A program made the translations under genes and the position numbers. Shown here in pieces: positions 1 through 64,000 of a stretch of 64,000 nt of DNA (its first letter is position 1; each line of letters starts with the position of its first letter). Source of the DNA: a virus (Duplodnaviria; Caudoviricetes). Location of the stretch: positions 1 through 64,000 of IMG/VR virus record IMGVR_UViG_3300010344_000850, one strand, 5' to 3'. Below the pieces are notes generated by a model that ran no database searches, was not told the origin of the DNA, and saw nothing but the letters and a program-made list of their open reading frames with translations.

Positions 1-79
1 ATTTGAATATTTTTCTTGAAATAGATTTTTAGTAATTTACTCTGAAAAGTTTTAAGGTAAAAAATAGTTTAAAGTTATA

Positions 80-107
80 TTGACATTAGTCGATAAATTC
101 ATATAAT
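80..107 (+). promoter_or_regulatory. sigma70-type promoter
   Basis: TTGACA (80-85), 16 bp spacer, TATAAT (102-107). Confidence 0.75.
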
Positions 108-316
108 GATAATCAGTTCTTTGATAGTTCGGGCTTGTGAACGGCTAAAGGGAAGGCGGTCTAGTTTTACCGTATCGGCTAGAGGTCGGGCGGTTAGGTC
201 GTTAGTATCTGTAAACTTTCAACCCGAATAAGGTATAGGCGGTCTAGAGTAATTTTTTTCAACGGATTATAGACCGATAAGACCTAAAAAAATAACTATT
301 CAAAACAAACAAAAAA

Positions 317-859
317 ATGAGGGTAAAAAAAATGAAGACAATCACAAAGAAAAACACCGCCTCGAAAATTCAAACAAAGCTTTCCGAATTTTTGAACGGA
401 GTGAAAATCAGTCAAGGAATGAAGTTAGCCGAAGGTTCAAAGAAGGTTTTGAGTAGTATCAAAACTTTCAAAGGACATGAGGAAACGAAAGAAGCTCTTT
501 CCGATAGAGAACGGAAACTAGTTAGACCCGCCTCTAGTTATAAGGGAATGAGTTATGAGGCTTTTTTCAATTCCCTGAAAGCGAAGGGTGAACTGAAAGA
601 AGGAAAAATAGTAGATGTCCGACTTGTTTCCTATCTTGACGGAAAAATCCTCGGCGGTATTTCGGGAACCGGAGATGAAATACTTTCCGAGAAATTCGGA
701 TTAAGAGCGAAAAAACTTTTTGACGGTCTGAACAAAAAGGGAATAAAGTTTTATAATTCCCTAAAGACTGAAAAACAAAAAATTGATTTTCTCAAGAATC
801 CGAAAATTGAACACCTGACAAGCTCTAAGAAAGGGATTGTTAGGTTCAATAAAATCTAA
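317..859 (+). CDS. Lys-rich hypothetical early protein (start may be 332)
   Basis: 180-aa ORF between a promoter and a terminator; GAGG before ATG 332; no family recognised. Confidence 0.75.
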   Translation: MRVKKMKTITKKNTASKIQTKLSEFLNGVKISQGMKLAEGSKKVLSSIKTFKGHEETKEALSDRERKLVRPASSYKGMSYEAFFNSLKAKGELKEGKIVDVRLVSYLDGKILGGISGTGDEILSEKFGLRAKKLFDGLNKKGIKFYNSLKTEKQKIDFLKNPKIEHLTSSKKGIVRFNKI

Positions 860-876
860 CGACAACAAACAAAAGA

Positions 877-916
877 GCCGTTCCTAGAATTATCAGGAAC
901 GGTTTTTTTGTTTTTT
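877..916 (+). terminator. rho-independent terminator
   Basis: CCGTTCCT...AGGAACGG stem followed by a long T run, right after ORF 317-859. Confidence 0.8.
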
Positions 917-1169
917 CTAACATGATGGAAAATCAATTTTCAAATAGGAAAAAATCAATTGTGGAAAATCATAAAAAAATTGACAAAAAATCATGGCCCA
1001 ACGGATTTGAGATGTGTCAAAATGACACAGCCTGGTTTCCAGAGTTCTTTTTTTTTCTTCCCAGATTTAAAAAGGGTTTGATATCCACTATAGGGAGTTG
1101 CCCTCATATCTAAGTATATTATCCACTTTTGTTCCTGTTCCTATATGATAAAGAATCTTTTGCCGTAGC

Positions 1170-1198
1170 TTGACTTTCCACTGATTATAGCCGATAAT
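1170..1198 (+). promoter_or_regulatory. putative sigma70 promoter
   Basis: TTGACT, 17 bp, GATAAT upstream of SD GGGAGG and ATG 1226. Confidence 0.5.
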
Positions 1199-1225
1199 AC
1201 TATTACAGAAAGGGAGGGACTAAAA

Positions 1226-1582
1226 ATGAAAACAATAACGAGTTTGGTAGTAATGATGTTAGTAATGAGTAGTACGGTTTTTGGACAAACGATAGATGTA
1301 GAGAAGTTAGCCAACGCTATTTATTTAGCTGAAGGAGGCAGTCGGGCTGTAAAGCCTTATGGTATCCTAAAGGATTATTGTAAGAAAGGCGACCCTGATG
1401 GACAGTGCCGAAAGGGCTGTATTCAGACTATTAATAAACGATATAAGATGTGGGACAAACAGGGAGACTTTATTTCTTATCTATCAAAGAGTTATTGCCC
1501 GATAGGGGCTGAGAATGACCCTAAAGGATTGAATAAAAACTGGGTAAAGAATGTGAGTCACTTCTACAACAAGGAGGTGTAA
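1226..1582 (+). CDS. secreted lysozyme-fold / lytic transglycosylase-like protein
   Basis: N-terminal signal peptide; LANAIYLAEGG (catalytic Glu-like), PYGI, and YCPIGAENDPKGLNKNW motif seen in lysozyme-like peptidoglycan hydrolases. Confidence 0.6.
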   Translation: MKTITSLVVMMLVMSSTVFGQTIDVEKLANAIYLAEGGSRAVKPYGILKDYCKKGDPDGQCRKGCIQTINKRYKMWDKQGDFISYLSKSYCPIGAENDPKGLNKNWVKNVSHFYNKEV

Positions 1583-1583
1583 A

Positions 1584-1844
1584 ATGGGGCGGATAAAGGA
1601 ACTGGCTATTGACCAACTCAATCAAGAAAGACAGTATAATGTAACAGTACTGGGGGAGTTTAGGTTCAGTTCGGAACATGAGAGTTCTGCTTTTCGGGGT
1701 AGACTCCTAGAGTTTATCCAGCACGAAAAGAATATCTATATCCTTGAGGAAGATATGGATATTACAATGAGAACCCGCGAATATAAAAAGAGTTACGGAA
1801 ACATTGTGGAGGTGCCTTCAAAACAAACTATGATGAGAATTTAA
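1584..1844 (+). CDS. hypothetical protein
   Basis: SD AAGGAGGT, coupled to the upstream gene, followed by a terminator. Confidence 0.7.
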   Translation: MGRIKELAIDQLNQERQYNVTVLGEFRFSSEHESSAFRGRLLEFIQHEKNIYILEEDMDITMRTREYKKSYGNIVEVPSKQTMMRI

Positions 1845-1849
1845 GAGAT

Positions 1850-2008
1850 TAAGCGGAGATTAGTGGTATTATTCTCCGCTTTTTCTTTGTCTACAAGAAT
1901 CTCCAGACTTTCGTCTGGATTTGATATGCGTTTTTATGATTGCCTCTCATATTTCTCTTGATTATTCCACATATTATTATTCTTCATATTTAAGTCTTTT
2001 CCAGAATA
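1850..2008 (-). ncRNA. candidate small RNA / micro-peptide transcript
   Basis: Lies between the minus-strand consensus promoter and the terminator hairpin; contains a TCCAGAC-GAAA-GTCTGGA hairpin; only 17-19 codon ORFs. Confidence 0.4.
1851..1890. terminator. rho-independent terminator, possibly bidirectional
   Basis: AAGCGGAGA...TCTCCGCTT stem followed by TTTTCTTT. Confidence 0.75.
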
Positions 2009-2014
2009 ACGTGT

Positions 2015-2043
2015 ATTATATCATAATTATGCTCATTTGTCAA
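2015..2043 (-). promoter_or_regulatory. consensus extended -10 sigma70 promoter on the minus strand
   Basis: Reverse complement reads TTGACA-aatgagcataattaTGa-TATAAT (17 bp spacer, TGn extension). Confidence 0.75.
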
Positions 2044-2463
2044 GAACTATTTACTGGATAATAAAAAAATAGTTACTAGGAGAAAATCACATAAAAAAAC
2101 TAGTTTGTATAGTGCGAATAATTAAAAATAAAATATGATAAAAAGTTATATTAGTGGTAAAAAACAGAGAAAAACCCTAAAATACCCACTTTTTAATAGA
2201 AAAATGGTTAATGGAGAGAGATAATAATAACCTATTAAATAGTAGTAGTATATATCCAGAACTCCGATGGATTTCATATCTGGAGAGACGTTTTGCCCTG
2301 TTGTATAGGAGAGAAACCAATTGTTTTTCTGGTCTATATATTGATGTATGTTTACCTAAAATCAACCTATAATACTCTTAATAATAACCTACTTCTGTAT
2401 AGCTGGAGGATTATTTCTTTAGGATATATACTACGGATTCTTTTAACTATCTTATGGAAGTAC

Positions 2464-2492
2464 TTGACACGAAAGAGTGGTTATTATAGAAT
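2464..2492 (+). promoter_or_regulatory. sigma70-type early promoter
   Basis: TTGACA, 17 bp, TAGAAT. Confidence 0.7.
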
Positions 2493-2544
2493 GTGTCATT
2501 ACGATACACTTAACGATAACCTTTACGATAAGGAGAAGGGGAAA

Positions 2545-2697
2545 ATGGGTAGACAGGACAATGATAATAGTATTCAGGAAGCGGAAGAAGCGATTGTTTT
2601 AGATAAGGTGTACTGTGGGAAATGTTTGTCGGTATTAAGTAGTTCTGAACTGGACGAGAATAGGTGTGGTAGCTGTAAGAGGGTTCTGTTTAAGTAA
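2545..2697 (+). CDS. small Zn-ribbon protein
   Basis: True start probably ATG 2545 (SD AAGGAG/GGGG, downstream of the promoter); CGKC...CGSC motif. Confidence 0.6.
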   Translation: MGRQDNDNSIQEAEEAIVLDKVYCGKCLSVLSSSELDENRCGSCKRVLFK

Positions 2698-2708
2698 ACA
2701 AACAAAAA

Positions 2709-2984
2709 ATGGGGGAGGGTACTAAGATGGTAGCTTTTAATGACAGAAACGAACAAAGTTCGACGGATAGGGCGATGGAGAAGATACACGAAGAAATTAA
2801 GGAATTGGGAACGGAACGTATGGAACAGATAGTGAATTCTGTTCTGGTTCTTGTTCAGGAACAGATTGAAAGTGCTCAGGGATACTTTCACGACGAACTA
2901 CAAACGGAGATGATTGATGGAATGGACGCTGAGACGCTGAATGACTTGATATGGGGGGTACAGGAGGAGTTTTTTGGAATCTAG
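2709..2984 (+). CDS. hypothetical acidic protein
   Basis: ORF in an early operon with SD-like GGAGG. Confidence 0.65.
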   Translation: MGEGTKMVAFNDRNEQSSTDRAMEKIHEEIKELGTERMEQIVNSVLVLVQEQIESAQGYFHDELQTEMIDGMDAETLNDLIWGVQEEFFGI

Positions 2985-3005
2985 ATAAAATAAGGAGAAA
3001 CGAAA

Positions 3006-3194
3006 ATGGAAACACGAAGTTTTAGAGTAAGAGAGGACAGTAAGGGTCAACTTTGGATTGAAACGAAGGACGAGAAATTGGTTCTTCATGTGGTTAATCT
3101 TGATTTAACAAAAAGATTGACTATATGGGATAATACGGACGGAGGGAAAACTGCTCTTCGGACACTAAATTTAAAAGGCAATAGAGAATTTTAA
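3006..3194 (+). CDS. hypothetical protein
   Basis: SD AAGGAG before ATG. Confidence 0.65.
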   Translation: METRSFRVREDSKGQLWIETKDEKLVLHVVNLDLTKRLTIWDNTDGGKTALRTLNLKGNREF

Positions 3195-3221
3195 CGAACC
3201 ACTAACTGAAAGGATAGCTAT

Positions 3222-3533
3222 ATGTTCACTCAGACAAAGCACAATCTCTCTTACGGAGAGGTAACGTTGGACTACGAGGCGTTGAAGAAGATAGTGGAGG
3301 CTTCGGTTTACTCTACTACGGTGAAGATGGAGGAGAAGCTACAGACGATTCAAAGGGCAATCTCTCTCAAGAATAAGGATATCCTCCTCTCTCTTGAAGC
3401 GGAGAGGGTGGAGAATTTGATTTGGTGGCTTCAGGTAGGAGCGGAGACAGTCGAAGCCTTACGAGGAATGGAGACGAGAGGGGAAGTAAGGTGGGTAAAT
3501 TTACCTAAAAGAAAGGACGATAAGAATGGATAA
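3222..3533 (+). CDS. hypothetical protein
   Basis: SD AAGGA; operon context. Confidence 0.65.
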   Translation: MFTQTKHNLSYGEVTLDYEALKKIVEASVYSTTVKMEEKLQTIQRAISLKNKDILLSLEAERVENLIWWLQVGAETVEALRGMETRGEVRWVNLPKRKDDKNG

Positions 3534-3726
3534 AAACGAACAGCTGGCTATATATGCTCAAAGAATTATGAATTTGGAAAAGTCTCTAAGGAGATGTATT
3601 GCTACATTAGGATATATTCTTCCTTATCATGAGAAGTTAGATTTGAGGAATGGAGTTAAAGAATCGGTAACAACATGCACAATCAAAATAGAGGTTTCCA
3701 AAAGAAACCTAGTTACTATATCTTGA
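3526..3726 (+). CDS. hypothetical protein
   Basis: Overlaps the upstream stop; operon context. Confidence 0.55.
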   Translation: MDKNEQLAIYAQRIMNLEKSLRRCIATLGYILPYHEKLDLRNGVKESVTTCTIKIEVSKRNLVTIS

Positions 3727-3750
3727 CAAAAGAAGTGCCTTGAGTATAAT
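3723..3750 (+). promoter_or_regulatory. sigma70-type early promoter
   Basis: TTGACA, 16 bp (contains GAAGTG), TATAAT. Confidence 0.7.
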
Positions 3751-3805
3751 AGGATTGTAACAAATTGACACACTCTAACTACAATAACCAAAAGGAGATA
3801 CAAAC

Positions 3806-3982
3806 ATGAGTTCCAAAGGGCTAATCGAAATCACCGAGTATAAAGGTAATCCAATCATCAGTCTCAAGAGTTCTGAGGACGATAAGTTTCCATTTTCCTT
3901 CGGACTAACGAAAGCGAAGAAGATATTGGCTAACGTAAAAGCTATCAAGGACTTCGTTTCCTCCAACGAAGCTGAAGTGTAA
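3806..3982 (+). CDS. 58-aa protein missing from the ORF track, possibly PC4-like nucleic-acid binder
   Basis: SD AAGGAG; MSSKGLIEITEYKGNPIISLKSSEDDKFPFSFGLTKAKKILANVKAIKDFV...; beta-rich N-terminus plus C-terminal helix; fold assignment tentative. Confidence 0.65.
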   Translation: MSSKGLIEITEYKGNPIISLKSSEDDKFPFSFGLTKAKKILANVKAIKDFVSSNEAEV

Positions 3983-4069
3983 CTATGAATCCTAATCTTA
4001 TTCCAGCAATGATTTTTTTCATTATTGGAGTATTTCTTCTACTGAAAGAAATTTAAAAAAGGAGGAAAA

Positions 4070-4273
4070 ATGTGCGAAGGAAACTGTAAGTGCAAGAGAA
4101 TGAAAGACGAGGGACTGGAGACTCAGCAGAGGGAGACTCAACTCATCAATGAAGCTCTCGAACGCATTCAGTCTCTCCCTATCTATATCCATCAGTCGGG
4201 GGCAATCTATGTTCGTTCAGAGTTTGATAAACAGGTGTTGTTGGAGTTGATTCATGGAAGGAGGACGGCTTGA
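4070..4273 (+). CDS. hypothetical protein
   Basis: Strong SD AAGGAGG. Confidence 0.65.
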   Translation: MCEGNCKCKRMKDEGLETQQRETQLINEALERIQSLPIYIHQSGAIYVRSEFDKQVLLELIHGRRTA

Positions 4274-4409
4274 GAGACTATTGGCTCCCTTCGAAGAAGT
4301 ATCAATTAACGGAGTGGCTCTCTACTCATTTCAAGCGACCTAAAAAATACTTTGAAAGGTGGTCGAAGAAGAGATGTTACGCTGTCTATTTTAAGGCACA
4401 AGAATCCTG

Positions 4410-4438
4410 TAGACAGGGGGAAGTGGTAGGAGTATAAT
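4410..4438 (+). promoter_or_regulatory. sigma70-type early promoter
   Basis: TAGACA, 17 bp (contains GAAGTG), TATAAT. Confidence 0.6.
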
Positions 4439-4486
4439 TTTGACAGTAGTAAACAAACAACAACACAACCGAAAGGGAAAACCAGT

Positions 4487-4654
4487 ATGACAAACATTAT
4501 TGTAGTCGAATCTAAGAACATTAAGAACAATGGGATGAGGGCGGTGAATGATGCTATGAGGGAAGGACTTCGGGTAACTAAGCCTTTTAGAGTTCACCGT
4601 AAACGAGTGAAGGGCAGTGAGTTCTTCGTTTTTGAACAGACACTACAGAACTAA
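4487..4654 (+). CDS. 55-aa hypothetical protein missing from the ORF track
   Basis: SD GAAAGGG, MTNIIVVESKNIKNNG...; lies between a promoter and a hairpin. Confidence 0.55.
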   Translation: MTNIIVVESKNIKNNGMRAVNDAMREGLRVTKPFRVHRKRVKGSEFFVFEQTLQN

Positions 4655-4665
4655 AAGTTGCCCGT

Positions 4666-4725
4666 AAGAAGAATGGAAGAAAGGGACGAGCCGTTGGGCG
4701 TTGACTCCCTTTCTTCTATTTCTCT
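4666..4725 (+). terminator. long hairpin / terminator
   Basis: GGAAGAAAGGGA...TCCCTTTCTTCT inverted repeat. Confidence 0.55.
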
Positions 4726-4735
4726 AACTAAGGTC

Positions 4736-4763
4736 TTGATAACCATTAAGCTATCAGTATAAT
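4736..4763 (+). promoter_or_regulatory. sigma70-type early promoter
   Basis: TTGATA, 16 bp, TATAAT. Confidence 0.55.
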
Positions 4764-4804
4764 AGACCTATCTTCAAACAGTTTCACAACCGAAAGGAAC
4801 AGAT

Positions 4805-5377
4805 ATGGGAGTTTTAGTCAGAGGCAAAATGAAACGATACAAAACAAAAACCGAAGAACAAGTCACCATCGCTATCGACGGAAAAGTGATTAGGGGAATG
4901 GAGGAGGAGGCACATAAGGAGTGGGTTCCGAAGAAAACAATCGAACTCTACGAAGGCTTTAAGCCAAAAGTCAAAGAAACCATTCACAAAGACGGTTCTA
5001 TCTCTATCGAGTTAGTCGGCTCTTCCAAACTCACTCAACTCGACAAAGAGTCCATCGCTCGTATCATCACCAAGTCAGGAAAGATTCCCGATATGAACAA
5101 GCCTAGAGGGTATTGGGGCTTCAAGTATTTCAAGGGAAGGGGAGATGGCTCTGGATTTGAGAATATGCTTGAGCCTAAGCCCGAACCCGAAACCTTTAAG
5201 TTGCCTACATATACGAAGGGCGACACAATCTCCATTCGCGGGGTCGATTATATCATTCAAAGTAAAAGTTCCACAGATGTAAAACTAAAGAGTCAGAGTG
5301 GACTTAGGAGTAAACTTAAAGTCAAAGGATTGAATAAACTAATCAAGAGTGGAAAAGCGTACAAACTGATTAAGTAA
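4805..5377 (+). CDS. hypothetical basic protein
   Basis: 190-aa ORF with SD GAAAGGA. Confidence 0.75.
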   Translation: MGVLVRGKMKRYKTKTEEQVTIAIDGKVIRGMEEEAHKEWVPKKTIELYEGFKPKVKETIHKDGSISIELVGSSKLTQLDKESIARIITKSGKIPDMNKPRGYWGFKYFKGRGDGSGFENMLEPKPEPETFKLPTYTKGDTISIRGVDYIIQSKSSTDVKLKSQSGLRSKLKVKGLNKLIKSGKAYKLIK

Positions 5378-5390
5378 AAGGAGAAAGAAG

Positions 5391-6119
5391 ATGCTTATAA
5401 CAAACTATGTAGCCGAAGATGGAACAGAGATTGTAATAAATGAGTGGTATGACTTTAAAAAAGTTTGTAAGTATATAAGCGATAAGTGGGAAGTAGAGAT
5501 GACGGATGGAGATTTAGGTCTTACAATTGTGAAAGGGATTGTTTATCAAGAATCTCAAGTTCCTCGTCGCTTTTATCTTCTTCATAACAATCCGTCTAAA
5601 TCTGGAGGATATCCTAGGTTCGCTCCTGAGGGATTCATGAGAAAATATAATAAATCGTATTCGTGGATTTTAATGGATGAAGCCCTAAAAATCAAAGTGT
5701 TGGATTTTGGTACACCTCCTATGACAGAAACAGAAAAGTTTAAGAAAGAGGTGGAGACTATGATTAATGCTTCTCCCTCCGACCCTCGTTTATTCTTCCA
5801 TGAAATTGAGGACAAAAGAAATAGTCTCCTCTCGGCACTAGCCGATAGAATGTCAAAAGATTTACAGGCTTTTGAGAACCTGCTAATGACGAAGGATTTT
5901 GAAGAAGAACGAGGAGAGCCTTGGGTTCGAAATGGAGCGATAACGTGGAAATTCGGAAGGCTAGGGTGGGAGATGACAGCTACACCTCCTCAGTTACAGA
6001 AATTACAAGGATGGTTAAAAGATAAGAACTATAAAACAATGAAGGATATTATCAAAGAAACAGTGAAAGTATTACAATGGAGGCAAGAAAATGACAGAAT
6101 TAGAACGGAACATTTCTAA
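5391..6119 (+). CDS. hypothetical protein
   Basis: 242-aa ORF with SD AAGGAG. Confidence 0.75.
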   Translation: MLITNYVAEDGTEIVINEWYDFKKVCKYISDKWEVEMTDGDLGLTIVKGIVYQESQVPRRFYLLHNNPSKSGGYPRFAPEGFMRKYNKSYSWILMDEALKIKVLDFGTPPMTETEKFKKEVETMINASPSDPRLFFHEIEDKRNSLLSALADRMSKDLQAFENLLMTKDFEEERGEPWVRNGAITWKFGRLGWEMTATPPQLQKLQGWLKDKNYKTMKDIIKETVKVLQWRQENDRIRTEHF

Positions 6120-6276
6120 AGCCCACCTCATCAATCGTATCAAAAGTTATAAGAGTCTGGGAAAGAGTGATACGGTGGCTTGCTGTTTAACGGCTAATGA
6201 ACACAATATGAAACGAGAGGACTTGGAGACGCTGTGGATTGAGTATCAAGAGTTGTGGGAAGGCGAGAGACTATAA
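6091..6276 (+). CDS. hypothetical protein
   Basis: SD GGAGG, overlaps the upstream gene. Confidence 0.55.
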   Translation: MTELERNISKAHLINRIKSYKSLGKSDTVACCLTANEHNMKREDLETLWIEYQELWEGERL

Positions 6277-6284
6277 GATTTCTT

Positions 6285-6313
6285 TTGACAAAACGAAGTG
6301 CTCCTTGTAGTAT
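6285..6313 (+). promoter_or_regulatory. putative sigma70 promoter
   Basis: TTGACA, 17 bp (contains GAAGTG), TAGTAT. Confidence 0.55.
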
Positions 6314-6355
6314 AGAGGGGTAGTTAAGTATCAACCCTATATCGGAGGTAGAAAG

Positions 6356-7684
6356 ATGCCCGAAGAGACACAAGATGTTCAATTAGTAGAGTGTCATTGT
6401 TGTGGAATAGACGTGAGAGAGGAAAGTGCGAAAGCGGTTGAAGGGGAATATGTTTGTGAACTCTGCTACCCGATTAAAACGGTAGAGTGCTTTGAGTGTA
6501 GTGAGCGTGTTCTAATTATTAATACTGAAAGAATAGCTAATGGGAAAAGAGTCTGCAAAGACTGTATTGACGAAAACTATACTCTCTGTAGACACTGCGA
6601 GGAATACTATCACAATGACGAGATTCTCTATGTGGAGAGTTGCGATGTTAGTGTTTGCGATAACTGTTACGGAGACAGATACGGAACTTGTGAGTGTGGT
6701 TATCAGGACGACCAAAGCAATTTAGTTTATTTTGACGGAAGGTATTATTGCGACAGATGTAGGAGTGAGTATTTAGTGATATGCTATCACTGTAATGAAT
6801 ATGAGAATGCAGAGGATTGCTACATGGATGAACATTCGGGGAATTATTATTGCCGTAGATGTTACGATAGGGGCTATCATCAATCCAATGAGTCTCTACA
6901 CGATTATAATTACCAGCCCGACCTAAAGTTCCATCACCATCCTCTTGAGAACGACAGAAAGAGTAATAAACTATACATGGGTTTTGAATTGGAAGTAGAA
7001 GTCGAAACCCGAACTCAGTCCATCGACGACATTGTTAAATTAGTAGAAGACCACATGAAATCAGAAGGTAAAGAAAAGAAACTTTACTTCAAACGGGATG
7101 GTTCCCTGACCAACGGATTTGAAATTGTTTCTCATCCTATGACCTTACGATGGATTAAGAAGGAGTTGAAACTGAATAAGGTTTTGGATATCCTAAGAAA
7201 TAAGAAGGTATCTAGCTATGAGAAAGGTACTTGTGGTTTTCATGTCCACCTCGCTAAGAACTTCTTTGAGGGTACGGAGGTGGATAAATTACGATTATTC
7301 ATCAACAATAACTATCAAGCCATATATGATTTCTCTAAACGAAAGACTACAGGAGGCCATTACTTCAAAAAAGAGGAATATGATTTAAATGCTTTCAAGA
7401 GATGTTTCAATCAAGAAGGAAGGTATTGGGCTTATAACCTGAATACTCATAAGGAAACAGTCGAGATACGCATCTTCCGAGGAACTCTATCATATAAGAG
7501 ACTTATAGCTTCTATGGAATTATGCGACGCTATGGCTCATTATATTAAGGGAATCTCCTTCATGAAAGCAGGGAATCCTAAGGACTCGTGGAAGGATTTC
7601 TTAGCTTGGTGTAAGAGGGAGAATAGGTATCACAAGTTTCTTATGCACATTCAATATCAACCATCAAAACAAACAACAGTTTAA
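6356..7684 (+). CDS. putative amidoligase (COOH-NH2 ligase) with N-terminal tandem CxxC zinc-ribbon repeats
   Basis: GFELEVE, KRDGSL..GFEIVSHP, CGFHVH, TVEIRIFRGT motifs; about ten CxxC/CxC motifs in the first 175 aa. Confidence 0.85.
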   Translation: MPEETQDVQLVECHCCGIDVREESAKAVEGEYVCELCYPIKTVECFECSERVLIINTERIANGKRVCKDCIDENYTLCRHCEEYYHNDEILYVESCDVSVCDNCYGDRYGTCECGYQDDQSNLVYFDGRYYCDRCRSEYLVICYHCNEYENAEDCYMDEHSGNYYCRRCYDRGYHQSNESLHDYNYQPDLKFHHHPLENDRKSNKLYMGFELEVEVETRTQSIDDIVKLVEDHMKSEGKEKKLYFKRDGSLTNGFEIVSHPMTLRWIKKELKLNKVLDILRNKKVSSYEKGTCGFHVHLAKNFFEGTEVDKLRLFINNNYQAIYDFSKRKTTGGHYFKKEEYDLNAFKRCFNQEGRYWAYNLNTHKETVEIRIFRGTLSYKRLIASMELCDAMAHYIKGISFMKAGNPKDSWKDFLAWCKRENRYHKFLMHIQYQPSKQTTV

Positions 7685-7721
7685 GTTTAAAACAACCACA
7701 ATAGAGAGGAAATAAAATAAG

Positions 7722-8768
7722 ATGTGTATTATTATCTGTAAGCCAACAGGCGTAGCGTTACCGAAGGATGAGTGGATTACAAACTCGGAGTCAAATAACG
7801 GAGATGGAATTGGAATCTGTCTCAAGAAAGCTGGAGGAAAAAGAGTATTTATTAAGAAAGATTTTAAGAACGGATTAGAAACGATAGCGTGGATTAAGGC
7901 GAATGTGGTTCCCGAAGATGAACTGATTGTTCATTTTAGGTTGGCTACAAGCGGTAAGAAGGACGAAGGCAACCGCCATCCTTTCCCTATTACTCTGAAT
8001 AAGAAGTTGATGAGGAAGGTGGAGGTTACTTGTAAGAGAGCCGTAGCCCATAACGGCGTTATGACACAGTATAGTGGTCATAAAAAGTACAGTGATACTC
8101 AGAAATTTACGATGGATATGTTAGCTAGACCCGCCATTAGAGAGAATTTGTGGGATGAGGGAATACAATGTCTATTGAAGGAGTATATCGGAACGGATAA
8201 GTTGGCTATCCTTGATTATGAAAAAGGATTGTTGCTTATCGGGGATTTTGAAAAAGACGAAGGCTGTTATTTTTCGAATGATGGATATAAGAGGGTGAGA
8301 TTTACAGGAACAGTAGGTTTTTGCTCTAGAACTGAATATCTTGTGAATCGTAGACCTTATCATACTCGATATTATCAGAATGGATTTTATCATGATGAAT
8401 ATGGATATAACAGAGACGCTTGGGAAACTCCTGTTAGGAATGAAGTAGAGGACACTAAAATAGAAGTAGAAAGAACAAGTATAATGGAAGCGTGTGACTC
8501 CTGTGGAGGATGGAGTCATGTTAAGATGTGTAGTTTAGAAGATAATAATGTAATGTATCTATGTAAGAAGTGCCGTAAGATAGTGAGGCGACATGGTGTC
8601 GAAGGTCTTTCTAATCAATCAGAGAGAATATGGAGGAGGTGTGATGCGTGTAATGAATTCTATCCGCCTACTGAATTGAGGAAAGACGGAGAGAATGAGT
8701 ATTGCGAGGGGTGTGTAATGAATTTGAAAGAGTATGCCAAGCCTGATATTGATAAGGGGTTAAAATAA
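7722..8768 (+). CDS. class II (Ntn) glutamine amidotransferase with C-terminal CxxC motifs
   Basis: Cys2 nucleophile (MCII), N.DG.G, HFRLATSG, HPF, HNG, SDT motifs. Confidence 0.88.
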   Translation: MCIIICKPTGVALPKDEWITNSESNNGDGIGICLKKAGGKRVFIKKDFKNGLETIAWIKANVVPEDELIVHFRLATSGKKDEGNRHPFPITLNKKLMRKVEVTCKRAVAHNGVMTQYSGHKKYSDTQKFTMDMLARPAIRENLWDEGIQCLLKEYIGTDKLAILDYEKGLLLIGDFEKDEGCYFSNDGYKRVRFTGTVGFCSRTEYLVNRRPYHTRYYQNGFYHDEYGYNRDAWETPVRNEVEDTKIEVERTSIMEACDSCGGWSHVKMCSLEDNNVMYLCKKCRKIVRRHGVEGLSNQSERIWRRCDACNEFYPPTELRKDGENEYCEGCVMNLKEYAKPDIDKGLK

Positions 8769-8791
8769 ATCATTCAGGAGCCATCTTAATC

Positions 8792-8965
8792 ATGTCTACC
8801 ATATCTAAAGAAGATTTTTACAACTTAGACCATACTGATAGGAGAAAAATTGTTCATAAACAAATCTGTCCTTATTGTAACGGTCGTATAGTATGTATTC
8901 CAATCACGGAATATAACTACAAACTAGAATGTGAGGATTGCGAAGAAATCTTTGAGGAGGAATAA
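8792..8965 (+). CDS. small Zn-ribbon protein missing from the ORF track
   Basis: SD AGGAG; CPYC...CEDC. Confidence 0.55.
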   Translation: MSTISKEDFYNLDHTDRRKIVHKQICPYCNGRIVCIPITEYNYKLECEDCEEIFEEE

Positions 8966-9099
8966 TGATAAGAGAAATAAGATGGTGGATAGGTTTGTTG
9001 ATAGCTAAATATAAGGATAGGAGAAGTGGAAGTATTGTTAATTTCTTTGAATCTGAATATCGTTTCAGAAACAGTCCATTTTAAAAAGGAGATAAAAAA

Positions 9100-10302
9100 A
9101 TGTTTGTGATTCCATCATCGGTAGACAAAGAACTTCATGTAAAGATTTGGCAGGAAAGAGGAGCAGTAGAAGAAGGAGCTTTAATACAGATTGATAACTT
9201 GAGGAGATTGCCTTTCGCTTATCATCATGTAGCTATTATGCCTGATGTTCATCAGGGATATGGAATGTGTATCGGAGGGGTGTTAGCTACTCAGGGAGTA
9301 GTAATTCCTAACGCTGTAGGAGTTGATATAGGGTGCGGAATGTGTGCGGTTAAGACTTCTCTGAAGGCTTCTCAATTAGATACTGATACTTTGAAAAAGA
9401 TTATGGGGTTAATTCGTGAGAAGGTTCCTGTTGGATTTGAGCATCAGAAAGAACCTCAAGATGAAAGTTTGATGCCTATTTTAGAAGGAGGCCAACTCGA
9501 TTCTGAATCTTGGCCAGTTATTAGTAATGAATATTTTTCAGCTAGAAAACAATTAGGAACCTTGGGCGGTGGTAATCACTTCATCGAGATTCAAAAAGAT
9601 GGTGAAGATAATGTTTGGATTATGATTCATTCAGGGTCTAGGAATCTAGGAAAGAAAGTCGCTGATTATTACAATGATATAGCTAAGAAATTAAATCAGA
9701 GGTGGTTTTCTTCAGTTCCTAAAGAGTGGGATTTAGCGTTTCTCCCTATTGAAACAAGAGAAGCTCAAGACTATCTAGTGGAAATGAATTATTGCGTTGA
9801 GTTCGCTTTAGCTAATCGTAAGCTAATGATGCAGAATATTGTCGATTCTTTCATTCCTACATTCGGTTCTATGGGATGGGAGATTGAACCTTATATCAAT
9901 ATCGCTCATAACTACGCCCGATATGAACATCACTTCGGCAAAGATGTTCTTGTTCATAGGAAGGGAGCTACGAGTGCGAAACTAGGAGAGATAGGGATTA
10001 TTCCTGGGTCACAGGGAAGTAAAAGCTATATCGTTAGAGGACTAGGAAATCCTGAATCTTTTATGTCATGTTCTCATGGAGCGGGAAGGAAGATGGGAAG
10101 GAAACAGGCTTCTAGGGAACTGAAACTTGAAGATGAAATCAAGCGTCTTGACGACCAAGGAATCATTCACGGAATTAGAACAGAGAAGGACTTAGATGAA
10201 GCTACAGGAGCATATAAGGATATTACCGAAGTGATGATAAATCAAAGGGACTTAGTAGAAATCGTAACTGAACTTACTCCAATGGCAGTAATCAAGGGGT
10301 GA
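9100..10302 (+). CDS. rtcB: RNA-splicing/repair ligase RtcB
   Basis: MPDVHQGYG, VGVDIGCGM, GTLGGGNHFIE, HSGSR, HNY, HRKGA, IPGS, SHGAGR, DEA..AYK motifs. Confidence 0.95.
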   Translation: MFVIPSSVDKELHVKIWQERGAVEEGALIQIDNLRRLPFAYHHVAIMPDVHQGYGMCIGGVLATQGVVIPNAVGVDIGCGMCAVKTSLKASQLDTDTLKKIMGLIREKVPVGFEHQKEPQDESLMPILEGGQLDSESWPVISNEYFSARKQLGTLGGGNHFIEIQKDGEDNVWIMIHSGSRNLGKKVADYYNDIAKKLNQRWFSSVPKEWDLAFLPIETREAQDYLVEMNYCVEFALANRKLMMQNIVDSFIPTFGSMGWEIEPYINIAHNYARYEHHFGKDVLVHRKGATSAKLGEIGIIPGSQGSKSYIVRGLGNPESFMSCSHGAGRKMGRKQASRELKLEDEIKRLDDQGIIHGIRTEKDLDEATGAYKDITEVMINQRDLVEIVTELTPMAVIKG

Positions 10303-10404
10303 TTAAATGAAATGTCAACATTGCGGAAAAGATTTTAATAGAAACGAAGTTGTATATGATGGACATTATTCTCTTTGTCCTCATTGTAAAAAAAGGATAT
10401 AACT

Positions 10405-10644
10405 ATGACTGTTATTGAAAGAGAAGGAGAGTGGATAAATTTTTACTGGAATGCTGAGAGTCAGATAAAGAAGGCGTTGTGGTATGGATTTGAAATTGCT
10501 AAAGAGCCTCATTTTGAAAGCTACTCTAAAATAGGACTATATCTGTGTCGTTTTGATACAAGAAATGTTTGTAGTTTACCTAATGTTAGTCTTATTAGAG
10601 ATGGATATAAGTTCATTAAAAGAGTAGGAAAAAATGAACCCTAA
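10405..10644 (+). CDS. hypothetical protein
   Basis: SD AAGGA; operon context. Confidence 0.55.
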   Translation: MTVIEREGEWINFYWNAESQIKKALWYGFEIAKEPHFESYSKIGLYLCRFDTRNVCSLPNVSLIRDGYKFIKRVGKNEP

Positions 10645-10990
10645 TTCTAGAACAATTATCACAGATAAAGATCAAATACTAAAAATAATAAAAAAAAGGA
10701 GAAATAAAAGACGCTTTAGAGTGTTTCACACGAAGGGAATAAAATGTGTACAGTGCGGAGTAGAGATAAATAAAATACTGTTTTGGACTGACCCTTATGG
10801 AAATCAATCGGTAGATTTTATACATGAGTTTCCTGATAAGTCTTTTGTCTTTATGACCGTTGACCATATCTATCCCCTTAGTTTAGGCGGAGTTCGGAGT
10901 ATTGAAAATGAACAGCCTATGTGTAGTAAATGTAATAATCTAAAAGGTAATCAACCACAACTTCTAGTCGAAAAAGACTTGACAAACTAG
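10634..10990 (+). CDS. HNH endonuclease (McrA-like)
   Basis: CVQC...TVDHIYPLSLGG...N.QPMCSKCNNLKGN. Confidence 0.85.
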   Translation: MNPNSRTIITDKDQILKIIKKRRNKRRFRVFHTKGIKCVQCGVEINKILFWTDPYGNQSVDFIHEFPDKSFVFMTVDHIYPLSLGGVRSIENEQPMCSKCNNLKGNQPQLLVEKDLTN

Positions 10991-11007
10991 TAGAAGTATG
11001 ATAGAAT
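10979..11007 (+). promoter_or_regulatory. extended -10 sigma70 promoter
   Basis: TTGACA, 17 bp, TGaTAGAAT. Confidence 0.7.
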
Positions 11008-11028
11008 ACACTATCTAAAGGAGACTAT

Positions 11029-11259
11029 ATGAAACCTTATATTGTTTTGGCTCATGTGTCGGAAACGGAAATTGACAGGAGAGATTTAGAAAACATCGAA
11101 GACCAATCTTTCAAAACTTTAGAGGATTTACAGAATGAATTAAAAACTACAAATTTTGAGATTTATACTTTATCGGAGTTTATGGATTTATGGAATAACG
11201 AGGAGGTTACACCTGAACAGAATTGGATTGGTTATATTAACCTAGAGGAGGAAATCTAA
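11029..11259 (+). CDS. hypothetical acidic protein
   Basis: SD AAGGAG after the promoter. Confidence 0.65.
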   Translation: MKPYIVLAHVSETEIDRRDLENIEDQSFKTLEDLQNELKTTNFEIYTLSEFMDLWNNEEVTPEQNWIGYINLEEEI

Positions 11260-11425
11260 TGAAAGTAGAAATCGAATTTATCGGAGGAGATAAGGACAGT
11301 TTTTCTTGTGTAGCTATTGAAGTGTTGCCTATGAGAAATGAGGTGGCTTTAATTCATCGTTATAAAGATGATGAAAATGATGAGACGCTGATTGGACTTT
11401 CAGAGATTAAGGAGATGTTTGTAGC

Positions 11426-11614
11426 ATGAAAAAAGAACTAAGAAACTATACTCTAAATTTAGAAATGGACATTAAAGCTCTGTCTCCTTCTCAAGCCTTT
11501 GAAAAATTTGAAGGCTTATTGAGAAATGGAAATTGGAGACAGGACGATATTTGTATAGTATATGAGGATAATTTGAAGGGATTGTCTTTTAGCCCTTCTA
11601 AAAAGAAAGGATAA
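11426..11614 (+). CDS. hypothetical protein
   Basis: SD AAGGAG. Confidence 0.55.
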   Translation: MKKELRNYTLNLEMDIKALSPSQAFEKFEGLLRNGNWRQDDICIVYEDNLKGLSFSPSKKKG

Positions 11615-12588
11615 AGCCTATCAATTTTCTACAATCCATATTTTCTTCAAGACCTTCTTTTGAAGATTCTATTTTTAGTAAATTAAAAACTGAGATAAAC
11701 GTTAGTGGAGGTTCTAGACCTTCTTCTTTTGACGAGTATGTAGGACAAGAAAAAGCTAAGAGCATTCTAACTAGATTTATTTCTTCTTCATTCAAAAGGA
11801 ATACTACTTTTCCTCATACTCTGATTAACGGAGGAGCTGGGATGGGGAAAACTACGTTGGTAAATATAGTAGCTAAACAGTTAGCCATTCCTATGAAAGA
11901 AATCATAGGAGAGACAGAAGCCGATAAAGTATTAGAGATTGTGATGGATTTGAAGGGTGGAATTTTATTCATTGATGAAGTTCACGCTCTAAAGACGGAG
12001 ACGATGGAGAAGCTTTACTCTATCATGGAAGACTTTAAATATGAGGGAGAGTCTATTCCTGAGTTTACTCTTTTTGGAGCTACAACTGAGATGGGAGAGC
12101 TAATTAAGAGAGCTAAACCCTTCTATGACCGCTTTAAAATTATCATTGAGTTAGAAAACTACTCTATATCGGAAATGAAACAAATGGCTAGAGGATATAG
12201 AGATAGGAAATATCCTTCTGATTCTTTAGATGAAAAAGCTGTCAATATACTAGCTAAGAACTGCAAGCTAACGCCTAGAGCCTTAATCCGTCTTATTGAT
12301 ACGGCTATTTGTTTTGATGGGGATATTAAAGCTACATTAAAATCTTTTAATATTATTCATAACGGCTTTACTAGTAAGGACTTGCAGATATTAAAATATC
12401 TAGCTAATAACAAAAAAGGAACAGGACTACAGGGATTGACAGCATACTTAAATACTTCTCAACAGAACTATCTTTATGAAAGTGAGCCTTATCTAATTCA
12501 AAATGAGTTAATTCTAAGAAATCCTAGGGGTAGAGTTATTACTGAAAAAGGAATGAGACTTGTTAAACAATTGGAGAAAATGAAATGA
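11611..12588 (+). CDS. ruvB: Holliday junction branch-migration helicase RuvB-like (non-canonical or mutated start)
   Basis: Frame is open from 11602 and encodes RPSSFDEYVGQEKAK...PHTLINGGAGMGKTT upstream of the track start; LFIDEVH, MEDF, FTLFGATT, PF.DRF, TPR, EPYL...RNPRGR motifs. Confidence 0.85.
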   Translation: MKPINFLQSIFSSRPSFEDSIFSKLKTEINVSGGSRPSSFDEYVGQEKAKSILTRFISSSFKRNTTFPHTLINGGAGMGKTTLVNIVAKQLAIPMKEIIGETEADKVLEIVMDLKGGILFIDEVHALKTETMEKLYSIMEDFKYEGESIPEFTLFGATTEMGELIKRAKPFYDRFKIIIELENYSISEMKQMARGYRDRKYPSDSLDEKAVNILAKNCKLTPRALIRLIDTAICFDGDIKATLKSFNIIHNGFTSKDLQILKYLANNKKGTGLQGLTAYLNTSQQNYLYESEPYLIQNELILRNPRGRVITEKGMRLVKQLEKMK

Positions 12589-12654
12589 AAAAGATTGTAG
12601 TAACGGTTTATGATTATCAAAAAATAATGGACTCTGTTATTAGTAAGAAGAAAA

Positions 12655-12924
12655 GTGTATCAGATACTCTTTATTGATAGAACCTCGTATAGATTGTCGG
12701 GAGGCGGCAGAAGAGGGGATGAGATAGCTCAGTGGCTCCAAGACCATCCTGAGGTTAAAGAATATGTTATTGTAGATGATGAAACTTTTGACATGAATAA
12801 AGACCAACAATCCCATATTGTTAAAGTAGACGGAGAAGAAGGTTTATCATTTAAAAACTATTGTAAAATACATAAAAAATTAGGTATCAGTACAAAAGAG
12901 GTATTCAAAAATGCAGAAATATAA
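12655..12924 (+). pseudogene. C-terminal fragment of a HAD 'Swiss-army-knife' RNA-repair phosphatase
   Basis: RGDEIAQWL..HP....YVIVDD..D motif; N-terminal DxDG motif absent; an unrelated short ORF (12585-12677) overlaps its start. Confidence 0.6.
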
Positions 12925-13636
12925 TGAAATAGACGATTTTTGGAAATCAAAAGTCGAAATCAAAGACAACCCTAATGTAGCTAGGATAAACGGAGTACAT
13001 TATTTTATAGGAGACGAGAACGAGAAGGGGACGAATTCGTTTCGTGGATTTGATGGTAAAAAATTCAAGATAAAATTTAACGACGGTAGAGAGGTAGAAA
13101 CAACAAACTTGTGGTATAATGGTAAGATTCCTAAAGAATATGAGAAAGATTTACCCGATAACGCTATTTTTATAGAGGAAGACATGAGAGAGCGGTGCGA
13201 GAAGGAAGCGAGGGAGATTGCAAAACAAACGCAGTTGCGATGTGATTCTTTAGAGCTTGAATCTGAGGTTGAAAAAGAACTGACAGATTTTATCACCACC
13301 GCCCTTCTGAAGCGGGAGAAGGAGATTGAGGAGTTGAAGCAAGCGAATAAGAACGCAAATGCTTTGATTGCAGACCAAGCGGATGAGAGTCAGAGGATTG
13401 TTGATAAACTCCAGACCCGTCTATCCACTCTTGAGGCTGAAGCTAGAAACCTCGCAGGAGAAATAACCGACAAGGATGACAAGATTCTATCTCTCCTGAA
13501 GGCTTCTGAAGGCATGGAGAAGGCGTTGGAGGATTTGCGGAAAGAGTTTGCATTGAACGAGAACGAAAATCGGTGGTCGCTTACGACAATCAATCTTGCA
13601 CTCGCTGACTTCAGGGCTGTGAAGGAGACGAAATGA
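12911..13636 (+). CDS. hypothetical protein, apparent fusion of two ORFs (C-terminal coiled coil)
   Basis: N-half has GFDGKKF.IKF.DG..VETTNLW..G; internal SD GAGGAAG + ATG near 13184, where GC content rises. Confidence 0.6.
   Translation: MQKYNEIDDFWKSKVEIKDNPNVARINGVHYFIGDENEKGTNSFRGFDGKKFKIKFNDGREVETTNLWYNGKIPKEYEKDLPDNAIFIEEDMRERCEKEAREIAKQTQLRCDSLELESEVEKELTDFITTALLKREKEIEELKQANKNANALIADQADESQRIVDKLQTRLSTLEAEARNLAGEITDKDDKILSLLKASEGMEKALEDLRKEFALNENENRWSLTTINLALADFRAVKETK
13604..13626 (+). repeat. 23-bp direct repeat, copy 1 (left flank of MTase)
   Basis: GCTGACTTCAGGGCTGTGAAGGA, identical to 14347-14369. Confidence 0.9.
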
Positions 13637-14400
13637 AACTGATTCTTGGGGATTGTTTGGAGAAGATGAAAGAGATTCCAGACAAAAGTATTGATATGAT
13701 ACTTTGTGATTTGCCTTATGGAATAACCGCTTGCAAGTGGGATTCCATAATCCCATTTGAGCCTCTTTGGGAACAGTATAAAAGAGTAACAAAATCAAAT
13801 GCCGCAATAGTTCTTACAGCAAGCCAGCCATTTACCTCCTTTTTAGTTACGAGCAATCCAAAAATGTTTAAGCATGAATGGATATGGATTAAGAATAAGG
13901 GGAGTAATTTTGCTAATACAGTCAGAGAGCCATTTAAAGAGCACGAAAGCGTATTGGTTTTCTCCAAAGGGGGTTGGACATACAACAAGCAGATGCAGGA
14001 ACGGACGGGTGCTGGATTAAGCAGGGTTCAGTATCAATTTCATCTTGAAAGCAAAACTGAAAATTATAGAGAGTTTAAAGGGCGTGGAAATGTTGTTATG
14101 CCAGAGCTAAGAGTTCCATCATCTTGGCAAAAGTTCAATACTGAGACTGGACTTCATCCAACACAAAAGCCAGTAGCACTCTTTGAGTATCTGATTAAGA
14201 CCTACACAAACGAGGGTGAAACTGTTCTTGATAATTGCATGGGGTCTGGAACAACTGGAGTAGCTTGTAAGCGTTTAGGGAGGAACTTTATCGGTATTGA
14301 GAAGGACGAGAACTATTTCAAGATAGCCGAAGAAAGAATAGCATCAGCTGACTTCAGGGCTGTGAAGGAACACAACGAGATTAAAGGGGGTGGGAAATGA
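13633..14400 (+). CDS. N6/N4 DNA methyltransferase (beta class)
   Basis: GDCLE, DLPYG, HPTQKPVAL, VLDNCMGSGTTG, FIGIE motifs. Confidence 0.93.
   Translation: MKLILGDCLEKMKEIPDKSIDMILCDLPYGITACKWDSIIPFEPLWEQYKRVTKSNAAIVLTASQPFTSFLVTSNPKMFKHEWIWIKNKGSNFANTVREPFKEHESVLVFSKGGWTYNKQMQERTGAGLSRVQYQFHLESKTENYREFKGRGNVVMPELRVPSSWQKFNTETGLHPTQKPVALFEYLIKTYTNEGETVLDNCMGSGTTGVACKRLGRNFIGIEKDENYFKIAEERIASADFRAVKEHNEIKGGGK
14347..14369 (+). repeat. 23-bp direct repeat, copy 2 (inside MTase 3' end)
   Basis: Identical to 13604-13626; both copies encode ADFRAVKE. Confidence 0.9.
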
Positions 14401-14639
14401 AATGGATTCGCTTGCAGGATAAAGAGCCTCCTAAGGAAACGAAACTCTGGGGCTACGATGTTTTTTATGACAAGGTTCACTTGTGCGAATGGGATGGGAA
14501 CCATAAACGTGATGATGGGATGGCGTTTATCGACTCTCTGACTGAATCTGGTGATGATTATGCGATTGAGTTCTGGATGATTGCTGAAATTCCATTAGAA
14601 CCGAACTGTGATTTTGAACCAACGCCACGAGAGGGGTGA
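14397..14639 (+). CDS. hypothetical protein (DUF551-like)
   Basis: MKWI...DKEPP...FWM...P.EP pattern typical of small phage DUF551-like proteins. Confidence 0.55.
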   Translation: MKWIRLQDKEPPKETKLWGYDVFYDKVHLCEWDGNHKRDDGMAFIDSLTESGDDYAIEFWMIAEIPLEPNCDFEPTPREG

Positions 14640-14789
14640 GGGGAAATGAGTGACTGTGAGATTCATATTTTAGTTTGGATAATGATTGGGATGGTTATTG
14701 GATTTCAAATGGGATGGCTTGGAGGGAGGGCTTCAAAATGACTCCACGTTTTAAGGAAAAACTAGGAGAATATATGAGGAGAATTTCTG

Positions 14790-15074
14790 ATGACCGATGA
14801 ACTCCACAGTGAAAAGAATATCGCATTAGCCTCTCTAAAAAGAAGCTCTGAGTTTCTCAAGAAGTGGTTAGACCGACAAGCGAAGTTTGCAACAGATGTT
14901 TCTCCTTGGGAGCCACTATTTAATCAAATTATAAGAGATGTGGAGGTATTAAATGCAAGTGAACTCCGTAGGATAAGACCAGGAGAGCCTTGCTCGCACC
15001 CAGGGTGTATGTCACACAAGTCCCATCCCTGTGAAGGATGCGGAAGACAATGGGGAGATGTGGACAGAGATTAA
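14790..15074 (+). CDS. hypothetical protein with C-terminal Cys/His cluster
   Basis: SD GAGGAG; CSHPGC.SH.SHPCEGCG. Confidence 0.6.
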   Translation: MTDELHSEKNIALASLKRSSEFLKKWLDRQAKFATDVSPWEPLFNQIIRDVEVLNASELRRIRPGEPCSHPGCMSHKSHPCEGCGRQWGDVDRD

Positions 15075-15112
15075 GATTGTAGCTGATTATTGTTTATCTA
15101 AAGGAGATAAGA

Positions 15113-15682
15113 ATGAGTAGACAGTTTATTAGTGCTGATTATCATTTAGGACACGGAAATATAATAAAATACTGCAATCGTCCGTTTAAATCCTTAGAAG
15201 AAATGAACGAGACTATTATAAGGAGACATAACGAGAGAATTAAGCCTGAAGATTTTTTCTTTCATAATGGAGATTTCTGTTTCAAGAATACTAATGAATC
15301 TAAAGGAGAAGGAGTTAGGAGTAAGGCTCAGGAGTGGAACTCTAGACTGAACGGAAATAAGATATTCATTAAGGGAAATCACGATAAGAATAACAGTATG
15401 CAGACTATTATAAAGTCATGTATTATAACCTTTGCAGGTAAGGATTATAATATGTGTCATAATCCTAATGACGCTGACTTTAGGTTTGAGATAAACCTAA
15501 CGGGACACGTGCATCAGAATTGGAGATTTAAACGATATAATAGAACTAAATTAATTAATGTAGGAGTTGATGTATGGAACTTCTACCCTAGAACGATAGA
15601 TGAGCTTTTAAATGAACTAAAGAAGTATGAGAAGAACAATAAACTAGAAGAATATCAACCCTACTATAGAGAGGAAGCATAA
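15113..15682 (+). CDS. calcineurin-like metallophosphoesterase
   Basis: AD.HLGH.NII.YC.RPF, GDF, GNHD, H, GHVH, NVGVD motifs. Confidence 0.9.
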   Translation: MSRQFISADYHLGHGNIIKYCNRPFKSLEEMNETIIRRHNERIKPEDFFFHNGDFCFKNTNESKGEGVRSKAQEWNSRLNGNKIFIKGNHDKNNSMQTIIKSCIITFAGKDYNMCHNPNDADFRFEINLTGHVHQNWRFKRYNRTKLINVGVDVWNFYPRTIDELLNELKKYEKNNKLEEYQPYYREEA

Positions 15683-16395
15683 TGTTTGAACGAGAGAAAT
15701 ATATTTTAGAAAAACTTATCTTAAAAGCTAATCTTGAAACACTTTTAAGAGGAGTTAATTATTTTATAGCTGGAGGGGCTTGTACTTCTGTATTTAGCGG
15801 AAGTCAGGTAAACGATTTAGATATTTATTTTTTTACAGAAAAAGACTGTGGACAAGCTCAGGACCAACTCGTAATTGACAGTTCTATTTTTAGAACTGAA
15901 AATGCATGGAGTTTTAAAAATAATGGAGTTAAAGTACAGTACATTTGTAAGTTAGTAGGAAGCGAATCCGAGATACTTAAGAACTTTGATTTTACAGTAA
16001 ATGAGTGTGCTTATAATCCTAGAATAAAAGATTTTACTATGAATAAAGACTATTTTATATACGACCTATGTTCTAAAAGACTTAGGTATAATATTAACGG
16101 AAAGTATCCCATAGCTAGTTTATGGAGAGTTAATAAGTATATTAAAAAAGGGTTTTCTTTACCCGCTATTGAAAGTATAAAGCTGGCTTTAAGGATAAAC
16201 GATTTAAACATAACAACTTACAAAGACCTGAAAGAGCAACTAGAAGGTATTGATACTCTGTTTCTCAAGGATTTAACTGATAAATTTCTAGAGAATCCAG
16301 ATAAAGAATTTCAATTTAATGAAGCTTTAGAATTAATGAATAAAGTATTAGAAGAAAAACTAACTTTAATTGGAGATGAAGATGAAGATATTTAG
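15682..16395 (+). CDS. nucleotidyltransferase (Pol-beta superfamily, CCA/polyA-polymerase-like head)
   Basis: FIAGGAC.S...NDLDIYF and FDFTVN..AY motifs. Confidence 0.75.
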   Translation: MFEREKYILEKLILKANLETLLRGVNYFIAGGACTSVFSGSQVNDLDIYFFTEKDCGQAQDQLVIDSSIFRTENAWSFKNNGVKVQYICKLVGSESEILKNFDFTVNECAYNPRIKDFTMNKDYFIYDLCSKRLRYNINGKYPIASLWRVNKYIKKGFSLPAIESIKLALRINDLNITTYKDLKEQLEGIDTLFLKDLTDKFLENPDKEFQFNEALELMNKVLEEKLTLIGDEDEDI

Positions 16396-16825
16396 ATTAG
16401 ATTATAGTTTTTATGATGATTCAATTTATTGTTTAATTCAACATGAGAAAGATAAAACTTATGAGGAGTTTTTATCTGACTTTAGTATCTGTTCAAAGAA
16501 AGCAGGAGAGGAAATAATCGTTAATAGAAAGAACCCTCAGATAATTGATTTGTTTTGGAACGCTTACAGTTACATGATAAGTGACTTTAATTATTCAGAT
16601 TACAGACCTGATACTATTGCTTTTGAGGGAGAAATTCTTTGTCGTGATTTAGATAAAGATGGAAAGAATGAGGCTTTCTTAGACGAATTTGAAGGCTCTA
16701 AGATTAAAGAATGTTTAGGAGAAGATTTAGTTAATAGGCTCTGTAGATTAGATGAAGAAAAATACGAGGAAATGAACAAAAAATTAGAAGAAAACTCTAA
16801 AAAGGACTTGGCAGATGGTAAATAA
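16370..16825 (+). CDS. hypothetical acidic protein
   Basis: Overlapping operon ORF. Confidence 0.6.
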   Translation: MEMKMKIFRLDYSFYDDSIYCLIQHEKDKTYEEFLSDFSICSKKAGEEIIVNRKNPQIIDLFWNAYSYMISDFNYSDYRPDTIAFEGEILCRDLDKDGKNEAFLDEFEGSKIKECLGEDLVNRLCRLDEEKYEEMNKKLEENSKKDLADGK

Positions 16826-17558
16826 AAACGTAGAATTTGATTATAACAATATTATATTTAAAGAAGCGGTAGCCTTCGCTGAAACCATAGCTACACGATA
16901 TTATAGTTATTATAAAAATATCTTTCAATTAGAAGCTATTGAGTTAGACGATTTACTACAAGACGCTCGATTAGCTACTATTAAGGTCTATCAGACTTGG
17001 ATGAAGAATCCGAGGAAGTTTAATCTAAAAGGAGGCGTTTCTGTAGCGGTAGGCTTTAATGAGATGAATAAACAAAGAAAAGCTATTGTTAATCGACACC
17101 TTCTAGATGATTTAACAGAAGAGTTAAAGAAGGTAGCGGTAAACGCTCTATCGCAGATTTCCTCTGAAGATAGAGACTTAATTATCTCTGATTTCTTAAA
17201 AGCTCATCCTTCTCCTAAAGAAAAAAAAGATCCCCTTCATAATCTTTATGATTTTGAAGAACAAAAAGAAATGAGCTATAAAAATATTTTTGAGAAGCTA
17301 TATGGAGATGGAACAACTCAGACGAGTTCAGACGATTTTGAACATCTAATAGAGGATATTAGAGAGTGTACTAAGGATTTAAGGAAAAGAAAAACAGTAG
17401 CTAAAGTATTTAAATACTTCTTTGAAGAGGGATTAACTCTAGAACAAACAGGAAGAAAGATGAATTGTAGTAAACAGAGAGTGTGGGATTTAGTACAGGA
17501 GATTAAGAAAGCTGTAAACGAAAAAATCGACATTAACCAATATTCAAAGTATAACTAA
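16815..17558 (+). CDS. phage sigma-factor-like protein
   Basis: Region-2-like ELDDLLQDARLA; region-4 HTH GLTLEQTGRKMNCSKQRVWDL. Confidence 0.65.
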   Translation: MVNKNVEFDYNNIIFKEAVAFAETIATRYYSYYKNIFQLEAIELDDLLQDARLATIKVYQTWMKNPRKFNLKGGVSVAVGFNEMNKQRKAIVNRHLLDDLTEELKKVAVNALSQISSEDRDLIISDFLKAHPSPKEKKDPLHNLYDFEEQKEMSYKNIFEKLYGDGTTQTSSDDFEHLIEDIRECTKDLRKRKTVAKVFKYFFEEGLTLEQTGRKMNCSKQRVWDLVQEIKKAVNEKIDINQYSKYN

Positions 17559-17569
17559 GGAGAAGATAA

Positions 17570-18283
17570 ATGAAAATTGATAAATCAGTATTTCAGAGTT
17601 TTTTAGAAGCCATTTTACTTAAAGGAGAACATCAGAATAAAGAGTGTATCTTATCAGTCAATAAAGAAGGTTTAGGAGCTATTCTTTTGTCGGCTGACGG
17701 AACTACGGCTATTAAAGCTTCTTTAAATGTTAGTCTTGATAAGGGAAGTGAGGAGTGGGGTATTGATAATCTTCCTCTTCTTGTAGAAGCCGTTAAGACT
17801 TTTAAAGAAGGAGAGCTTTCCGTAACTAAAAACAAGAATAAACTTGCGGTATCACAAGGAAAACAAAAGGCTACTTTAATTCTTAGAGATATTGAATATA
17901 TTAAAAACGGAATTGAAGAAGCTAAACTGAATACCCTCAAGACTAAGGAGGCTGTTGGATTTGACTTAGAGTTGCCTCTGATTAAGGAGATTTCTTCTTT
18001 CCTTAACTCTTTTAAGAGTAAGGCTTTACGTATGGAGGGAGAGGGGAGTGAATTCAATATCTATATCGAAAGTAATGAGAATTCATTTGAAAAAAGCTAC
18101 GATATAGGAGAGGGAATTGTGCTACCGAAATTCGTTGTATTAGTAGGTTCTCCTTTTATCGATATTATTAATTCTGTTAAATCTAAAATCAATATTAAAG
18201 CTACTACAGGAAAAGCGTTAGAATGTACGGTTTCTAATGATAATATGACTGTAGAATATTTTGTAGCTACTATGAGGGATTAA
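17570..18283 (+). CDS. DNA sliding clamp (gp45/PCNA-like)
   Basis: 237-aa two-domain alpha/beta pattern ending VEYFVA; immediately upstream of the clamp loader. Confidence 0.7.
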   Translation: MKIDKSVFQSFLEAILLKGEHQNKECILSVNKEGLGAILLSADGTTAIKASLNVSLDKGSEEWGIDNLPLLVEAVKTFKEGELSVTKNKNKLAVSQGKQKATLILRDIEYIKNGIEEAKLNTLKTKEAVGFDLELPLIKEISSFLNSFKSKALRMEGEGSEFNIYIESNENSFEKSYDIGEGIVLPKFVVLVGSPFIDIINSVKSKINIKATTGKALECTVSNDNMTVEYFVATMRD

Positions 18284-18322
18284 ACAATTAATATGTCCAG
18301 TTGGCAGAACTGAGGGGGTAAT

Positions 18323-19225
18323 ATGAACGAAATTTTTACAGAGAAATACAGGCCAAAGAAGCTAGAAGATTTAGCTTTAAACGCTTCAGTTTTTGATACA
18401 ATTAAGTCTTTAATCGCTTCGCCTTCTAATATTCAATCTCTTGTTTTTTATTCGTCACAACCAGGAACTGGTAAGACCTCAACGGCTAGGGTAATAGCTA
18501 AGGAATTAGGGGCTGATTTACTTGAGATGAATGCTTCGATGGACAGAGGAATTGATTTTGTTAGAGAAAGAATTAATCAGTTCGCTAGGTCTTTATCCTC
18601 TAAAGAAGGTATTAAAAGACTTGTTTTTATGGACGAAGCGGATGGAATTTCCCGTCCTGCTCAAGATAGCTTACGAAATCTTATGGAGACATGCTCAAGT
18701 AATTGCTTCTTTATCTTGAGTTGTAATGATATATCTAAAATCATTGAGCCGTTGCAATCACGATGTACTATTCTTAATTTTGAGAATCCTGATAGAATGA
18801 AGGTGATTTCTTATGTAGATTCTATCTCCTACAAAGAAAAAATAAATATATCAGACGTAGATTTAAACAACCTTGTTGAATTATATTATCCTGATATCAG
18901 AAGAATGGTTCTAGCTTTACAGAACTACGCTTTAGATAATACATCTTTTATTGATAATACTTCTGAATTTAATAATTTTCTTCTTTTAATGAAAACTAAA
19001 GATATTAATAAAATACAAGAAATAGTTTACGAAAAATCAATTAATCTATCCGACCTAAACAGATATATCTTTAGGAAGCTCTTTGAAAACGCCAGTAAAT
19101 ATACCCCTCAAAAACTATCAAAAATAGCTGAAAAACTAGCTGACTCTGAGAAGTATATGAATAACGGGTGCAATAAAGAAATAGTTTTTTTAAGTAATAT
19201 TTTAGCTATTTTAGCTGAAAACTAA
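18323..19225 (+). CDS. clamp loader AAA+ subunit (RFC-small / gp44-like)
   Basis: EKYRPK.L, PGTGKT, LEMNAS.DRGID.VR, DEAD, AQ.SLR..ME, FILSCN, PLQSRC. Confidence 0.92.
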   Translation: MNEIFTEKYRPKKLEDLALNASVFDTIKSLIASPSNIQSLVFYSSQPGTGKTSTARVIAKELGADLLEMNASMDRGIDFVRERINQFARSLSSKEGIKRLVFMDEADGISRPAQDSLRNLMETCSSNCFFILSCNDISKIIEPLQSRCTILNFENPDRMKVISYVDSISYKEKINISDVDLNNLVELYYPDIRRMVLALQNYALDNTSFIDNTSEFNNFLLLMKTKDINKIQEIVYEKSINLSDLNRYIFRKLFENASKYTPQKLSKIAEKLADSEKYMNNGCNKEIVFLSNILAILAEN

Positions 19226-19410
19226 AACAGCCCTTTTAAGCCCTAGAATCGCTTATCTTTTTTCGGGAAGGGTAGGAGTAAGGGGTCATTGAAACTAAGC
19301 GTTTTTAGGTCATCTGCTATAGGCAAAAGGGTCAAAAACAGCCCTTTTTGAGGGTATTTTAAGATTTGCTCAAGATTTAAAACCCCTGTTTTCGGGGATA
19401 TTAAAAAAGA
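19226..19410. repeat. phased A/T-tract element with core GGGTAGGAGTAAGGGG, copy A
   Basis: Collinear similarity to 54110-54290; 16-bp core at 19270-19285. Confidence 0.7.
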
Positions 19411-19449
19411 GCCTATTTTACCCTACATTAAAAAGATTTAATAAAATAA

Positions 19450-19488
19450 GGGGTTGACTTTTTCGGGTTTTTGTATATTAAGAATTGT
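19450..19488 (+). promoter_or_regulatory. promoter motif GGGGTTGACTTTT-N-TATTAAGAATTGT, copy 1
   Basis: TTGACT, 16 bp, TATTAAGAATTGT; same motif and spacing at 35341-35379. Confidence 0.65.
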
Positions 19489-19489
19489 G

Positions 19490-19770
19490 TAAAGACATTT
19501 TTCCGTTTATTTCGGGGAAATGTCAGACAAATAGAAATCCTAGTATCTACTCGGTAAAGATAGACCTGGGCGAGTGAAAGACCTTCGTAAAAATCTGCGA
19601 AAACAGGATATACTGTGATAAGGAGTTTCTCCTTGTAATATCCCCCAGAACCCTAGATGGGACACCGTTCTATTCTCGAAAGAGAGGGGAGAGCGAAGGA
19701 AATGAAAAGAGATTTCGATTGAACAAGTTTTCTCCCAAGGGGGAGAATCTGCTCTCAGGAAACCTGTGAT
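19490..19770 (+). ncRNA. candidate highly structured non-coding RNA upstream of an HNH gene
   Basis: GC-richer ORF-free stretch with many nested stems containing G-U pairs and a GAAA tetraloop, starting directly after the promoter. Confidence 0.55.
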
Positions 19771-19799
19771 AGTTTAAAAGCTTAAAGGATTTAATATTA

Positions 19800-20270
19800 A
19801 TGATTAAATATAGAAAAAAGAATCAAGCTTCTTTTAGTCCTTGCAAGGTTTATTCCTTAAATAAACCTGAACAAAGTGTTATTTTAAAAAACGAGAATGA
19901 GGCTAGACAGGCTAGCTATTCTTTTTACAACAAAGAATATCCTGTTATAAGCGAAGACATTAAAGACTCTACTTATAAAGATTATTTAAAATCCGATAGG
20001 TGGAAAAAAATCAGAAAGAAACATTTTTCTAAGGATTTTAATAGAAAGTGTTTTATATGTAATAAAACAGATGTTATTTTAAATATTCATCATAATACTT
20101 ATAAGAGACTAGGTAGAGAACTATCTTATGATTTAATATCTTTATGTGAAGATTGTCATAACTTATGTCATCTTACTCTTAAGAATAAATCTAAAGAATA
20201 TACTCTAAAAAATGTAGCTAGAAGGCTTCGTAGAAAACATAGAAATTTTTTGAAAACAAAAGGAGATTAA
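19800..20270 (+). CDS. small HNH endonuclease
   Basis: Y.DYL.S.RW..IR...CFIC...LNIHH.TY.RLG.E...DL..LCEDCH..CH. Confidence 0.85.
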   Translation: MIKYRKKNQASFSPCKVYSLNKPEQSVILKNENEARQASYSFYNKEYPVISEDIKDSTYKDYLKSDRWKKIRKKHFSKDFNRKCFICNKTDVILNIHHNTYKRLGRELSYDLISLCEDCHNLCHLTLKNKSKEYTLKNVARRLRRKHRNFLKTKGD

Positions 20271-20272
20271 AG

Positions 20273-20494
20273 ATGAACGACAGACAACGTTACGAACTAT
20301 TGCAAAAGTTTCTTAATGATTCTTCAATAGCTAAAGGGGGTAATATTCAGGTTGATATTACAGAACATCATACTTCTATGACTCCTAGAAATCCTTTAAA
20401 AAGTGGAATGAAATTTGAGGATATTAAATATTTAGATGAATTAAGAACAGGAGGAGAAGCTTTACTTTATTACTTACCAGAAGAAAAAGATTGA
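20273..20494 (+). CDS. hypothetical protein
   Basis: SD AAGGAG. Confidence 0.55.
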   Translation: MNDRQRYELLQKFLNDSSIAKGGNIQVDITEHHTSMTPRNPLKSGMKFEDIKYLDELRTGGEALLYYLPEEKD

Positions 20495-20519
20495 CAAATC
20501 AAAGAAAGCGAGATAGAAT
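20491..20519 (+). promoter_or_regulatory. sigma70 promoter, probably giving a leaderless mRNA
   Basis: TTGACA, 17 bp, TAGAAT; ATGs at 20525/20528 lie at the expected +1. Confidence 0.65.
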
Positions 20520-20524
20520 AACTC

Positions 20525-20926
20525 ATGATGAATTCTCCGTTTCACTTACTTAAAAAATTATACGAGAAACAAGATATTAGTTTTGAAGAGATTAAAGATT
20601 TAGAAATTAAAGATTGCATCACGATGATTACGTTCTTATCGAGGGACAATTCAATTCTTGATATTCTTAAAAGAGCCTTAGGATATATATTCACCATAGA
20701 CCCGAAATATTTTTTCATATATCTCTACTGCACTATTCCTAAAAGAAATAAAGCTCCTTATTTAAAAGTATCTAAAAAAAAGAAGATTGAAGAAGATGTT
20801 TTGATTACTAAAATGAAGAAGATTTATAAGTGGGGAGGAAGAGAGACGGAGGAACAAAAACAAGTTCTTACTAAGTTAATTAACCTAGACCGTAAATTCT
20901 TTGAAGAAAAATGGGGAATGAAATGA
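20525..20926 (+). CDS. clamp loader small subunit (T4 gp62-like)
   Basis: SPF start, FLS.D, YLY..IPKR.K..YLK, KIYKW pattern; size and position fit gp62. Confidence 0.55.
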   Translation: MMNSPFHLLKKLYEKQDISFEEIKDLEIKDCITMITFLSRDNSILDILKRALGYIFTIDPKYFFIYLYCTIPKRNKAPYLKVSKKKKIEEDVLITKMKKIYKWGGRETEEQKQVLTKLINLDRKFFEEKWGMK

Positions 20927-21047
20927 AAAAAAGTAAAGTACAGCCTCAGGATAATTACTGTGCGATGGAACTGTCGGACTTCATTAAAGCTCTTAAAAAA
21001 TATAATAAAGAATTAGAAAAGAAAGATCAAAAAAGGAGTAAAAAAAC

Positions 21048-21527
21048 GTGAACCGTCCCTACATGATATACTTAGCTGGGTACATAAGCAAGGAGAAAGC
21101 TTTAGAATGTATGGAGTGGAGAGCGAGAATTAAAAACTTTTATAACATGAAACCGAAGTGGCATGGAGCCATTGAATTTGTAGACCCGATGAATGGTGAG
21201 AGTGTAGCTTCTTTAGGTAAGGAAGGCTTAACTTCTTCTTTTCCTCCTCACGCTATTGTTCATAGAGATAGAAGTAGCGTTAAAGAAGCTGATTTAATTA
21301 TCGCTAATGTAAATACTTTCGGAGAAGAAAGGGCACCAATAGGTACAATCTGTGAGATGGCTTGGGCTTTCTTATATGAAAAGCCGATTATCATGATAAC
21401 CGAAGACCCTCGTTATATTCATCATCCTTTTACTTCTTATTTTTCCTCGGCTATCGTTAAGAGTGTAGACGAGCTTCTTAAAGGAGAATTAATTTCTCAA
21501 TTTTATAAAGGATTAGCTAATGGCTAA
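21048..21527 (+). CDS. nucleoside 2-deoxyribosyltransferase-like protein
   Basis: IYLAG, WR, DP, RD...V..ADLII, IGT.CEMAWA...KPII. Confidence 0.8.
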   Translation: MNRPYMIYLAGYISKEKALECMEWRARIKNFYNMKPKWHGAIEFVDPMNGESVASLGKEGLTSSFPPHAIVHRDRSSVKEADLIIANVNTFGEERAPIGTICEMAWAFLYEKPIIMITEDPRYIHHPFTSYFSSAIVKSVDELLKGELISQFYKGLANG

Positions 21528-21759
21528 AAAGAAGAAAAAAGTAGAAGAAGAGATTGTGATGATAGATGAAGATGTAGAAGCTACTTCTGAAATGAAAAGA
21601 CTCTTTAAACTTTACTGTGTTTTGACTGACGCTTTAGATAAGTATCCTATGACAGGAAAACCTGATAAAAAAGCTTCATACAAAAATGGATGGTATGATT
21701 GTGCATATCATATCTATACTGAGATGAGAAATTATAAAGATGAGCCTATTACGTATTAA
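21520..21759 (+). CDS. hypothetical protein
   Basis: Overlapping operon ORF. Confidence 0.6.
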   Translation: MAKKKKKVEEEIVMIDEDVEATSEMKRLFKLYCVLTDALDKYPMTGKPDKKASYKNGWYDCAYHIYTEMRNYKDEPITY

Positions 21760-22159
21760 TATAGACAACATAAAAAAAGTATTTGTCTTAGAGGACGCTC
21801 AAGATAGGGTAGACTTTTTTACAGAGATATTCGGAAATATATCTTACTTTATTACAGCTAATGTAGACGTAGCTATTAAAGCTCTTAATGAGACTAAGTT
21901 TGATTTAATCTTCCTTGACCATGACTTAGAAGAATTAGAATTAATAGAGGATTCTCCTAAAGTTATCAATTATGATAAAAGAACAGGGTTAGATGTAGCT
22001 AGAGTATTGAGAGATACTATTAACTGTGAAACTCCCTGTATAGTACACTCAATGAACTCTATCGGGAGTGGAAATATGATTAAGGCACATCCATTTAATA
22101 CAATACATATCCCATATCATCAACTCAGAAAATGTTTTGAAAAAGAGGAGAAAATCTAA
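21740..22159 (+). CDS. cyclic-phosphate-processing receiver-domain protein
   Basis: VLED...R, IFLDHDL, TG.DVA, VHSMN..G motifs. Confidence 0.8.
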   Translation: MSLLRINIDNIKKVFVLEDAQDRVDFFTEIFGNISYFITANVDVAIKALNETKFDLIFLDHDLEELELIEDSPKVINYDKRTGLDVARVLRDTINCETPCIVHSMNSIGSGNMIKAHPFNTIHIPYHQLRKCFEKEEKI

Positions 22160-22749
22160 TGTCGAGTTTAATAGTTCAAGCCTGTAAAATTGAAGAGCTT
22201 TATCCTCACCCTAACGCTGATAAATTAGAAGTTGCTAGAATTAAGGGATGGTTTATAATTGTAGGGAAAGGAGAACATAAAGTAGGCGACCTTGTTTCTT
22301 TTATTCCTATTGATTCTGTTCTTCCTAAAGAATTAGTAGATAAATATCAATTATCTTTTTTGAAGAACGGAAATCGGGTAAGGAGCTTAAAATTGAGAGG
22401 AACGATAAGTCAGGGATTAATTCTTCCTCTACCTGAAGGAAAATTTAAAGAAGGAGACGACTTAAAGGATATTCTTAAGATTACGAAATGGGAGCCTCCT
22501 CAAACAAATTCTAATTATCTAGGTACTAGAAACGCTGTATCTAATAAAAAGAAAAATCCTTATTAAGTATACTTCTTTTGAATTGAGAACATTAAAAATT
22601 ATAATACTGTTTTTAATGAAGGAGAGGAAGTAGTTATTACCGAGAAAATTCATGGTGCAAATGTAAGATTTGGATATCTCATCAAAAGAGAGGCTAAGAA
22701 TTGGTTTCAGAGGCTTTGGATTCGATTGTTTGGAAAGAGTAGGGCTTAA
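22159..22749 (+). pseudogene. RNA ligase (DRB0094-type, N-terminal OB domain), disrupted and truncated
   Basis: HPNADKLE, IPIDSVLP, KLRGTISQGL; same frame continues past TAA 22564 and TGA 22579 into IENIKNY...VVITEKIHGAN (ligase motif I), then stops at 22749. Confidence 0.8.
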
Positions 22750-22939
22750 ATATCCTAATCCTAGATTTACGAAAGATAAAGAGTGGTATACAAAGAGGAC
22801 GTGGACGGAGAAGGAACAAGAGTCTTTTAAAGAGTTTGTAAAGAAAAAGGTTAGAAAAGCTTTCCCTTATCTTAACGAGAATCAAGTAGATTTTGAAGCG
22901 GGAATGTTTATTCTTTCTTATGGATGGAAGACAGAATAG
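22670..22939 (+). CDS. hypothetical protein, probably 5'-truncated
   Basis: C-terminal part looks coding (KEWY...TWT..EQESFKE); 5' part overlaps the ligase remnant. Confidence 0.4.
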   Translation: MDISSKERLRIGFRGFGFDCLERVGLKYPNPRFTKDKEWYTKRTWTEKEQESFKEFVKKKVRKAFPYLNENQVDFEAGMFILSYGWKTE

Positions 22940-22955
22940 GAGAAAAAGAAATAAT

Positions 22956-23228
22956 ATGCCATATATTACACATGAAGACAAGAAAAAGTTCTCATTAGCT
23001 CTATCTGAATTAATGAGTAATATTGAAGAAGGATGTACTCCTGGAGAGCTAAACTATCTGATAACTAAGCTATGTATTACTTATGTTATGTCTAGAGGAT
23101 TAAATTATACTCATTTGAATGATGTTGTAGGTGTTTTAGAATCGGCTAAACAAGAGTTTTATCGAAGGCTAGTTTCTCCTTATGAGGAACTAAAAAGGAA
23201 AAAATCTGGCGACGTTTACAACACATGA
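22956..23228 (+). CDS. conserved phage protein (DUF6899-like)
   Basis: Start MPYI after SD AGGAG; GELNY.IT.L, Y..LNDVVGVLE.AK.EFYRR...PYE..K...GDVY. Confidence 0.75.
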   Translation: MPYITHEDKKKFSLALSELMSNIEEGCTPGELNYLITKLCITYVMSRGLNYTHLNDVVGVLESAKQEFYRRLVSPYEELKRKKSGDVYNT

Positions 23229-23956
23229 GAATTTTTAATTGTAAAATATGCAACAAAGAGGTTAAAGTTCATAATAATAGACCAAGGGCAAAATATTGTT
23301 CCTTTAACTGTAGAAACGCAGACTATCAAGGAGTTTGTTTTTCTCCTAGCACTAAATTCAAAAAAGGACAAATATTTACAGAAGAAAGAAATAAAAAAGT
23401 TTCTGAAAGCAATAAAGGAAGAGTTTCACCTAGAAAAGGATTAAAGAAAAAATATAAAATTATATGTAAATTATGCAAAGAAGAATTTATTACATTAAAA
23501 CAAAGTAGAAAAATATGCGATAAAGAAGATTGTCAAAGCAAAAAAAATATACTTCATAAATTTAAACATAGCGAAGAAGCTAAGAGAAAAATTAGTTTAG
23601 CGTTAAAAGGAAAGATTCCTAAAAATCTATTAGTTAGAATAAAAGCTACAAACTGTTTTAAGCAATACGATATGTTTTTAATTATTAAAAAATACTTTTC
23701 TGATGCAACTCCTAATTATTTCATACAAACTAAGAAAACTAAAAGATGGTTAGATGTAGCGATTCCTAGTCTTTTTATTGATTTTGAGTATGACGGAAAG
23801 GTTCATTTAATGAAAAATATTCAAATTAAAGATAAGGCGAGAGACATTGAGTTGTCTGAAATTAATTGGAAAACAATAAGAATTAATAGAAATAATTTTC
23901 ATCAATTAGAAGATATTTTAAAAAGTCTTAAAAATGGAGATGTTTATAATGTCTAA
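23225..23956 (+). CDS. free-standing homing endonuclease (Zn/NUMOD3-type DNA-binding repeats + Vsr/DUF559-like PD-(D/E)XK domain)
   Basis: CKIC...KYCS..C, HSEEAKRKIS..LKG (NUMOD3), WLDVA...IDFEYDG..H...D..RD..L...W.TIRI; lower GC than neighbours. Confidence 0.75.
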   Translation: MRIFNCKICNKEVKVHNNRPRAKYCSFNCRNADYQGVCFSPSTKFKKGQIFTEERNKKVSESNKGRVSPRKGLKKKYKIICKLCKEEFITLKQSRKICDKEDCQSKKNILHKFKHSEEAKRKISLALKGKIPKNLLVRIKATNCFKQYDMFLIIKKYFSDATPNYFIQTKKTKRWLDVAIPSLFIDFEYDGKVHLMKNIQIKDKARDIELSEINWKTIRINRNNFHQLEDILKSLKNGDVYNV

Positions 23957-24929
23957 AAAAGCAATTATCCTCGGTTGTACGGGACAAGATGGGAGTTATT
24001 TAAGTGAATTACTCTTATCGAAAGGATATGAGGTTCACGGAGTTATTCGTAGAAGTTCCTACCCCAATACTCAGCGCATTGACCACTTATTCGACCCTGA
24101 ATCTAAGCAATTCATTCATTACGGAGATTTAGCGGAAGGAATTGATAATCTTCTTATTGATATTCGTCCTGATGAAGTATATAACTTAGCGGCTATGTCT
24201 CATGTTCGTATTTCGTTTGATGTTCCTATTTATACTACAGATATTAACGCTACAGGTGTTTGTAGGATTCTTGAGGGTATTAGAAAGATTTGTCCCGAAG
24301 CTAAATATTATCAAGCTTCCAGCTCTGAAATGTTCGGAGTTACGCCCCCTCCTCAGAATGAAGAAACTTTATTTCATCCTGTGAGTCCTTATGGTTGTGC
24401 GAAATTATATTCTTACTGGCTTACGAGATGTTATAGAGACGGATATAAGATGTTCGCTTCAAACGGAATTCTTTTTAATCACGAATCTCCGAGAAGGGGA
24501 GTAAACTTTGTTACTCGTAAAATTACACGATTAGCCTGTAGGATTAAACTAGGGCTTCTTGATAAGATTGAATTAGGGAACTTAGAAGCTATTAGGGATT
24601 GGGGACACTCAAGAGATTATATGAGAGCTGTTCATATGATTTTGAAACATGATGAGCCTGATGATTTTGTAGTCTCTACAGGAGAAGCTCACTCTGTCCG
24701 TGAGTTCGCTGAAAAGGTTTTTAGTTCTTTAGGTCTTGATTTTTATAAGTATCTTGTTTCTAATGATTCTTATAAACGTCCTGTCGAAGTTCCTTATCTT
24801 TTAGGAAATCCTGAAAAAATTAAAAGAGTACTAGGGTGGCAACCTGAGGTGAGTTTTGAACAGTTAGTTGACGATATGGTTCAGACAGACATGAAGGAGG
24901 TTGAAGATGAAATTAGAATTAATTCATGA
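23949..24929 (+). CDS. gmd: GDP-mannose 4,6-dehydratase
   Basis: G.TGQDGSYL.E.LL.KGYEVHG, YNLAA.SHV.ISF, YQASSSEMFG, SPYG.AK, NGILFNHESPRRG..FVTRKIT, RDWGH; start at MSKK 23949. Confidence 0.95.
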   Translation: MSKKAIILGCTGQDGSYLSELLLSKGYEVHGVIRRSSYPNTQRIDHLFDPESKQFIHYGDLAEGIDNLLIDIRPDEVYNLAAMSHVRISFDVPIYTTDINATGVCRILEGIRKICPEAKYYQASSSEMFGVTPPPQNEETLFHPVSPYGCAKLYSYWLTRCYRDGYKMFASNGILFNHESPRRGVNFVTRKITRLACRIKLGLLDKIELGNLEAIRDWGHSRDYMRAVHMILKHDEPDDFVVSTGEAHSVREFAEKVFSSLGLDFYKYLVSNDSYKRPVEVPYLLGNPEKIKRVLGWQPEVSFEQLVDDMVQTDMKEVEDEIRINS

Positions 24930-25287
24930 GGACAATAGAGGAAGTATTAATATTATAAAGGGAGACGAATTAACTTATCCTGAAATAACTGTATTTAAAA
25001 CTAAACAGGGCTACGCTAGGGGAGGCTGTATTCATAGAAAAAGTGAAGAATACGCTACTGTTATCGAAGGAAGAATTACCTATGTAACTCCGAAAGGCTA
25101 TTTTCATCTTTATGCAGGAGATAATTTTATAATTCCTAAAGGAACTCCTCATTATTTTTTATCTAATACTGATTCGATTGTATTAGAGTGGGGGGCGACA
25201 GAGGAAGAAAAAAAAGAAAAACATCTTCATTATCGAGAAATTGTTGATGAAATCAATTCTCGTCAATTAGCGAGTGATATGTTATGA
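24901..25287 (+). CDS. cupin-domain protein (sugar isomerase/epimerase-like)
   Basis: D.RG, RGG..H....E...VI.G, IPKG.PH. Confidence 0.75.
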   Translation: MKMKLELIHEDNRGSINIIKGDELTYPEITVFKTKQGYARGGCIHRKSEEYATVIEGRITYVTPKGYFHLYAGDNFIIPKGTPHYFLSNTDSIVLEWGATEEEKKEKHLHYREIVDEINSRQLASDML

Positions 25288-26366
25288 TTTTACAATATGA
25301 GCCTTATATATCCGATGATGATAAACAAGCTGTAATTGATTATATTAAGACCGAAGGAGTTTGGTTAACGGAGTTTAAGGAAACTAGAAAATTAGAGAAA
25401 AAAATAGCTGATTATTTAGGAATGAAATACTGTAGTATAGTCAGTAACGGTACTATTAGTCTTTCATTAGCTCTATTAGCGGGAGGAATCTGTCCTGGAG
25501 ATAAGGTTATTGTTCCTAATCTGACAATGATAGCTACAGCTACGGCGGTTTCTTTAATTGGAGCTATTCCTATTTTAGTTGATGTAGCCGAAGATGATTC
25601 CACTTTAAGTTACAATGAAGTATTAGAGACTCTTCAATACTATCCCGATATCAAAGCTTTAATTTATGTATCGTTAAACGGAAGAGGAAAAAGATATAAT
25701 TTATTTCAACAGTTCTGTAAAGCTCATAATATTTTTTACGTTACTGACGACGCCCAATCGTTAGGTTCTCGTTTAAAAACAGGAGAAAAAATAGGAAACT
25801 CCCCTTTATCTTCTTTTAGTTTTTCTATGCCTAAAATTATTACAACAGGGCAAGGAGGATGTTTAGTAACTAACGATAGTTATCTTTATAAAAAGATTCT
25901 TAAGTTAAGAGATTTTGGAAGAGAAAAATCAGGAATTGATTATCATCCTCAATTCGGAATTAACAGTAAATTTACTGATTTACAGGCGGTTGTTGGAATT
26001 TCTCAGATTCAAAATATTGAATTAAAAATTCAACAGAAGAAAAATATTTTCTTTCTTTATAGAGAATATTTAAAAAATATTAAAAATATTTCTTTTATCG
26101 ATACTGATTTAGAATATACGACTCCTTGGTTTGTTGATGTTTATGTAGAAAAAAAATTAGAATTAATCGAATATTTAAAATCAGAAAATATAGGAACACG
26201 ACCTATTTATCCTCCGATTCATACTCAAGGGGAATATCGAAATAAAAGAAAATATCCTGTCAGTTCTAATTTTTCAGAAAAAGGATTATGGTTACCTTCG
26301 TCTTTAACATTGACTAAAGAAAATATAGCTTTTATTTGTGAAAAAATAGAAAGGTTTTATCAATGA
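25284..26366 (+). CDS. DegT/DnrJ/EryC1/StrS PLP aminotransferase (GDP-perosamine synthase-like)
   Basis: NGT..L.LAL, GD.VIVP..T.IAT, DDAQSLG, FSF...KIITTGQGG, G.N.K.TDLQA.VG, LWLPS. Confidence 0.9.
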   Translation: MILQYEPYISDDDKQAVIDYIKTEGVWLTEFKETRKLEKKIADYLGMKYCSIVSNGTISLSLALLAGGICPGDKVIVPNLTMIATATAVSLIGAIPILVDVAEDDSTLSYNEVLETLQYYPDIKALIYVSLNGRGKRYNLFQQFCKAHNIFYVTDDAQSLGSRLKTGEKIGNSPLSSFSFSMPKIITTGQGGCLVTNDSYLYKKILKLRDFGREKSGIDYHPQFGINSKFTDLQAVVGISQIQNIELKIQQKKNIFFLYREYLKNIKNISFIDTDLEYTTPWFVDVYVEKKLELIEYLKSENIGTRPIYPPIHTQGEYRNKRKYPVSSNFSEKGLWLPSSLTLTKENIAFICEKIERFYQ

Positions 26367-27094
26367 AATTAGCTCTAGTTATTCCGACTTACGAGAGAGT
26401 TCAGAAATTAAAGCGATTAATAGATTCAATAGCTGAACAAACTTATAAAAATTTTGATGTTCATATTTACTGTGATAATAAAGATGAGGAAACGGCTTCC
26501 TCTATAACAGAGTATATAATAAATAAGAAGTATTCTTTTTCTGTTTATGTGAATGTTAATCAAAAAAGAGAACTTGTTATAGGGTCTTGGAATAAATTCT
26601 TTAAAGCTATGTTTAGAGAATATAAAGATTATAATTATGACGCTGTACAATGGTTAGTAGATGATGTTGAATTATATCCTGATTTTTTAGAACAAGTTGT
26701 TAACTATATGAAGTATAATTTTTCTGATACAGACGGAGTTATAGGAACAAATCAAATTTGTCCAGGCCACCCTAGATATACATTTAAATGGTACGGTCAG
26801 GCATGTTTAGGAAAAAAATTCATTGAGCGTTATAAAGATGTTGATTATCAAGTATGTTGTCCTTTTTATAATCATTTTTTTCAGGACGAAGAAATGTTTC
26901 TTTTTGCTTCTAAAAATAGAAAATTTATCGAAGGAAGAAAAGCTATTTTAAAACATTATCATCCTTCTTTTGTTAGAGAAGAAAAAGATACAACACATTC
27001 GATTGTTAGAGGTGATATGCAATATCAAGATAAAACAACATATCTATCTCGTAGAGGTAGAAATCTATTGTGGGGTGAGAGTTTTGAAAAATAA
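26363..27094 (+). CDS. glycosyltransferase family 2
   Basis: LVIPTY.R...L...I.SI..QTY, DD motif, H.F.D, HYH. Confidence 0.85.
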   Translation: MKLALVIPTYERVQKLKRLIDSIAEQTYKNFDVHIYCDNKDEETASSITEYIINKKYSFSVYVNVNQKRELVIGSWNKFFKAMFREYKDYNYDAVQWLVDDVELYPDFLEQVVNYMKYNFSDTDGVIGTNQICPGHPRYTFKWYGQACLGKKFIERYKDVDYQVCCPFYNHFFQDEEMFLFASKNRKFIEGRKAILKHYHPSFVREEKDTTHSIVRGDMQYQDKTTYLSRRGRNLLWGESFEK

Positions 27095-27647
27095 TAGAAA
27101 TTATTGGAAAGAGTTTTATAAAAATAAACATATTAATTTACCATCCGATTTCGCTAATTATACTGTTAATAGTATCGATTTTTTAACAGAAAATGTAAGT
27201 ATAGTTGATATAGGATGTGGAAATTGTAGAGATAGTAAGTTGTTAGCTGCGTATTCTACTGATGTAACTGCCGTCGATTATTCTGCTTGGAATCCGAGCG
27301 GAGAATATAAATTTATACAGTCTGATATTGAAGATTATATTAAGAAACCGTGTAAACACGATATTGTTTATTCAAGATTCTTTTTTCATTCAATTTCAGA
27401 TAAATTAATAGATAAAATTTTAAGATGGACAAAAGAAGGATTATTTGCTGAGTTTAGAGTTAAAGGCGATAAACCTATTCTTTATACGAAACATAAAAGA
27501 AATTTTATAGATAGTAATAAATTTTTACAGAAACTTTTAGAATTAAACTATGAGATTCTTGCATTTCATGTAGGACGAGGATTAGCTAAATATAAAAGTG
27601 AAGACCCGCTTGTATGTCGAGTAATCGCTAGAAAGAGAAAAAAATGA
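27084..27647 (+). CDS. class I SAM-dependent methyltransferase
   Basis: Probable TTG start 27084; YW..FY, PS.FA, VDIGCGN.RDS, YSRFF.HSI. Confidence 0.8.
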   Translation: MKNNRNYWKEFYKNKHINLPSDFANYTVNSIDFLTENVSIVDIGCGNCRDSKLLAAYSTDVTAVDYSAWNPSGEYKFIQSDIEDYIKKPCKHDIVYSRFFFHSISDKLIDKILRWTKEGLFAEFRVKGDKPILYTKHKRNFIDSNKFLQKLLELNYEILAFHVGRGLAKYKSEDPLVCRVIARKRKK

Positions 27648-28225
27648 CAGTACCGTTATGGGAAAGAGGACAAGAGGGGGGTAGAACTCGTCCTATTAAT
27701 CAAGATAATGCTTATAAAAATCTATGTGAAATTTATGATATATTACAGTATTTCGGAGTAAAGTGTTGTTTATCTCATGGCACTTTATTGGGAGCTTATA
27801 GAGAAAATAACATTATAGATACTGACGACGATGTTGATTTGTGGGCAGATATAGATAGCGTTAAAGATAGAATTGAATTAGAAGATTTTATCAGAAAAAG
27901 AGGATTTTATGTTCCTCCTCTAGGAGACAAAACAAAACCTGTTAATCCTAAAGAAAATGCACCTTATTCCGATACAGTAGCTATTAAAAACGGAGAGAAG
28001 GTCGAGGTATGGTGGTTTAAAAAAGAAGGCGATTATTACTACTATGATATATATCGCCCTAATAGTAATCAGTACATTCATCATCAAAAATTTTATGAGC
28101 CTTTAAGCTCAATAGATTTCAGGGGAAAGAAGTTTAATATTCCTTCATTTACGGAAGAATGGTTAGTTATGGCTTACGGAGAAAATTGGAAAATTCCTAA
28201 TAGTAAAGATAAATATTTTGTCTAG
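27644..28225 (+). CDS. LicD-family phosphoryl transferase
   Basis: LSHGTLLGAYRE..II..DDDVD, F.IP...EE.L...YGE.W.IP. Confidence 0.85.
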   Translation: MTVPLWERGQEGGRTRPINQDNAYKNLCEIYDILQYFGVKCCLSHGTLLGAYRENNIIDTDDDVDLWADIDSVKDRIELEDFIRKRGFYVPPLGDKTKPVNPKENAPYSDTVAIKNGEKVEVWWFKKEGDYYYYDIYRPNSNQYIHHQKFYEPLSSIDFRGKKFNIPSFTEEWLVMAYGENWKIPNSKDKYFV

Positions 28226-29222
28226 TATGATAAAAATTTTATGGATTTATAAATACGACCCTCGTTATAATTTTGACCATCATTTACATATGGATGTAGC
28301 TGAAGATTTAAATAACTTTTCTAATGTTAAAGTTATAGCCTACGGAAAGGGTTTACATGAGTCGAATCCTAGATTATGTCCTTTTTCTTATCGTGAGGAT
28401 ATGACTCTATTAGCATTATATAATGCTATAAAATTTGATTTAATAATTGTTAATACTAAAAGTCGTTGTTTTGATTATTACTGTCCCCCTCTTGTTATAG
28501 GAAATACCGAAGGAGAAAGAAGAAAAGGAGAATTACTTCCGTCGGATTTTTCTACTTTTAATAAAACTCCTAAAATTATGATAGAGGAAGATTATCATTA
28601 TGAGGTTAGTGACGATTGGTATAAAGAAAAGGGATTTAATTTAATCCTACAGCGTCATTATTCTAATTTTATTAAAGGAAAAGAAATGAAGAGCGGAATA
28701 GAACATCGTTTTTTTCCTTTTTCCGTTGATATTAATAAATTTTATGATAAAAAACTATCACGTATCAATAAAATAACTTATGTAGGTTCTTTAAGTGAGG
28801 CTTATTATTCGGATAGGCTACAGGCTTTAAGAAAATTATCGGCTTACGGATTATTACAGAGAGATACCGAAAAACATATCGTAGATAACTGTTATATCGA
28901 TAATTTAAATAAATATGTTGGTCATTTATCTGGTCAGTCGAATTTTTTTATTAATCCCGCTAAAAATTTAGAAATTATTTCGAGCGGGTCATTATTAATT
29001 TCAAATAATCACTCTAAAGCTGGTTTAGAATATATTTTACCTAATGATTGTTACATTTCGTATGACGATACCTCAAGCGATATTGTCTCTAAAGTTCAAT
29101 ATATTTTAAATAATTCAGATAAAAGATTAGAAATTGTAGAAAAAGCCACTAAATATGTTCGAGAAAACCATAATCATCAAATTCGACATCAACAATTATT
29201 AGATATAATAGGAAAAATATAA
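28218..29222 (+). CDS. GT-B glycosyltransferase (Glyco_trans_1_2/CgeB-like)
   Basis: PFSVD...F, YVGS...Y..R, K.LEI...GSLL, V.ENH....R..Q. Confidence 0.75.
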   Translation: MSSMIKILWIYKYDPRYNFDHHLHMDVAEDLNNFSNVKVIAYGKGLHESNPRLCPFSYREDMTLLALYNAIKFDLIIVNTKSRCFDYYCPPLVIGNTEGERRKGELLPSDFSTFNKTPKIMIEEDYHYEVSDDWYKEKGFNLILQRHYSNFIKGKEMKSGIEHRFFPFSVDINKFYDKKLSRINKITYVGSLSEAYYSDRLQALRKLSAYGLLQRDTEKHIVDNCYIDNLNKYVGHLSGQSNFFINPAKNLEIISSGSLLISNNHSKAGLEYILPNDCYISYDDTSSDIVSKVQYILNNSDKRLEIVEKATKYVRENHNHQIRHQQLLDIIGKI

Positions 29223-30145
29223 TGTTTAAAGTTTGTTTTATAAGCCATCATTTCAATAGCCCTCAAATTCTATTAGATGATATTATCAAAATGACTCCGA
29301 ATAGAAGTGGAAAATGGAAGGATATGGAGGCGGTATTAAATCCTTTTGAAGCCGATGTCGTTATTTGTCTTGACGGTTATAGTAATATCCCTTATCCTGA
29401 GGATAGAGCTTATTACTTCGGACAACACCCTTACGGGTGCGGAGCTTTTAAACCTTTAACAGATAAACCTAAAGATAGGAGCTTTCCTAATAAGGAATAT
29501 TTAAATCCTGGAGAATGGTGGATAAAGTTTGATTATGATTTTCTCTCAAATTTAAAGCCTCCTACAAAAGAAAAAGAATTAGTAGCTGTTTCTACGTATT
29601 ATAAAAATCATAAAATTACTTATACTAATAGAATTGAGATGTTAGAAGAAGTTGTCAAAGCAGGAGTAAAATATGATTTGTACGGAAGACAAGAGGAAAA
29701 CTTTAGAGCGAATCCTCTTCTTAAAGACTACTATAAGGGAGTTCTAGGAATAAAGAATTTTGACCCTCTGAAGGGAGAACATATAGTAGGAAAAGAAGAC
29801 TTACTTAAATACGAATATTCAATAGAGATGGATATAGGAAGAGACTCCGACGGAGGGCCAGTCTATAATTACTTCTCTGAGAGATTATATGATAGTTTAT
29901 TGTTGTGGTGCTTCCCTTTTTATTTCGGAGGATATAATTTACAGGATTACCTTCCTAGTCAGTCTTTTATGTATATTCATTTAAACACAGAAGAAAAAAG
30001 AAAGAAATCGGCTTTAGAAATAAAAGAAGCTATTCAAAATAAAATAAGGGATAAAAACATAGAAGCTATAGCTGAAGCTAGAAATTTATTACTTAATAAA
30101 TATCAGTTATGGGCTTTTACGTATGATAAAATTAAAAAATTATGA
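29222..30145 (+). CDS. GT10 (fucosyltransferase)-like glycosyltransferase
   Basis: DLYGR, K..L..YEYSI.MD...NYFSERLYD.LL.W.FP.YFG..N...YLP. Confidence 0.7.
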   Translation: MFKVCFISHHFNSPQILLDDIIKMTPNRSGKWKDMEAVLNPFEADVVICLDGYSNIPYPEDRAYYFGQHPYGCGAFKPLTDKPKDRSFPNKEYLNPGEWWIKFDYDFLSNLKPPTKEKELVAVSTYYKNHKITYTNRIEMLEEVVKAGVKYDLYGRQEENFRANPLLKDYYKGVLGIKNFDPLKGEHIVGKEDLLKYEYSIEMDIGRDSDGGPVYNYFSERLYDSLLLWCFPFYFGGYNLQDYLPSQSFMYIHLNTEEKRKKSALEIKEAIQNKIRDKNIEAIAEARNLLLNKYQLWAFTYDKIKKL

Positions 30146-30699
30146 AAAAACTACACTTAGCTTGTGGAGATATTTATCTTAAAGGTTATGAAAATGTCGA
30201 TATAGGAGGAATATTATCTAAGGAGTGTTCAAGAAAAGAATTAAACAAGAATAAAACTACCTTAAATAAATATTTTAAATATTCCTTCGGTTCTCCTAGA
30301 AGAAATATTATAGTAGATAAAAAAATGAATTTATTAGATATTTGGAGTTACAAGGAAAACAGTATTGATGAGATAGTAATGATTTCTTGCATAGAACATT
30401 TCTCTAAAAAAGACGCTGATTTTATTATAAGTGAAGTTAAAAGAGTCCTTAAATCAGGAGGTAAATTTATTGTAGACTTTCCTGATTTGAAAGAACAGTT
30501 TCTTAAATACTACGAAAAAGACCCTGAGTTTTATATGGAACTAGTTTATTGTAATCACAAAAATCAGTACTCAATACATCATTGGGGATACACTGAGGAT
30601 ACGTTTAAAAAGGCTCTAGGTGACTCTTTTTCGTGTGTTAAAAAAACCGTTGTTAAACATGATTATCCGATGATAGGAATAGTAGCTACCAAAAGATAG
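30142..30699 (+). CDS. SAM-dependent methyltransferase-like protein
   Basis: KLHLACG..YL.GY.NVD, S.DEI.....IEH, RVLK.GG...V.FPD, H.WGY. Confidence 0.8.
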   Translation: MKKLHLACGDIYLKGYENVDIGGILSKECSRKELNKNKTTLNKYFKYSFGSPRRNIIVDKKMNLLDIWSYKENSIDEIVMISCIEHFSKKDADFIISEVKRVLKSGGKFIVDFPDLKEQFLKYYEKDPEFYMELVYCNHKNQYSIHHWGYTEDTFKKALGDSFSCVKKTVVKHDYPMIGIVATKR

Positions 30700-30702
30700 T
30701 TC

Positions 30703-30731
30703 TTGACAAATTAAGAAAGGTATGATACACT
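30703..30731 (+). promoter_or_regulatory. extended -10 sigma70 promoter
   Basis: TTGACA, 17 bp, TGaTACACT. Confidence 0.55.
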
Positions 30732-30732
30732 A

Positions 30733-31329
30733 ATGAGACTAGTAACCTATTATACGGAGGGAGTCTATGAGGAAATAGCTAACGAGTATATAATCCCTTC
30801 TTCTCAAAAAATCGGAGTAGAGCTATTTCAGGTTAAAATACCTAGTCAGCGTTCATGGAAAAAAAACACGGCTTTAAAAGCCTCCTGTATTTTATCGACT
30901 ATTGAAGAACTTAACGATGATATAGTAATGATAGACGCTGACGCTACGTTTGAGAAGTATCCCGAATTACTTTTTAATATTCCTAAAAACTTTGAAGTAG
31001 CTGTTCATTATTTAGATACTGAGTATTTTTGGAGAGGGCAATTAGGAAGTTCTAAAAGAGAATTATGTTCGGGAACTATTATGTTCAGAAATTCACCTAA
31101 AAGTAAAGAAATTCTTAAAAGGTGGATAGAAGAGAATAAGAAACATCCTGATATATGGGAACAGAAAAATCTACAAAATATAATTAGACCTTATGATATT
31201 TATGTTTATCAATTACCTATTGAGTATCTAGCGGTTGTTCATAGAGACGGAAACGTTCCTTCTTTTATTAAAGAACCTGTTATAATTCATCACCAAGCCA
31301 GTAGACGAACCAAAAGAATGGAGTTATAA
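30733..31329 (+). CDS. GT-A nucleotide-diphospho-sugar transferase
   Basis: W..NT..K...I, IDADA DxD motif, SGT..F, W...N...WEQ.NL, LP.EY, I.HHQASR. Confidence 0.75.
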   Translation: MRLVTYYTEGVYEEIANEYIIPSSQKIGVELFQVKIPSQRSWKKNTALKASCILSTIEELNDDIVMIDADATFEKYPELLFNIPKNFEVAVHYLDTEYFWRGQLGSSKRELCSGTIMFRNSPKSKEILKRWIEENKKHPDIWEQKNLQNIIRPYDIYVYQLPIEYLAVVHRDGNVPSFIKEPVIIHHQASRRTKRMEL

Positions 31330-31330
31330 T

Positions 31331-31965
31331 TTGAAAGAACAAAAAATTATTACTAAAGAAATCGACCTAAACAATATTGTACCTAACAAATTCAACCCGA
31401 ACGTTATGCCTAAGGGAACGTATAGAAGTTATTGTCTTCTCTTAAACTTATCGGCTTGTTGAGTCCTATTACTGTTCGTTATCTTGATAAAGAATACGTT
31501 TATGAGATTATTGATGGACAGCATCGTGTTCAAGCCCTAAAGGAGCTTGGATACAAGAAGGCTACTTGTATCATTAAAGAGTGTACTGACGAGGAAGTAA
31601 AAGAAATTATCTTCGCTTCGGGTATCAAAGGGAAACACGATAGTTATAAGAGTTTAGAAATTATTGAAGAACTAGGAAAAAATAGCGATAATCAAAAATT
31701 AGACGCTTGTAATCTTGATAGAAATAAAGTTAAGAGGCTTACTAAGTATTCAGGAATACCTAAATCTAAGTCTACTAAACATCTGAAAGACGAAATTCAT
31801 ACAGATACAGTAGAACCTTGTACTGATTATAAGCCTATTTTTCTTTGTCCTCTTCCTCAAGAAGAATATCAAGATTTAATGAATCTTTTAAAGTCGATTG
31901 ATAAAGACCTTGTATTATCTCTAATTCAATTAAAGAACGAATATAAGAGGTTAAAGAGTGTTTAA
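31331..31965 (+). pseudogene. ParB/Srx-like N-terminal domain protein, split by a 1-nt frameshift near 31424
   Basis: TTG 31331 gives ...IDLNNIVPNKFNPNVMPKGTY; continuation KLLSSLK..GLL.PITVR...YEIIDGQHR..AL.ELG is in the -1 frame. Confidence 0.7.
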
Positions 31966-33973
31966 AAACTATTACAGCCACTATAAGTGCCGTTTTGAGA
32001 CAATCTTCGCTCCTGGAACTCGAATGCTTCAAAATGGCTTTCCTTTGAAGGCTGATACTCATCAATCCTGTACAGGTTTTTGTCTTCACGGAGATACTAA
32101 TGTATATTTATACGACGGAAATGCAATTAAAATAAAGGACATTAAAGTAGGAGATAAAGTATTATCTGTTGATATAGATAAGAACTTTGAAAGACAAGAA
32201 GCTACTGTTTTAGCTATAGGAAAAAGAGAAGTAGAAGAATATTATACTTTTAAATTAGGAAGAAAAAGACTTAAAATTACAGGAGAACATCCTGTTTATA
32301 CAAAAGAAGGATGGAAAGAGGTAAAAGACTTAACTAAGAATGACTATGTGAGATGGTTTCAGATTCATAACGCTGAGACTAAGAAAATTTGTTCAGAGCA
32401 AAAACTAGGAGATAAAAATCCTATGTGGAAACCTCTGACTTTACAAAAAATTACAGATGCTTTTCAGGAATTATCTCATAATCCTAGCGGTTGTTGGGTA
32501 AAGGTAAGGTATTTACAGAAAATTAAAGAAAAAATCACCGTATATAATTTTGAGTGTACTCCTAACAATAACTATTTAGCTGAGAAGTATTTAGTTCATA
32601 ACTGTAAGTTCTGTCTAGGGGACGAATTTAGAGAGTCAGTTTTAAAGCGTAACGGTATTCAACAAAATAAGAAGGTAGCTAGACTTCTTGATATTAAAAA
32701 GTTCTCTAGGTTTGTAGAAAACGCTTATCAGAATAAAAGAACAGCTACACCCTTTATGGATTGGGCTATTAGAAATAAGGGTTTTATTGAATTAGGGACT
32801 ACAGGCGAGACTTTTCAGAAAGAAGATTTGTTCTTTAGAACTAGCTACAATTTCTTAAAGATTTGTTCAGAATATCGTATTCCGTTATTTTTAAACACTA
32901 AGTTAGGACTTGTTTGCAATAACGAGGAATATTTTAATCTTTTAGCTGACTATAAAGCTCCTATTGTTGTTTGTTGTTCTTTTTCTACTACGGATGACGC
33001 TGACGGAAAGATTTTAGAGCCTTTAACTCCTCTTCCTTCGGTTAGGCTTAAAACATTAAAGGCTTTAGGACAGTATTCTCATATCAAGACTTGTATTTAC
33101 GCTTCTCCTTTTATTCCTAGTATCACGAATAAAGACCCTGAGAAGTATATCAAGGACGTTATGGAAGCGGGAGCGTTTTGTGTTCATTTAAGAGATTTCT
33201 TTATTCAGGGAAGTATTAGAAACAATTATTATTGGAAACAATATATTGAGAAGAATAAAGAGTTCCTAGAACCTTTTCCAGGAGGTTATCATGTAAATTA
33301 TGCCACTAAGAAGAAGTTCTATCAGAAGTTTACTGAATTAGGTAAACAGTATAATCCTCAGTTTGAAGTAGTAGGGATGAAGGCTAAGTGGTTTGAATTG
33401 AATCCTTTTCACGGAAAAGCCGTTTATGACTATCTTCCTAAAGAGTTTAAGGACGGAGTTTCTGATTTTACCGCTATCCCTATCTTAAGGAAGATTAGAG
33501 AGCGTTTAAACGAGCCTCAGTTACTGGTTTATAATAAGCTAGGACACGACCCTAAGAAGATTAGGCTTCCTGAGCGTATTAGAAGTAACGAGGGGAATAT
33601 TAATAATGTTATGGATTCGAGGTCGAACTGTTCTACTCCTGATGTTCAATATGAATTAACAGGAGAAGAATGGCTTAAAGGAGTGACGTGGAACGGATGG
33701 ACGAAGGATGAACCTAGCGGTTTTATGAGCGAACTAGACTATATCTTTCCCGTAAAAGGAGCTAAGGGATATACTAAAGACGAGGACGGAAATTATCTTT
33801 ACGCTTATATCCCTAAAGAATATTTCAGATTAGTTAAAGATGAAAGTAAAACTCGTTTATTTACACCTACAGAAATGAAAGAGTTTAAAAATCCTTACGT
33901 CGATATTCTAGACGTAGGAAAGTTTTATATTCCTGAAAGACAAAGAGGAACGGAGGATAAATTTCTTGTCTAA
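31958..33973 (+). CDS. radical SAM protein (spore-photoproduct-lyase-like) containing an intein
   Basis: After intein removal DTHQSCTGF|CKFC forms CxxxCxxC; LGTTGE.FQ, NTK, LEP..P.PS.RL..LK.L, PFIP.IT motifs. Confidence 0.82.
   Translation: MFKNYYSHYKCRFETIFAPGTRMLQNGFPLKADTHQSCTGFCLHGDTNVYLYDGNAIKIKDIKVGDKVLSVDIDKNFERQEATVLAIGKREVEEYYTFKLGRKRLKITGEHPVYTKEGWKEVKDLTKNDYVRWFQIHNAETKKICSEQKLGDKNPMWKPLTLQKITDAFQELSHNPSGCWVKVRYLQKIKEKITVYNFECTPNNNYLAEKYLVHNCKFCLGDEFRESVLKRNGIQQNKKVARLLDIKKFSRFVENAYQNKRTATPFMDWAIRNKGFIELGTTGETFQKEDLFFRTSYNFLKICSEYRIPLFLNTKLGLVCNNEEYFNLLADYKAPIVVCCSFSTTDDADGKILEPLTPLPSVRLKTLKALGQYSHIKTCIYASPFIPSITNKDPEKYIKDVMEAGAFCVHLRDFFIQGSIRNNYYWKQYIEKNKEFLEPFPGGYHVNYATKKKFYQKFTELGKQYNPQFEVVGMKAKWFELNPFHGKAVYDYLPKEFKDGVSDFTAIPILRKIRERLNEPQLLVYNKLGHDPKKIRLPERIRSNEGNINNVMDSRSNCSTPDVQYELTGEEWLKGVTWNGWTKDEPSGFMSELDYIFPVKGAKGYTKDEDGNYLYAYIPKEYFRLVKDESKTRLFTPTEMKEFKNPYVDILDVGKFYIPERQRGTEDKFLV
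32081..32602 (+). mobile_element. mini-intein (174 aa) inside the radical SAM CxxxCxxC motif
   Basis: CLHGDT start, IT.EHP block B, VYNFE...NNY.A..YLVHN|C end. Confidence 0.9.
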
Positions 33974-34601
33974 AAAAGTTACTATAGCTTGTTTTTCGGA
34001 TAATCACGGAAAAATTGTAAAGAATATTCCCAACGCTGATATTGTGATAGCTTGTGGAGATGTTACGTATGACGGAACGAGATGGAGTTTAGACAAATTC
34101 TTAGGTTGGTTCTCAGAGCTTCCTCATAAAGAAAAGATTTTTATAGCGGGGAATCACGATTTTTGTTTACAGAATGATATTTGTAAGGCTATGATTCCTA
34201 AGAATGTTGTTTATCTTCAGGATACTCTTTATAAATCTAAAACAGGATTAAAGATTTACGGAAGCCCTTATGTTCCTAAATTTTTTGATTGGTGTTTTAT
34301 GAAAGAAAGAGGAGAGGAAATATCGGAGGTATGGAAAAAGATTCCGAAGGGACTTGATATTTTAGTGACTCATGGACCAGCCTCAGGAGAATTAGACGAG
34401 AATAAAAGAGGAGTACAGTGCGGATGTTACGATTTAGGGAGGTATATTAATATTAAAAAACCTAAAGTTCATCTGTTCGGTCATATTCATCACAGTCGGG
34501 GTATGAAAAAGCTAGGAGATACTCTTTCAGTAAATTGTTCAATTTTAGATGATGATTATGATTATGTTTACAAACCCTATTTAATCGAGGTAGAAAAATG
34601 A
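33966..34601 (+). CDS. metallophosphoesterase (MPPED/239FB-like)
   Basis: SD.HG, GD, IAGNHD, YL.D, IYGSP, DILVTHGP, GC..L, HLFGHIH. Confidence 0.9.
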   Translation: MSKKVTIACFSDNHGKIVKNIPNADIVIACGDVTYDGTRWSLDKFLGWFSELPHKEKIFIAGNHDFCLQNDICKAMIPKNVVYLQDTLYKSKTGLKIYGSPYVPKFFDWCFMKERGEEISEVWKKIPKGLDILVTHGPASGELDENKRGVQCGCYDLGRYINIKKPKVHLFGHIHHSRGMKKLGDTLSVNCSILDDDYDYVYKPYLIEVEK

Positions 34602-34939
34602 TAAACTTTAACGGAAAAGTTACAAATAGACCTTATTTTGTTCTGAGACAGCTCTTTCTAGCTTCTCTTGTTATTTTAATGTTTTGTTTATTTGTTAAGA
34701 TAGCTTATTCAGAGGAAACAGAAAGTCAAAAACGTTATATTCAAGGAATTGAAGACGAAATCAAAAGGCGCCATGAGCTAGAAATGGCTAAGGCTCAGAT
34801 TGAGATTTTAGCTAGGTTAGAGATGGCGGGGGCTTCGAGGATTAATGTTTCTAACGGAAGCTATAGTTCTTCTGAAAGTAAGAATAAAATTAATAATATA
34901 TTCAAAAACAATAGTACTCAGAAAAACACAAACAAGTAA
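34598..34939 (+). CDS. hypothetical membrane-anchored protein
   Basis: N-terminal hydrophobic helix. Confidence 0.6.
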   Translation: MINFNGKVTNRPYFVLRQLFLASLVILMFCLFVKIAYSEETESQKRYIQGIEDEIKRRHELEMAKAQIEILARLEMAGASRINVSNGSYSSSESKNKINNIFKNNSTQKNTNK

Positions 34940-34948
34940 GAGGTATTC

Positions 34949-35323
34949 ATGAAGAATGGCTATGATATTCGGGTCGTCTATGACGAAGAAAAGAATAAGA
35001 TTCTTCTAAAACCTGAAGGAAAAGAAATCTACATTTTCGGTCAAGGAGATGATAATAAAAGAGAAGATATTTATAATAAACTGAAAGATAAAAACATCTT
35101 CTTTCATAAGCTCTTTTACGCTCTTAAAAGTAAATTAACAAAGCTTAAACTAGCTCTTATCAAGAACTATCAAATTGATACATTTTATGAAAGCGATATT
35201 AAGGTAGCTAGAGAACTTAAAAAAGAGAACAAGGATTTAGAGGTATTTATTCCTGTTCCTGATTTCTCTAACTCCTTAGATAATAAGGACATACGACAAA
35301 AATTAAAGGATTTTAATAGCTAG
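34949..35323 (+). CDS. hypothetical protein
   Basis: SD GAGG; operon context. Confidence 0.6.
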   Translation: MKNGYDIRVVYDEEKNKILLKPEGKEIYIFGQGDDNKREDIYNKLKDKNIFFHKLFYALKSKLTKLKLALIKNYQIDTFYESDIKVARELKKENKDLEVFIPVPDFSNSLDNKDIRQKLKDFNS

Positions 35324-35340
35324 GAAATATATTTCAAAAA

Positions 35341-35379
35341 GGGGTTGACTTTTAAGCGTTTTTTGATATTAAGAATTGT
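35341..35379 (+). promoter_or_regulatory. promoter motif GGGGTTGACTTTT-N-TATTAAGAATTGT, copy 2
   Basis: Same motif and 16-bp spacing as 19450-19488; followed by SD AGGAGG. Confidence 0.65.
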
Positions 35380-35393
35380 AGGAGGAGATAAAA

Positions 35394-35867
35394 ATGAAAA
35401 AAGGTAAGAAAGAAGTTCTTACAATAGAATATGACCCTTATAGCTACATTTACGAGTTAAGAAACGTCGTTACTGAAAAACGCTATATAGGGCAAACTAA
35501 AAATTTAAAATTGAGACAGTGGACACACTTCTATAAGCTAAAAGAGAATAAACACGGAAATAAGGAATTACAGAGGGATTTTAATAAGTACGGAGAAAGA
35601 AACTTTGTCTTTTCTGTAATTGAGAAAGTTTTAGAAGGAGAAGCTAACAAGAGAGAGAAGTATTGGATAAGGTCGCTTAGAGAAAGAAATTTATCTTATA
35701 ATCTTCAAGACGGAGGTAGTCCTGAAGATAAACTAGTCTCTAATGAAACATGGAAGAAACTAGTTTTAGCTCATATCGGTAAAAAACACAAAATGTCAAC
35801 AATAGAGAAGATGAAAAAAAGTCAAAGGGAACGTAGGTTAAAAGAAAAAGGATTAATCAATGTCTAA
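35394..35867 (+). CDS. GIY-YIG homing endonuclease with NUMOD3-type tail
   Basis: YIYEL.N.V..KRYIGQT.NL..R..H...L....H.N..LQ.DFNKYG..NF.F..IE, E..WI, YN...GG, H...TIEKM. Confidence 0.88.
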   Translation: MKKGKKEVLTIEYDPYSYIYELRNVVTEKRYIGQTKNLKLRQWTHFYKLKENKHGNKELQRDFNKYGERNFVFSVIEKVLEGEANKREKYWIRSLRERNLSYNLQDGGSPEDKLVSNETWKKLVLAHIGKKHKMSTIEKMKKSQRERRLKEKGLINV

Positions 35868-36210
35868 AAATAGTAAAGCTAATAACAGTAAGACTAAAGA
35901 AAGTATGAAGTGTAGTTTTTGTAATAAGAAAAGGAATACTTCTTTTTATTCCCTTTCTAAGCTTTTAGTAATGACAGATAAGAAAGTTGTCGAAGTAGGA
36001 TTACTCTCTTTAGTTAAGAATCTTAATTCTTATACTATTAAACATTGTATTCATTTATCGGGTTCTGAGATTATCCTTTTTAGACCTGATATTTTTGTAG
36101 AATATCTTAAGGAATACTTTAAAGAGAATATTGTTTCTTATAGCTTTAAAGAATATCAAATTTGTGAACACTGTTTTAAAGAGTATAAGATTTTAGTTCC
36201 CGAAAAATAA
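35860..36210 (+). CDS. hypothetical protein with two CxxC motifs
   Basis: CSFC...CEHC. Confidence 0.55.
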   Translation: MSKNSKANNSKTKESMKCSFCNKKRNTSFYSLSKLLVMTDKKVVEVGLLSLVKNLNSYTIKHCIHLSGSEIILFRPDIFVEYLKEYFKENIVSYSFKEYQICEHCFKEYKILVPEK

Positions 36211-36224
36211 GGAAAGGATAAAAG

Positions 36225-36800
36225 ATGAACACTGAATATTTAGAAAAACTTTACGGTAAGGATAATCGTTTAGAAGAATTTTTTAGTCTAGTAGCCTCTC
36301 AGCTTCTTTACGGAGGAAAAAAATACGCTCTAAAAGGAGCTAAGTCTAGAGAAAGTACTGATGAGCTTTTTGATATTCACGGAATGACTTGGTTGTTTGG
36401 GACAATCCACAAGTACTGCTTTCGCTTCTCTAATCTCAAGAGAGAACGAGATTTACTTAAGATAGCGACTTATGCTTATTTAGTTTGGTTAAAGAGGGGA
36501 TTTTTCTGTAAAGCGTCAGGGGTTTCCGAAGGATTAGATACTTCTCTAGCTATTAAGGAAATGTTCTTTCCGACCTTTCAGAGTTTAGTGACTGATTTCA
36601 GTAAACATTTTTCAGTCAAAGGCGAACCTATTCAGGTTATCGCTAATTTAATGTCGATGTGGTCAAACGGAATGTGGAGCGATATATCGGAAGAAGCTAT
36701 TTTCACTGTCTTTTTGCTTTCCTACTCTGTTTGGGAAGCAGAGGGATGGAAAGGAGAAGACCAAGACATCAACAACGAAGAAAAGTCTAAGGTCGGATAA
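36225..36800 (+). CDS. hypothetical protein (weak DUF3310/all-alpha NTP-PPase resemblance)
   Basis: GTIHKY..RF...ERDLLKIA.YA pattern; family uncertain. Confidence 0.55.
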   Translation: MNTEYLEKLYGKDNRLEEFFSLVASQLLYGGKKYALKGAKSRESTDELFDIHGMTWLFGTIHKYCFRFSNLKRERDLLKIATYAYLVWLKRGFFCKASGVSEGLDTSLAIKEMFFPTFQSLVTDFSKHFSVKGEPIQVIANLMSMWSNGMWSDISEEAIFTVFLLSYSVWEAEGWKGEDQDINNEEKSKVG

Positions 36801-36801
36801 T

Positions 36802-36993
36802 ATGAAAGACGAAGATTTGTTTGAAGAAGAACAGTACTTAGATATTGTAGGTTATTGCATTTACTGTAAGGAACCGATTCAGTTTCAAGAAGAATATGTT
36901 GTTAAGGGGAAAGATTTTTATCATCTTAATTGTTATAATCAATTAACGCAATATTCGGAAGACTATGGAACAGATACAGACGAAGACGTATAA
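36802..36993 (+). CDS. small Zn-binding protein
   Basis: CIYC...H..C. Confidence 0.55.
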   Translation: MKDEDLFEEEQYLDIVGYCIYCKEPIQFQEEYVVKGKDFYHLNCYNQLTQYSEDYGTDTDEDV

Positions 36994-37858
36994 TAAGAGA
37001 GTAGTTCTTGTTGACATTTCATACTTTATGTTTGCTAGTATATTCTCTTACGCTAAAAGAAAAGATTATCCCCCTACTTTTACGGCTTTAAGGATGATGA
37101 TAGGAAATCTTAAGCGAGTAGGTATTCGCCCTGACGATTTAGTTATTCTAGCGGTAGATAGTAAGAAGGGTTCGTGGAGGAAGGAAATTGACCCCGCTTA
37201 TAAAGCTAATCGTAAGGAAAGCCGTGAGAAACATGATATTGATTGGAAGAAACATTTTGAAGAGTTTAATGATTTATATGAGAGGTTAGATGGAGGAACG
37301 CCCTTTCATGTGTTGACAGTAGAGAAATTAGAAGCTGATGATATCATTTCCTTTAGTTGTCGCTATTTTAAAGACAGGGAGTGTATTATTATTAGTGTAG
37401 ACGCTGATTATGAACAGTTAGTAGCGTTTCCTAATGTTAAGCTTTTCAGTCCTATTTCAAAGAGATATAAGACAGTAAAAAATCCTTACGCTGTTTTAGC
37501 TTCTAAGATTAGGAAAGAACAAGCGGATAATTTAATAACGGAAATCCACACAGAGCTGGATTACGAAAAGAGAGAAAAAATTGTCAATCTTCTTAGATTA
37601 CCTGAAGAAATTGATAAAAAGGTCGAGGAAGTAATTCACTTCCTCCCAGAAAAGGACTTCGACTATGAACTAATACCCTTCAATTCGATACGAGAATCTT
37701 TCAAGACGATATACGGAAATGAGAAGTATATTGTTCCTGAGAACTCTTTAAGTCGAGCTGAAAAACGAAAACTCCGTGAGGAGAAGCGGATTCAGAAACT
37801 CAAAGAGAAATACGAAAAAAAATTAAAAAAAATTGAACAGAAAAATAAACTGTTCTAA
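36965..37858 (+). CDS. 5'-3' exonuclease / T4 RNase H-like flap nuclease
   Basis: VLVD, AVD...SWR..I.P.YKANR, EADDII, ISVDADY.QL, DN. Confidence 0.88.
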   Translation: MEQIQTKTYNKRVVLVDISYFMFASIFSYAKRKDYPPTFTALRMMIGNLKRVGIRPDDLVILAVDSKKGSWRKEIDPAYKANRKESREKHDIDWKKHFEEFNDLYERLDGGTPFHVLTVEKLEADDIISFSCRYFKDRECIIISVDADYEQLVAFPNVKLFSPISKRYKTVKNPYAVLASKIRKEQADNLITEIHTELDYEKREKIVNLLRLPEEIDKKVEEVIHFLPEKDFDYELIPFNSIRESFKTIYGNEKYIVPENSLSRAEKRKLREEKRIQKLKEKYEKKLKKIEQKNKLF

Positions 37859-37873
37859 CAAGGAGAACAATCA

Positions 37874-38290
37874 ATGAAAGTGTTAGCAATTGGAAAGGGA
37901 GGAAAAGTTTTTAAGGTCGGAACGAATGAGTCGGATGCGAAGTGGTATGTCACGGATGAGGTAGCGCAGTACGCTAAACAAGTCAAGATAGGTGATGAAA
38001 TTGAACTGAAGGCTAGGGTTGAAGGTAGGAATAACATTCTTACTTTTATCAAGATTACAGGGTCTTCAGCTCCTACAGGAGGTACTACGGCTTCTACTCC
38101 CTCTAGTTATCAGAAAAAGGCGTGGACTCCTTACGAGAAGCCTCAGGAAGTTCAGGACAGTATAAGACGCCAAGCATGCGCCCACGCCGTGAGTAGAACT
38201 CTTATCGGTCTTCAGGGACAGTTTGATGTTAATAACGTTACTGAAATCATTGATGTTCTTTTCGCTAAGTATCTTGATTTAACTAAGTAA
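37874..38290 (+). CDS. putative single-stranded DNA-binding protein
   Basis: N-terminal OB-like beta domain and low-complexity linker; located between the exonuclease and primase-helicase. Confidence 0.5.
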   Translation: MKVLAIGKGGKVFKVGTNESDAKWYVTDEVAQYAKQVKIGDEIELKARVEGRNNILTFIKITGSSAPTGGTTASTPSSYQKKAWTPYEKPQEVQDSIRRQACAHAVSRTLIGLQGQFDVNNVTEIIDVLFAKYLDLTK

Positions 38291-38299
38291 AAAATATAA

Positions 38300-38455
38300 A
38301 AATCGTAACTGTGCTAAAGTGTGAGGATTCGTCACCCTCTTTGAGGCTACAGAGCCTACCCGAAACTATCTAGGAATATAGCGACCGATGACAAACGGTA
38401 AGCCTTACAGATTGTCTAGACAAAAAGTAAGGTCAACGGATAGTAGTTACGATTT
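38300..38455 (+). ncRNA. candidate structured RNA / leader of the primase-helicase gene
   Basis: 11-bp closing stem AAATCGTAACT/AGTTACGATTT enclosing several hairpins; no ORF. Confidence 0.5.
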
Positions 38456-38479
38456 ATTTTTTTAACTGAAAAGGAACTC

Positions 38480-41400
38480 ATGAAAGAAATTCGTCTTAAA
38501 ACTATAGAGTATTTAGAGAAAGTGGTTCCTAATTTTAAAAAGACTAGAGGAAAGAATATCAATTTTACTTGTCCTCAATGTCTTTCTGACGAACCGACTT
38601 GTCATTTAATCTCTCCTACTGTCCCTGTTTTAATGTGTACAAAGTGCGCTTCACAGGGAAAGGGAAGATTAGGATATGTAGATGAGTACTACGCTAAAGT
38701 CAGAAATTGTACGCCTGATGAAGTATTACAGGATATTGTTAAAGTATTATCTTTAACTACTCCCGCTCCTAAGACGCTTAAAGAATTTCTTGATTTTTAT
38801 GAACAAATGAAATTTGATTTAGTTCCTGTTTCTAGGAATAGTAAAGCTCCGATTGAAATGGCTTGGACTACGAAAACTCATACGGATAGGAAAGAGTGGG
38901 AGAAGTGGTTAGAGAATAAACTGAATATCGGAGTTAAGGCAGGAGAATGTTCTAACGTTACTGTCATTGATATTGATACGGCTGAAATTCCTGAAGAGAT
39001 TGATAAGCTTAAAGGAGAAGAAGTTCTTATTCAGAAGTCTCGTCAAGGATGGCATCTCTTCTATCAGTACGAACCTGAACTTGTTACTACTCGTATTGAT
39101 GAGATGAAGATTGATATTCTTAATAACGGAAAACAATGTATTCTTTATCCCTCTGAGATTGACGGATATTTTAGACAGTTTGTTACTGATTTGAAACCTA
39201 TTCCGAAGATGCCTTCTGCTTTGAAGGATTATATCAAAGAAAAAACAGGAAAGAATCCTGTTACTAAGACCTTCTCTGAAATTCTTAAAGAGGATATTCA
39301 AACAGAGAATTTTCATTCAGACGTTATTCAAGAAGGTAATAGAAATAACTTTATGATTCGTTTAGGAGGAATCTTAAAGAAGGAATTAAATCTAGGACAA
39401 GTTTGTTATACTCTTGATATTATTAATCGTCATTTTTGTAAGCCTTCTTTAGACCCTAGAGAATTTAGAAATCTTGTCAATCAAATTGACAAATATGTTT
39501 CTAATGATTTAAATGATACAACTTCTAAAGTATTAGCTTATCTTAAACTTGTAGGAGAAGCTACAGGACGAGATATTCAAGAAGTATTAGGAGAAAAGAA
39601 AGAGATTGTTGATAAAGTATTAGCTCATCTTATGAGAGAAGGATTAGTTCTCCGTAAGAATAGAATGTACATAGCCGTGAAGAGAGCTGATTGGAAGAAT
39701 GAGTTTCCTACTCTTTCTCCTGAAGTTCCTTTTAAAGTTCCTTATTTCAATGATGTAGCTCATTTTAATTACGGAGACATGATTCTTTTAGGCGGTAGAA
39801 GTAAGGTAGGTAAATGTATTTCCGAGGGATTAGTGTATACAAATCAAGGACTTAGAGACATAGCCGATATAGGAAAAAATCATCCTGATGGAACTTCTAC
39901 TCTAACAAAACATATAAGAGTATATAGCGGAGATTGGAAGAGAAAAACTTTTACTCATCCTAACTATTTTTACAAAGAAAAAGTTAATAATACAATAAAA
40001 ATAACTACTCATCACGGCTACGAGTTAGAGGGTACACCAGACCATCCTATTTTGGTTGTTAAACAAGGAACTAATAATATGTCTGAAACGGAATGGAAAA
40101 AACTCAGAGATATTACAGAAAAAGACGAGGCGGTTTTAGTTACTCCTAAGAACAAACAGTCTAAAAGAATAAAAAAACAATACATTCCTATTTTTAAAGT
40201 ATCCAAACACGCTACAAATTTAAAACATACTGATTTTGACATGAGAATTACTCCTGAAATGAGCAAATTATTCGGCTATATAACAGGAGATGGACATGTC
40301 TATCATAGTAATGTAAGAATTTATCAGAATAGTAAGGATACTCCTATACACGACGAAATTAGACATCTATGTAAAAAAATAGGGCTTCCTTTAAAAGAAA
40401 CAATTTCTAAAAACGGAAATATGATTACATTTATAATTTCCTCTGTAAAGTTTTCTTTTTTCGTTAGAAGAAAGTTATTTGAGATAAGAAACAATAAAAT
40501 ATTTAACATCGGAAGTCGTTTTAGATTCTTTCCTCGTTGTATTTTATCGGCTAATGAAGAAGTACAGATAGGGTTTATAGAAGGTCTTTTTAATTGTGAA
40601 AGTTGGATAAATAAACAAAAGGGAATCAGCGTAGGGCTAACTAATCCAAAGCTAATTAAACAGCTTCACGTTATTCTATTAAAATTTGGAGTAATAAGTA
40701 GACTTAGACTGCGTATAGGATATAAAGGGCACGAGACGGGAAGATTAACTATACCTGCTTATTTCGTACAAAAATTTCTTAAAACCTTTAATTTAGCTAA
40801 ATACAAAAATCATCTTTTTCAAGAAAATAACAAGCTACCTTATAACTTAAAAGAGGTCGGTAAGAATCAATTTAAGGAAGAAGCTTCTTTCTATTTAGAT
40901 AAAATAAAAAAGATTGAATACAAAAATGAAGAAAAATACGTATATGATTTTAATCTAAGTTCAGATAAATATAAAAAAGCTAACAGATTTTGGGTTAATG
41001 GATTTGTTTCTCATAACACTACTCAAGCTATGAATATTATTAAGAGATTCGTAGCTCAAGGAGTTAAGCCCCATTATATGTACCTTGAGACTGGATGTTT
41101 TGACGAAGAAACTGAATTACTAACAAACAACGGTTGGAAGAATTTGGATAGTATACTAGAAACTGACAAGGTTTTAAGTTTAAATCCTATGGAAGGTTTT
41201 TCCGTTTATAAGCCAATTACTCATATTTTTAAAGAGAATTATAAAGGAAAAATGCTTTCGTATAAGAACGATGCTGTTGACTTTAAAATAACCCCTAATC
41301 ATAAAATTTATTATAGAAGTGAGTATGAAGATTTTTATGAATTAGATGAAATTAGAGAGGTTATTAAACATAACAAGAGTATTAGATTTAAAACTAACTT

Positions 41401-42595
41401 TAAATTGAGAGATAATCATTTTCGTGTCTCTGAAATTAAAATAGGTGAAAAATACTTTAACAGAACCGCTTTAATGAAATTTTTAGGATGGTTTATTTCA
41501 GAAGGTAATTTGACAGGTACAGATATTCCTGAACATTCTAAAAAAAGAAAAGTTTGGAAAATTCAAATAACTCAAAGAAAAGAAACCTATAAAAAAGAAC
41601 TCTTAGCTATGTTTTCTGAGCTTGGATTTACTCCAAAAATATCAAGAGGAGAAGTTTACTATATAGACAGTAAGGAATTATATGTTTGGTTAAGAACCTA
41701 CTGTTATCATCCTGAACTAAAAAGGATGAGAAGGTCTTATATTAAATATATTCCTGAAATTGTTATGGAAGCTACTCCTGATGATATTCGAGTATTTTTA
41801 GATTCTTATATTATGGGAGATGGACATTTTTCTATAAGAAAAGATGGAACAAGAATCAATCATATTTCTACAGCTCAAAAACATTTGGCTGATTCCCTAC
41901 AACTTTTAATGTTAAAACTAGGAAAATCAGCTTCTTTAAAATTCTATAAAAACTCAACTCTAGGATGTTATAGAGTAACGGAAATAATTGAAAATGAAGT
42001 TCAAGTCAAAAAAGATAAAATTACAGAAGAGAATTATGACGGAAGAATATGGTGTGTAGAGACAAAGCCTTATCATTTAGTTTTTGCTAGGAGAAACGGA
42101 TATTGTTATTGGTCTGGGAATTCTCGTTTCCTAAAAACGGCTCTAACTTTAGGATTAAAAGAGGGAGATTTTTATCACGCTTTCGTTAGCGACCCTACTA
42201 AAGTTGAATTAGAAAAGAACGCTGTTACTATTTTAGATTGGTTACTTATTGATAATTACGCTGAAACGGATAAGGTTTTAAAGTATTTCGTTGAACAGCT
42301 TAATAAGACTAATGGTTTTCTTATTATCTTTATGCAACTTAAAGAGGGAGATAATTGGTTCGCTCCTAATATGATTCATTTCTTTCCTGCTTTAGCCGCT
42401 AGATATATATATGATAAAGTAGAAACAGGCTACGGAACTACGGGGGCGTGGGTGATTGACGCTGTTCGTGACCCTAAGAATCATAGCAAGGGTGGTAATT
42501 TACCATGCACGTATGACTGGGTTAATAAAACATTAAAACTAAATGGAGAAATTGATGAAAAAGAAGAAAGAAAAGATGAAGACCGTCCCTTTTAG
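38480..42595 (+). CDS. Zn-finger + Prim-Pol (AEP) primase + PriCT + RecA-fold helicase, with two inteins (~628 aa spliced)
   Basis: CPQC..C..C..C; NIGV..G...VTVIDID, GWHLFY, PS; EGNRNN (PriCT); Walker A GGRSKVGK|T; Walker B ILDW. Confidence 0.85.
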   Translation: MKEIRLKTIEYLEKVVPNFKKTRGKNINFTCPQCLSDEPTCHLISPTVPVLMCTKCASQGKGRLGYVDEYYAKVRNCTPDEVLQDIVKVLSLTTPAPKTLKEFLDFYEQMKFDLVPVSRNSKAPIEMAWTTKTHTDRKEWEKWLENKLNIGVKAGECSNVTVIDIDTAEIPEEIDKLKGEEVLIQKSRQGWHLFYQYEPELVTTRIDEMKIDILNNGKQCILYPSEIDGYFRQFVTDLKPIPKMPSALKDYIKEKTGKNPVTKTFSEILKEDIQTENFHSDVIQEGNRNNFMIRLGGILKKELNLGQVCYTLDIINRHFCKPSLDPREFRNLVNQIDKYVSNDLNDTTSKVLAYLKLVGEATGRDIQEVLGEKKEIVDKVLAHLMREGLVLRKNRMYIAVKRADWKNEFPTLSPEVPFKVPYFNDVAHFNYGDMILLGGRSKVGKCISEGLVYTNQGLRDIADIGKNHPDGTSTLTKHIRVYSGDWKRKTFTHPNYFYKEKVNNTIKITTHHGYELEGTPDHPILVVKQGTNNMSETEWKKLRDITEKDEAVLVTPKNKQSKRIKKQYIPIFKVSKHATNLKHTDFDMRITPEMSKLFGYITGDGHVYHSNVRIYQNSKDTPIHDEIRHLCKKIGLPLKETISKNGNMITFIISSVKFSFFVRRKLFEIRNNKIFNIGSRFRFFPRCILSANEEVQIGFIEGLFNCESWINKQKGISVGLTNPKLIKQLHVILLKFGVISRLRLRIGYKGHETGRLTIPAYFVQKFLKTFNLAKYKNHLFQENNKLPYNLKEVGKNQFKEEASFYLDKIKKIEYKNEEKYVYDFNLSSDKYKKANRFWVNGFVSHNTTQAMNIIKRFVAQGVKPHYMYLETGCFDEETELLTNNGWKNLDSILETDKVLSLNPMEGFSVYKPITHIFKENYKGKMLSYKNDAVDFKITPNHKIYYRSEYEDFYELDEIREVIKHNKSIRFKTNFKLRDNHFRVSEIKIGEKYFNRTALMKFLGWFISEGNLTGTDIPEHSKKRKVWKIQITQRKETYKKELLAMFSELGFTPKISRGEVYYIDSKELYVWLRTYCYHPELKRMRRSYIKYIPEIVMEATPDDIRVFLDSYIMGDGHFSIRKDGTRINHISTAQKHLADSLQLLMLKLGKSASLKFYKNSTLGCYRVTEIIENEVQVKKDKITEENYDGRIWCVETKPYHLVFARRNGYCYWSGNSRFLKTALTLGLKEGDFYHAFVSDPTKVELEKNAVTILDWLLIDNYAETDKVLKYFVEQLNKTNGFLIIFMQLKEGDNWFAPNMIHFFPALAARYIYDKVETGYGTTGAWVIDAVRDPKNHSKGGNLPCTYDWVNKTLKLNGEIDEKEERKDEDRPF
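39815..41017 (+). mobile_element. intein 1 (401 aa, LAGLIDADG) in the helicase Walker A motif
   Basis: GK|CISEG start, GT.DHP, LFGYITGDG, FIEGLFNCES, VYDF...FWVNGFVSHN|T. Confidence 0.9.
41096..42121 (+). mobile_element. intein 2 (342 aa, LAGLIDADG) in the helicase domain
   Basis: ETG|CFDEETE start, ITPNH, FLGWFISEG, FLDSYIMGDG, YDG.IWCV...RRNG...WSGN|S. Confidence 0.9.
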
Positions 42596-42911
42596 GAAGT
42601 ATTTTTATGAATGTTCTTGTAGCGGAGAAGGACTGATTACTGACGAGGACGAGAATTCTATTTATGTTTCGCTGTGGAAATTGGGATTCGGTCAGAAGAG
42701 TCACAGTAGTTTAAGAGAAAGGTTAAGATGGGCTTGGAATCTCTTAACAAAAGGAACTCCTGATATTTCAATTTGGACAGATTACGTGATGTTTACTCCT
42801 GATACGGCTATTGAAATATCAGAGGATTTATTCGCTAGAGGAGTTAGATTAAAACAAACCTCTACTTTGAATAAGAAGGTGAAGAAGAATGTCTCTAAAA
42901 AAGAAAATTGA
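42543..42911 (+). CDS. hypothetical protein (start probably 42576)
   Basis: FYECSC..E; operon context. Confidence 0.55.
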   Translation: MEKLMKKKKEKMKTVPFRKYFYECSCSGEGLITDEDENSIYVSLWKLGFGQKSHSSLRERLRWAWNLLTKGTPDISIWTDYVMFTPDTAIEISEDLFARGVRLKQTSTLNKKVKKNVSKKEN

Positions 42912-43245
42912 CCATCGTGCATTTGTAAACAAGTATTTTAAAGACCCGACTCATCATTTACCTATGATATCGGGAACAGGGCATAACACTCCTAAATATG
43001 TTTCTCCTAATATTAAAAAAGCTAAGAAGTTAAGGAAATATAAAACAGTACATGAGTGTTATTGCGGAAACACAGAGGAGAGAGAATCTATATTAAGAAA
43101 TACTTTAATGTTTCTTAATAAAAAATCTTTTGTAGCTTGTTCTAGATGTACAAATTTAATGAAATTGAAAAGAATCGAGGAAAATATATTTGTTATAATA
43201 TATTTATACGCTAATTGCTTATTACAGAGTTTGAAAAGAAAATAG
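42889..43245 (+). CDS. hypothetical Zn-ribbon protein
   Basis: CYC...CSRC. Confidence 0.5.
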   Translation: MSLKKKIDHRAFVNKYFKDPTHHLPMISGTGHNTPKYVSPNIKKAKKLRKYKTVHECYCGNTEERESILRNTLMFLNKKSFVACSRCTNLMKLKRIEENIFVIIYLYANCLLQSLKRK

Positions 43246-43718
43246 GAAGACCGCTTAAAAGAAATATTACAGTCCTCGGACTTGATACAGCAACCAAGAG
43301 CGGTTGGTGCATTCTAAAAACAACGAAGAAGAATATTACTTTTAAGTACGGAACATTTAGGGTAGAGACAAAAGAAACCTATTCTAAATACAACGAAGTA
43401 ATTAGACTGTTTCAAGAGTTAATTCAACCTAATCATAAAGTAGTTATTGAGGATACTTTCTTTAGATTTAATCCCAGAATGTACTGTATGATATCAAGGA
43501 TCGGAGCTATCGCTTATACTATAGCTCATCTTAAGGGCTGTGAAGTAGAGTATATTCTAGCTACTTCCGCTAGATGTAGATTAGGTTTAAAAGGAAACGG
43601 AAAGAAAGAAGATATACAAGCTGAGTTTCTTAGAATGACAGATATTAAAGAGTTGGATAATGATATTGTGGATGCTGCAATCTTGGCTGTAGGCGGAGCT
43701 ATTGAAAAGCTGATTTAA
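43215..43718 (+). CDS. RuvC-like Holliday junction resolvase
   Basis: VLGLD.AT.SGW, VVIED.F, K, D..DA..LA catalytic pattern. Confidence 0.8.
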   Translation: MLITEFEKKIGRPLKRNITVLGLDTATKSGWCILKTTKKNITFKYGTFRVETKETYSKYNEVIRLFQELIQPNHKVVIEDTFFRFNPRMYCMISRIGAIAYTIAHLKGCEVEYILATSARCRLGLKGNGKKEDIQAEFLRMTDIKELDNDIVDAAILAVGGAIEKLI

Positions 43719-43732
43719 CCACAAGATTTCAC

Positions 43733-43761
43733 TTGACAAATTTAAAAACGTATGATAGAAT
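43733..43761 (+). promoter_or_regulatory. extended -10 sigma70 promoter
   Basis: TTGACA, 17 bp, TGaTAGAAT. Confidence 0.7.
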
Positions 43762-43770
43762 AAAGGTTCT

Positions 43771-44154
43771 ATGAGTAAAGAAGAAAATAAGAAAACAGTT
43801 AAAGGATTGAAACAGATGTCAGATAAAGATAATTCATTAGAGCATTTTTGCGCTAACCATTTAAAGGAAATAGACCCTACCGCTAGAAAAAGTAGAGGTT
43901 CAGGGTGCGGAAATGAGATAGCTGATATTAGTAATAAGTACTTTTATGTGGAATGCAAACAGCAATTAACACGTGAAAACTTCACTTTTGATAGGAAGGT
44001 ATGGTTGAAACATTTGAGCGGATTACCTATTGTAACAAAGAAGATTCCTTTTATGTGTTATGAAAATAAATTACATGAAAGATATGTAGTATTAGAAGCA
44101 GAAGACTTTTTTAAAATTGTTAAAAATCTTATAAAAGAAAAGGGAGAAATTTAA
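43771..44154 (+). CDS. PD-(D/E)XK nuclease, Hjc-like resolvase
   Basis: E...A, GSG.G...AD......VECK. Confidence 0.65.
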   Translation: MSKEENKKTVKGLKQMSDKDNSLEHFCANHLKEIDPTARKSRGSGCGNEIADISNKYFYVECKQQLTRENFTFDRKVWLKHLSGLPIVTKKIPFMCYENKLHERYVVLEAEDFFKIVKNLIKEKGEI

Positions 44155-44540
44155 TGTTAGTTAAATTGAATAAACTTTGGAACTCACAGAAGGCGTTAGG
44201 GGCTTTAAATATTATTAAGGATTTACCTATTAAAACGAGCTATTGGATAGGGAAAAATACGAAGAAGATTTCTAGAGAAATTGAACTCATTGAAGAGAAG
44301 CGTAGGGATTTAGTCAAGAAATACGGAACTGAAAATGAGAAGAAAGAAACTTCTGTTCCTCAGGAAAAGATGGAGGAATTTACAAAGGAGTTTTACGACC
44401 TTCTTGATACTGAAATTGAAGTTGATTTGAGGCTTTTTAATATTGATGAGTTTACAGGAAAAAGCGGATTGACAGGACAGGACATGTTACAGCTCGATTT
44501 TCTTTTTCAAGACAATGAACCTAAAACAGAGGCTAAGTAA
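44154..44540 (+). CDS. conserved phage hypothetical protein
   Basis: LP.K.SY.I.KN...E...R..L.KKYG...L...E.E pattern common in phages. Confidence 0.65.
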   Translation: MLVKLNKLWNSQKALGALNIIKDLPIKTSYWIGKNTKKISREIELIEEKRRDLVKKYGTENEKKETSVPQEKMEEFTKEFYDLLDTEIEVDLRLFNIDEFTGKSGLTGQDMLQLDFLFQDNEPKTEAK

Positions 44541-44546
44541 AAACCA

Positions 44547-45491
44547 ATGGGACGACCGAAAAAAATCAAATCTACTGAAGTTCTTGTGAAAGAAGCTGAG
44601 ACTGAAATTAAGAAAGCCGTAGCTGATAAACACGATGACGCTCGTAAAGCTAAACTTCGTAAACTTCTTCAGGATATTAATAAGAAGTATGAAATTGACG
44701 CTGTTCATTTCGGAAGCGAGGAGAAGGAGTGGGAGAAGATTGGTTTCGGTGTTCCTCCTATTGATGAGATGTTAGGGGGCGGTATTCCGAGAGGTAGGTT
44801 TTCCGTTCTGTGGGGGCCACCCAAAACAGGGAAGACTACGCTTGTTTATAATATGATAGCTAACGCTCAAAAGAAAGGGTTGGCGGTTTGTTTGATGGCT
44901 CTTGAGGGATTTGACGCTGAGAGAGCTAAACTTTTCGGAGTTGATTTAGAGACTCTTGTTGTCGGTCGTTTCCCTAAAGCTGAACAGTCTTTAGATACGC
45001 TTATTAAGCTTTCTAAGGATAAGGTTGTTGATTTAATTATTGTAGATAGTATTCACAGTATGGCTCCTAAAGGAGAATTAGAGGAAGGAAAAGCGGGGAA
45101 AGAAAAAAGTACTGAAGCGGATACAATGGCTCTACTCGCTAGAAAACTATCTCAGTTTTTTAGGATGGCTACTGACCCTGTTTATCGAGGAAATGTAGCG
45201 GTTCTTCTTATCGGACAGACTAGGACTAGTGTAGGGTTTATTGCTTTTGAACAATTAAGCGGAGGGAACGCCTTATTGCACTCAGCTAAGTTAATTATGC
45301 ACCTTCGGAGGGGTCAGAAGGCAGACGCTCCTGTAGAACGATTTAAAGACGATGAAGGGAAGAAACAGGAAATTATTATCGGCTTTGATACAGCGATTAA
45401 ACTTGAGAAAGTTCAAGTACCTAATTGTAGCCCTGAAGGTTCTGAACTTCACCTTCCTTACCACTATGATAAAGGCTTTGTATGGGAGTAA
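44547..45491 (+). CDS. recA: RecA/UvsX recombinase
   Basis: D.MLGGGIPRGR...WGP..TGKTTL, D..RA..FGVD, IIVDS, ALLARKLSQ, GG.AL.H. Confidence 0.9.
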   Translation: MGRPKKIKSTEVLVKEAETEIKKAVADKHDDARKAKLRKLLQDINKKYEIDAVHFGSEEKEWEKIGFGVPPIDEMLGGGIPRGRFSVLWGPPKTGKTTLVYNMIANAQKKGLAVCLMALEGFDAERAKLFGVDLETLVVGRFPKAEQSLDTLIKLSKDKVVDLIIVDSIHSMAPKGELEEGKAGKEKSTEADTMALLARKLSQFFRMATDPVYRGNVAVLLIGQTRTSVGFIAFEQLSGGNALLHSAKLIMHLRRGQKADAPVERFKDDEGKKQEIIIGFDTAIKLEKVQVPNCSPEGSELHLPYHYDKGFVWE

Positions 45492-45552
45492 ATTCTTTTA
45501 GTATCGGTAATCCTAATTACACTACTCATAATGATGATTGGAGTGAAAAATA

Positions 45553-45777
45553 ATGGCTAAGAGTTCTAGTAAATCAAGTAACTATTCAAATGAACGAAGA
45601 TTAGTTAATAAGAGAAAGAAACAGGATAAAAAAGCTCTTAAATTAGAGAAAAGGAAAGAATGGCGTCTAAAAAAGTACGCTGAAAAGAAACTTGAAGAAA
45701 TGTCTAATACTACTCGTAGGTTATTGAAGAAGTGGACTAAGGATGAGAAATATAACCGAAAGAGTAATAAACTGTGA
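45553..45777 (+). CDS. small basic hypothetical protein
   Basis: SD GGAG; highly Lys/Arg-rich. Confidence 0.5.
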   Translation: MAKSSSKSSNYSNERRLVNKRKKQDKKALKLEKRKEWRLKKYAEKKLEEMSNTTRRLLKKWTKDEKYNRKSNKL

Positions 45778-45914
45778 ACAAAAAATGTAAGGAATGTAAT
45801 AGTGAAGTAGTTTTTATGGACGATTCAATTAATGACGACAGTAGTTCAGGTTTTTACTTGTGTCCGAATTGTCACGAAATGTACTCAATCGAAGAAATCG
45901 AAAAAGGAGATTAA

Positions 45915-46361
45915 ATGAAATACGAAGAGATAGATTCATATTTTACTGATTCTGAAAGCGTTCTAGAGATTCTCCCTATTTGTAGCGAACAGTTTACTCG
46001 TATTGATGAAATCGGAGGGATTTTAAGAAACAGGGGATTTTCAACACCTGTGGAAATCGAAGCTCTCCTGAAGGAACTCAACGGAATCAATATTTTCTTG
46101 ACTCCGATTTTAGGTGTAGCTACTACGGCTAAGACTGAAAACGAGGACAGGGAATATCATGAACGAAAGATGATGTTAGAAAAAGAAGGAGCTAAGGTAG
46201 TAGACGCTGTTTTAAATCGTGAGGCTTCTTTCGCTATTTCTAATTATCGTAGAGTTCGTAATGTTATTGAGGCGTATATTTCAGTAGTGAATACTCTTAT
46301 TATGAGTTCTCAATCTCTTCTTAAGAACAGCGAAAGGGAAAGACAGAATGTTGTTTCTTAG
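45915..46361 (+). CDS. helical protein, possibly UvsY-like recombination mediator
   Basis: 148-aa all-helical protein between recA and polB; assignment from context and size only. Confidence 0.45.
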   Translation: MKYEEIDSYFTDSESVLEILPICSEQFTRIDEIGGILRNRGFSTPVEIEALLKELNGINIFLTPILGVATTAKTENEDREYHERKMMLEKEGAKVVDAVLNREASFAISNYRRVRNVIEAYISVVNTLIMSSQSLLKNSERERQNVVS

Positions 46362-46479
46362 TTGTTTAACTATTTTAGCTATATGTGTTTTAGGAGTATT
46401 AACTTTTTTAGGCTTGAAAATAACAATCAGTCTTATTGTAGATTTATTTTACGATGAAATTAAGAAAAGGAAACTATAA

Positions 46480-49400
46480 TTGAGAATCACAAATATTCAT
46501 AATATAAACAGAGAAACGTACCTCTTTTGTCGAAAGGAGGACGGAACTCAAGAAATCATTAAAGACAATTCCTTCTTCCCTTTCTATTATGAATATGACG
46601 CTCAGGGGAAATATAGGGGATATGACGGAACTCCTCTTAAAAAAGTAATTGTAAGTAATCCTAGTGATGTTAGGAAGAATAGGTCTTTAGGTTCTTTCGG
46701 AAGCGATATTTCTTTTAAGAAACTTTACTTAACTCATAAAGTTAAGGAAATAGAAAAAGCTCCTGTTCGCTTTATGTTTATTGATATTGAAATTCAAACA
46801 AAAGAACTACCCGATATTAGACAAGCTAAAGCTCCTATTACTTGTATCAGCGTTTATGATAGTTTCAATAAGACAGTAGAAACGTTCTGGATAAAAGATT
46901 ATGATAGTGAGGAAACTCTGATTAATGAGTTTATTCATTATGTTAAACTCTGTAGTCCTGATTTGCTTTGTTTAACTCCTGATACAATAGTAAAAACACC
47001 TAATGGATTTACAAAATTAAGCAATCTTAAAATTGGAGATACTGTTTTATCAGTTAATAAGGAGAACAAATTTTCAGAAGCGAAGATAATTAATCTTTTT
47101 AAAAGTAAAAAGGAACTGTTAAAGTTTACAACAAAAAAGGACACTATAACATCTTCAAAAGACCACCTTTTTCCTGTTTTTAATGAAAATGAGTTTAAAA
47201 TTACTAACAGTTATCAAGCTACTTCTCTTAAAAAAGCTAAAGATATTAAAGAAGGAGATTTCTTTCTTAATCCTATTAATTATCTTCATGACGATGGAAA
47301 AAGAAGTGATTTCCATTGGTTAATGGGCTATTATTTCGCTGATGGAACAAAGGGGATTAATAAGAGACTAGAAATCAAGGACGAAAATAAAGAGCTTCTA
47401 GAGGAAGCTCAGAAAATCTTTAAGGAACTAGGAATTGAATCTAAGATAAGACTATCTAAAACTTGTTACCTCTTATATTCTGAACAAAGTTTTAAAGCTT
47501 TGGCTTTAAAAAATAAAATAACAGAGAACTACAATAATCTTCCTACTTATTTGAACTCCTTATCAGTAGGAGAACAAATTTCCTTAATCTCTGGATTTAT
47601 AGATGGAGATGGAAGAGCTAACAGCTCTATGAGCGTAGGAACTATCAACGAATATCTCATAGATTGGATATCTTATGTTTTGTGGGGATTAGGCATCCCT
47701 AATAAAAAAAGAACAGATTTTCCTAGAAAAGAAACAAACGAAAAACCTTTTCACAGCGTAAATATTGAAAGAACGTCTTTTAATTCTATTTTTTACTTAA
47801 AGCACCCTAAGAAAAAGAAATATTTAACTCTTACTGATAAATGCTGTAACAATACAGTTCCTTTTATTAAAGTGTTACAAAAATTAGTAGGAACTTGGAA
47901 AATACAACTTCCTAGTTATCTGAAAAAAGAATTTTGGAAAAACGATTATCAAATCAATAAAAAAGCAGCGTTACATATTCTTAATTTTTTACTTTCTTGC
48001 AATTTAAAACATTCAAATAAACATTTTGTTTTAAAACTGATTAATCTTTTAGAAAACTTCTACTTCTCTAAAATAGAGGAAATAGAGGAAATTTCTGAGG
48101 GAGACACAATAGAAATTAGCTTAGATAAACATTTTCTGTTTATAGCAAATAATATTTTAACACATAACTGTGGGTGGAACGTATCCTTCGATTATAATTA
48201 TTTACATAATCGTATCAAGAACTTCGCTAAAAGAATCAGTCCTATAAATCAAGATAGGTTCGCTCCTGAGGAATATAAGTATCCTGCTGGAATATCAATA
48301 CTTGATTATATGAGCCTCTTCAAAAAAGTATTCATGAGAGAGGCTAGTTACGCTTTGAACAACATTTCTCAGAAATACTTGAATGATGATGATTGGGGAG
48401 AGACGGACTTCTCACAGGTAACTGACGATATTAAAGAAAAGAATATCAATGACGTAAAACGCTTAGTTAAGTTAGAAGAAAAATTTAATCTATTAGGTTA
48501 TTTTGATGAAATTCGAAGATTGACGAAGGTACAGTGGGAAGACCTTTACCACAACTCCGCTATCATTGAATCTCTTCTTTTCGAAGAAGCTAAGAAGATG
48601 AATATCGTTCTCCCTAATAAACAGGAGAAGGTAGAAAACACTTCTTTTCAAGGAGCTACGAGAGAATCTAGTAAGACAGGGGCTTTATTTAATATCGGGA
48701 AGTATGATTTAGAATCAGCTTATCCTAGTATGATTATTAATTTCTGTTTAGATTTTCAGAACATTGTTACAGCTAAAGATACAATGACTCCTTCTGATTT
48801 AAAAAATGTAGTTGATATAGACGGAATATTGTTTAAACAAAATCCTAATACTCTTGTTCCGAATATGGTAAGAAAGATATTAACTCTTAAGAACAATCTC
48901 AAAAAAGAACTCGCTGAACACCCTAGCGAAGAATTAAAACTTAAATATAACGCTATTAAGGCAGTGGCAAATAGTGCCTTTGGAGCTTTCGGAAATCAAT
49001 ACTTCAGGCTTTATGATAATAGGATTACATCTTCTATCACTTATCTTGTTAGAGATTTGTTGATGTATACTAAAGATGAGTTAGAAAAGAAGAGTATTGA
49101 GACAGTGTATTGGGACACAGATTCAATTTTCGCTGATACTACAGTGAATATTCTCCCTATGTTAAACGAAACTATTCAAAAGTGGGGGAAAGAAAAGTAC
49201 AATAAAGATAGTATAGCTTTAAAGTATGACTACGAAGGCTATTTCGAGAAACTCTTTCTCTTAGCCAAGTGTCGTTATATCGGATATCTTAATAAAAAAG
49301 GTAAAGGGAAGATTGAACAAGAAGTTAAAGGAGTTGAAGTAAAGCGAGTATCATCGGCTAAATTTGAAGGACAATTTCAAGAGAAGCTAATAGATATGAT

Positions 49401-49812
49401 TCTAGATAAAAAATCTAGAGAAGAAGTAGAAGATTTTATCTTAGAACAAAAAAAAGCTTTAAAGAAAGCCCCTTTAGAAGATATAGCTTTCCCTATTAAA
49501 TTATCCTCTATTGTTTATAAAGGAAACCCTATTCAGAAAAGATGTTTAGATAATAGTAGAATAGTTTTTAAGGATATGAAAATAGGAGTAGGCGAAGTAT
49601 TCTATTATATCTTTGTAAAAGGCTACGGCTATGATAAATCTAATAAAGAAATTAACGTATTAGCCTTTAAAAAAGGACAGAATATTATTCCTAGAGAAAA
49701 GGTAGATTTTGAGGAAATGACAAGACGAAATATCGACGCTAAAATTTCAACAATCTATGAGGCTATGGGATGGAGCATTCAATCAGACGAACGTCAAGGG
49801 AGGCTTTTTTAA
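46480..49812 (+). CDS. family B DNA polymerase with intein (~710 aa spliced)
   Basis: Exo I FIDIE, Exo II GWN..FD..Y, Exo III N..DV; Pol motifs YDLESAYPSMI, K...NS.FG, YWDTDS, KCRY, KGVE. Confidence 0.93.
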   Translation: MRITNIHNINRETYLFCRKEDGTQEIIKDNSFFPFYYEYDAQGKYRGYDGTPLKKVIVSNPSDVRKNRSLGSFGSDISFKKLYLTHKVKEIEKAPVRFMFIDIEIQTKELPDIRQAKAPITCISVYDSFNKTVETFWIKDYDSEETLINEFIHYVKLCSPDLLCLTPDTIVKTPNGFTKLSNLKIGDTVLSVNKENKFSEAKIINLFKSKKELLKFTTKKDTITSSKDHLFPVFNENEFKITNSYQATSLKKAKDIKEGDFFLNPINYLHDDGKRSDFHWLMGYYFADGTKGINKRLEIKDENKELLEEAQKIFKELGIESKIRLSKTCYLLYSEQSFKALALKNKITENYNNLPTYLNSLSVGEQISLISGFIDGDGRANSSMSVGTINEYLIDWISYVLWGLGIPNKKRTDFPRKETNEKPFHSVNIERTSFNSIFYLKHPKKKKYLTLTDKCCNNTVPFIKVLQKLVGTWKIQLPSYLKKEFWKNDYQINKKAALHILNFLLSCNLKHSNKHFVLKLINLLENFYFSKIEEIEEISEGDTIEISLDKHFLFIANNILTHNCGWNVSFDYNYLHNRIKNFAKRISPINQDRFAPEEYKYPAGISILDYMSLFKKVFMREASYALNNISQKYLNDDDWGETDFSQVTDDIKEKNINDVKRLVKLEEKFNLLGYFDEIRRLTKVQWEDLYHNSAIIESLLFEEAKKMNIVLPNKQEKVENTSFQGATRESSKTGALFNIGKYDLESAYPSMIINFCLDFQNIVTAKDTMTPSDLKNVVDIDGILFKQNPNTLVPNMVRKILTLKNNLKKELAEHPSEELKLKYNAIKAVANSAFGAFGNQYFRLYDNRITSSITYLVRDLLMYTKDELEKKSIETVYWDTDSIFADTTVNILPMLNETIQKWGKEKYNKDSIALKYDYEGYFEKLFLLAKCRYIGYLNKKGKGKIEQEVKGVEVKRVSSAKFEGQFQEKLIDMILDKKSREEVEDFILEQKKALKKAPLEDIAFPIKLSSIVYKGNPIQKRCLDNSRIVFKDMKIGVGEVFYYIFVKGYGYDKSNKEINVLAFKKGQNIIPREKVDFEEMTRRNIDAKISTIYEAMGWSIQSDERQGRLF
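46969..48168 (+). mobile_element. intein (400 aa, LAGLIDADG) just before PolB Exo II motif
   Basis: PDLL|CLTPDT start, SS.DH, LMGYYFADG, LISGFIDGDG, FIANNILTHN|CGWN. Confidence 0.9.
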
Positions 49813-50049
49813 ATGAGTGAAAGTATAACTATTTTTGTAAACATTATAGATAAAATTAACGAGCTTGAAAAAATGATAGCTTTAAATGATGAAAGAGAAC
49901 TCGCTCATTTTCTTCTTCATTACGATAAGGATAAATATGAGGTCGTTGACATTGAATATAAATACGGCTCAGTTCATACAAATATGAGAGAATTTTTTAT
50001 ACAAAATCCCGATAATTTTGAACATGGACAAGAAAAAGGAGAAAACTAA
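49813..50049 (+). CDS. hypothetical protein
   Basis: Abuts the polB stop. Confidence 0.55.
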   Translation: MSESITIFVNIIDKINELEKMIALNDERELAHFLLHYDKDKYEVVDIEYKYGSVHTNMREFFIQNPDNFEHGQEKGEN

Positions 50050-50258
50050 TGATTACTTTTCGTGATTTAAGTTTTGAAATTAAGAAGGCTGAAAAAGAAT
50101 GTGAAAGTACTACCGATAATACTAAACTCTTGAAGGCTCTAGTTAAGCTTCAGACCTTACAGCTTAAGCTTCTTCATTCTATCAGATCAAATTCCGTGTT
50201 GTTAATGAAAGCTCAGGGAATTAGTTTTCAGGATAAACAGAACAAGGACGGCGAGTAA
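50049..50258 (+). CDS. hypothetical protein
   Basis: SD AAGGAG; TAATG overlap. Confidence 0.6.
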   Translation: MITFRDLSFEIKKAEKECESTTDNTKLLKALVKLQTLQLKLLHSIRSNSVLLMKAQGISFQDKQNKDGE

Positions 50259-50259
50259 G

Positions 50260-50682
50260 ATGCACACTTGGGGAGAAGAAGATTTCGATTGGGAAGGATT
50301 AGATAAAGCTGTCAGCTTTATTCACGCTAATTTACTTCGTTTCGGAAGAATAGAGGTTAGACAGTCTAAAGAAAAATTCGGAACCGCAAGGATTTATTGT
50401 TCTTTAGGCTTCTCTCAGCTTCACTCTATTACTCATCCTGGACATTGTTACAATAGATATCCTAAGTGGCTATGGAACTTAGACTGTATCTACGGAAGTA
50501 AGCTTATTCCTTTCTTATTTAATTGGTGGGTAGTCCCTTATCAGAAGTTTGTCTATAGAAAGGTCTATCAAGAAGCTTGTAAGAGGTGGCCTCATTTAGA
50601 AAAGGAGATTTGTTGTTGTGCAGATTTTAGAGAACTATTAACTTTTTATCCCTCTGAAAATTTAAGAAAGGGAGAAGTGTAA
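50260..50682 (+). CDS. conserved phage hypothetical protein
   Basis: Q.KEKFG..R.Y motif common in phage hypothetical proteins. Confidence 0.65.
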   Translation: MHTWGEEDFDWEGLDKAVSFIHANLLRFGRIEVRQSKEKFGTARIYCSLGFSQLHSITHPGHCYNRYPKWLWNLDCIYGSKLIPFLFNWWVVPYQKFVYRKVYQEACKRWPHLEKEICCCADFRELLTFYPSENLRKGEV

Positions 50683-50686
50683 AAAG

Positions 50687-52609
50687 ATGCCTAATAGAAT
50701 TATTACAGATGAATTTTTAAAAAAGTACAAAGGAAAACAACCTCCTTGGGGATACGCAGGCTTGGGATATGTGGTTTACAAACGCACTTATTCTCGTCTC
50801 AAGGAAGATAACACTTATGAAGAATGGCATGAGACAGTAGCGAGATGTATTAACGGCTCACAGGAAATCGGAGCTGATTACACGAAAGCGGAAGCTGAAC
50901 GTCTTTTTGATTATATGTTTAATTTAAAGTGTAATATGGCGGGTCGTATGTTATGGCAACTCGGTACTTCTCATATTAAGCGTTACGGAGGAAATTCACT
51001 CTTGAATTGCTGGGCAACAAAGATTGATACACCTGAAGCGTTTTGTTTTCTTTTTGAGAATCTTATGTTAGGCGGAGGGGTAGGATTTAGCGTTAGCCGT
51101 GAGGATGTTTATCAACTTCCTAATGTTAAAGAAGGAGTTAAAGTAGCTCATATTAACACAAAAGACGCTGATTTTATTGTTCCTGATAGTAGGGAGGGGT
51201 GGGTTTCATTACTGAGAAGGCTTCTTAAGTGTTTCTTTATTACAGGACGTTCTTTCACTTATTCTACTATTCTTGTCAGAGGATACGGAGAGAGGATTCA
51301 GGGATTTGGTGGAACAGCTAGTGGCCCAGGGATTCTTGTAGACGGAATTGATAAGATTGTTAAAATCTTTCAAAGTAGAGAAACTAAGAAACTGCGTTCT
51401 GTAGATGTTTTAGATATCTGTAATATTATCGGTTCTATTGTAGTATCGGGTAACGTGCGTCGAAGTGCTCAGGTCTCCATAGGCGACCCTGATGATTATC
51501 TCTTTATGAGAGCTAAGAGGTGGGACTTAGGAGATATTCCTAATTGGAGAGCTTTGTCGAATAATACAATCTACGCCGATGACTACTCTCATTTAACTAA
51601 GGATTTTTGGGAAGGCTACGAGGGGAACGGAGAGCCTTACGGATTATTCAACGTTAAGTTAGCTCAAACAGTAGGTCGAGCAGGAGAACATAAAAAAGAC
51701 AACGGCGACCTAGTGAATCCATGTTGCGAGATAGTCTTAGCTAATATGGAATGTTGTAATTTAAGCGAAGTTTATCTCAATAACGTAGAGTCTAAAGAAG
51801 AATTAAAAGACATAGTAAAGCTTCTTTATAAGACACAAAAAGCTGTTTGTACTCTCCCTTTTATTCATGAAGAAACAAATAAAATCGTTCATAAGAATAT
51901 GAGGATAGGAGTAGGGATGACGGGTATTTGTCAGTCATTAGAGAAGTTAGAGTGGTTAGATGAGACTTATAAGGATTTAAAACATTTTGATAAGGAGTGG
52001 AGTAAGAAGAAGGATTATTACGAAAGTATTCGTCTTACGACTGTTAAGCCTAGCGGAACATTAAGTTTGTTAGCGGGGGCTACTCCAGGAGTTCATCCTG
52101 CTTATAGTCAGTATTATATTAGAAGAGTGAGGATGGCTTCAGATGATAAGATGGTGAAGGTTTGTAAGGATTTAGGTTATCATACGGAATATGTTAAGAA
52201 CTTTGACGGAACTGAGAATTATAATACTACGATTGTAGAGTTTCCTTGTTATGCAGGGGATAATGTTATTGTAGCTAAAGACATGTCAGCCGTTAAACAG
52301 TTAGAATTAGTCAAGAAGATGCAGGAAATATGGTCGGATAATTCAGTGAGTGTTACTGTTTATTATAAAAAAGAAGAGTTGCCTGAGATTAAGAAATGGT
52401 TAAAAGAGAATTATAAAAATAGTCTTAAAACAGTCAGTTTTCTTCTTCATCAGGAACACGGCTTTAAACAAGCTCCTTACGAAGAAATTACTAAAGAAAA
52501 ATATAATGAATTAATGAAGAATATTAAACCTATTAAGTATTCTAAAATCGACGGAGGAACTGATTTAGATGTCGAGGAATGTGCGGGAGGAGTTTGCCCT
52601 ATCAAATGA
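50687..52609 (+). CDS. nrdJ: class II (adenosylcobalamin-dependent) ribonucleoside-triphosphate reductase
   Basis: YKRTYSR, GRMLW..G, NC, LM.GGGVGF, PDSREGW, GG.ASGP, V.GNVRRSA, NPC.EI, CNL, TVKPSGT, C-terminal ECAGGVCPIK. Confidence 0.93.
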   Translation: MPNRIITDEFLKKYKGKQPPWGYAGLGYVVYKRTYSRLKEDNTYEEWHETVARCINGSQEIGADYTKAEAERLFDYMFNLKCNMAGRMLWQLGTSHIKRYGGNSLLNCWATKIDTPEAFCFLFENLMLGGGVGFSVSREDVYQLPNVKEGVKVAHINTKDADFIVPDSREGWVSLLRRLLKCFFITGRSFTYSTILVRGYGERIQGFGGTASGPGILVDGIDKIVKIFQSRETKKLRSVDVLDICNIIGSIVVSGNVRRSAQVSIGDPDDYLFMRAKRWDLGDIPNWRALSNNTIYADDYSHLTKDFWEGYEGNGEPYGLFNVKLAQTVGRAGEHKKDNGDLVNPCCEIVLANMECCNLSEVYLNNVESKEELKDIVKLLYKTQKAVCTLPFIHEETNKIVHKNMRIGVGMTGICQSLEKLEWLDETYKDLKHFDKEWSKKKDYYESIRLTTVKPSGTLSLLAGATPGVHPAYSQYYIRRVRMASDDKMVKVCKDLGYHTEYVKNFDGTENYNTTIVEFPCYAGDNVIVAKDMSAVKQLELVKKMQEIWSDNSVSVTVYYKKEELPEIKKWLKENYKNSLKTVSFLLHQEHGFKQAPYEEITKEKYNELMKNIKPIKYSKIDGGTDLDVEECAGGVCPIK

Positions 52610-52971
52610 AAACCTCAATTTTATTATGCGATTTCGATGGAACGCTTTGTTCTCATGAGTACCCTAATATAGGTAAACCTAACGTTCATGTTATTGAATT
52701 TGTTAAGAATTTTAGAAAAAAGGGGAATAAAGTTATCCTTCATACTTGTAGGGGAGGTAAATGTTTAGAGAAAGCTTTAAGGTGGTGCGAGAAACATGGA
52801 TTAGAATTTGACGCTATAAATGATGATTTACCTGAGATAAAAGAAACAAGATTCGGGAAGACGAAGAGTAAGAAAATCTACGGAAATATTACATTAGATG
52901 ATAAGGCTCTTCATCCTGAAACTTTAAAAGTATTAAAAAATAAATACAGGGAGATTGATAATGACGATTGA
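52606..52971 (+). CDS. HAD-superfamily phosphatase
   Basis: DFDGTL...YP.IG.P, ILHTCR, ..K.....LDDK; ATGA overlap start 52606. Confidence 0.82.
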   Translation: MKTSILLCDFDGTLCSHEYPNIGKPNVHVIEFVKNFRKKGNKVILHTCRGGKCLEKALRWCEKHGLEFDAINDDLPEIKETRFGKTKSKKIYGNITLDDKALHPETLKVLKNKYREIDNDD

Positions 52972-53114
52972 AAAAGTTGATTTAGAGAAGGTAGCTATAC
53001 TGATTGATAAAGTTCGTCAGCTAAGAGATGAATACTTACTTTTATCCTCAGATGAACAAATCGCTTATGATTCTATTATGGATGATATGATTAAAACAGA
53101 AGAGAGTAAATAAT

Positions 53115-53885
53115 ATGAATCCGAGAATATTAATTCTTGACTTGGAAACAGCACCCGCTAAGGTTTATACTTGGGGTCTTTTTGACCAAAACATCGGAAC
53201 AAATCGGATTGTTGATGACGGATATGTGCTTTGTTGGTGTGCCAAATATTTAGGAGATAAAAATGTACTAAGCGACGCTCTTATTAATTATCCTGATTAT
53301 TACAAGAAAAATCCTCGTTGTGATAAGAAGATAGCTGAGTCGTTGTGGAAATTAATGAATGAGGCTGATATTATTGTTACTCATAACGGGCAGTCATTTG
53401 ATATACCGTGGGCTAATACGCTATTCTGTAAACACGGATTAAAGCCTGTAAGTCCGTTTAAAAATGTAGATACTTATTTAGCTGTAAGAAAGAAATTCCG
53501 ATTCATAAGCAACAAATTAGATTTTATCTGTAGAAAGCTTGATGTAGGACACAAACTCTCGACAGGAGGTTTTGAGTTGTGGGAGAAATGTATGAGAGGA
53601 GAAAAGAAGGCGTGGAAACATATGGTGCAGTATTGTAAACACGACGTAAAGCTCCTTGAGAAGTTGTATCTCATTATTCGTCCTTATGTTCACGGACATC
53701 CTAATGTCAATCTTTACAGAGGAGTTGTAGGAGAAGTTTGTCCTAATTGCGGAGAGAAGGAATTAGAGCGTAGAGGTTTTGAGTATACATCTCAATGCAA
53801 ATATCAAAGATATGTATGTAAAGCTTGTGGTCGTTGGAGTAGAGGGAAGAAACCTGAAGCTAAAACAACAATAACAGGAATCTAA
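53115..53885 (+). CDS. DnaQ/RNase_H_2-like 3'-5' exonuclease with C-terminal Zn ribbon
   Basis: ILDLET, HNG.SFD, DT, SNKLD, YC.HDV; CPNCG...C..CG. Confidence 0.85.
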   Translation: MNPRILILDLETAPAKVYTWGLFDQNIGTNRIVDDGYVLCWCAKYLGDKNVLSDALINYPDYYKKNPRCDKKIAESLWKLMNEADIIVTHNGQSFDIPWANTLFCKHGLKPVSPFKNVDTYLAVRKKFRFISNKLDFICRKLDVGHKLSTGGFELWEKCMRGEKKAWKHMVQYCKHDVKLLEKLYLIIRPYVHGHPNVNLYRGVVGEVCPNCGEKELERRGFEYTSQCKYQRYVCKACGRWSRGKKPEAKTTITGI

Positions 53886-53886
53886 G

Positions 53887-54153
53887 ATGTGGCACTATAG
53901 AATATGTAAAAGAAAAGATAAACAAGGAAATATATATTTCAACGTTGTTGAATTTTACAAAAATGTTCCTACAGGAAAAGGAAATAAAAAAACAAATCTT
54001 TAGTCTCAAGAACCAGAAGCTCCTTTCGGAGAGACTAAAAAAGAACTAATAGAGTGTCTAAAAATGATGTTGAAAGATTGTGAACATTACTCTGTTTTAG
54101 ATGAAACTAAACAGCGAAAAAAGGGTCAAAAACGAGCTAAAAAGCTTCGGTAG
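53887..54153 (+). pseudogene. conserved small phage gene interrupted by a TAG at 54001
   Basis: MWHYRICK...VEFY...NL*SQEPEAPFGET..EL.ECL.MML.D; coding pattern continues in frame past the stop. Confidence 0.55.
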
Positions 54154-54290
54154 GGGTAGGAGTAAGGGGGTACTCAAAACTACGCTAAAACACCCCTATT
54201 TTATTCGTGATTCGTCCTAAAAACCCCCCTTTTTAGGGGTATTTTTCGTTTTGAAGCAAATCCGAAATACCCCTTTTTAAGGATATTGAG
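54110..54290. repeat. phased A/T-tract element with core GGGTAGGAGTAAGGGG, copy B
   Basis: Core at 54154-54169; downstream blocks collinear with copy A. Confidence 0.7.
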
Positions 54291-54453
54291 AAAATGAGCG
54301 AAAAACGAGAAAAAATATACGAATGTGAGATATGTAGGTATACTGAACTTCGTATCAATCATTACGAAGAATTTCTTAAAAAATGCGGGAAATGTATGAA
54401 GAAATACCGAGATAGTTTAGATAGTAAAAATATTAAGAGGGATAAAAAGAGCT

Positions 54454-54645
54454 ATGGCGAGATTTGATTCGGACGGTGCTGGGAAAGGCGACAGTTACCG
54501 TGATGTAAATAAGAAAAAATATGACGAGAATTTTGATAGGATATTTGGAAAGAAACCTTTAAATATTATGAAAGAGAAAGAAGATGAAGAAACTGAAGGA
54601 AGTGAAACGAAACGGAACTTGGATTATGATAATCAAAATCTATGA
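54454..54645 (+). CDS. small conserved phage protein
   Basis: GAGKGD..R.V...KY.ENFDRIF motif. Confidence 0.6.
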   Translation: MARFDSDGAGKGDSYRDVNKKKYDENFDRIFGKKPLNIMKEKEDEETEGSETKRNLDYDNQNL

Positions 54646-54753
54646 AAAAATCTAAAATTAAAATCAGAGCAACATGGGAAATATCTCCCGTGACAAGAGT
54701 AAAACAAAGTAAAAAGAAGTATAAAAGAAAGAAGATAGATTTGCAAAAGGAGA

Positions 54754-55053
54754 TTGAGAATGAAGACTGACAAAGAATCAGAAGTTAAGATTGATAAAAT
54801 GACTTTGAATATTGACGGAGAGAAAGTATCTCTTACTATCGAACAAGCTAAGAAGCTTAAGAAAGTTCTTGATGAATTGTTCGGTAAAGAGGTTATTAAA
54901 GAAGTAGTGAAGGAAATTGAACATCATTATCATAAGGATTATTATTGGGATTTGGCAAAGCCTTACGTTACTTGGGGCGAAACAAATGAGTTTGCTCCTC
55001 TGCCTGATGTAGTTTATTACGCAGACATGAAAACTCTAAATGTGAATTTCTAA
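54754..55053 (+). CDS. hypothetical protein
   Basis: SD AAGGAG. Confidence 0.6.
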   Translation: MRMKTDKESEVKIDKMTLNIDGEKVSLTIEQAKKLKKVLDELFGKEVIKEVVKEIEHHYHKDYYWDLAKPYVTWGETNEFAPLPDVVYYADMKTLNVNF

Positions 55054-55103
55054 TGTTTAATAATTTTTCAAAATAGAAAACAACAATAAAAATAAAGAAT
55101 TCT

Positions 55104-55967
55104 ATGAGGAACTTCGTGATAGATAATATTGTAGTTGGAGACTGTCACATTAAAGAAAACGCTATAGATGAATTAGATTCTATCTTTTCAGAGATAATAA
55201 CTTATAAGAGTAAAAAATTAATAATCTTAGGAGATTACTATCATTCCAATAGACCTACAGGTAAGGAACTAGAATTCGGAACAAGATGGATAGATTCTTT
55301 TAGAAATCTTTATGAGGAAGTAGTTCTAATTAAAGGAAATCATGAAGCGTCTTCTGATAACTGTACTTGCGTTGATTATTTAAGATATTTAAATATAGGA
55401 GTTGTAGACACCTATATTAAAGACGATTGTTATTTTGCTCATCATTTTTTGAGTGAAAGTGAGTTAGCTTTCGGAACAGGAAAATATTCTATCGCTGATT
55501 TAAAAGATTACCGCTATGTTCTTCTCGGCCACCAGCATAAGTTCCAAGAGTTAGCTCCTAATATGTATCATTTAGGGGCTGTTAGAAAATGTGATTTCGG
55601 AGAAGCCTTTTATTCTCAGCCTAGAATAGCTTTATTTAAGGATGGAGAACTAGAGTTTAAGGAGTTAAAATCTCCTAGTCAAATCATTATCTGTTCTCAT
55701 CCTAATGAACTAAAAGGCTTAAACGAGAATAGTAGGATATTGTATATCTTTAATAGTTTTGAACAATTCTTAAATGAAATAGGAGAGGTTAATATCCAGA
55801 AACCTCTTTTTAAAGAATTAAAAATGAAAATGAACTTTAAGAAAGATGATAAAAAATATGAGAAAAATGAAAATCAATCTTTCAAGGAATTGTTTCAAGC
55901 CTTCTTAGAAAATTTAGCTCCTGATGTTAAAAAAGAACTAGAAGAAGTGATAGAATATGAAATATAG
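55104..55967 (+). CDS. SbcD/Mre11/gp47-like nuclease
   Basis: GD.H, LGD, GNHE, HH, LGHQH motifs; near the SbcC-like gene. Confidence 0.85.
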   Translation: MRNFVIDNIVVGDCHIKENAIDELDSIFSEIITYKSKKLIILGDYYHSNRPTGKELEFGTRWIDSFRNLYEEVVLIKGNHEASSDNCTCVDYLRYLNIGVVDTYIKDDCYFAHHFLSESELAFGTGKYSIADLKDYRYVLLGHQHKFQELAPNMYHLGAVRKCDFGEAFYSQPRIALFKDGELEFKELKSPSQIIICSHPNELKGLNENSRILYIFNSFEQFLNEIGEVNIQKPLFKELKMKMNFKKDDKKYEKNENQSFKELFQAFLENLAPDVKKELEEVIEYEI

Positions 55968-56283
55968 ATTTAAACTAAAAGGCGAAGAACTTAAAAAATG
56001 TGAAAATTATTATAAAGTTCTAGTAGCCTTAGAAGCTGAAAAAGAATATCCTATAATATGCGGCCATGGTGGAGAAGAGTGGCTGTGTCCTAAGTGTGCT
56101 CATGAGATTACGCAATTCTCTCAATTTGAAAACGAAACTACTCAAGTTGAATATCAATGCCCAATTTGTCCTTTGTGCGGTAGACCTATTTATCCTAATT
56201 CGGAATGGACTTTGTGGAAGAAGGCTAGAGAGTCTTTTATAGCTATTCATAAGGTTTGTGAAAAGATATATGATGTACGTTAA
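55957..56283 (+). CDS. hypothetical Cys-rich protein
   Basis: CGH...CPKC...CPLC. Confidence 0.55.
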   Translation: MKYRFKLKGEELKKCENYYKVLVALEAEKEYPIICGHGGEEWLCPKCAHEITQFSQFENETTQVEYQCPICPLCGRPIYPNSEWTLWKKARESFIAIHKVCEKIYDVR

Positions 56284-56476
56284 GTGGTTATGGATGGAAT
56301 GTGAGAAGTTTACGGCTACAGTAGATTTAAATCAGAACGATACCGTAATAGACGCTCCTCCTCAAATGAAGAACTTTGTAGGAAAACATAAAAGCTGTTT
56401 AGAATTTTATCTTAAAAGCGAATATCCTGACATAGAAATACAAGAGAGAAAGATATTTTTTAATGATAATTCATAA
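56258..56476 (+). CDS. hypothetical protein
   Basis: Operon context; DAPP..K.FVG motif. Confidence 0.5.
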   Translation: MKRYMMYVKWLWMECEKFTATVDLNQNDTVIDAPPQMKNFVGKHKSCLEFYLKSEYPDIEIQERKIFFNDNS

Positions 56477-57869
56477 GATTCACTTGAAGAACTTCAAAAA
56501 CTTTAAAGGTGTTCATTCTTTTGATTTTAATCAGTATAACCTTATTAGCGGTGAGAACGGAGCAGGGAAATCGACAGTAGCGTTAGATAGCGTTCTTTTC
56601 GCTCTTTACGGCTTCTCTAATCAAAAGCTAGAGAAGTTACCTAACAAAACAGTTAATCCGAGGAAATGTTCGGTAACTCTAGAAATAGATAATCTTGTAA
56701 TCACTAGAGAAATACCTGTTAAACTAACTATTGTTGAAGACGGAGTTAAGAAAGAATTCGCTACTAATAGGGAGGCTCAAAAATATCTTAATGAGCGTTA
56801 TAAGAACGTAGAATATTTCCGTAAGTTTAGAATGATTGATATTACGAAAGGAATTAATATTCTAGAACAAGGAAACTCAGCCCTTCTAGAGACTCTTTTT
56901 AGCTATCATCAAGAATATATTAGTTCTATTCGTGAGAAGCTATTAGAGAAGAAAAGCGAGAGAGAACGCCTTAATATAGACGATGTTAAGCTCTATACTA
57001 TGTTCCCTAGTCAAAAAAGATATGATTTTTTATCAAGTTTCCTTAGAGAGATAGAAGGACAGTTTCATGAGATTACTACTATTTCTAATCATCATCAGAA
57101 TGAATACTATAAACACTTAAACGCTAAGAAAAGAAAAGACGCAGAGAAGCTTCGGCTTTCTAAACAATCTTCTAGGGTTACTCAAGAAGCTAAGTGTCCT
57201 TTATGTAGGAACGTTCTTAATAAAACAGAGCAAGCGGGAATCACAGAAGATATTAAAAAGAAGATTGTTCAATTAACGTTAGATTCTAATTCTTTAATTG
57301 ATAAGGTTAATGAGTCTTTAAAAGAAGCTCAGAAGGCTAACGGAAAGAAGAAAGCCTTAGAAGAACAGAAGAATAGAATTACTCACTTAAAATATAAGCT
57401 AGAGACTAGGTTAAAACAGAAGGATTTTATCTACACTACTAAAGATATTGAGACGATTAAATCAGCTATTAAAGAACTAGACAAGTTTTCTAATCAGTAT
57501 ATTTTAAAGTATATTAAAATCTTAGAACCTATTATCAATAATGTTATTAAGATAGTAGGATTTAACGTAGAGTTCTTAATCAATGATAAAAAGAAGATAG
57601 ACATTAAGCTATTGAAAGATAATGTAGAATTTGACTACTACGACTTGTCAAGCGGTCAAAAACTTCTTCTTACAGTAGGTTTTCAGTTAGCTTTGTTATT
57701 AGAGAAAAGTGAAGAAGGAATTATTATTGCAGATGAAGGATTTTCAAGTCTTAGTTCTAATAATCTTGACTTGCTTCTCGACATGATTAAGGACTACCCG
57801 TTTCAGTTAGTGTATGTTATTCACAGAAGCTTAAGCGTCCCTTTAGGGATAAAGGAGATAAAACTTTAA
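56463..57869 (+). CDS. SbcC/Rad50/gp46-like SMC ATPase
   Basis: LKNFK, Walker A GENGAGKS, coiled coil with CPLC zinc hook, LSSGQ signature, IIADEGF. Confidence 0.92.
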   Translation: MIIHKIHLKNFKNFKGVHSFDFNQYNLISGENGAGKSTVALDSVLFALYGFSNQKLEKLPNKTVNPRKCSVTLEIDNLVITREIPVKLTIVEDGVKKEFATNREAQKYLNERYKNVEYFRKFRMIDITKGINILEQGNSALLETLFSYHQEYISSIREKLLEKKSERERLNIDDVKLYTMFPSQKRYDFLSSFLREIEGQFHEITTISNHHQNEYYKHLNAKKRKDAEKLRLSKQSSRVTQEAKCPLCRNVLNKTEQAGITEDIKKKIVQLTLDSNSLIDKVNESLKEAQKANGKKKALEEQKNRITHLKYKLETRLKQKDFIYTTKDIETIKSAIKELDKFSNQYILKYIKILEPIINNVIKIVGFNVEFLINDKKKIDIKLLKDNVEFDYYDLSSGQKLLLTVGFQLALLLEKSEEGIIIADEGFSSLSSNNLDLLLDMIKDYPFQLVYVIHRSLSVPLGIKEIKL

Positions 57870-57993
57870 TGAAAAAGAAGAAGAAAATTAATCCTAAAGT
57901 AAAAATTAAATACGGTTTCGAAAAAGACGAAGAAATTATAATAGACTTTACTGATTTAATGAAAACTCTAAAGGAACTAGGAATGTTGAAAAA

Positions 57994-58662
57994 ATGAAAG
58001 AGTGCGTCATATGTGGAGGCGGAGCGAGTGTTACTGAAGGAGTTGAGACAGGACTGTGGGATAAGCTGAAAGAAAGCGGAATTGAAGTATGGTCGGTAAA
58101 CTACGCTTTTAGAGCTATGAAGCCTCTTCTTCCTACAAAACAGCTATGGTGTGATACGACCTTCTTTAAGAACAACATTAAAGATTTAGAAGAGTTAGCG
58201 AAGTCAGGTGTAGAGTGCCATACAAAGAAAAACGATAGATATAATTTCATAAACAATATTATTCAACATGAATGCACTAGAAAACCTGAAGAAAAAGATA
58301 ATAAAGTATTTATAGGGGCTTTAGGTCTTAGCGGAATGTTTAGCTTGTCTTTAGCCGTACAGATGAAATATGATACTATTTATCTCTTAGGAATGGACTT
58401 CGGAGTTCCGAATCAAGGAATAGCACAAACTCATTTCTATCAGGGAAAGATGGAATATATTTCAACGGGTGTAGGAAGGCCACAAGTTTATTTAGACGGA
58501 AATAGCCCTAAAAAGGCGGTAAGAGATTTTGATATTTATAAAGATATACCTAATATATTTAATGTAAGTTTAATTTCCAATATACAATCCTATAGGAAGA
58601 TTGGATATCCTGAATTCTATGGCAAAATATCGAAAAAAGAAAAAGATTCTCCTTTACTGTAA
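57994..58662 (+). CDS. glycosyltransferase-like protein (MAF/DUF115-type Rossmann fold)
   Basis: CVICGGGAS, VN.AF, D..F, SG...L.LA.......IYLLGMD, THFY. Confidence 0.65.
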   Translation: MKECVICGGGASVTEGVETGLWDKLKESGIEVWSVNYAFRAMKPLLPTKQLWCDTTFFKNNIKDLEELAKSGVECHTKKNDRYNFINNIIQHECTRKPEEKDNKVFIGALGLSGMFSLSLAVQMKYDTIYLLGMDFGVPNQGIAQTHFYQGKMEYISTGVGRPQVYLDGNSPKKAVRDFDIYKDIPNIFNVSLISNIQSYRKIGYPEFYGKISKKEKDSPLL

Positions 58663-59311
58663 TCCTCTTATACAGGAAGCGTTAATAAAAAACATTCCTA
58701 ATTGTAACTTTGAAGTAGGAGAGACTTTAGTACAGATTAGAGAATATAAACCTAATATTATTATTTTTGATAGAGAAGTAGAGAGAATATGCAAATACGC
58801 TAATAAAAAGACATATTTATTGTTCTTATCGAACGATAGTGTTTTTACAGGAGTATTAGAGAATGGATTTGACTCGAAGATGTTACCTAATCCTTCTACT
58901 CCTGAAGGAAAGAAACAATTAGAGTATGAAGAATTAGTTATTAAAAGAGGGAATAGTTTAGTTCTTAGATTAGCTTATATCCTTAACAATGTAGATTTAT
59001 TAAAAATCATAGAAGATATTAGGAATAATCGTAAGATAAACAATCAAATCTACCTATATCCTATGATAGCTGATGATGTTTCTAAGGTTCTAGATACTCT
59101 AATATCACTAGAAGCTAAAGGAATAGCTCATTTAAGAGGCTCTGAGAAGGTTACTTTTTATAAGATAGCCTGTCTTATAGCTGAGAAATTAAAGCTTCCT
59201 GTTCCTTTAAGTAATTACGCTTTCGGTAAAACTGTTAATATTAAGCTTTCAGGAATTGTTCTTCCTTTTTTAATACGAAAATATGTTTTTGACAACGGAG
59301 ATATAAAATGA
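58601..59311 (+). CDS. degenerate RmlD/SDR-like protein
   Basis: KPNIII, FLS.DSVF.G, P...EGK.Q..YE, LVLR, DD....L..L...GI.HL.G.E..T.Y; lacks GxxGxxG and YxxxK. Confidence 0.5.
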   Translation: MDILNSMAKYRKKKKILLYCNPLIQEALIKNIPNCNFEVGETLVQIREYKPNIIIFDREVERICKYANKKTYLLFLSNDSVFTGVLENGFDSKMLPNPSTPEGKKQLEYEELVIKRGNSLVLRLAYILNNVDLLKIIEDIRNNRKINNQIYLYPMIADDVSKVLDTLISLEAKGIAHLRGSEKVTFYKIACLIAEKLKLPVPLSNYAFGKTVNIKLSGIVLPFLIRKYVFDNGDIK

Positions 59312-59709
59312 TAGATATTCCTAGACAATATAGAAAGATGATTTATACCAATAGCGAAGAAGGTTTTTCTGATTTAGGAGGAGCTGAAACCTTCCTATTA
59401 ACTAGAACGGCTATGATATCTGAGGACGGAAATAACACTATTCTTGTTCAGGTTAGGAGAAAAGGAGAACAAGTAGCTAAACTAAGAGAATTAGCTATTT
59501 CAGAGGACGGTCATACTGATGAAGGTTTTATTACTATGATTCTTCCTAAGAAAGACTTAGAAAAAACTATTGAGATAACAGGAGTAGTTAAAGGTAGGAG
59601 AAAACAAAATACTACAAAATTTGATAATTTAAAAGAATTTTACGGTTGTGATATTATTATGTCTAAATGTCGTCAAATCGGATTTAAAGGAGAACCTATA
59701 ATCAAATGA
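59308..59709 (+). CDS. hypothetical protein
   Basis: SD GGAG; ATGA overlap. Confidence 0.6.
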   Translation: MIDIPRQYRKMIYTNSEEGFSDLGGAETFLLTRTAMISEDGNNTILVQVRRKGEQVAKLRELAISEDGHTDEGFITMILPKKDLEKTIEITGVVKGRRKQNTTKFDNLKEFYGCDIIMSKCRQIGFKGEPIIK

Positions 59710-60053
59710 GAAATACCATAGCTAAAAAATTACGAAAAAAGTTTTGGGACAAACAAAATCCGAGAGAAGCTCAGTTGTTCAAGAACAAAGAAACTAGTAC
59801 TTTTATAGCCGAAGGTCGTAGGCGTGAATATCAAGAAGCTAAACGCAAATATAAATCAAACGAGGAGAACTAATGTTAACAGAGGGTTGTTGGGAAACAT
59901 TGAATGATTATAGAGTGTGGATTTACGGAGGTCATAAGATGACGAAGAGTGAAAGAATTCATGAAGCTAAGGAAATAGCTAAAAGCGGTTATCTTAAGAT
60001 TGATAATCAGTTAAGGCGAGTAGTTAACGGAAAAACAAACAAAGATACATAAC

Positions 60054-60362
60054 ATGATTTCTAAGCCTGAATTACAATATAGTCTTGATACTATAGTAGT
60101 TGATATTTTAGATGATGTTATCGCTCCTTTGATAGGAGAAGCTCCTGGGATACTCAAAATCGACCCACATCACACTAATTTAGAGGAGTTCTTTGAACAA
60201 CCTTTAGATAGTCAAAGAGCTATTAAAAGAATAATCGAAAAGTATCAGTTACCTCATTCTATGAAAGAGTACATAGACGAGGGTTTTAGTTTTATTCAGT
60301 TAGCTACCTTAATTTTAATATCAGGGGCTTATAACGAAGACTATCGGAGTATAAAAAAGTGA
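60054..60362 (+). CDS. hypothetical protein
   Basis: Operon context. Confidence 0.55.
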   Translation: MISKPELQYSLDTIVVDILDDVIAPLIGEAPGILKIDPHHTNLEEFFEQPLDSQRAIKRIIEKYQLPHSMKEYIDEGFSFIQLATLILISGAYNEDYRSIKK

Positions 60363-60838
60363 ACGAATCTAAATTCAAAACATTAAGACATATTGAAGCT
60401 GTCAGAAACTATCTTAATCTATGTATTAAGAATCTATTAGACCGTCAAGAGTGTCATGACCAATCTAAACTAGATTCTCCTGAGGCTGAGATATTTGCAG
60501 AGTATACACCTAAATTAAGAGATGTTACTTACGGTTCTCCCGAATACAAACAGTTTCTTAAGGAAATGAATGTAGCTTTAGAACATCATTATTCACTCTC
60601 TAGTCACCACCCTGAACATTTCGCTAACGGGATAAATGACATGAACCTTCTAGATATACTCGAAATGATTACGGACTGGAAGGCAAGTAGCATGAGACAT
60701 AATGACGGAAATTTACTTAAGAGTATCGAAATTAATACGAAGAGATTTAAAATTTCTAAACAGCTAGTAAATATTCTTAAAAATACAGCTAGATTTTTAG
60801 ACGAACAAAAAGTTAATCATAAGGCTTGTGAATCATGA
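60359..60838 (+). CDS. HD-like protein (DUF5662-like)
   Basis: HI..V, HD.SK...E, ALEHHY..S.HHPEH, M...D..EM..DW. Confidence 0.75.
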   Translation: MNESKFKTLRHIEAVRNYLNLCIKNLLDRQECHDQSKLDSPEAEIFAEYTPKLRDVTYGSPEYKQFLKEMNVALEHHYSLSSHHPEHFANGINDMNLLDILEMITDWKASSMRHNDGNLLKSIEINTKRFKISKQLVNILKNTARFLDEQKVNHKACES

Positions 60839-60995
60839 AAAAATATAGAATAATTAGATGTAAGGACTGTCCTAGTTGTAGAGTTGACGCTTTTTCTAAA
60901 ACTAAAGATAGGTGTGAGTTAACAGTTCCTTTTAAAAAAGTTGATATCAATAAATTACCTAAATGGTGTCCTTTAGAGGAGTATAATAATAAATC

Positions 60996-61238
60996 GTGAA
61001 CAAACTAACTAGAAATATGAGTACAAAAAAGAATAGAGAGTATTGGGCTAAAGCTAAAAAAACTGAAGAGATTGTAGCTAGTTGGCCTAAATGGAAGAGA
61101 GACATTCATATTTGCGGAACTAAAATATCGGTAGGCGGTGAGATTATTTGTCGCTGTACTCATCCTGAAAGATACGATAAGATTCGTGAACAAGAGAGAA
61201 TTGATGCAAAGAGATACTCTTATTGGCCAGGTGATTAA
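60996..61238 (+). CDS. hypothetical protein
   Basis: SD GAGGAG; operon context. Confidence 0.5.
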   Translation: MNKLTRNMSTKKNREYWAKAKKTEEIVASWPKWKRDIHICGTKISVGGEIICRCTHPERYDKIREQERIDAKRYSYWPGD

Positions 61239-61462
61239 TGAGTTTAATCTTTGACCATTGGAAAAGAGATGAAGACGGAATGTTTTGTGATAAAATAAAA
61301 CCTATTATTCCATTATCTAGATTAGGATATCTCAAAAATCGCCTAATAAGAATTAAAAAAGGAGAAAGAGTTTTAAAAGTTTATGTAGACGGATATGATG
61401 ATTTTTTGCAATTTGATTCTAAAATTGAACAAAAATATAACATAAAGGTAAGATATATATGA
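61238..61462 (+). CDS. hypothetical protein
   Basis: TAATG overlap. Confidence 0.5.
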   Translation: MSLIFDHWKRDEDGMFCDKIKPIIPLSRLGYLKNRLIRIKKGERVLKVYVDGYDDFLQFDSKIEQKYNIKVRYI

Positions 61463-62049
61463 AAGTTGAATTGTTAGCTATAACTCCTAATTCAGAAGAA
61501 CTTATTGAAAAGGCTACAAGAACTTGTTATGACTCTGAGTGTAATCCTGAGACAAGGACTTCTTTTCTTAAAGGAGTAATGAAAAGAGGTCATGAATCCG
61601 TTATAGAACACGCTTCAGCTACCTTTAAAATAGAGGGTGTTTCTAGGGCTTTAACTCATCAATTAGTACGTCATAGAATTGCTAGTTACTCTCAAGTTAG
61701 TCAGAGATATGTCAAGTTTGATAATTTTAAATATATTGTTCCTCCTGAAATTGAAAGAAACAAAAAAGCTAAACAAAAATTTGAAGAAACTATGAGTTCT
61801 ATTAGAGTAGCTTATGAGAATTTAGTTTACTTAGGAATTAAAGCGGAGGACGCTAGGTTTGTTCTTCCTAACGCCTGTGAGACAGAGATTGTAGTTACGA
61901 TGAATTTTAGAGCTTTAAGGAACTTTTTGAAGTTAAGATTAGATAGTCATGCACAGTGGGAAATAAAAGAGCTTGCACATAGAATGTTAGAAATACTCTA
62001 TGGGCAAGCCCCGTCTATTTTCGAAGATTTAAAACTAGCTGTAAGTTGA
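61459..62049 (+). CDS. thyX: FAD-dependent thymidylate synthase
   Basis: GHESV.EH, SRALTHQLVRHR.ASYSQ.SQRY, EDAR..LPNA, LR...HAQWEI. Confidence 0.95.
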   Translation: MKVELLAITPNSEELIEKATRTCYDSECNPETRTSFLKGVMKRGHESVIEHASATFKIEGVSRALTHQLVRHRIASYSQVSQRYVKFDNFKYIVPPEIERNKKAKQKFEETMSSIRVAYENLVYLGIKAEDARFVLPNACETEIVVTMNFRALRNFLKLRLDSHAQWEIKELAHRMLEILYGQAPSIFEDLKLAVS

Positions 62050-63027
62050 ATCTTTGTAATCCATAGTGTAGTGGTGATTATCAACAAAGAAAGCCTGTTT
62101 ATTAGCTACTGAACTAGACGAGCGTATCATGTACGACCCCTCATAAGCGGAGTTTCCTGTATTACGAATAGTTACATAGATTGAACCGTTATAGCTACAG
62201 AATTTCCACTCCTCATTTAAAAACTCCTCGCTTGACATAGCTAGAAGCCCTATTACACTATCCGAAGGGATAATATAGTAGGCTTCGGCTACTGTCACAG
62301 GAGTAGTCGTAGTAGAAAATCTCACCCAATATTTTGTCTCTCCGTCTATAGCCGTAGTAGCCCAATCCTCAGGAATTGTCCACGTTATTTTTCCGTCACT
62401 CTCAAAGCCTGATGTAGCGTCAGCATATTCTAAACCCGAAGCTCCTAGTTCTTCCCACGTAGCTCCGTTATAATATTCCGCTACTAAAGTATAATTACTT
62501 CCTCTTGTAGAGAACTCAAATTTAGCTCCTCCGAAAGTACTAGCTTCTCCTAGATAAAGATATTCTGTAGTATCGCTCATCAATTCAAAAGCTGTTCCTT
62601 CTTCTGTACCCGCTTCTGTAGTATTATCAGTATAAGTTGACCCGTCATTTAATAGAACAAAATCAAAAGCCGTAGCTGTTTCAGATGTAGCTAAACCTTC
62701 ATTAGTTAAAGATTTATCATCAAAGTAGAGTTTATTTCGGATATCATAAGCGTAATTATCAGGTGTATATTTCCATATTGAATAGCCCGATTCAGCGTGA
62801 ATATGAGTAAACCCTGTATAAGTAGCTAGAGTATGACCTAAAGATACATTTCTCAGGTACTTGCGTTGATAAGCCGACCCTAAATCAGTATATAAAGCGT
62901 CCACTTCATTTTTATTAAATTCAGCTTTATCAATCTTTCCGTTGAGAGCCAATATCATATCATTTAACAATGAAATCTTTTGACTCACGGTAAGATTTTC
63001 ATTGACTTTATATATTGAAGTTGTCAT
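62035..63027 (-). CDS. probable virion/structural-associated beta-rich protein
   Basis: Thr/Gly/acidic, aromatic-rich 330-aa ORF (EYYNGATW...DG.ITW..P.DW...YWVR); first gene of the oppositely oriented module. Confidence 0.55.
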   Translation of the reverse strand: MTTSIYKVNENLTVSQKISLLNDMILALNGKIDKAEFNKNEVDALYTDLGSAYQRKYLRNVSLGHTLATYTGFTHIHAESGYSIWKYTPDNYAYDIRNKLYFDDKSLTNEGLATSETATAFDFVLLNDGSTYTDNTTEAGTEEGTAFELMSDTTEYLYLGEASTFGGAKFEFSTRGSNYTLVAEYYNGATWEELGASGLEYADATSGFESDGKITWTIPEDWATTAIDGETKYWVRFSTTTTPVTVAEAYYIIPSDSVIGLLAMSSEEFLNEEWKFCSYNGSIYVTIRNTGNSAYEGSYMIRSSSSVANKQAFFVDNHHYTMDYKDSTYS

Positions 63028-63044
63028 TTTGTTTTCCTTACTTT

Positions 63045-63425
63045 TTATAAATAGTTATTAAATATAGAGTGTTTATCTCTTTTATCTTTTATTTTAAAAG
63101 AAACGGAAATCTTTATATATTCAGGATAAGCACTCCATTCGTCTCCTTGTTCTAATGAAAATTTCCAATTTTTTATAGTTTCTTCCGCTGCTTTGTCTAA
63201 TCTTTTATTTCCTGAACTTTTTTCAATAGCAGTTCTACCTACTGTTCCTCCAGGCAAAATCTCAACAGCTACTATAGTAGTTCCTTCAATTCCTGAACGA
63301 AATAAAGAATCTGGATATTTAACAGCAGCAACATAAGAAGTAAAAAGAAGTTTTCTTTTTACTTCATCAGCTATTGAAATTTGACAAAATATAAAACATA
63401 GTAAAAAAATAAAAAACGTTTTCAT
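63045..63425 (-). CDS. signal peptide + TonB C-terminal domain protein
   Basis: YP....R.GIEG...V.VEI...G.V....I.KSSG..RLD.AA...I..WKF...I.V.F is the TonB_C signature. Confidence 0.8.
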   Translation of the reverse strand: MKTFFIFLLCFIFCQISIADEVKRKLLFTSYVAAVKYPDSLFRSGIEGTTIVAVEILPGGTVGRTAIEKSSGNKRLDKAAEETIKNWKFSLEQGDEWSAYPEYIKISVSFKIKDKRDKHSIFNNYL

Positions 63426-63655
63426 TGTACTTTTGTGTAATGTTTTTTTATAGGTTCAGATAATAATCTATAATCAGTTTTTCCTATACATCTTTTTAAT
63501 CTTTGATTTGTAGTTCTATCAGTATATTGTCCTGTACAATAACAAGAATCAAAAGAATTCATATTATTACATTCGTTAAATAAATCAATGTTTTCCTTTG
63601 AACTCATACTAAAAACAAATAAACAAAAAATTAATATTAAAGATTTTTTTTTCAT
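63422..63655 (-). CDS. small secreted Cys-containing protein
   Basis: Signal peptide; C...CYC...C. Confidence 0.55.
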   Translation of the reverse strand: MKKKSLILIFCLFVFSMSSKENIDLFNECNNMNSFDSCYCTGQYTDRTTNQRLKRCIGKTDYRLLSEPIKKHYTKVQ

Positions 63656-63668
63656 ATTTTTCCTTATC

Positions 63669-64000
63669 TTACTCGCATAAAATTAAATTTACAGTAGAAC
63701 CTGATGAGCGAACTCCCCCAATGAACTGAGCAACACCTACCACACCACAAGTTGTCCACTTCATCTGAACACTAGTAGAACTTATTTTCGCTAATCCAGA
63801 TTTTAAAGAATACATTGGCATTGGAGGGAATGGAAAGCCAGGATGATGAGAAAAAATTGCTGAGTGCCAAGGAGAAAATATATAATAAGGATTAGAATAA
63901 TTTGGATGAGAATAAGTTGACCCTATAGTAGCTATTCCTGATTCTAAAATTTTAAATGAATTAGATAAAGTATGATAAATCAAATTCCCTAAACTATCCC
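63669..64000 (-). CDS. 3' end of a gene running off the window (possible tail-associated protein)
   Basis: Frame stays open beyond 63983 to the window edge. Confidence 0.45.
   Translation of the reverse strand, partial: DSLGNLIYHTLSNSFKILESGIATIGSTYSHPNYSNPYYIFSPWHSAIFSHHPGFPFPPMPMYSLKSGLAKISSTSVQMKWTTCGVVGVAQFIGGVRSSGSTVNLILCE

Follow-up and report, generated by a model that had tools for sequence, protein, structure and literature searches.

The window analysed here covers positions 1-64,000 of an IMG/VR record of an uncultured phage, which is 101.7 kb long and estimated to be 93% complete. All genes around the locus of interest are located on the + strand. The gene for the sliding clamp (17570-18283) is followed by the gene for a gp44-type clamp-loader large subunit (18323-19225), which was assigned to phrog_168 with an E value of 8e-63 and contains AAA and Rep_fac_C domains. 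Downstream of it there is a gene-free gap of 574 nt (19226-19799), in which no + strand ORF of at least 40 aa was found, and then a gene encoding an HNH endonuclease of 156 aa (19800-20270). The subsequent ORF of 73 aa (20273-20494) belongs to no known family; Pfam and PHROG gave no match, and the sole similarity was one of 8 residues with an ORF of L013, the single related phage that was found.

The next ORF encodes a protein of 133 aa (20525-20926), which is probably the gp62-type small clamp-loader subunit. It had no Pfam or PHROG match of its own, and its predicted structure reached a pLDDT of 56, below the quality needed for a fold search. The assignment is suggested by its atlas features, since 25 of the 30 matches were in clusters carrying PF16790 (score 0.93), and by a structure TM score of 0.52 to a cluster named clamp loader small subunit; both serve as a lead only. 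An orthologue is present in L013 at positions 6400-6795 (E 3e-13), and a protein with 89% identity to the gp62-like ORF was found on a 22-kb contig. The original prediction, that the RNA and the HNH gene are inserted between the two clamp-loader genes, is therefore probably right. The promoter that had been claimed at 20491, directly upstream of the small clamp-loader gene, was confirmed by a consensus scan (TTGACA-17-TAGAAT, 20491-20519, + strand), matching 11 of 12 consensus positions.

The 5′ part of the gap differs from the remainder. It contains a repeated intergenic DNA element (copy A, 19226-19420), which lies outside the RNA, aligns with a second copy at 54110-54290 and shares with it the common core TTCGG.A.GGGTAGGAGTAAGGGG. 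Folded as RNA, the upstream 225 nt of the gap were no better than their shuffles (z -0.46). Words of the type TTTTCGGG are concentrated here as well, with three of the five instances in the window located within 19260-19467 and near-copies at 19344 and 19506. The element is followed by a putative sigma-70-like promoter, TTGACT-16-TATTAA (19454-19481, + strand). Its sequence is present as originally described, but the consensus promoter scan made no call at 19454, because the -10 hexamer ends in A. The transcript would start near 19488, and the ends given for it are putative. A 13-nt direct repeat flanks the promoter and the RNA (19431-19443 and 19784-19796), which by estimate is at chance level.

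The RNA stretch itself (19488-19770) has a GC content of 42%, whereas the window as a whole has 33.7% and the HNH gene 25.7%, in agreement with its initial description as an ORF-free, GC-enriched sequence. The 315 nt from position 19485 fold with -92.3 kcal/mol, equivalent to a z score of -3.46 on the + strand, and none of 100 dinucleotide-shuffled controls folded as well. With a z score of -1.73 for the minus strand, the + strand is favoured as the RNA, as had been proposed. The bulk of the fold signal comes from the 5′ half (19488-19643, z -3.17), while the signal of the 3′ half, folded alone, is weak and no better than shuffles (z -1.16). The stems listed in the original prediction all formed when each segment was folded alone, but AGAAC/GTTCT (19647-19671) was not the minimum free energy structure of its fragment.

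In 5′ to 3′ direction, the + strand RNA begins with the 12-bp hairpin H1 (19494-19524, -14.2 kcal/mol alone). The apex of H1 carries a degenerate copy of the 5′ strand of the RNA family EGFOA, CCGUUUAU (19503-19510), which Rfam aligns to model positions 9-27. Then follow a predicted anti-Shine-Dalgarno segment (19530-19541) and a P4-type hairpin (19548-19576) with the EGFOA hallmark loop GGUAAAGAUAGACCUGGGC (19553-19571). The extended hairpin at 19606-19643 (GGAUAU/AUAUCC with the inner stem AUAAGGAG/CUCCUUGU, -10.5 kcal/mol alone) is without counterpart in the Rfam EGFOA model. The motifs of the EGFOA 5′ strand occupy 19644-19673, with CCCAG at 19644-19648, a short variable hairpin and CCGUUCUAU at 19665-19673. 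They are followed by the P1 hairpin UCUC-GAAA-GAGA (19674-19685), which is aligned to P1 of the model with its GAAA loop, and by a P2-like helix formed by 19689-19695 and 19750-19756 (19689-19756, -21.2 kcal/mol alone). Enclosed by this helix are two hairpins that lack the hallmark loop (19699-19716 and 19730-19747); in the isolated fold of 19689-19756 there was also a third, weak hairpin of 4 bp at 19717-19729.

The search against Rfam, which had been suggested as a check, led to EGFOA (RF02955) as the RNA family. In a permissive scan, two adjacent + strand matches were obtained, one at 19485-19586 with 30.2 bits (whole-genome E 5.7e-5) and one at 19647-19719 with 23.7 bits (E 0.0016), both of which are below the Rfam gathering cut-off for this family of 37.7 bits. 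The next-best EGFOA match in the entire 101.7 kb scored 11.3 bits. A search for tRNA and tmRNA yielded none. The score of the first match comes mostly from the hallmark loop. The loop GUAAAGNUAGACCUgGG is present at 19554-19570, closed by the 5 bp 19548-19552/19572-19576, and its 13-base core GUAAAGNUAGACC is exact in the window and identical in all nine canonical phage members discussed below.

EGFOA has been described as a family of putative small RNAs from gene-free regions of unusual size, and two members solved by cryo-EM were reported to be homo-oligomers (bioRxiv 10.64898/2026.07.01.735769). The RNA studied here shares with this family the core with CUGGG after it in a 5-bp hairpin, the strand containing CCCAG and CCGUNCUAN, P1 with its GAAA cap, a P2 helix around hairpins in the layout of P2, P3 and P4 of the model, the position in a long gene-free phage gap and probably its own promoter. 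It differs in the sub-threshold scores and in the order of its parts. The canonical order is 5′ strand, P1, then P2 with P3 and the loop-bearing P4 inside. In the window, the strand CCcAG...CCGUCcUAG and the P1 after it are present, but downstream of the loop, the hairpin of which is located about 95 nt upstream of the scaffold rather than inside it, and the scaffold hairpin in the P4 position has a loop of 4 nt. Within the first match, the P2 and P3 pairs of the covariance model are largely mismatched and P1 is deleted. Moreover, there are extra hairpins (H1 and 19606-19643), yielding a length of about 280 nt compared to a model of 108 positions. The family resemblance is thus evident, but the RNA scores below the cut-off and has its parts in another order than the canonical one, and it is therefore called a rearranged variant and not filed as a plain EGFOA member.

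For comparison, motif scans of IMG/VR provided nine canonical EGFOA RNAs in phage contigs with scores of 37-70 bits. Since a MAFFT alignment of the phage EGFOA cores mixed two subgroups, the invariant loop was used as a screen instead of a covariance model. All nine canonical RNAs are located in ORF-free gaps of 467-1404 nt (for L141 at least 321 nt, limited by the contig end), each on the same strand as the closest ORF downstream of it. The neighbouring genes are mutually unrelated and include a terminase, DnaE, ParA, a GIY-YIG protein, an RHH protein and unknowns. In L004, L006 and L007, the conserved region reaches well past the 108-position model; these flanks are missing from the window, where a gene follows the RNA within about 30 nt. 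At the one canonical locus checked for a promoter (L006), the conserved RNA region begins after TTGACA-17-TAGTAT. The strand expected to pair with the loop CUGGG varies in its place among the canonical members, being located before CCGU in some and right after P1 in others, and L135 shows a double change, with CCUG and CAGG in place of CCAG and CUGG. The EGFOA family thus has some modular plasticity.

The protein encoded next to the RNA was confirmed as a small HNH protein of 156 aa, with no RuvC or other domain. It was matched to PHROG HNH families with E values of 4e-9 to 9e-9, and to Pfam HNH only at E 0.027. Its conserved part comprises residues 56-125, with the signature Y..YL.S..W followed by CxxC...HHN...CxxCH; the conserved residues are C84, C87, H97, H98, C116, H120 and H124, and CxxC...HH-N...CxxCH was invariant among five relatives. 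The modelled core consists of an HNH beta-hairpin plus helix (pLDDT 70-83). The first 55 residues are without relatives and poorly modelled. Foldseek searches with this model yielded only weak, generic HNH rows, the best at E 0.09 to the HNH domains of Cas5-HNH Cascade. The gene is single copy in the phage genome, and its best homologues, which have a scattered distribution, share 31-42% identity within the aligned part, which is mostly the core. An identical HNH is also encoded on three other contigs. The protein has a generic zinc-binding HNH core and is probably a free-standing homing endonuclease.

Small free-standing homing endonuclease genes of the seg and mob type are wedged between conserved replication genes in T4-like phages. 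The gene in the window resembles these in its low GC content, in its sporadic distribution, in the occupation of this slot by another endonuclease in a related phage and possibly in translational masking, and it differs in that its N-terminal 55 residues have no relatives and neither a cleavage site nor an endonuclease-less allele is known. The related phage is L013, with a clamp loader that is 48% identical. Between its orthologous clamp-loader genes it carries an EndoVII-type HNH gene, a gap of 270 nt and three small ORFs, with the gp62-like orthologue coming next. The gp44-like/gp62-like junction is hence an insertion hotspot for mobile endonuclease genes, and the HNH gene of the window has lodged in this variable slot. 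Such a pattern is typical of free-standing homing endonucleases and not of a module of RNA and protein.

The RNA and the HNH gene had initially been read together, as a nuclease working as a ribonucleoprotein, possibly RNA-guided, with the layout of HEARO/omegaRNA-IscB elements. We therefore considered the distribution of this pairing from both sides. In tblastn searches, none of the nine canonical EGFOA loci encoded a relative of the window HNH. Conversely, the EGFOA loop, with up to one mismatch allowed, was absent from 85 IMG/VR loci with HNH relatives (397 kb), in a screen that recovered all positive controls. A search against Rfam on 19 of these loci gave no EGFOA match; what it did find was a tRNA, a group I intron near the threshold and a weak match to Phe-leader. 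The gap upstream of the HNH relatives has a median of 39 nt and exceeds 250 nt in only 3 of 73 measurable loci. The RNA-HNH pairing is not conserved. As this holds from either side, an RNA-guided nuclease is unsupported.

Taken together, we regard it as likely that the RNA at 19488-19770 is a divergent, rearranged relative of EGFOA and that the HNH gene is its incidental neighbour, a free-standing homing endonuclease in a hotspot.

Compatible with this explanation, the RNA may act chiefly in cis, as a leader of the HNH mRNA that sets the timing and the amount of the endonuclease. The original prediction had mentioned a regulatory RNA controlling nuclease expression as its weaker alternative and had noted no obvious Shine-Dalgarno sequence; nevertheless, AAGGA can be read at 19785-19789 (+ strand), 10 nt before the ATG of the HNH gene. 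The partition function of 19488-19830 gives pairing probabilities of 0.83-0.98 between 19535-19541 and 19786-19792, the latter including the Shine-Dalgarno sequence, and of 0.57-0.66 between 19530-19533 and 19795-19798. Such a long-range helix would mask the ribosome-binding site and keep translation of the endonuclease low. Mean pairing of the Shine-Dalgarno sequence was 0.977 in the full transcript versus 0.64 ± 0.17 in 150 dinucleotide shuffles, 5 of which reached 0.95, corresponding to a p value of about 0.03. The HNH gene begins about 30 nt past the last stem, and in the stretch separating the RNA from the ATG of this gene, neither reading of the sequence nor the promoter scan revealed a promoter or a terminator. 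Lacking a promoter of its own after the RNA, the HNH gene is probably read from the transcript of the RNA or by read-through from upstream.

In phage T4, a comparable restraint acts on some endonucleases, both intron-encoded and free-standing ones. The evidence for translation of the HNH gene being held down on the transcript of the RNA is suggestive but marginal. The predicted masking is in favour, with a pairing of 0.98 in the full transcript versus 0.46 in a short leader and only the mentioned 5 of 150 shuffled leaders masking equally, whereas the helix is short, AU-rich, spans 250 nt, has no comparative support and differs from shuffles at a marginal level. Furthermore, canonical EGFOA RNAs are not leaders. 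In L004 and L006, the two loci examined from end to end, another 200-300 nt or so without coding capacity come after the core, and the next gene has a new TTGACA promoter in front of it; the neighbours across the nine canonical loci are unrelated. Control of nuclease expression through predicted Shine-Dalgarno masking is therefore possible, and we give the view of the RNA as chiefly a cis-acting leader tentative standing, well short of being likely.

The interpretation as a rearranged EGFOA relative raises the question of how the parts of the RNA could fit together. Every recognizable part of EGFOA is there, divided between two neighbouring, half-degenerate modules. Module 1 (19488-19586) retains hairpin P4 and its hallmark loop. 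Module 2 (19644-19756) provides the CCCAG...CCGUNCUAN strand, the GAAA-capped P1 and a P2 helix with hairpins inside, but has lost the loop. The upstream loop could then pair with the downstream strand through CUGGG/CCCAG and AUAGAC/GUU-CUAU, and this pairing would rebuild the EGFOA double pseudoknot in permuted order. The window is the only sequence with an A at the variable loop position and also the only one in which CCGUNCUAN ends in U instead of G, so that the proposed pair is kept. Nevertheless, the same loop and strand positions have G opposite G in four of the nine canonical members, which weakens the support from a compensatory pair.

Duplex folding of the loop versus the rest of the transcript gave several partners of similar energy and did not single out the module 2 strand. 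The pattern for the permuted order (the loop, 83-113 nt and CCGTNCTA) had two matches in IMG/VR, both by chance in coding regions. The exact 19-mer of the loop matched seven times in metagenome contigs, again all chance matches inside coding regions, and a looser loop pattern matched 92 times in genome contigs. In 80 loci examined for the latter, none had the 5′ strand upstream, and these matches thus look like chance. With blastn, the locus had no match among GenBank phages, and scans of IMG/VR with the clamp-loader and gp62-like proteins led only to one distant phage, L013. With neither a second example of the order nor a close relative retrieved, there is no covariation for any helix of this RNA or for the permuted pseudoknots, and we infer the latter.

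On a stronger version, the RNA would be a functional, naturally permuted or split EGFOA, in which an upstream hairpin offers the hallmark loop to a downstream scaffold without a loop of its own. It would rebuild, within one molecule, contacts of the kind by which canonical EGFOA RNAs fold and oligomerize, and it would at the same time close on the ribosome-binding site of the HNH gene. We consider this combination rather improbable. Another reading is that of a decaying remnant, namely two broken EGFOA copies that arose by duplication, eroded and are non-functional. For such decay speaks that neither module is complete, that both are below the cut-off and that shuffled controls fold as well as the 3′ module. 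Against it, the 13-nt loop core and the motifs of P1 and the 5′ strand are intact, the parts missing from one module are exactly complementary to those missing from the other, the overall fold has a z score of -3.46 and the GC enrichment has been kept in an AT-rich phage. A decaying remnant is hence unlikely.

The gap could also serve mainly as DNA, for instance as a replication origin or an array of regulator-binding sites, with the transcript acting as a primer or forming an R-loop. The clustered TTTTCGGG-type words, the second copy of the upstream element and the position among clamp, clamp-loader and other replication genes would fit such control. However, these repeats are upstream of the RNA and outside the RNA part, while the latter matches an RNA covariance model and folds in a strand-specific manner. 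In addition, the cumulative GC skew climbs smoothly across the region without a turning point. These observations make an explanation at the DNA level very improbable.

A ribonucleoprotein of RNA and HNH, possibly RNA-guided and analogous to HEARO/omegaRNA-IscB, is hardly credible and has been largely refuted by the distribution, since for it speak only adjacency and the common strand of a structured RNA and a gene with an HNH domain, plus the generic similarity to the Cascade HNH core, whereas EGFOA RNAs occur beside unrelated genes and never beside the window HNH; HEARO, other nuclease-associated RNAs, introns, GOLLD and ROOL gave no match at E ≤10 in Rfam searches of 18800-21000, and a scan of the whole window at gathering level likewise lacked HEARO; neither repeats nor a variable segment resembling a guide were observed; and the protein, with its unconserved and poorly modelled N-terminus, has neither RuvC nor bridge-helix and is about one third the size of IscB, a nuclease of about 400-500 aa defined by split RuvC plus HNH, and neither the relatives of the RNA nor those of the HNH keep this gene order.

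These results remove a tempting candidate for a miniature RNA-guided HNH nuclease as unsupported and identify the gp44/gp62 junction of this phage group as a landing site for mobile endonuclease genes. For EGFOA, an orphan class of RNAs, oligomeric structures have been solved but no function is known. From a compact variant in a phage, with reordered parts, one would learn which contacts are essential, and it would provide a natural test of the proposed pseudoknots between loop and strand. If the permuted fold and its closing on the ribosome-binding site were true, RNA folding would be coupled to translation of the endonuclease.

At the canonical phage EGFOA loci of contigs L004 (10420-10990, minus strand), L007 (1440-2010, minus strand) and L006 (3370-3900, plus strand), the common conserved sequence reaches far past the 108-position Rfam model. 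Upstream it comprises a CCCTC...GAGGG hairpin and the sequence GCAGGTATRGC, and downstream ACGAAACAAACGAYCGACG together with a long GCCCCT.../...GGGGGC stem; the actual RNA at these three loci is probably ~450 nt long. Immediately 3′ of the L006 locus lies a GIY-YIG (T5orf172/MUG113) gene (3900-4253), a second instance of an endonuclease-like gene adjoining a gene-free gap.

Comparison of these three RNAs with that of a fourth phage contig, L135 (7790-7901), revealed a double change involving the EGFOA hallmark loop and the strand immediately 3′ of the GAAA-capped hairpin P1. Because this change is compensatory, with CCUG pairing with CAGG in L135 versus CCAG with CUGG in L004, L007 and L006, it supports a putative pseudoknot whose 5′ partner would be placed differently than in other EGFOA subgroups.

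In the window, a terminator-like hairpin followed by a T-run is located at 19901-19917, ~100 nt into the HNH ORF, and transcripts from the RNA promoter could be cut short there; the number of terminator-like hairpins in the scan, this one included, was at chance level. The promoter-plus-RNA unit is flanked by a 13-nt direct repeat (19431-19443 and 19784-19796; 12/13 identical), with an estimated ~0.4 such pairs at this identity expected by chance in the surrounding AT-rich stretch. At the locus encoding a distant relative of the HNH protein (L009), a group I intron match near threshold (3811-3984; 49.1 bits, cut-off 50) lies ~2 kb away from that relative.

An intergenic element of ~180 bp occurs in two copies in the window (19226-19420 and 54110-54290), which have TTCGG.A.GGGTAGGAGTAAGGGG and AAAAAC..CCCTTTTT..GGGTATTTT in common. 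Its RNA folding was no better than chance. The 64-kb window contains five TTTTCGGG words, three of them grouped at 19260-19467. The element is possibly a regulator-binding or origin-like array.

In the related phage L013, an EndoVII-type HNH gene (within 4816-5620) begins where the gp44-like gene ends, or overlaps with its end; the HNH gene is followed by a 270-nt gene-free stretch that had no match in Rfam and gave a modest fold signal at 5345-5480 (z -1.99). The same clamp-loader slot is held by an occupant different from that of the window.
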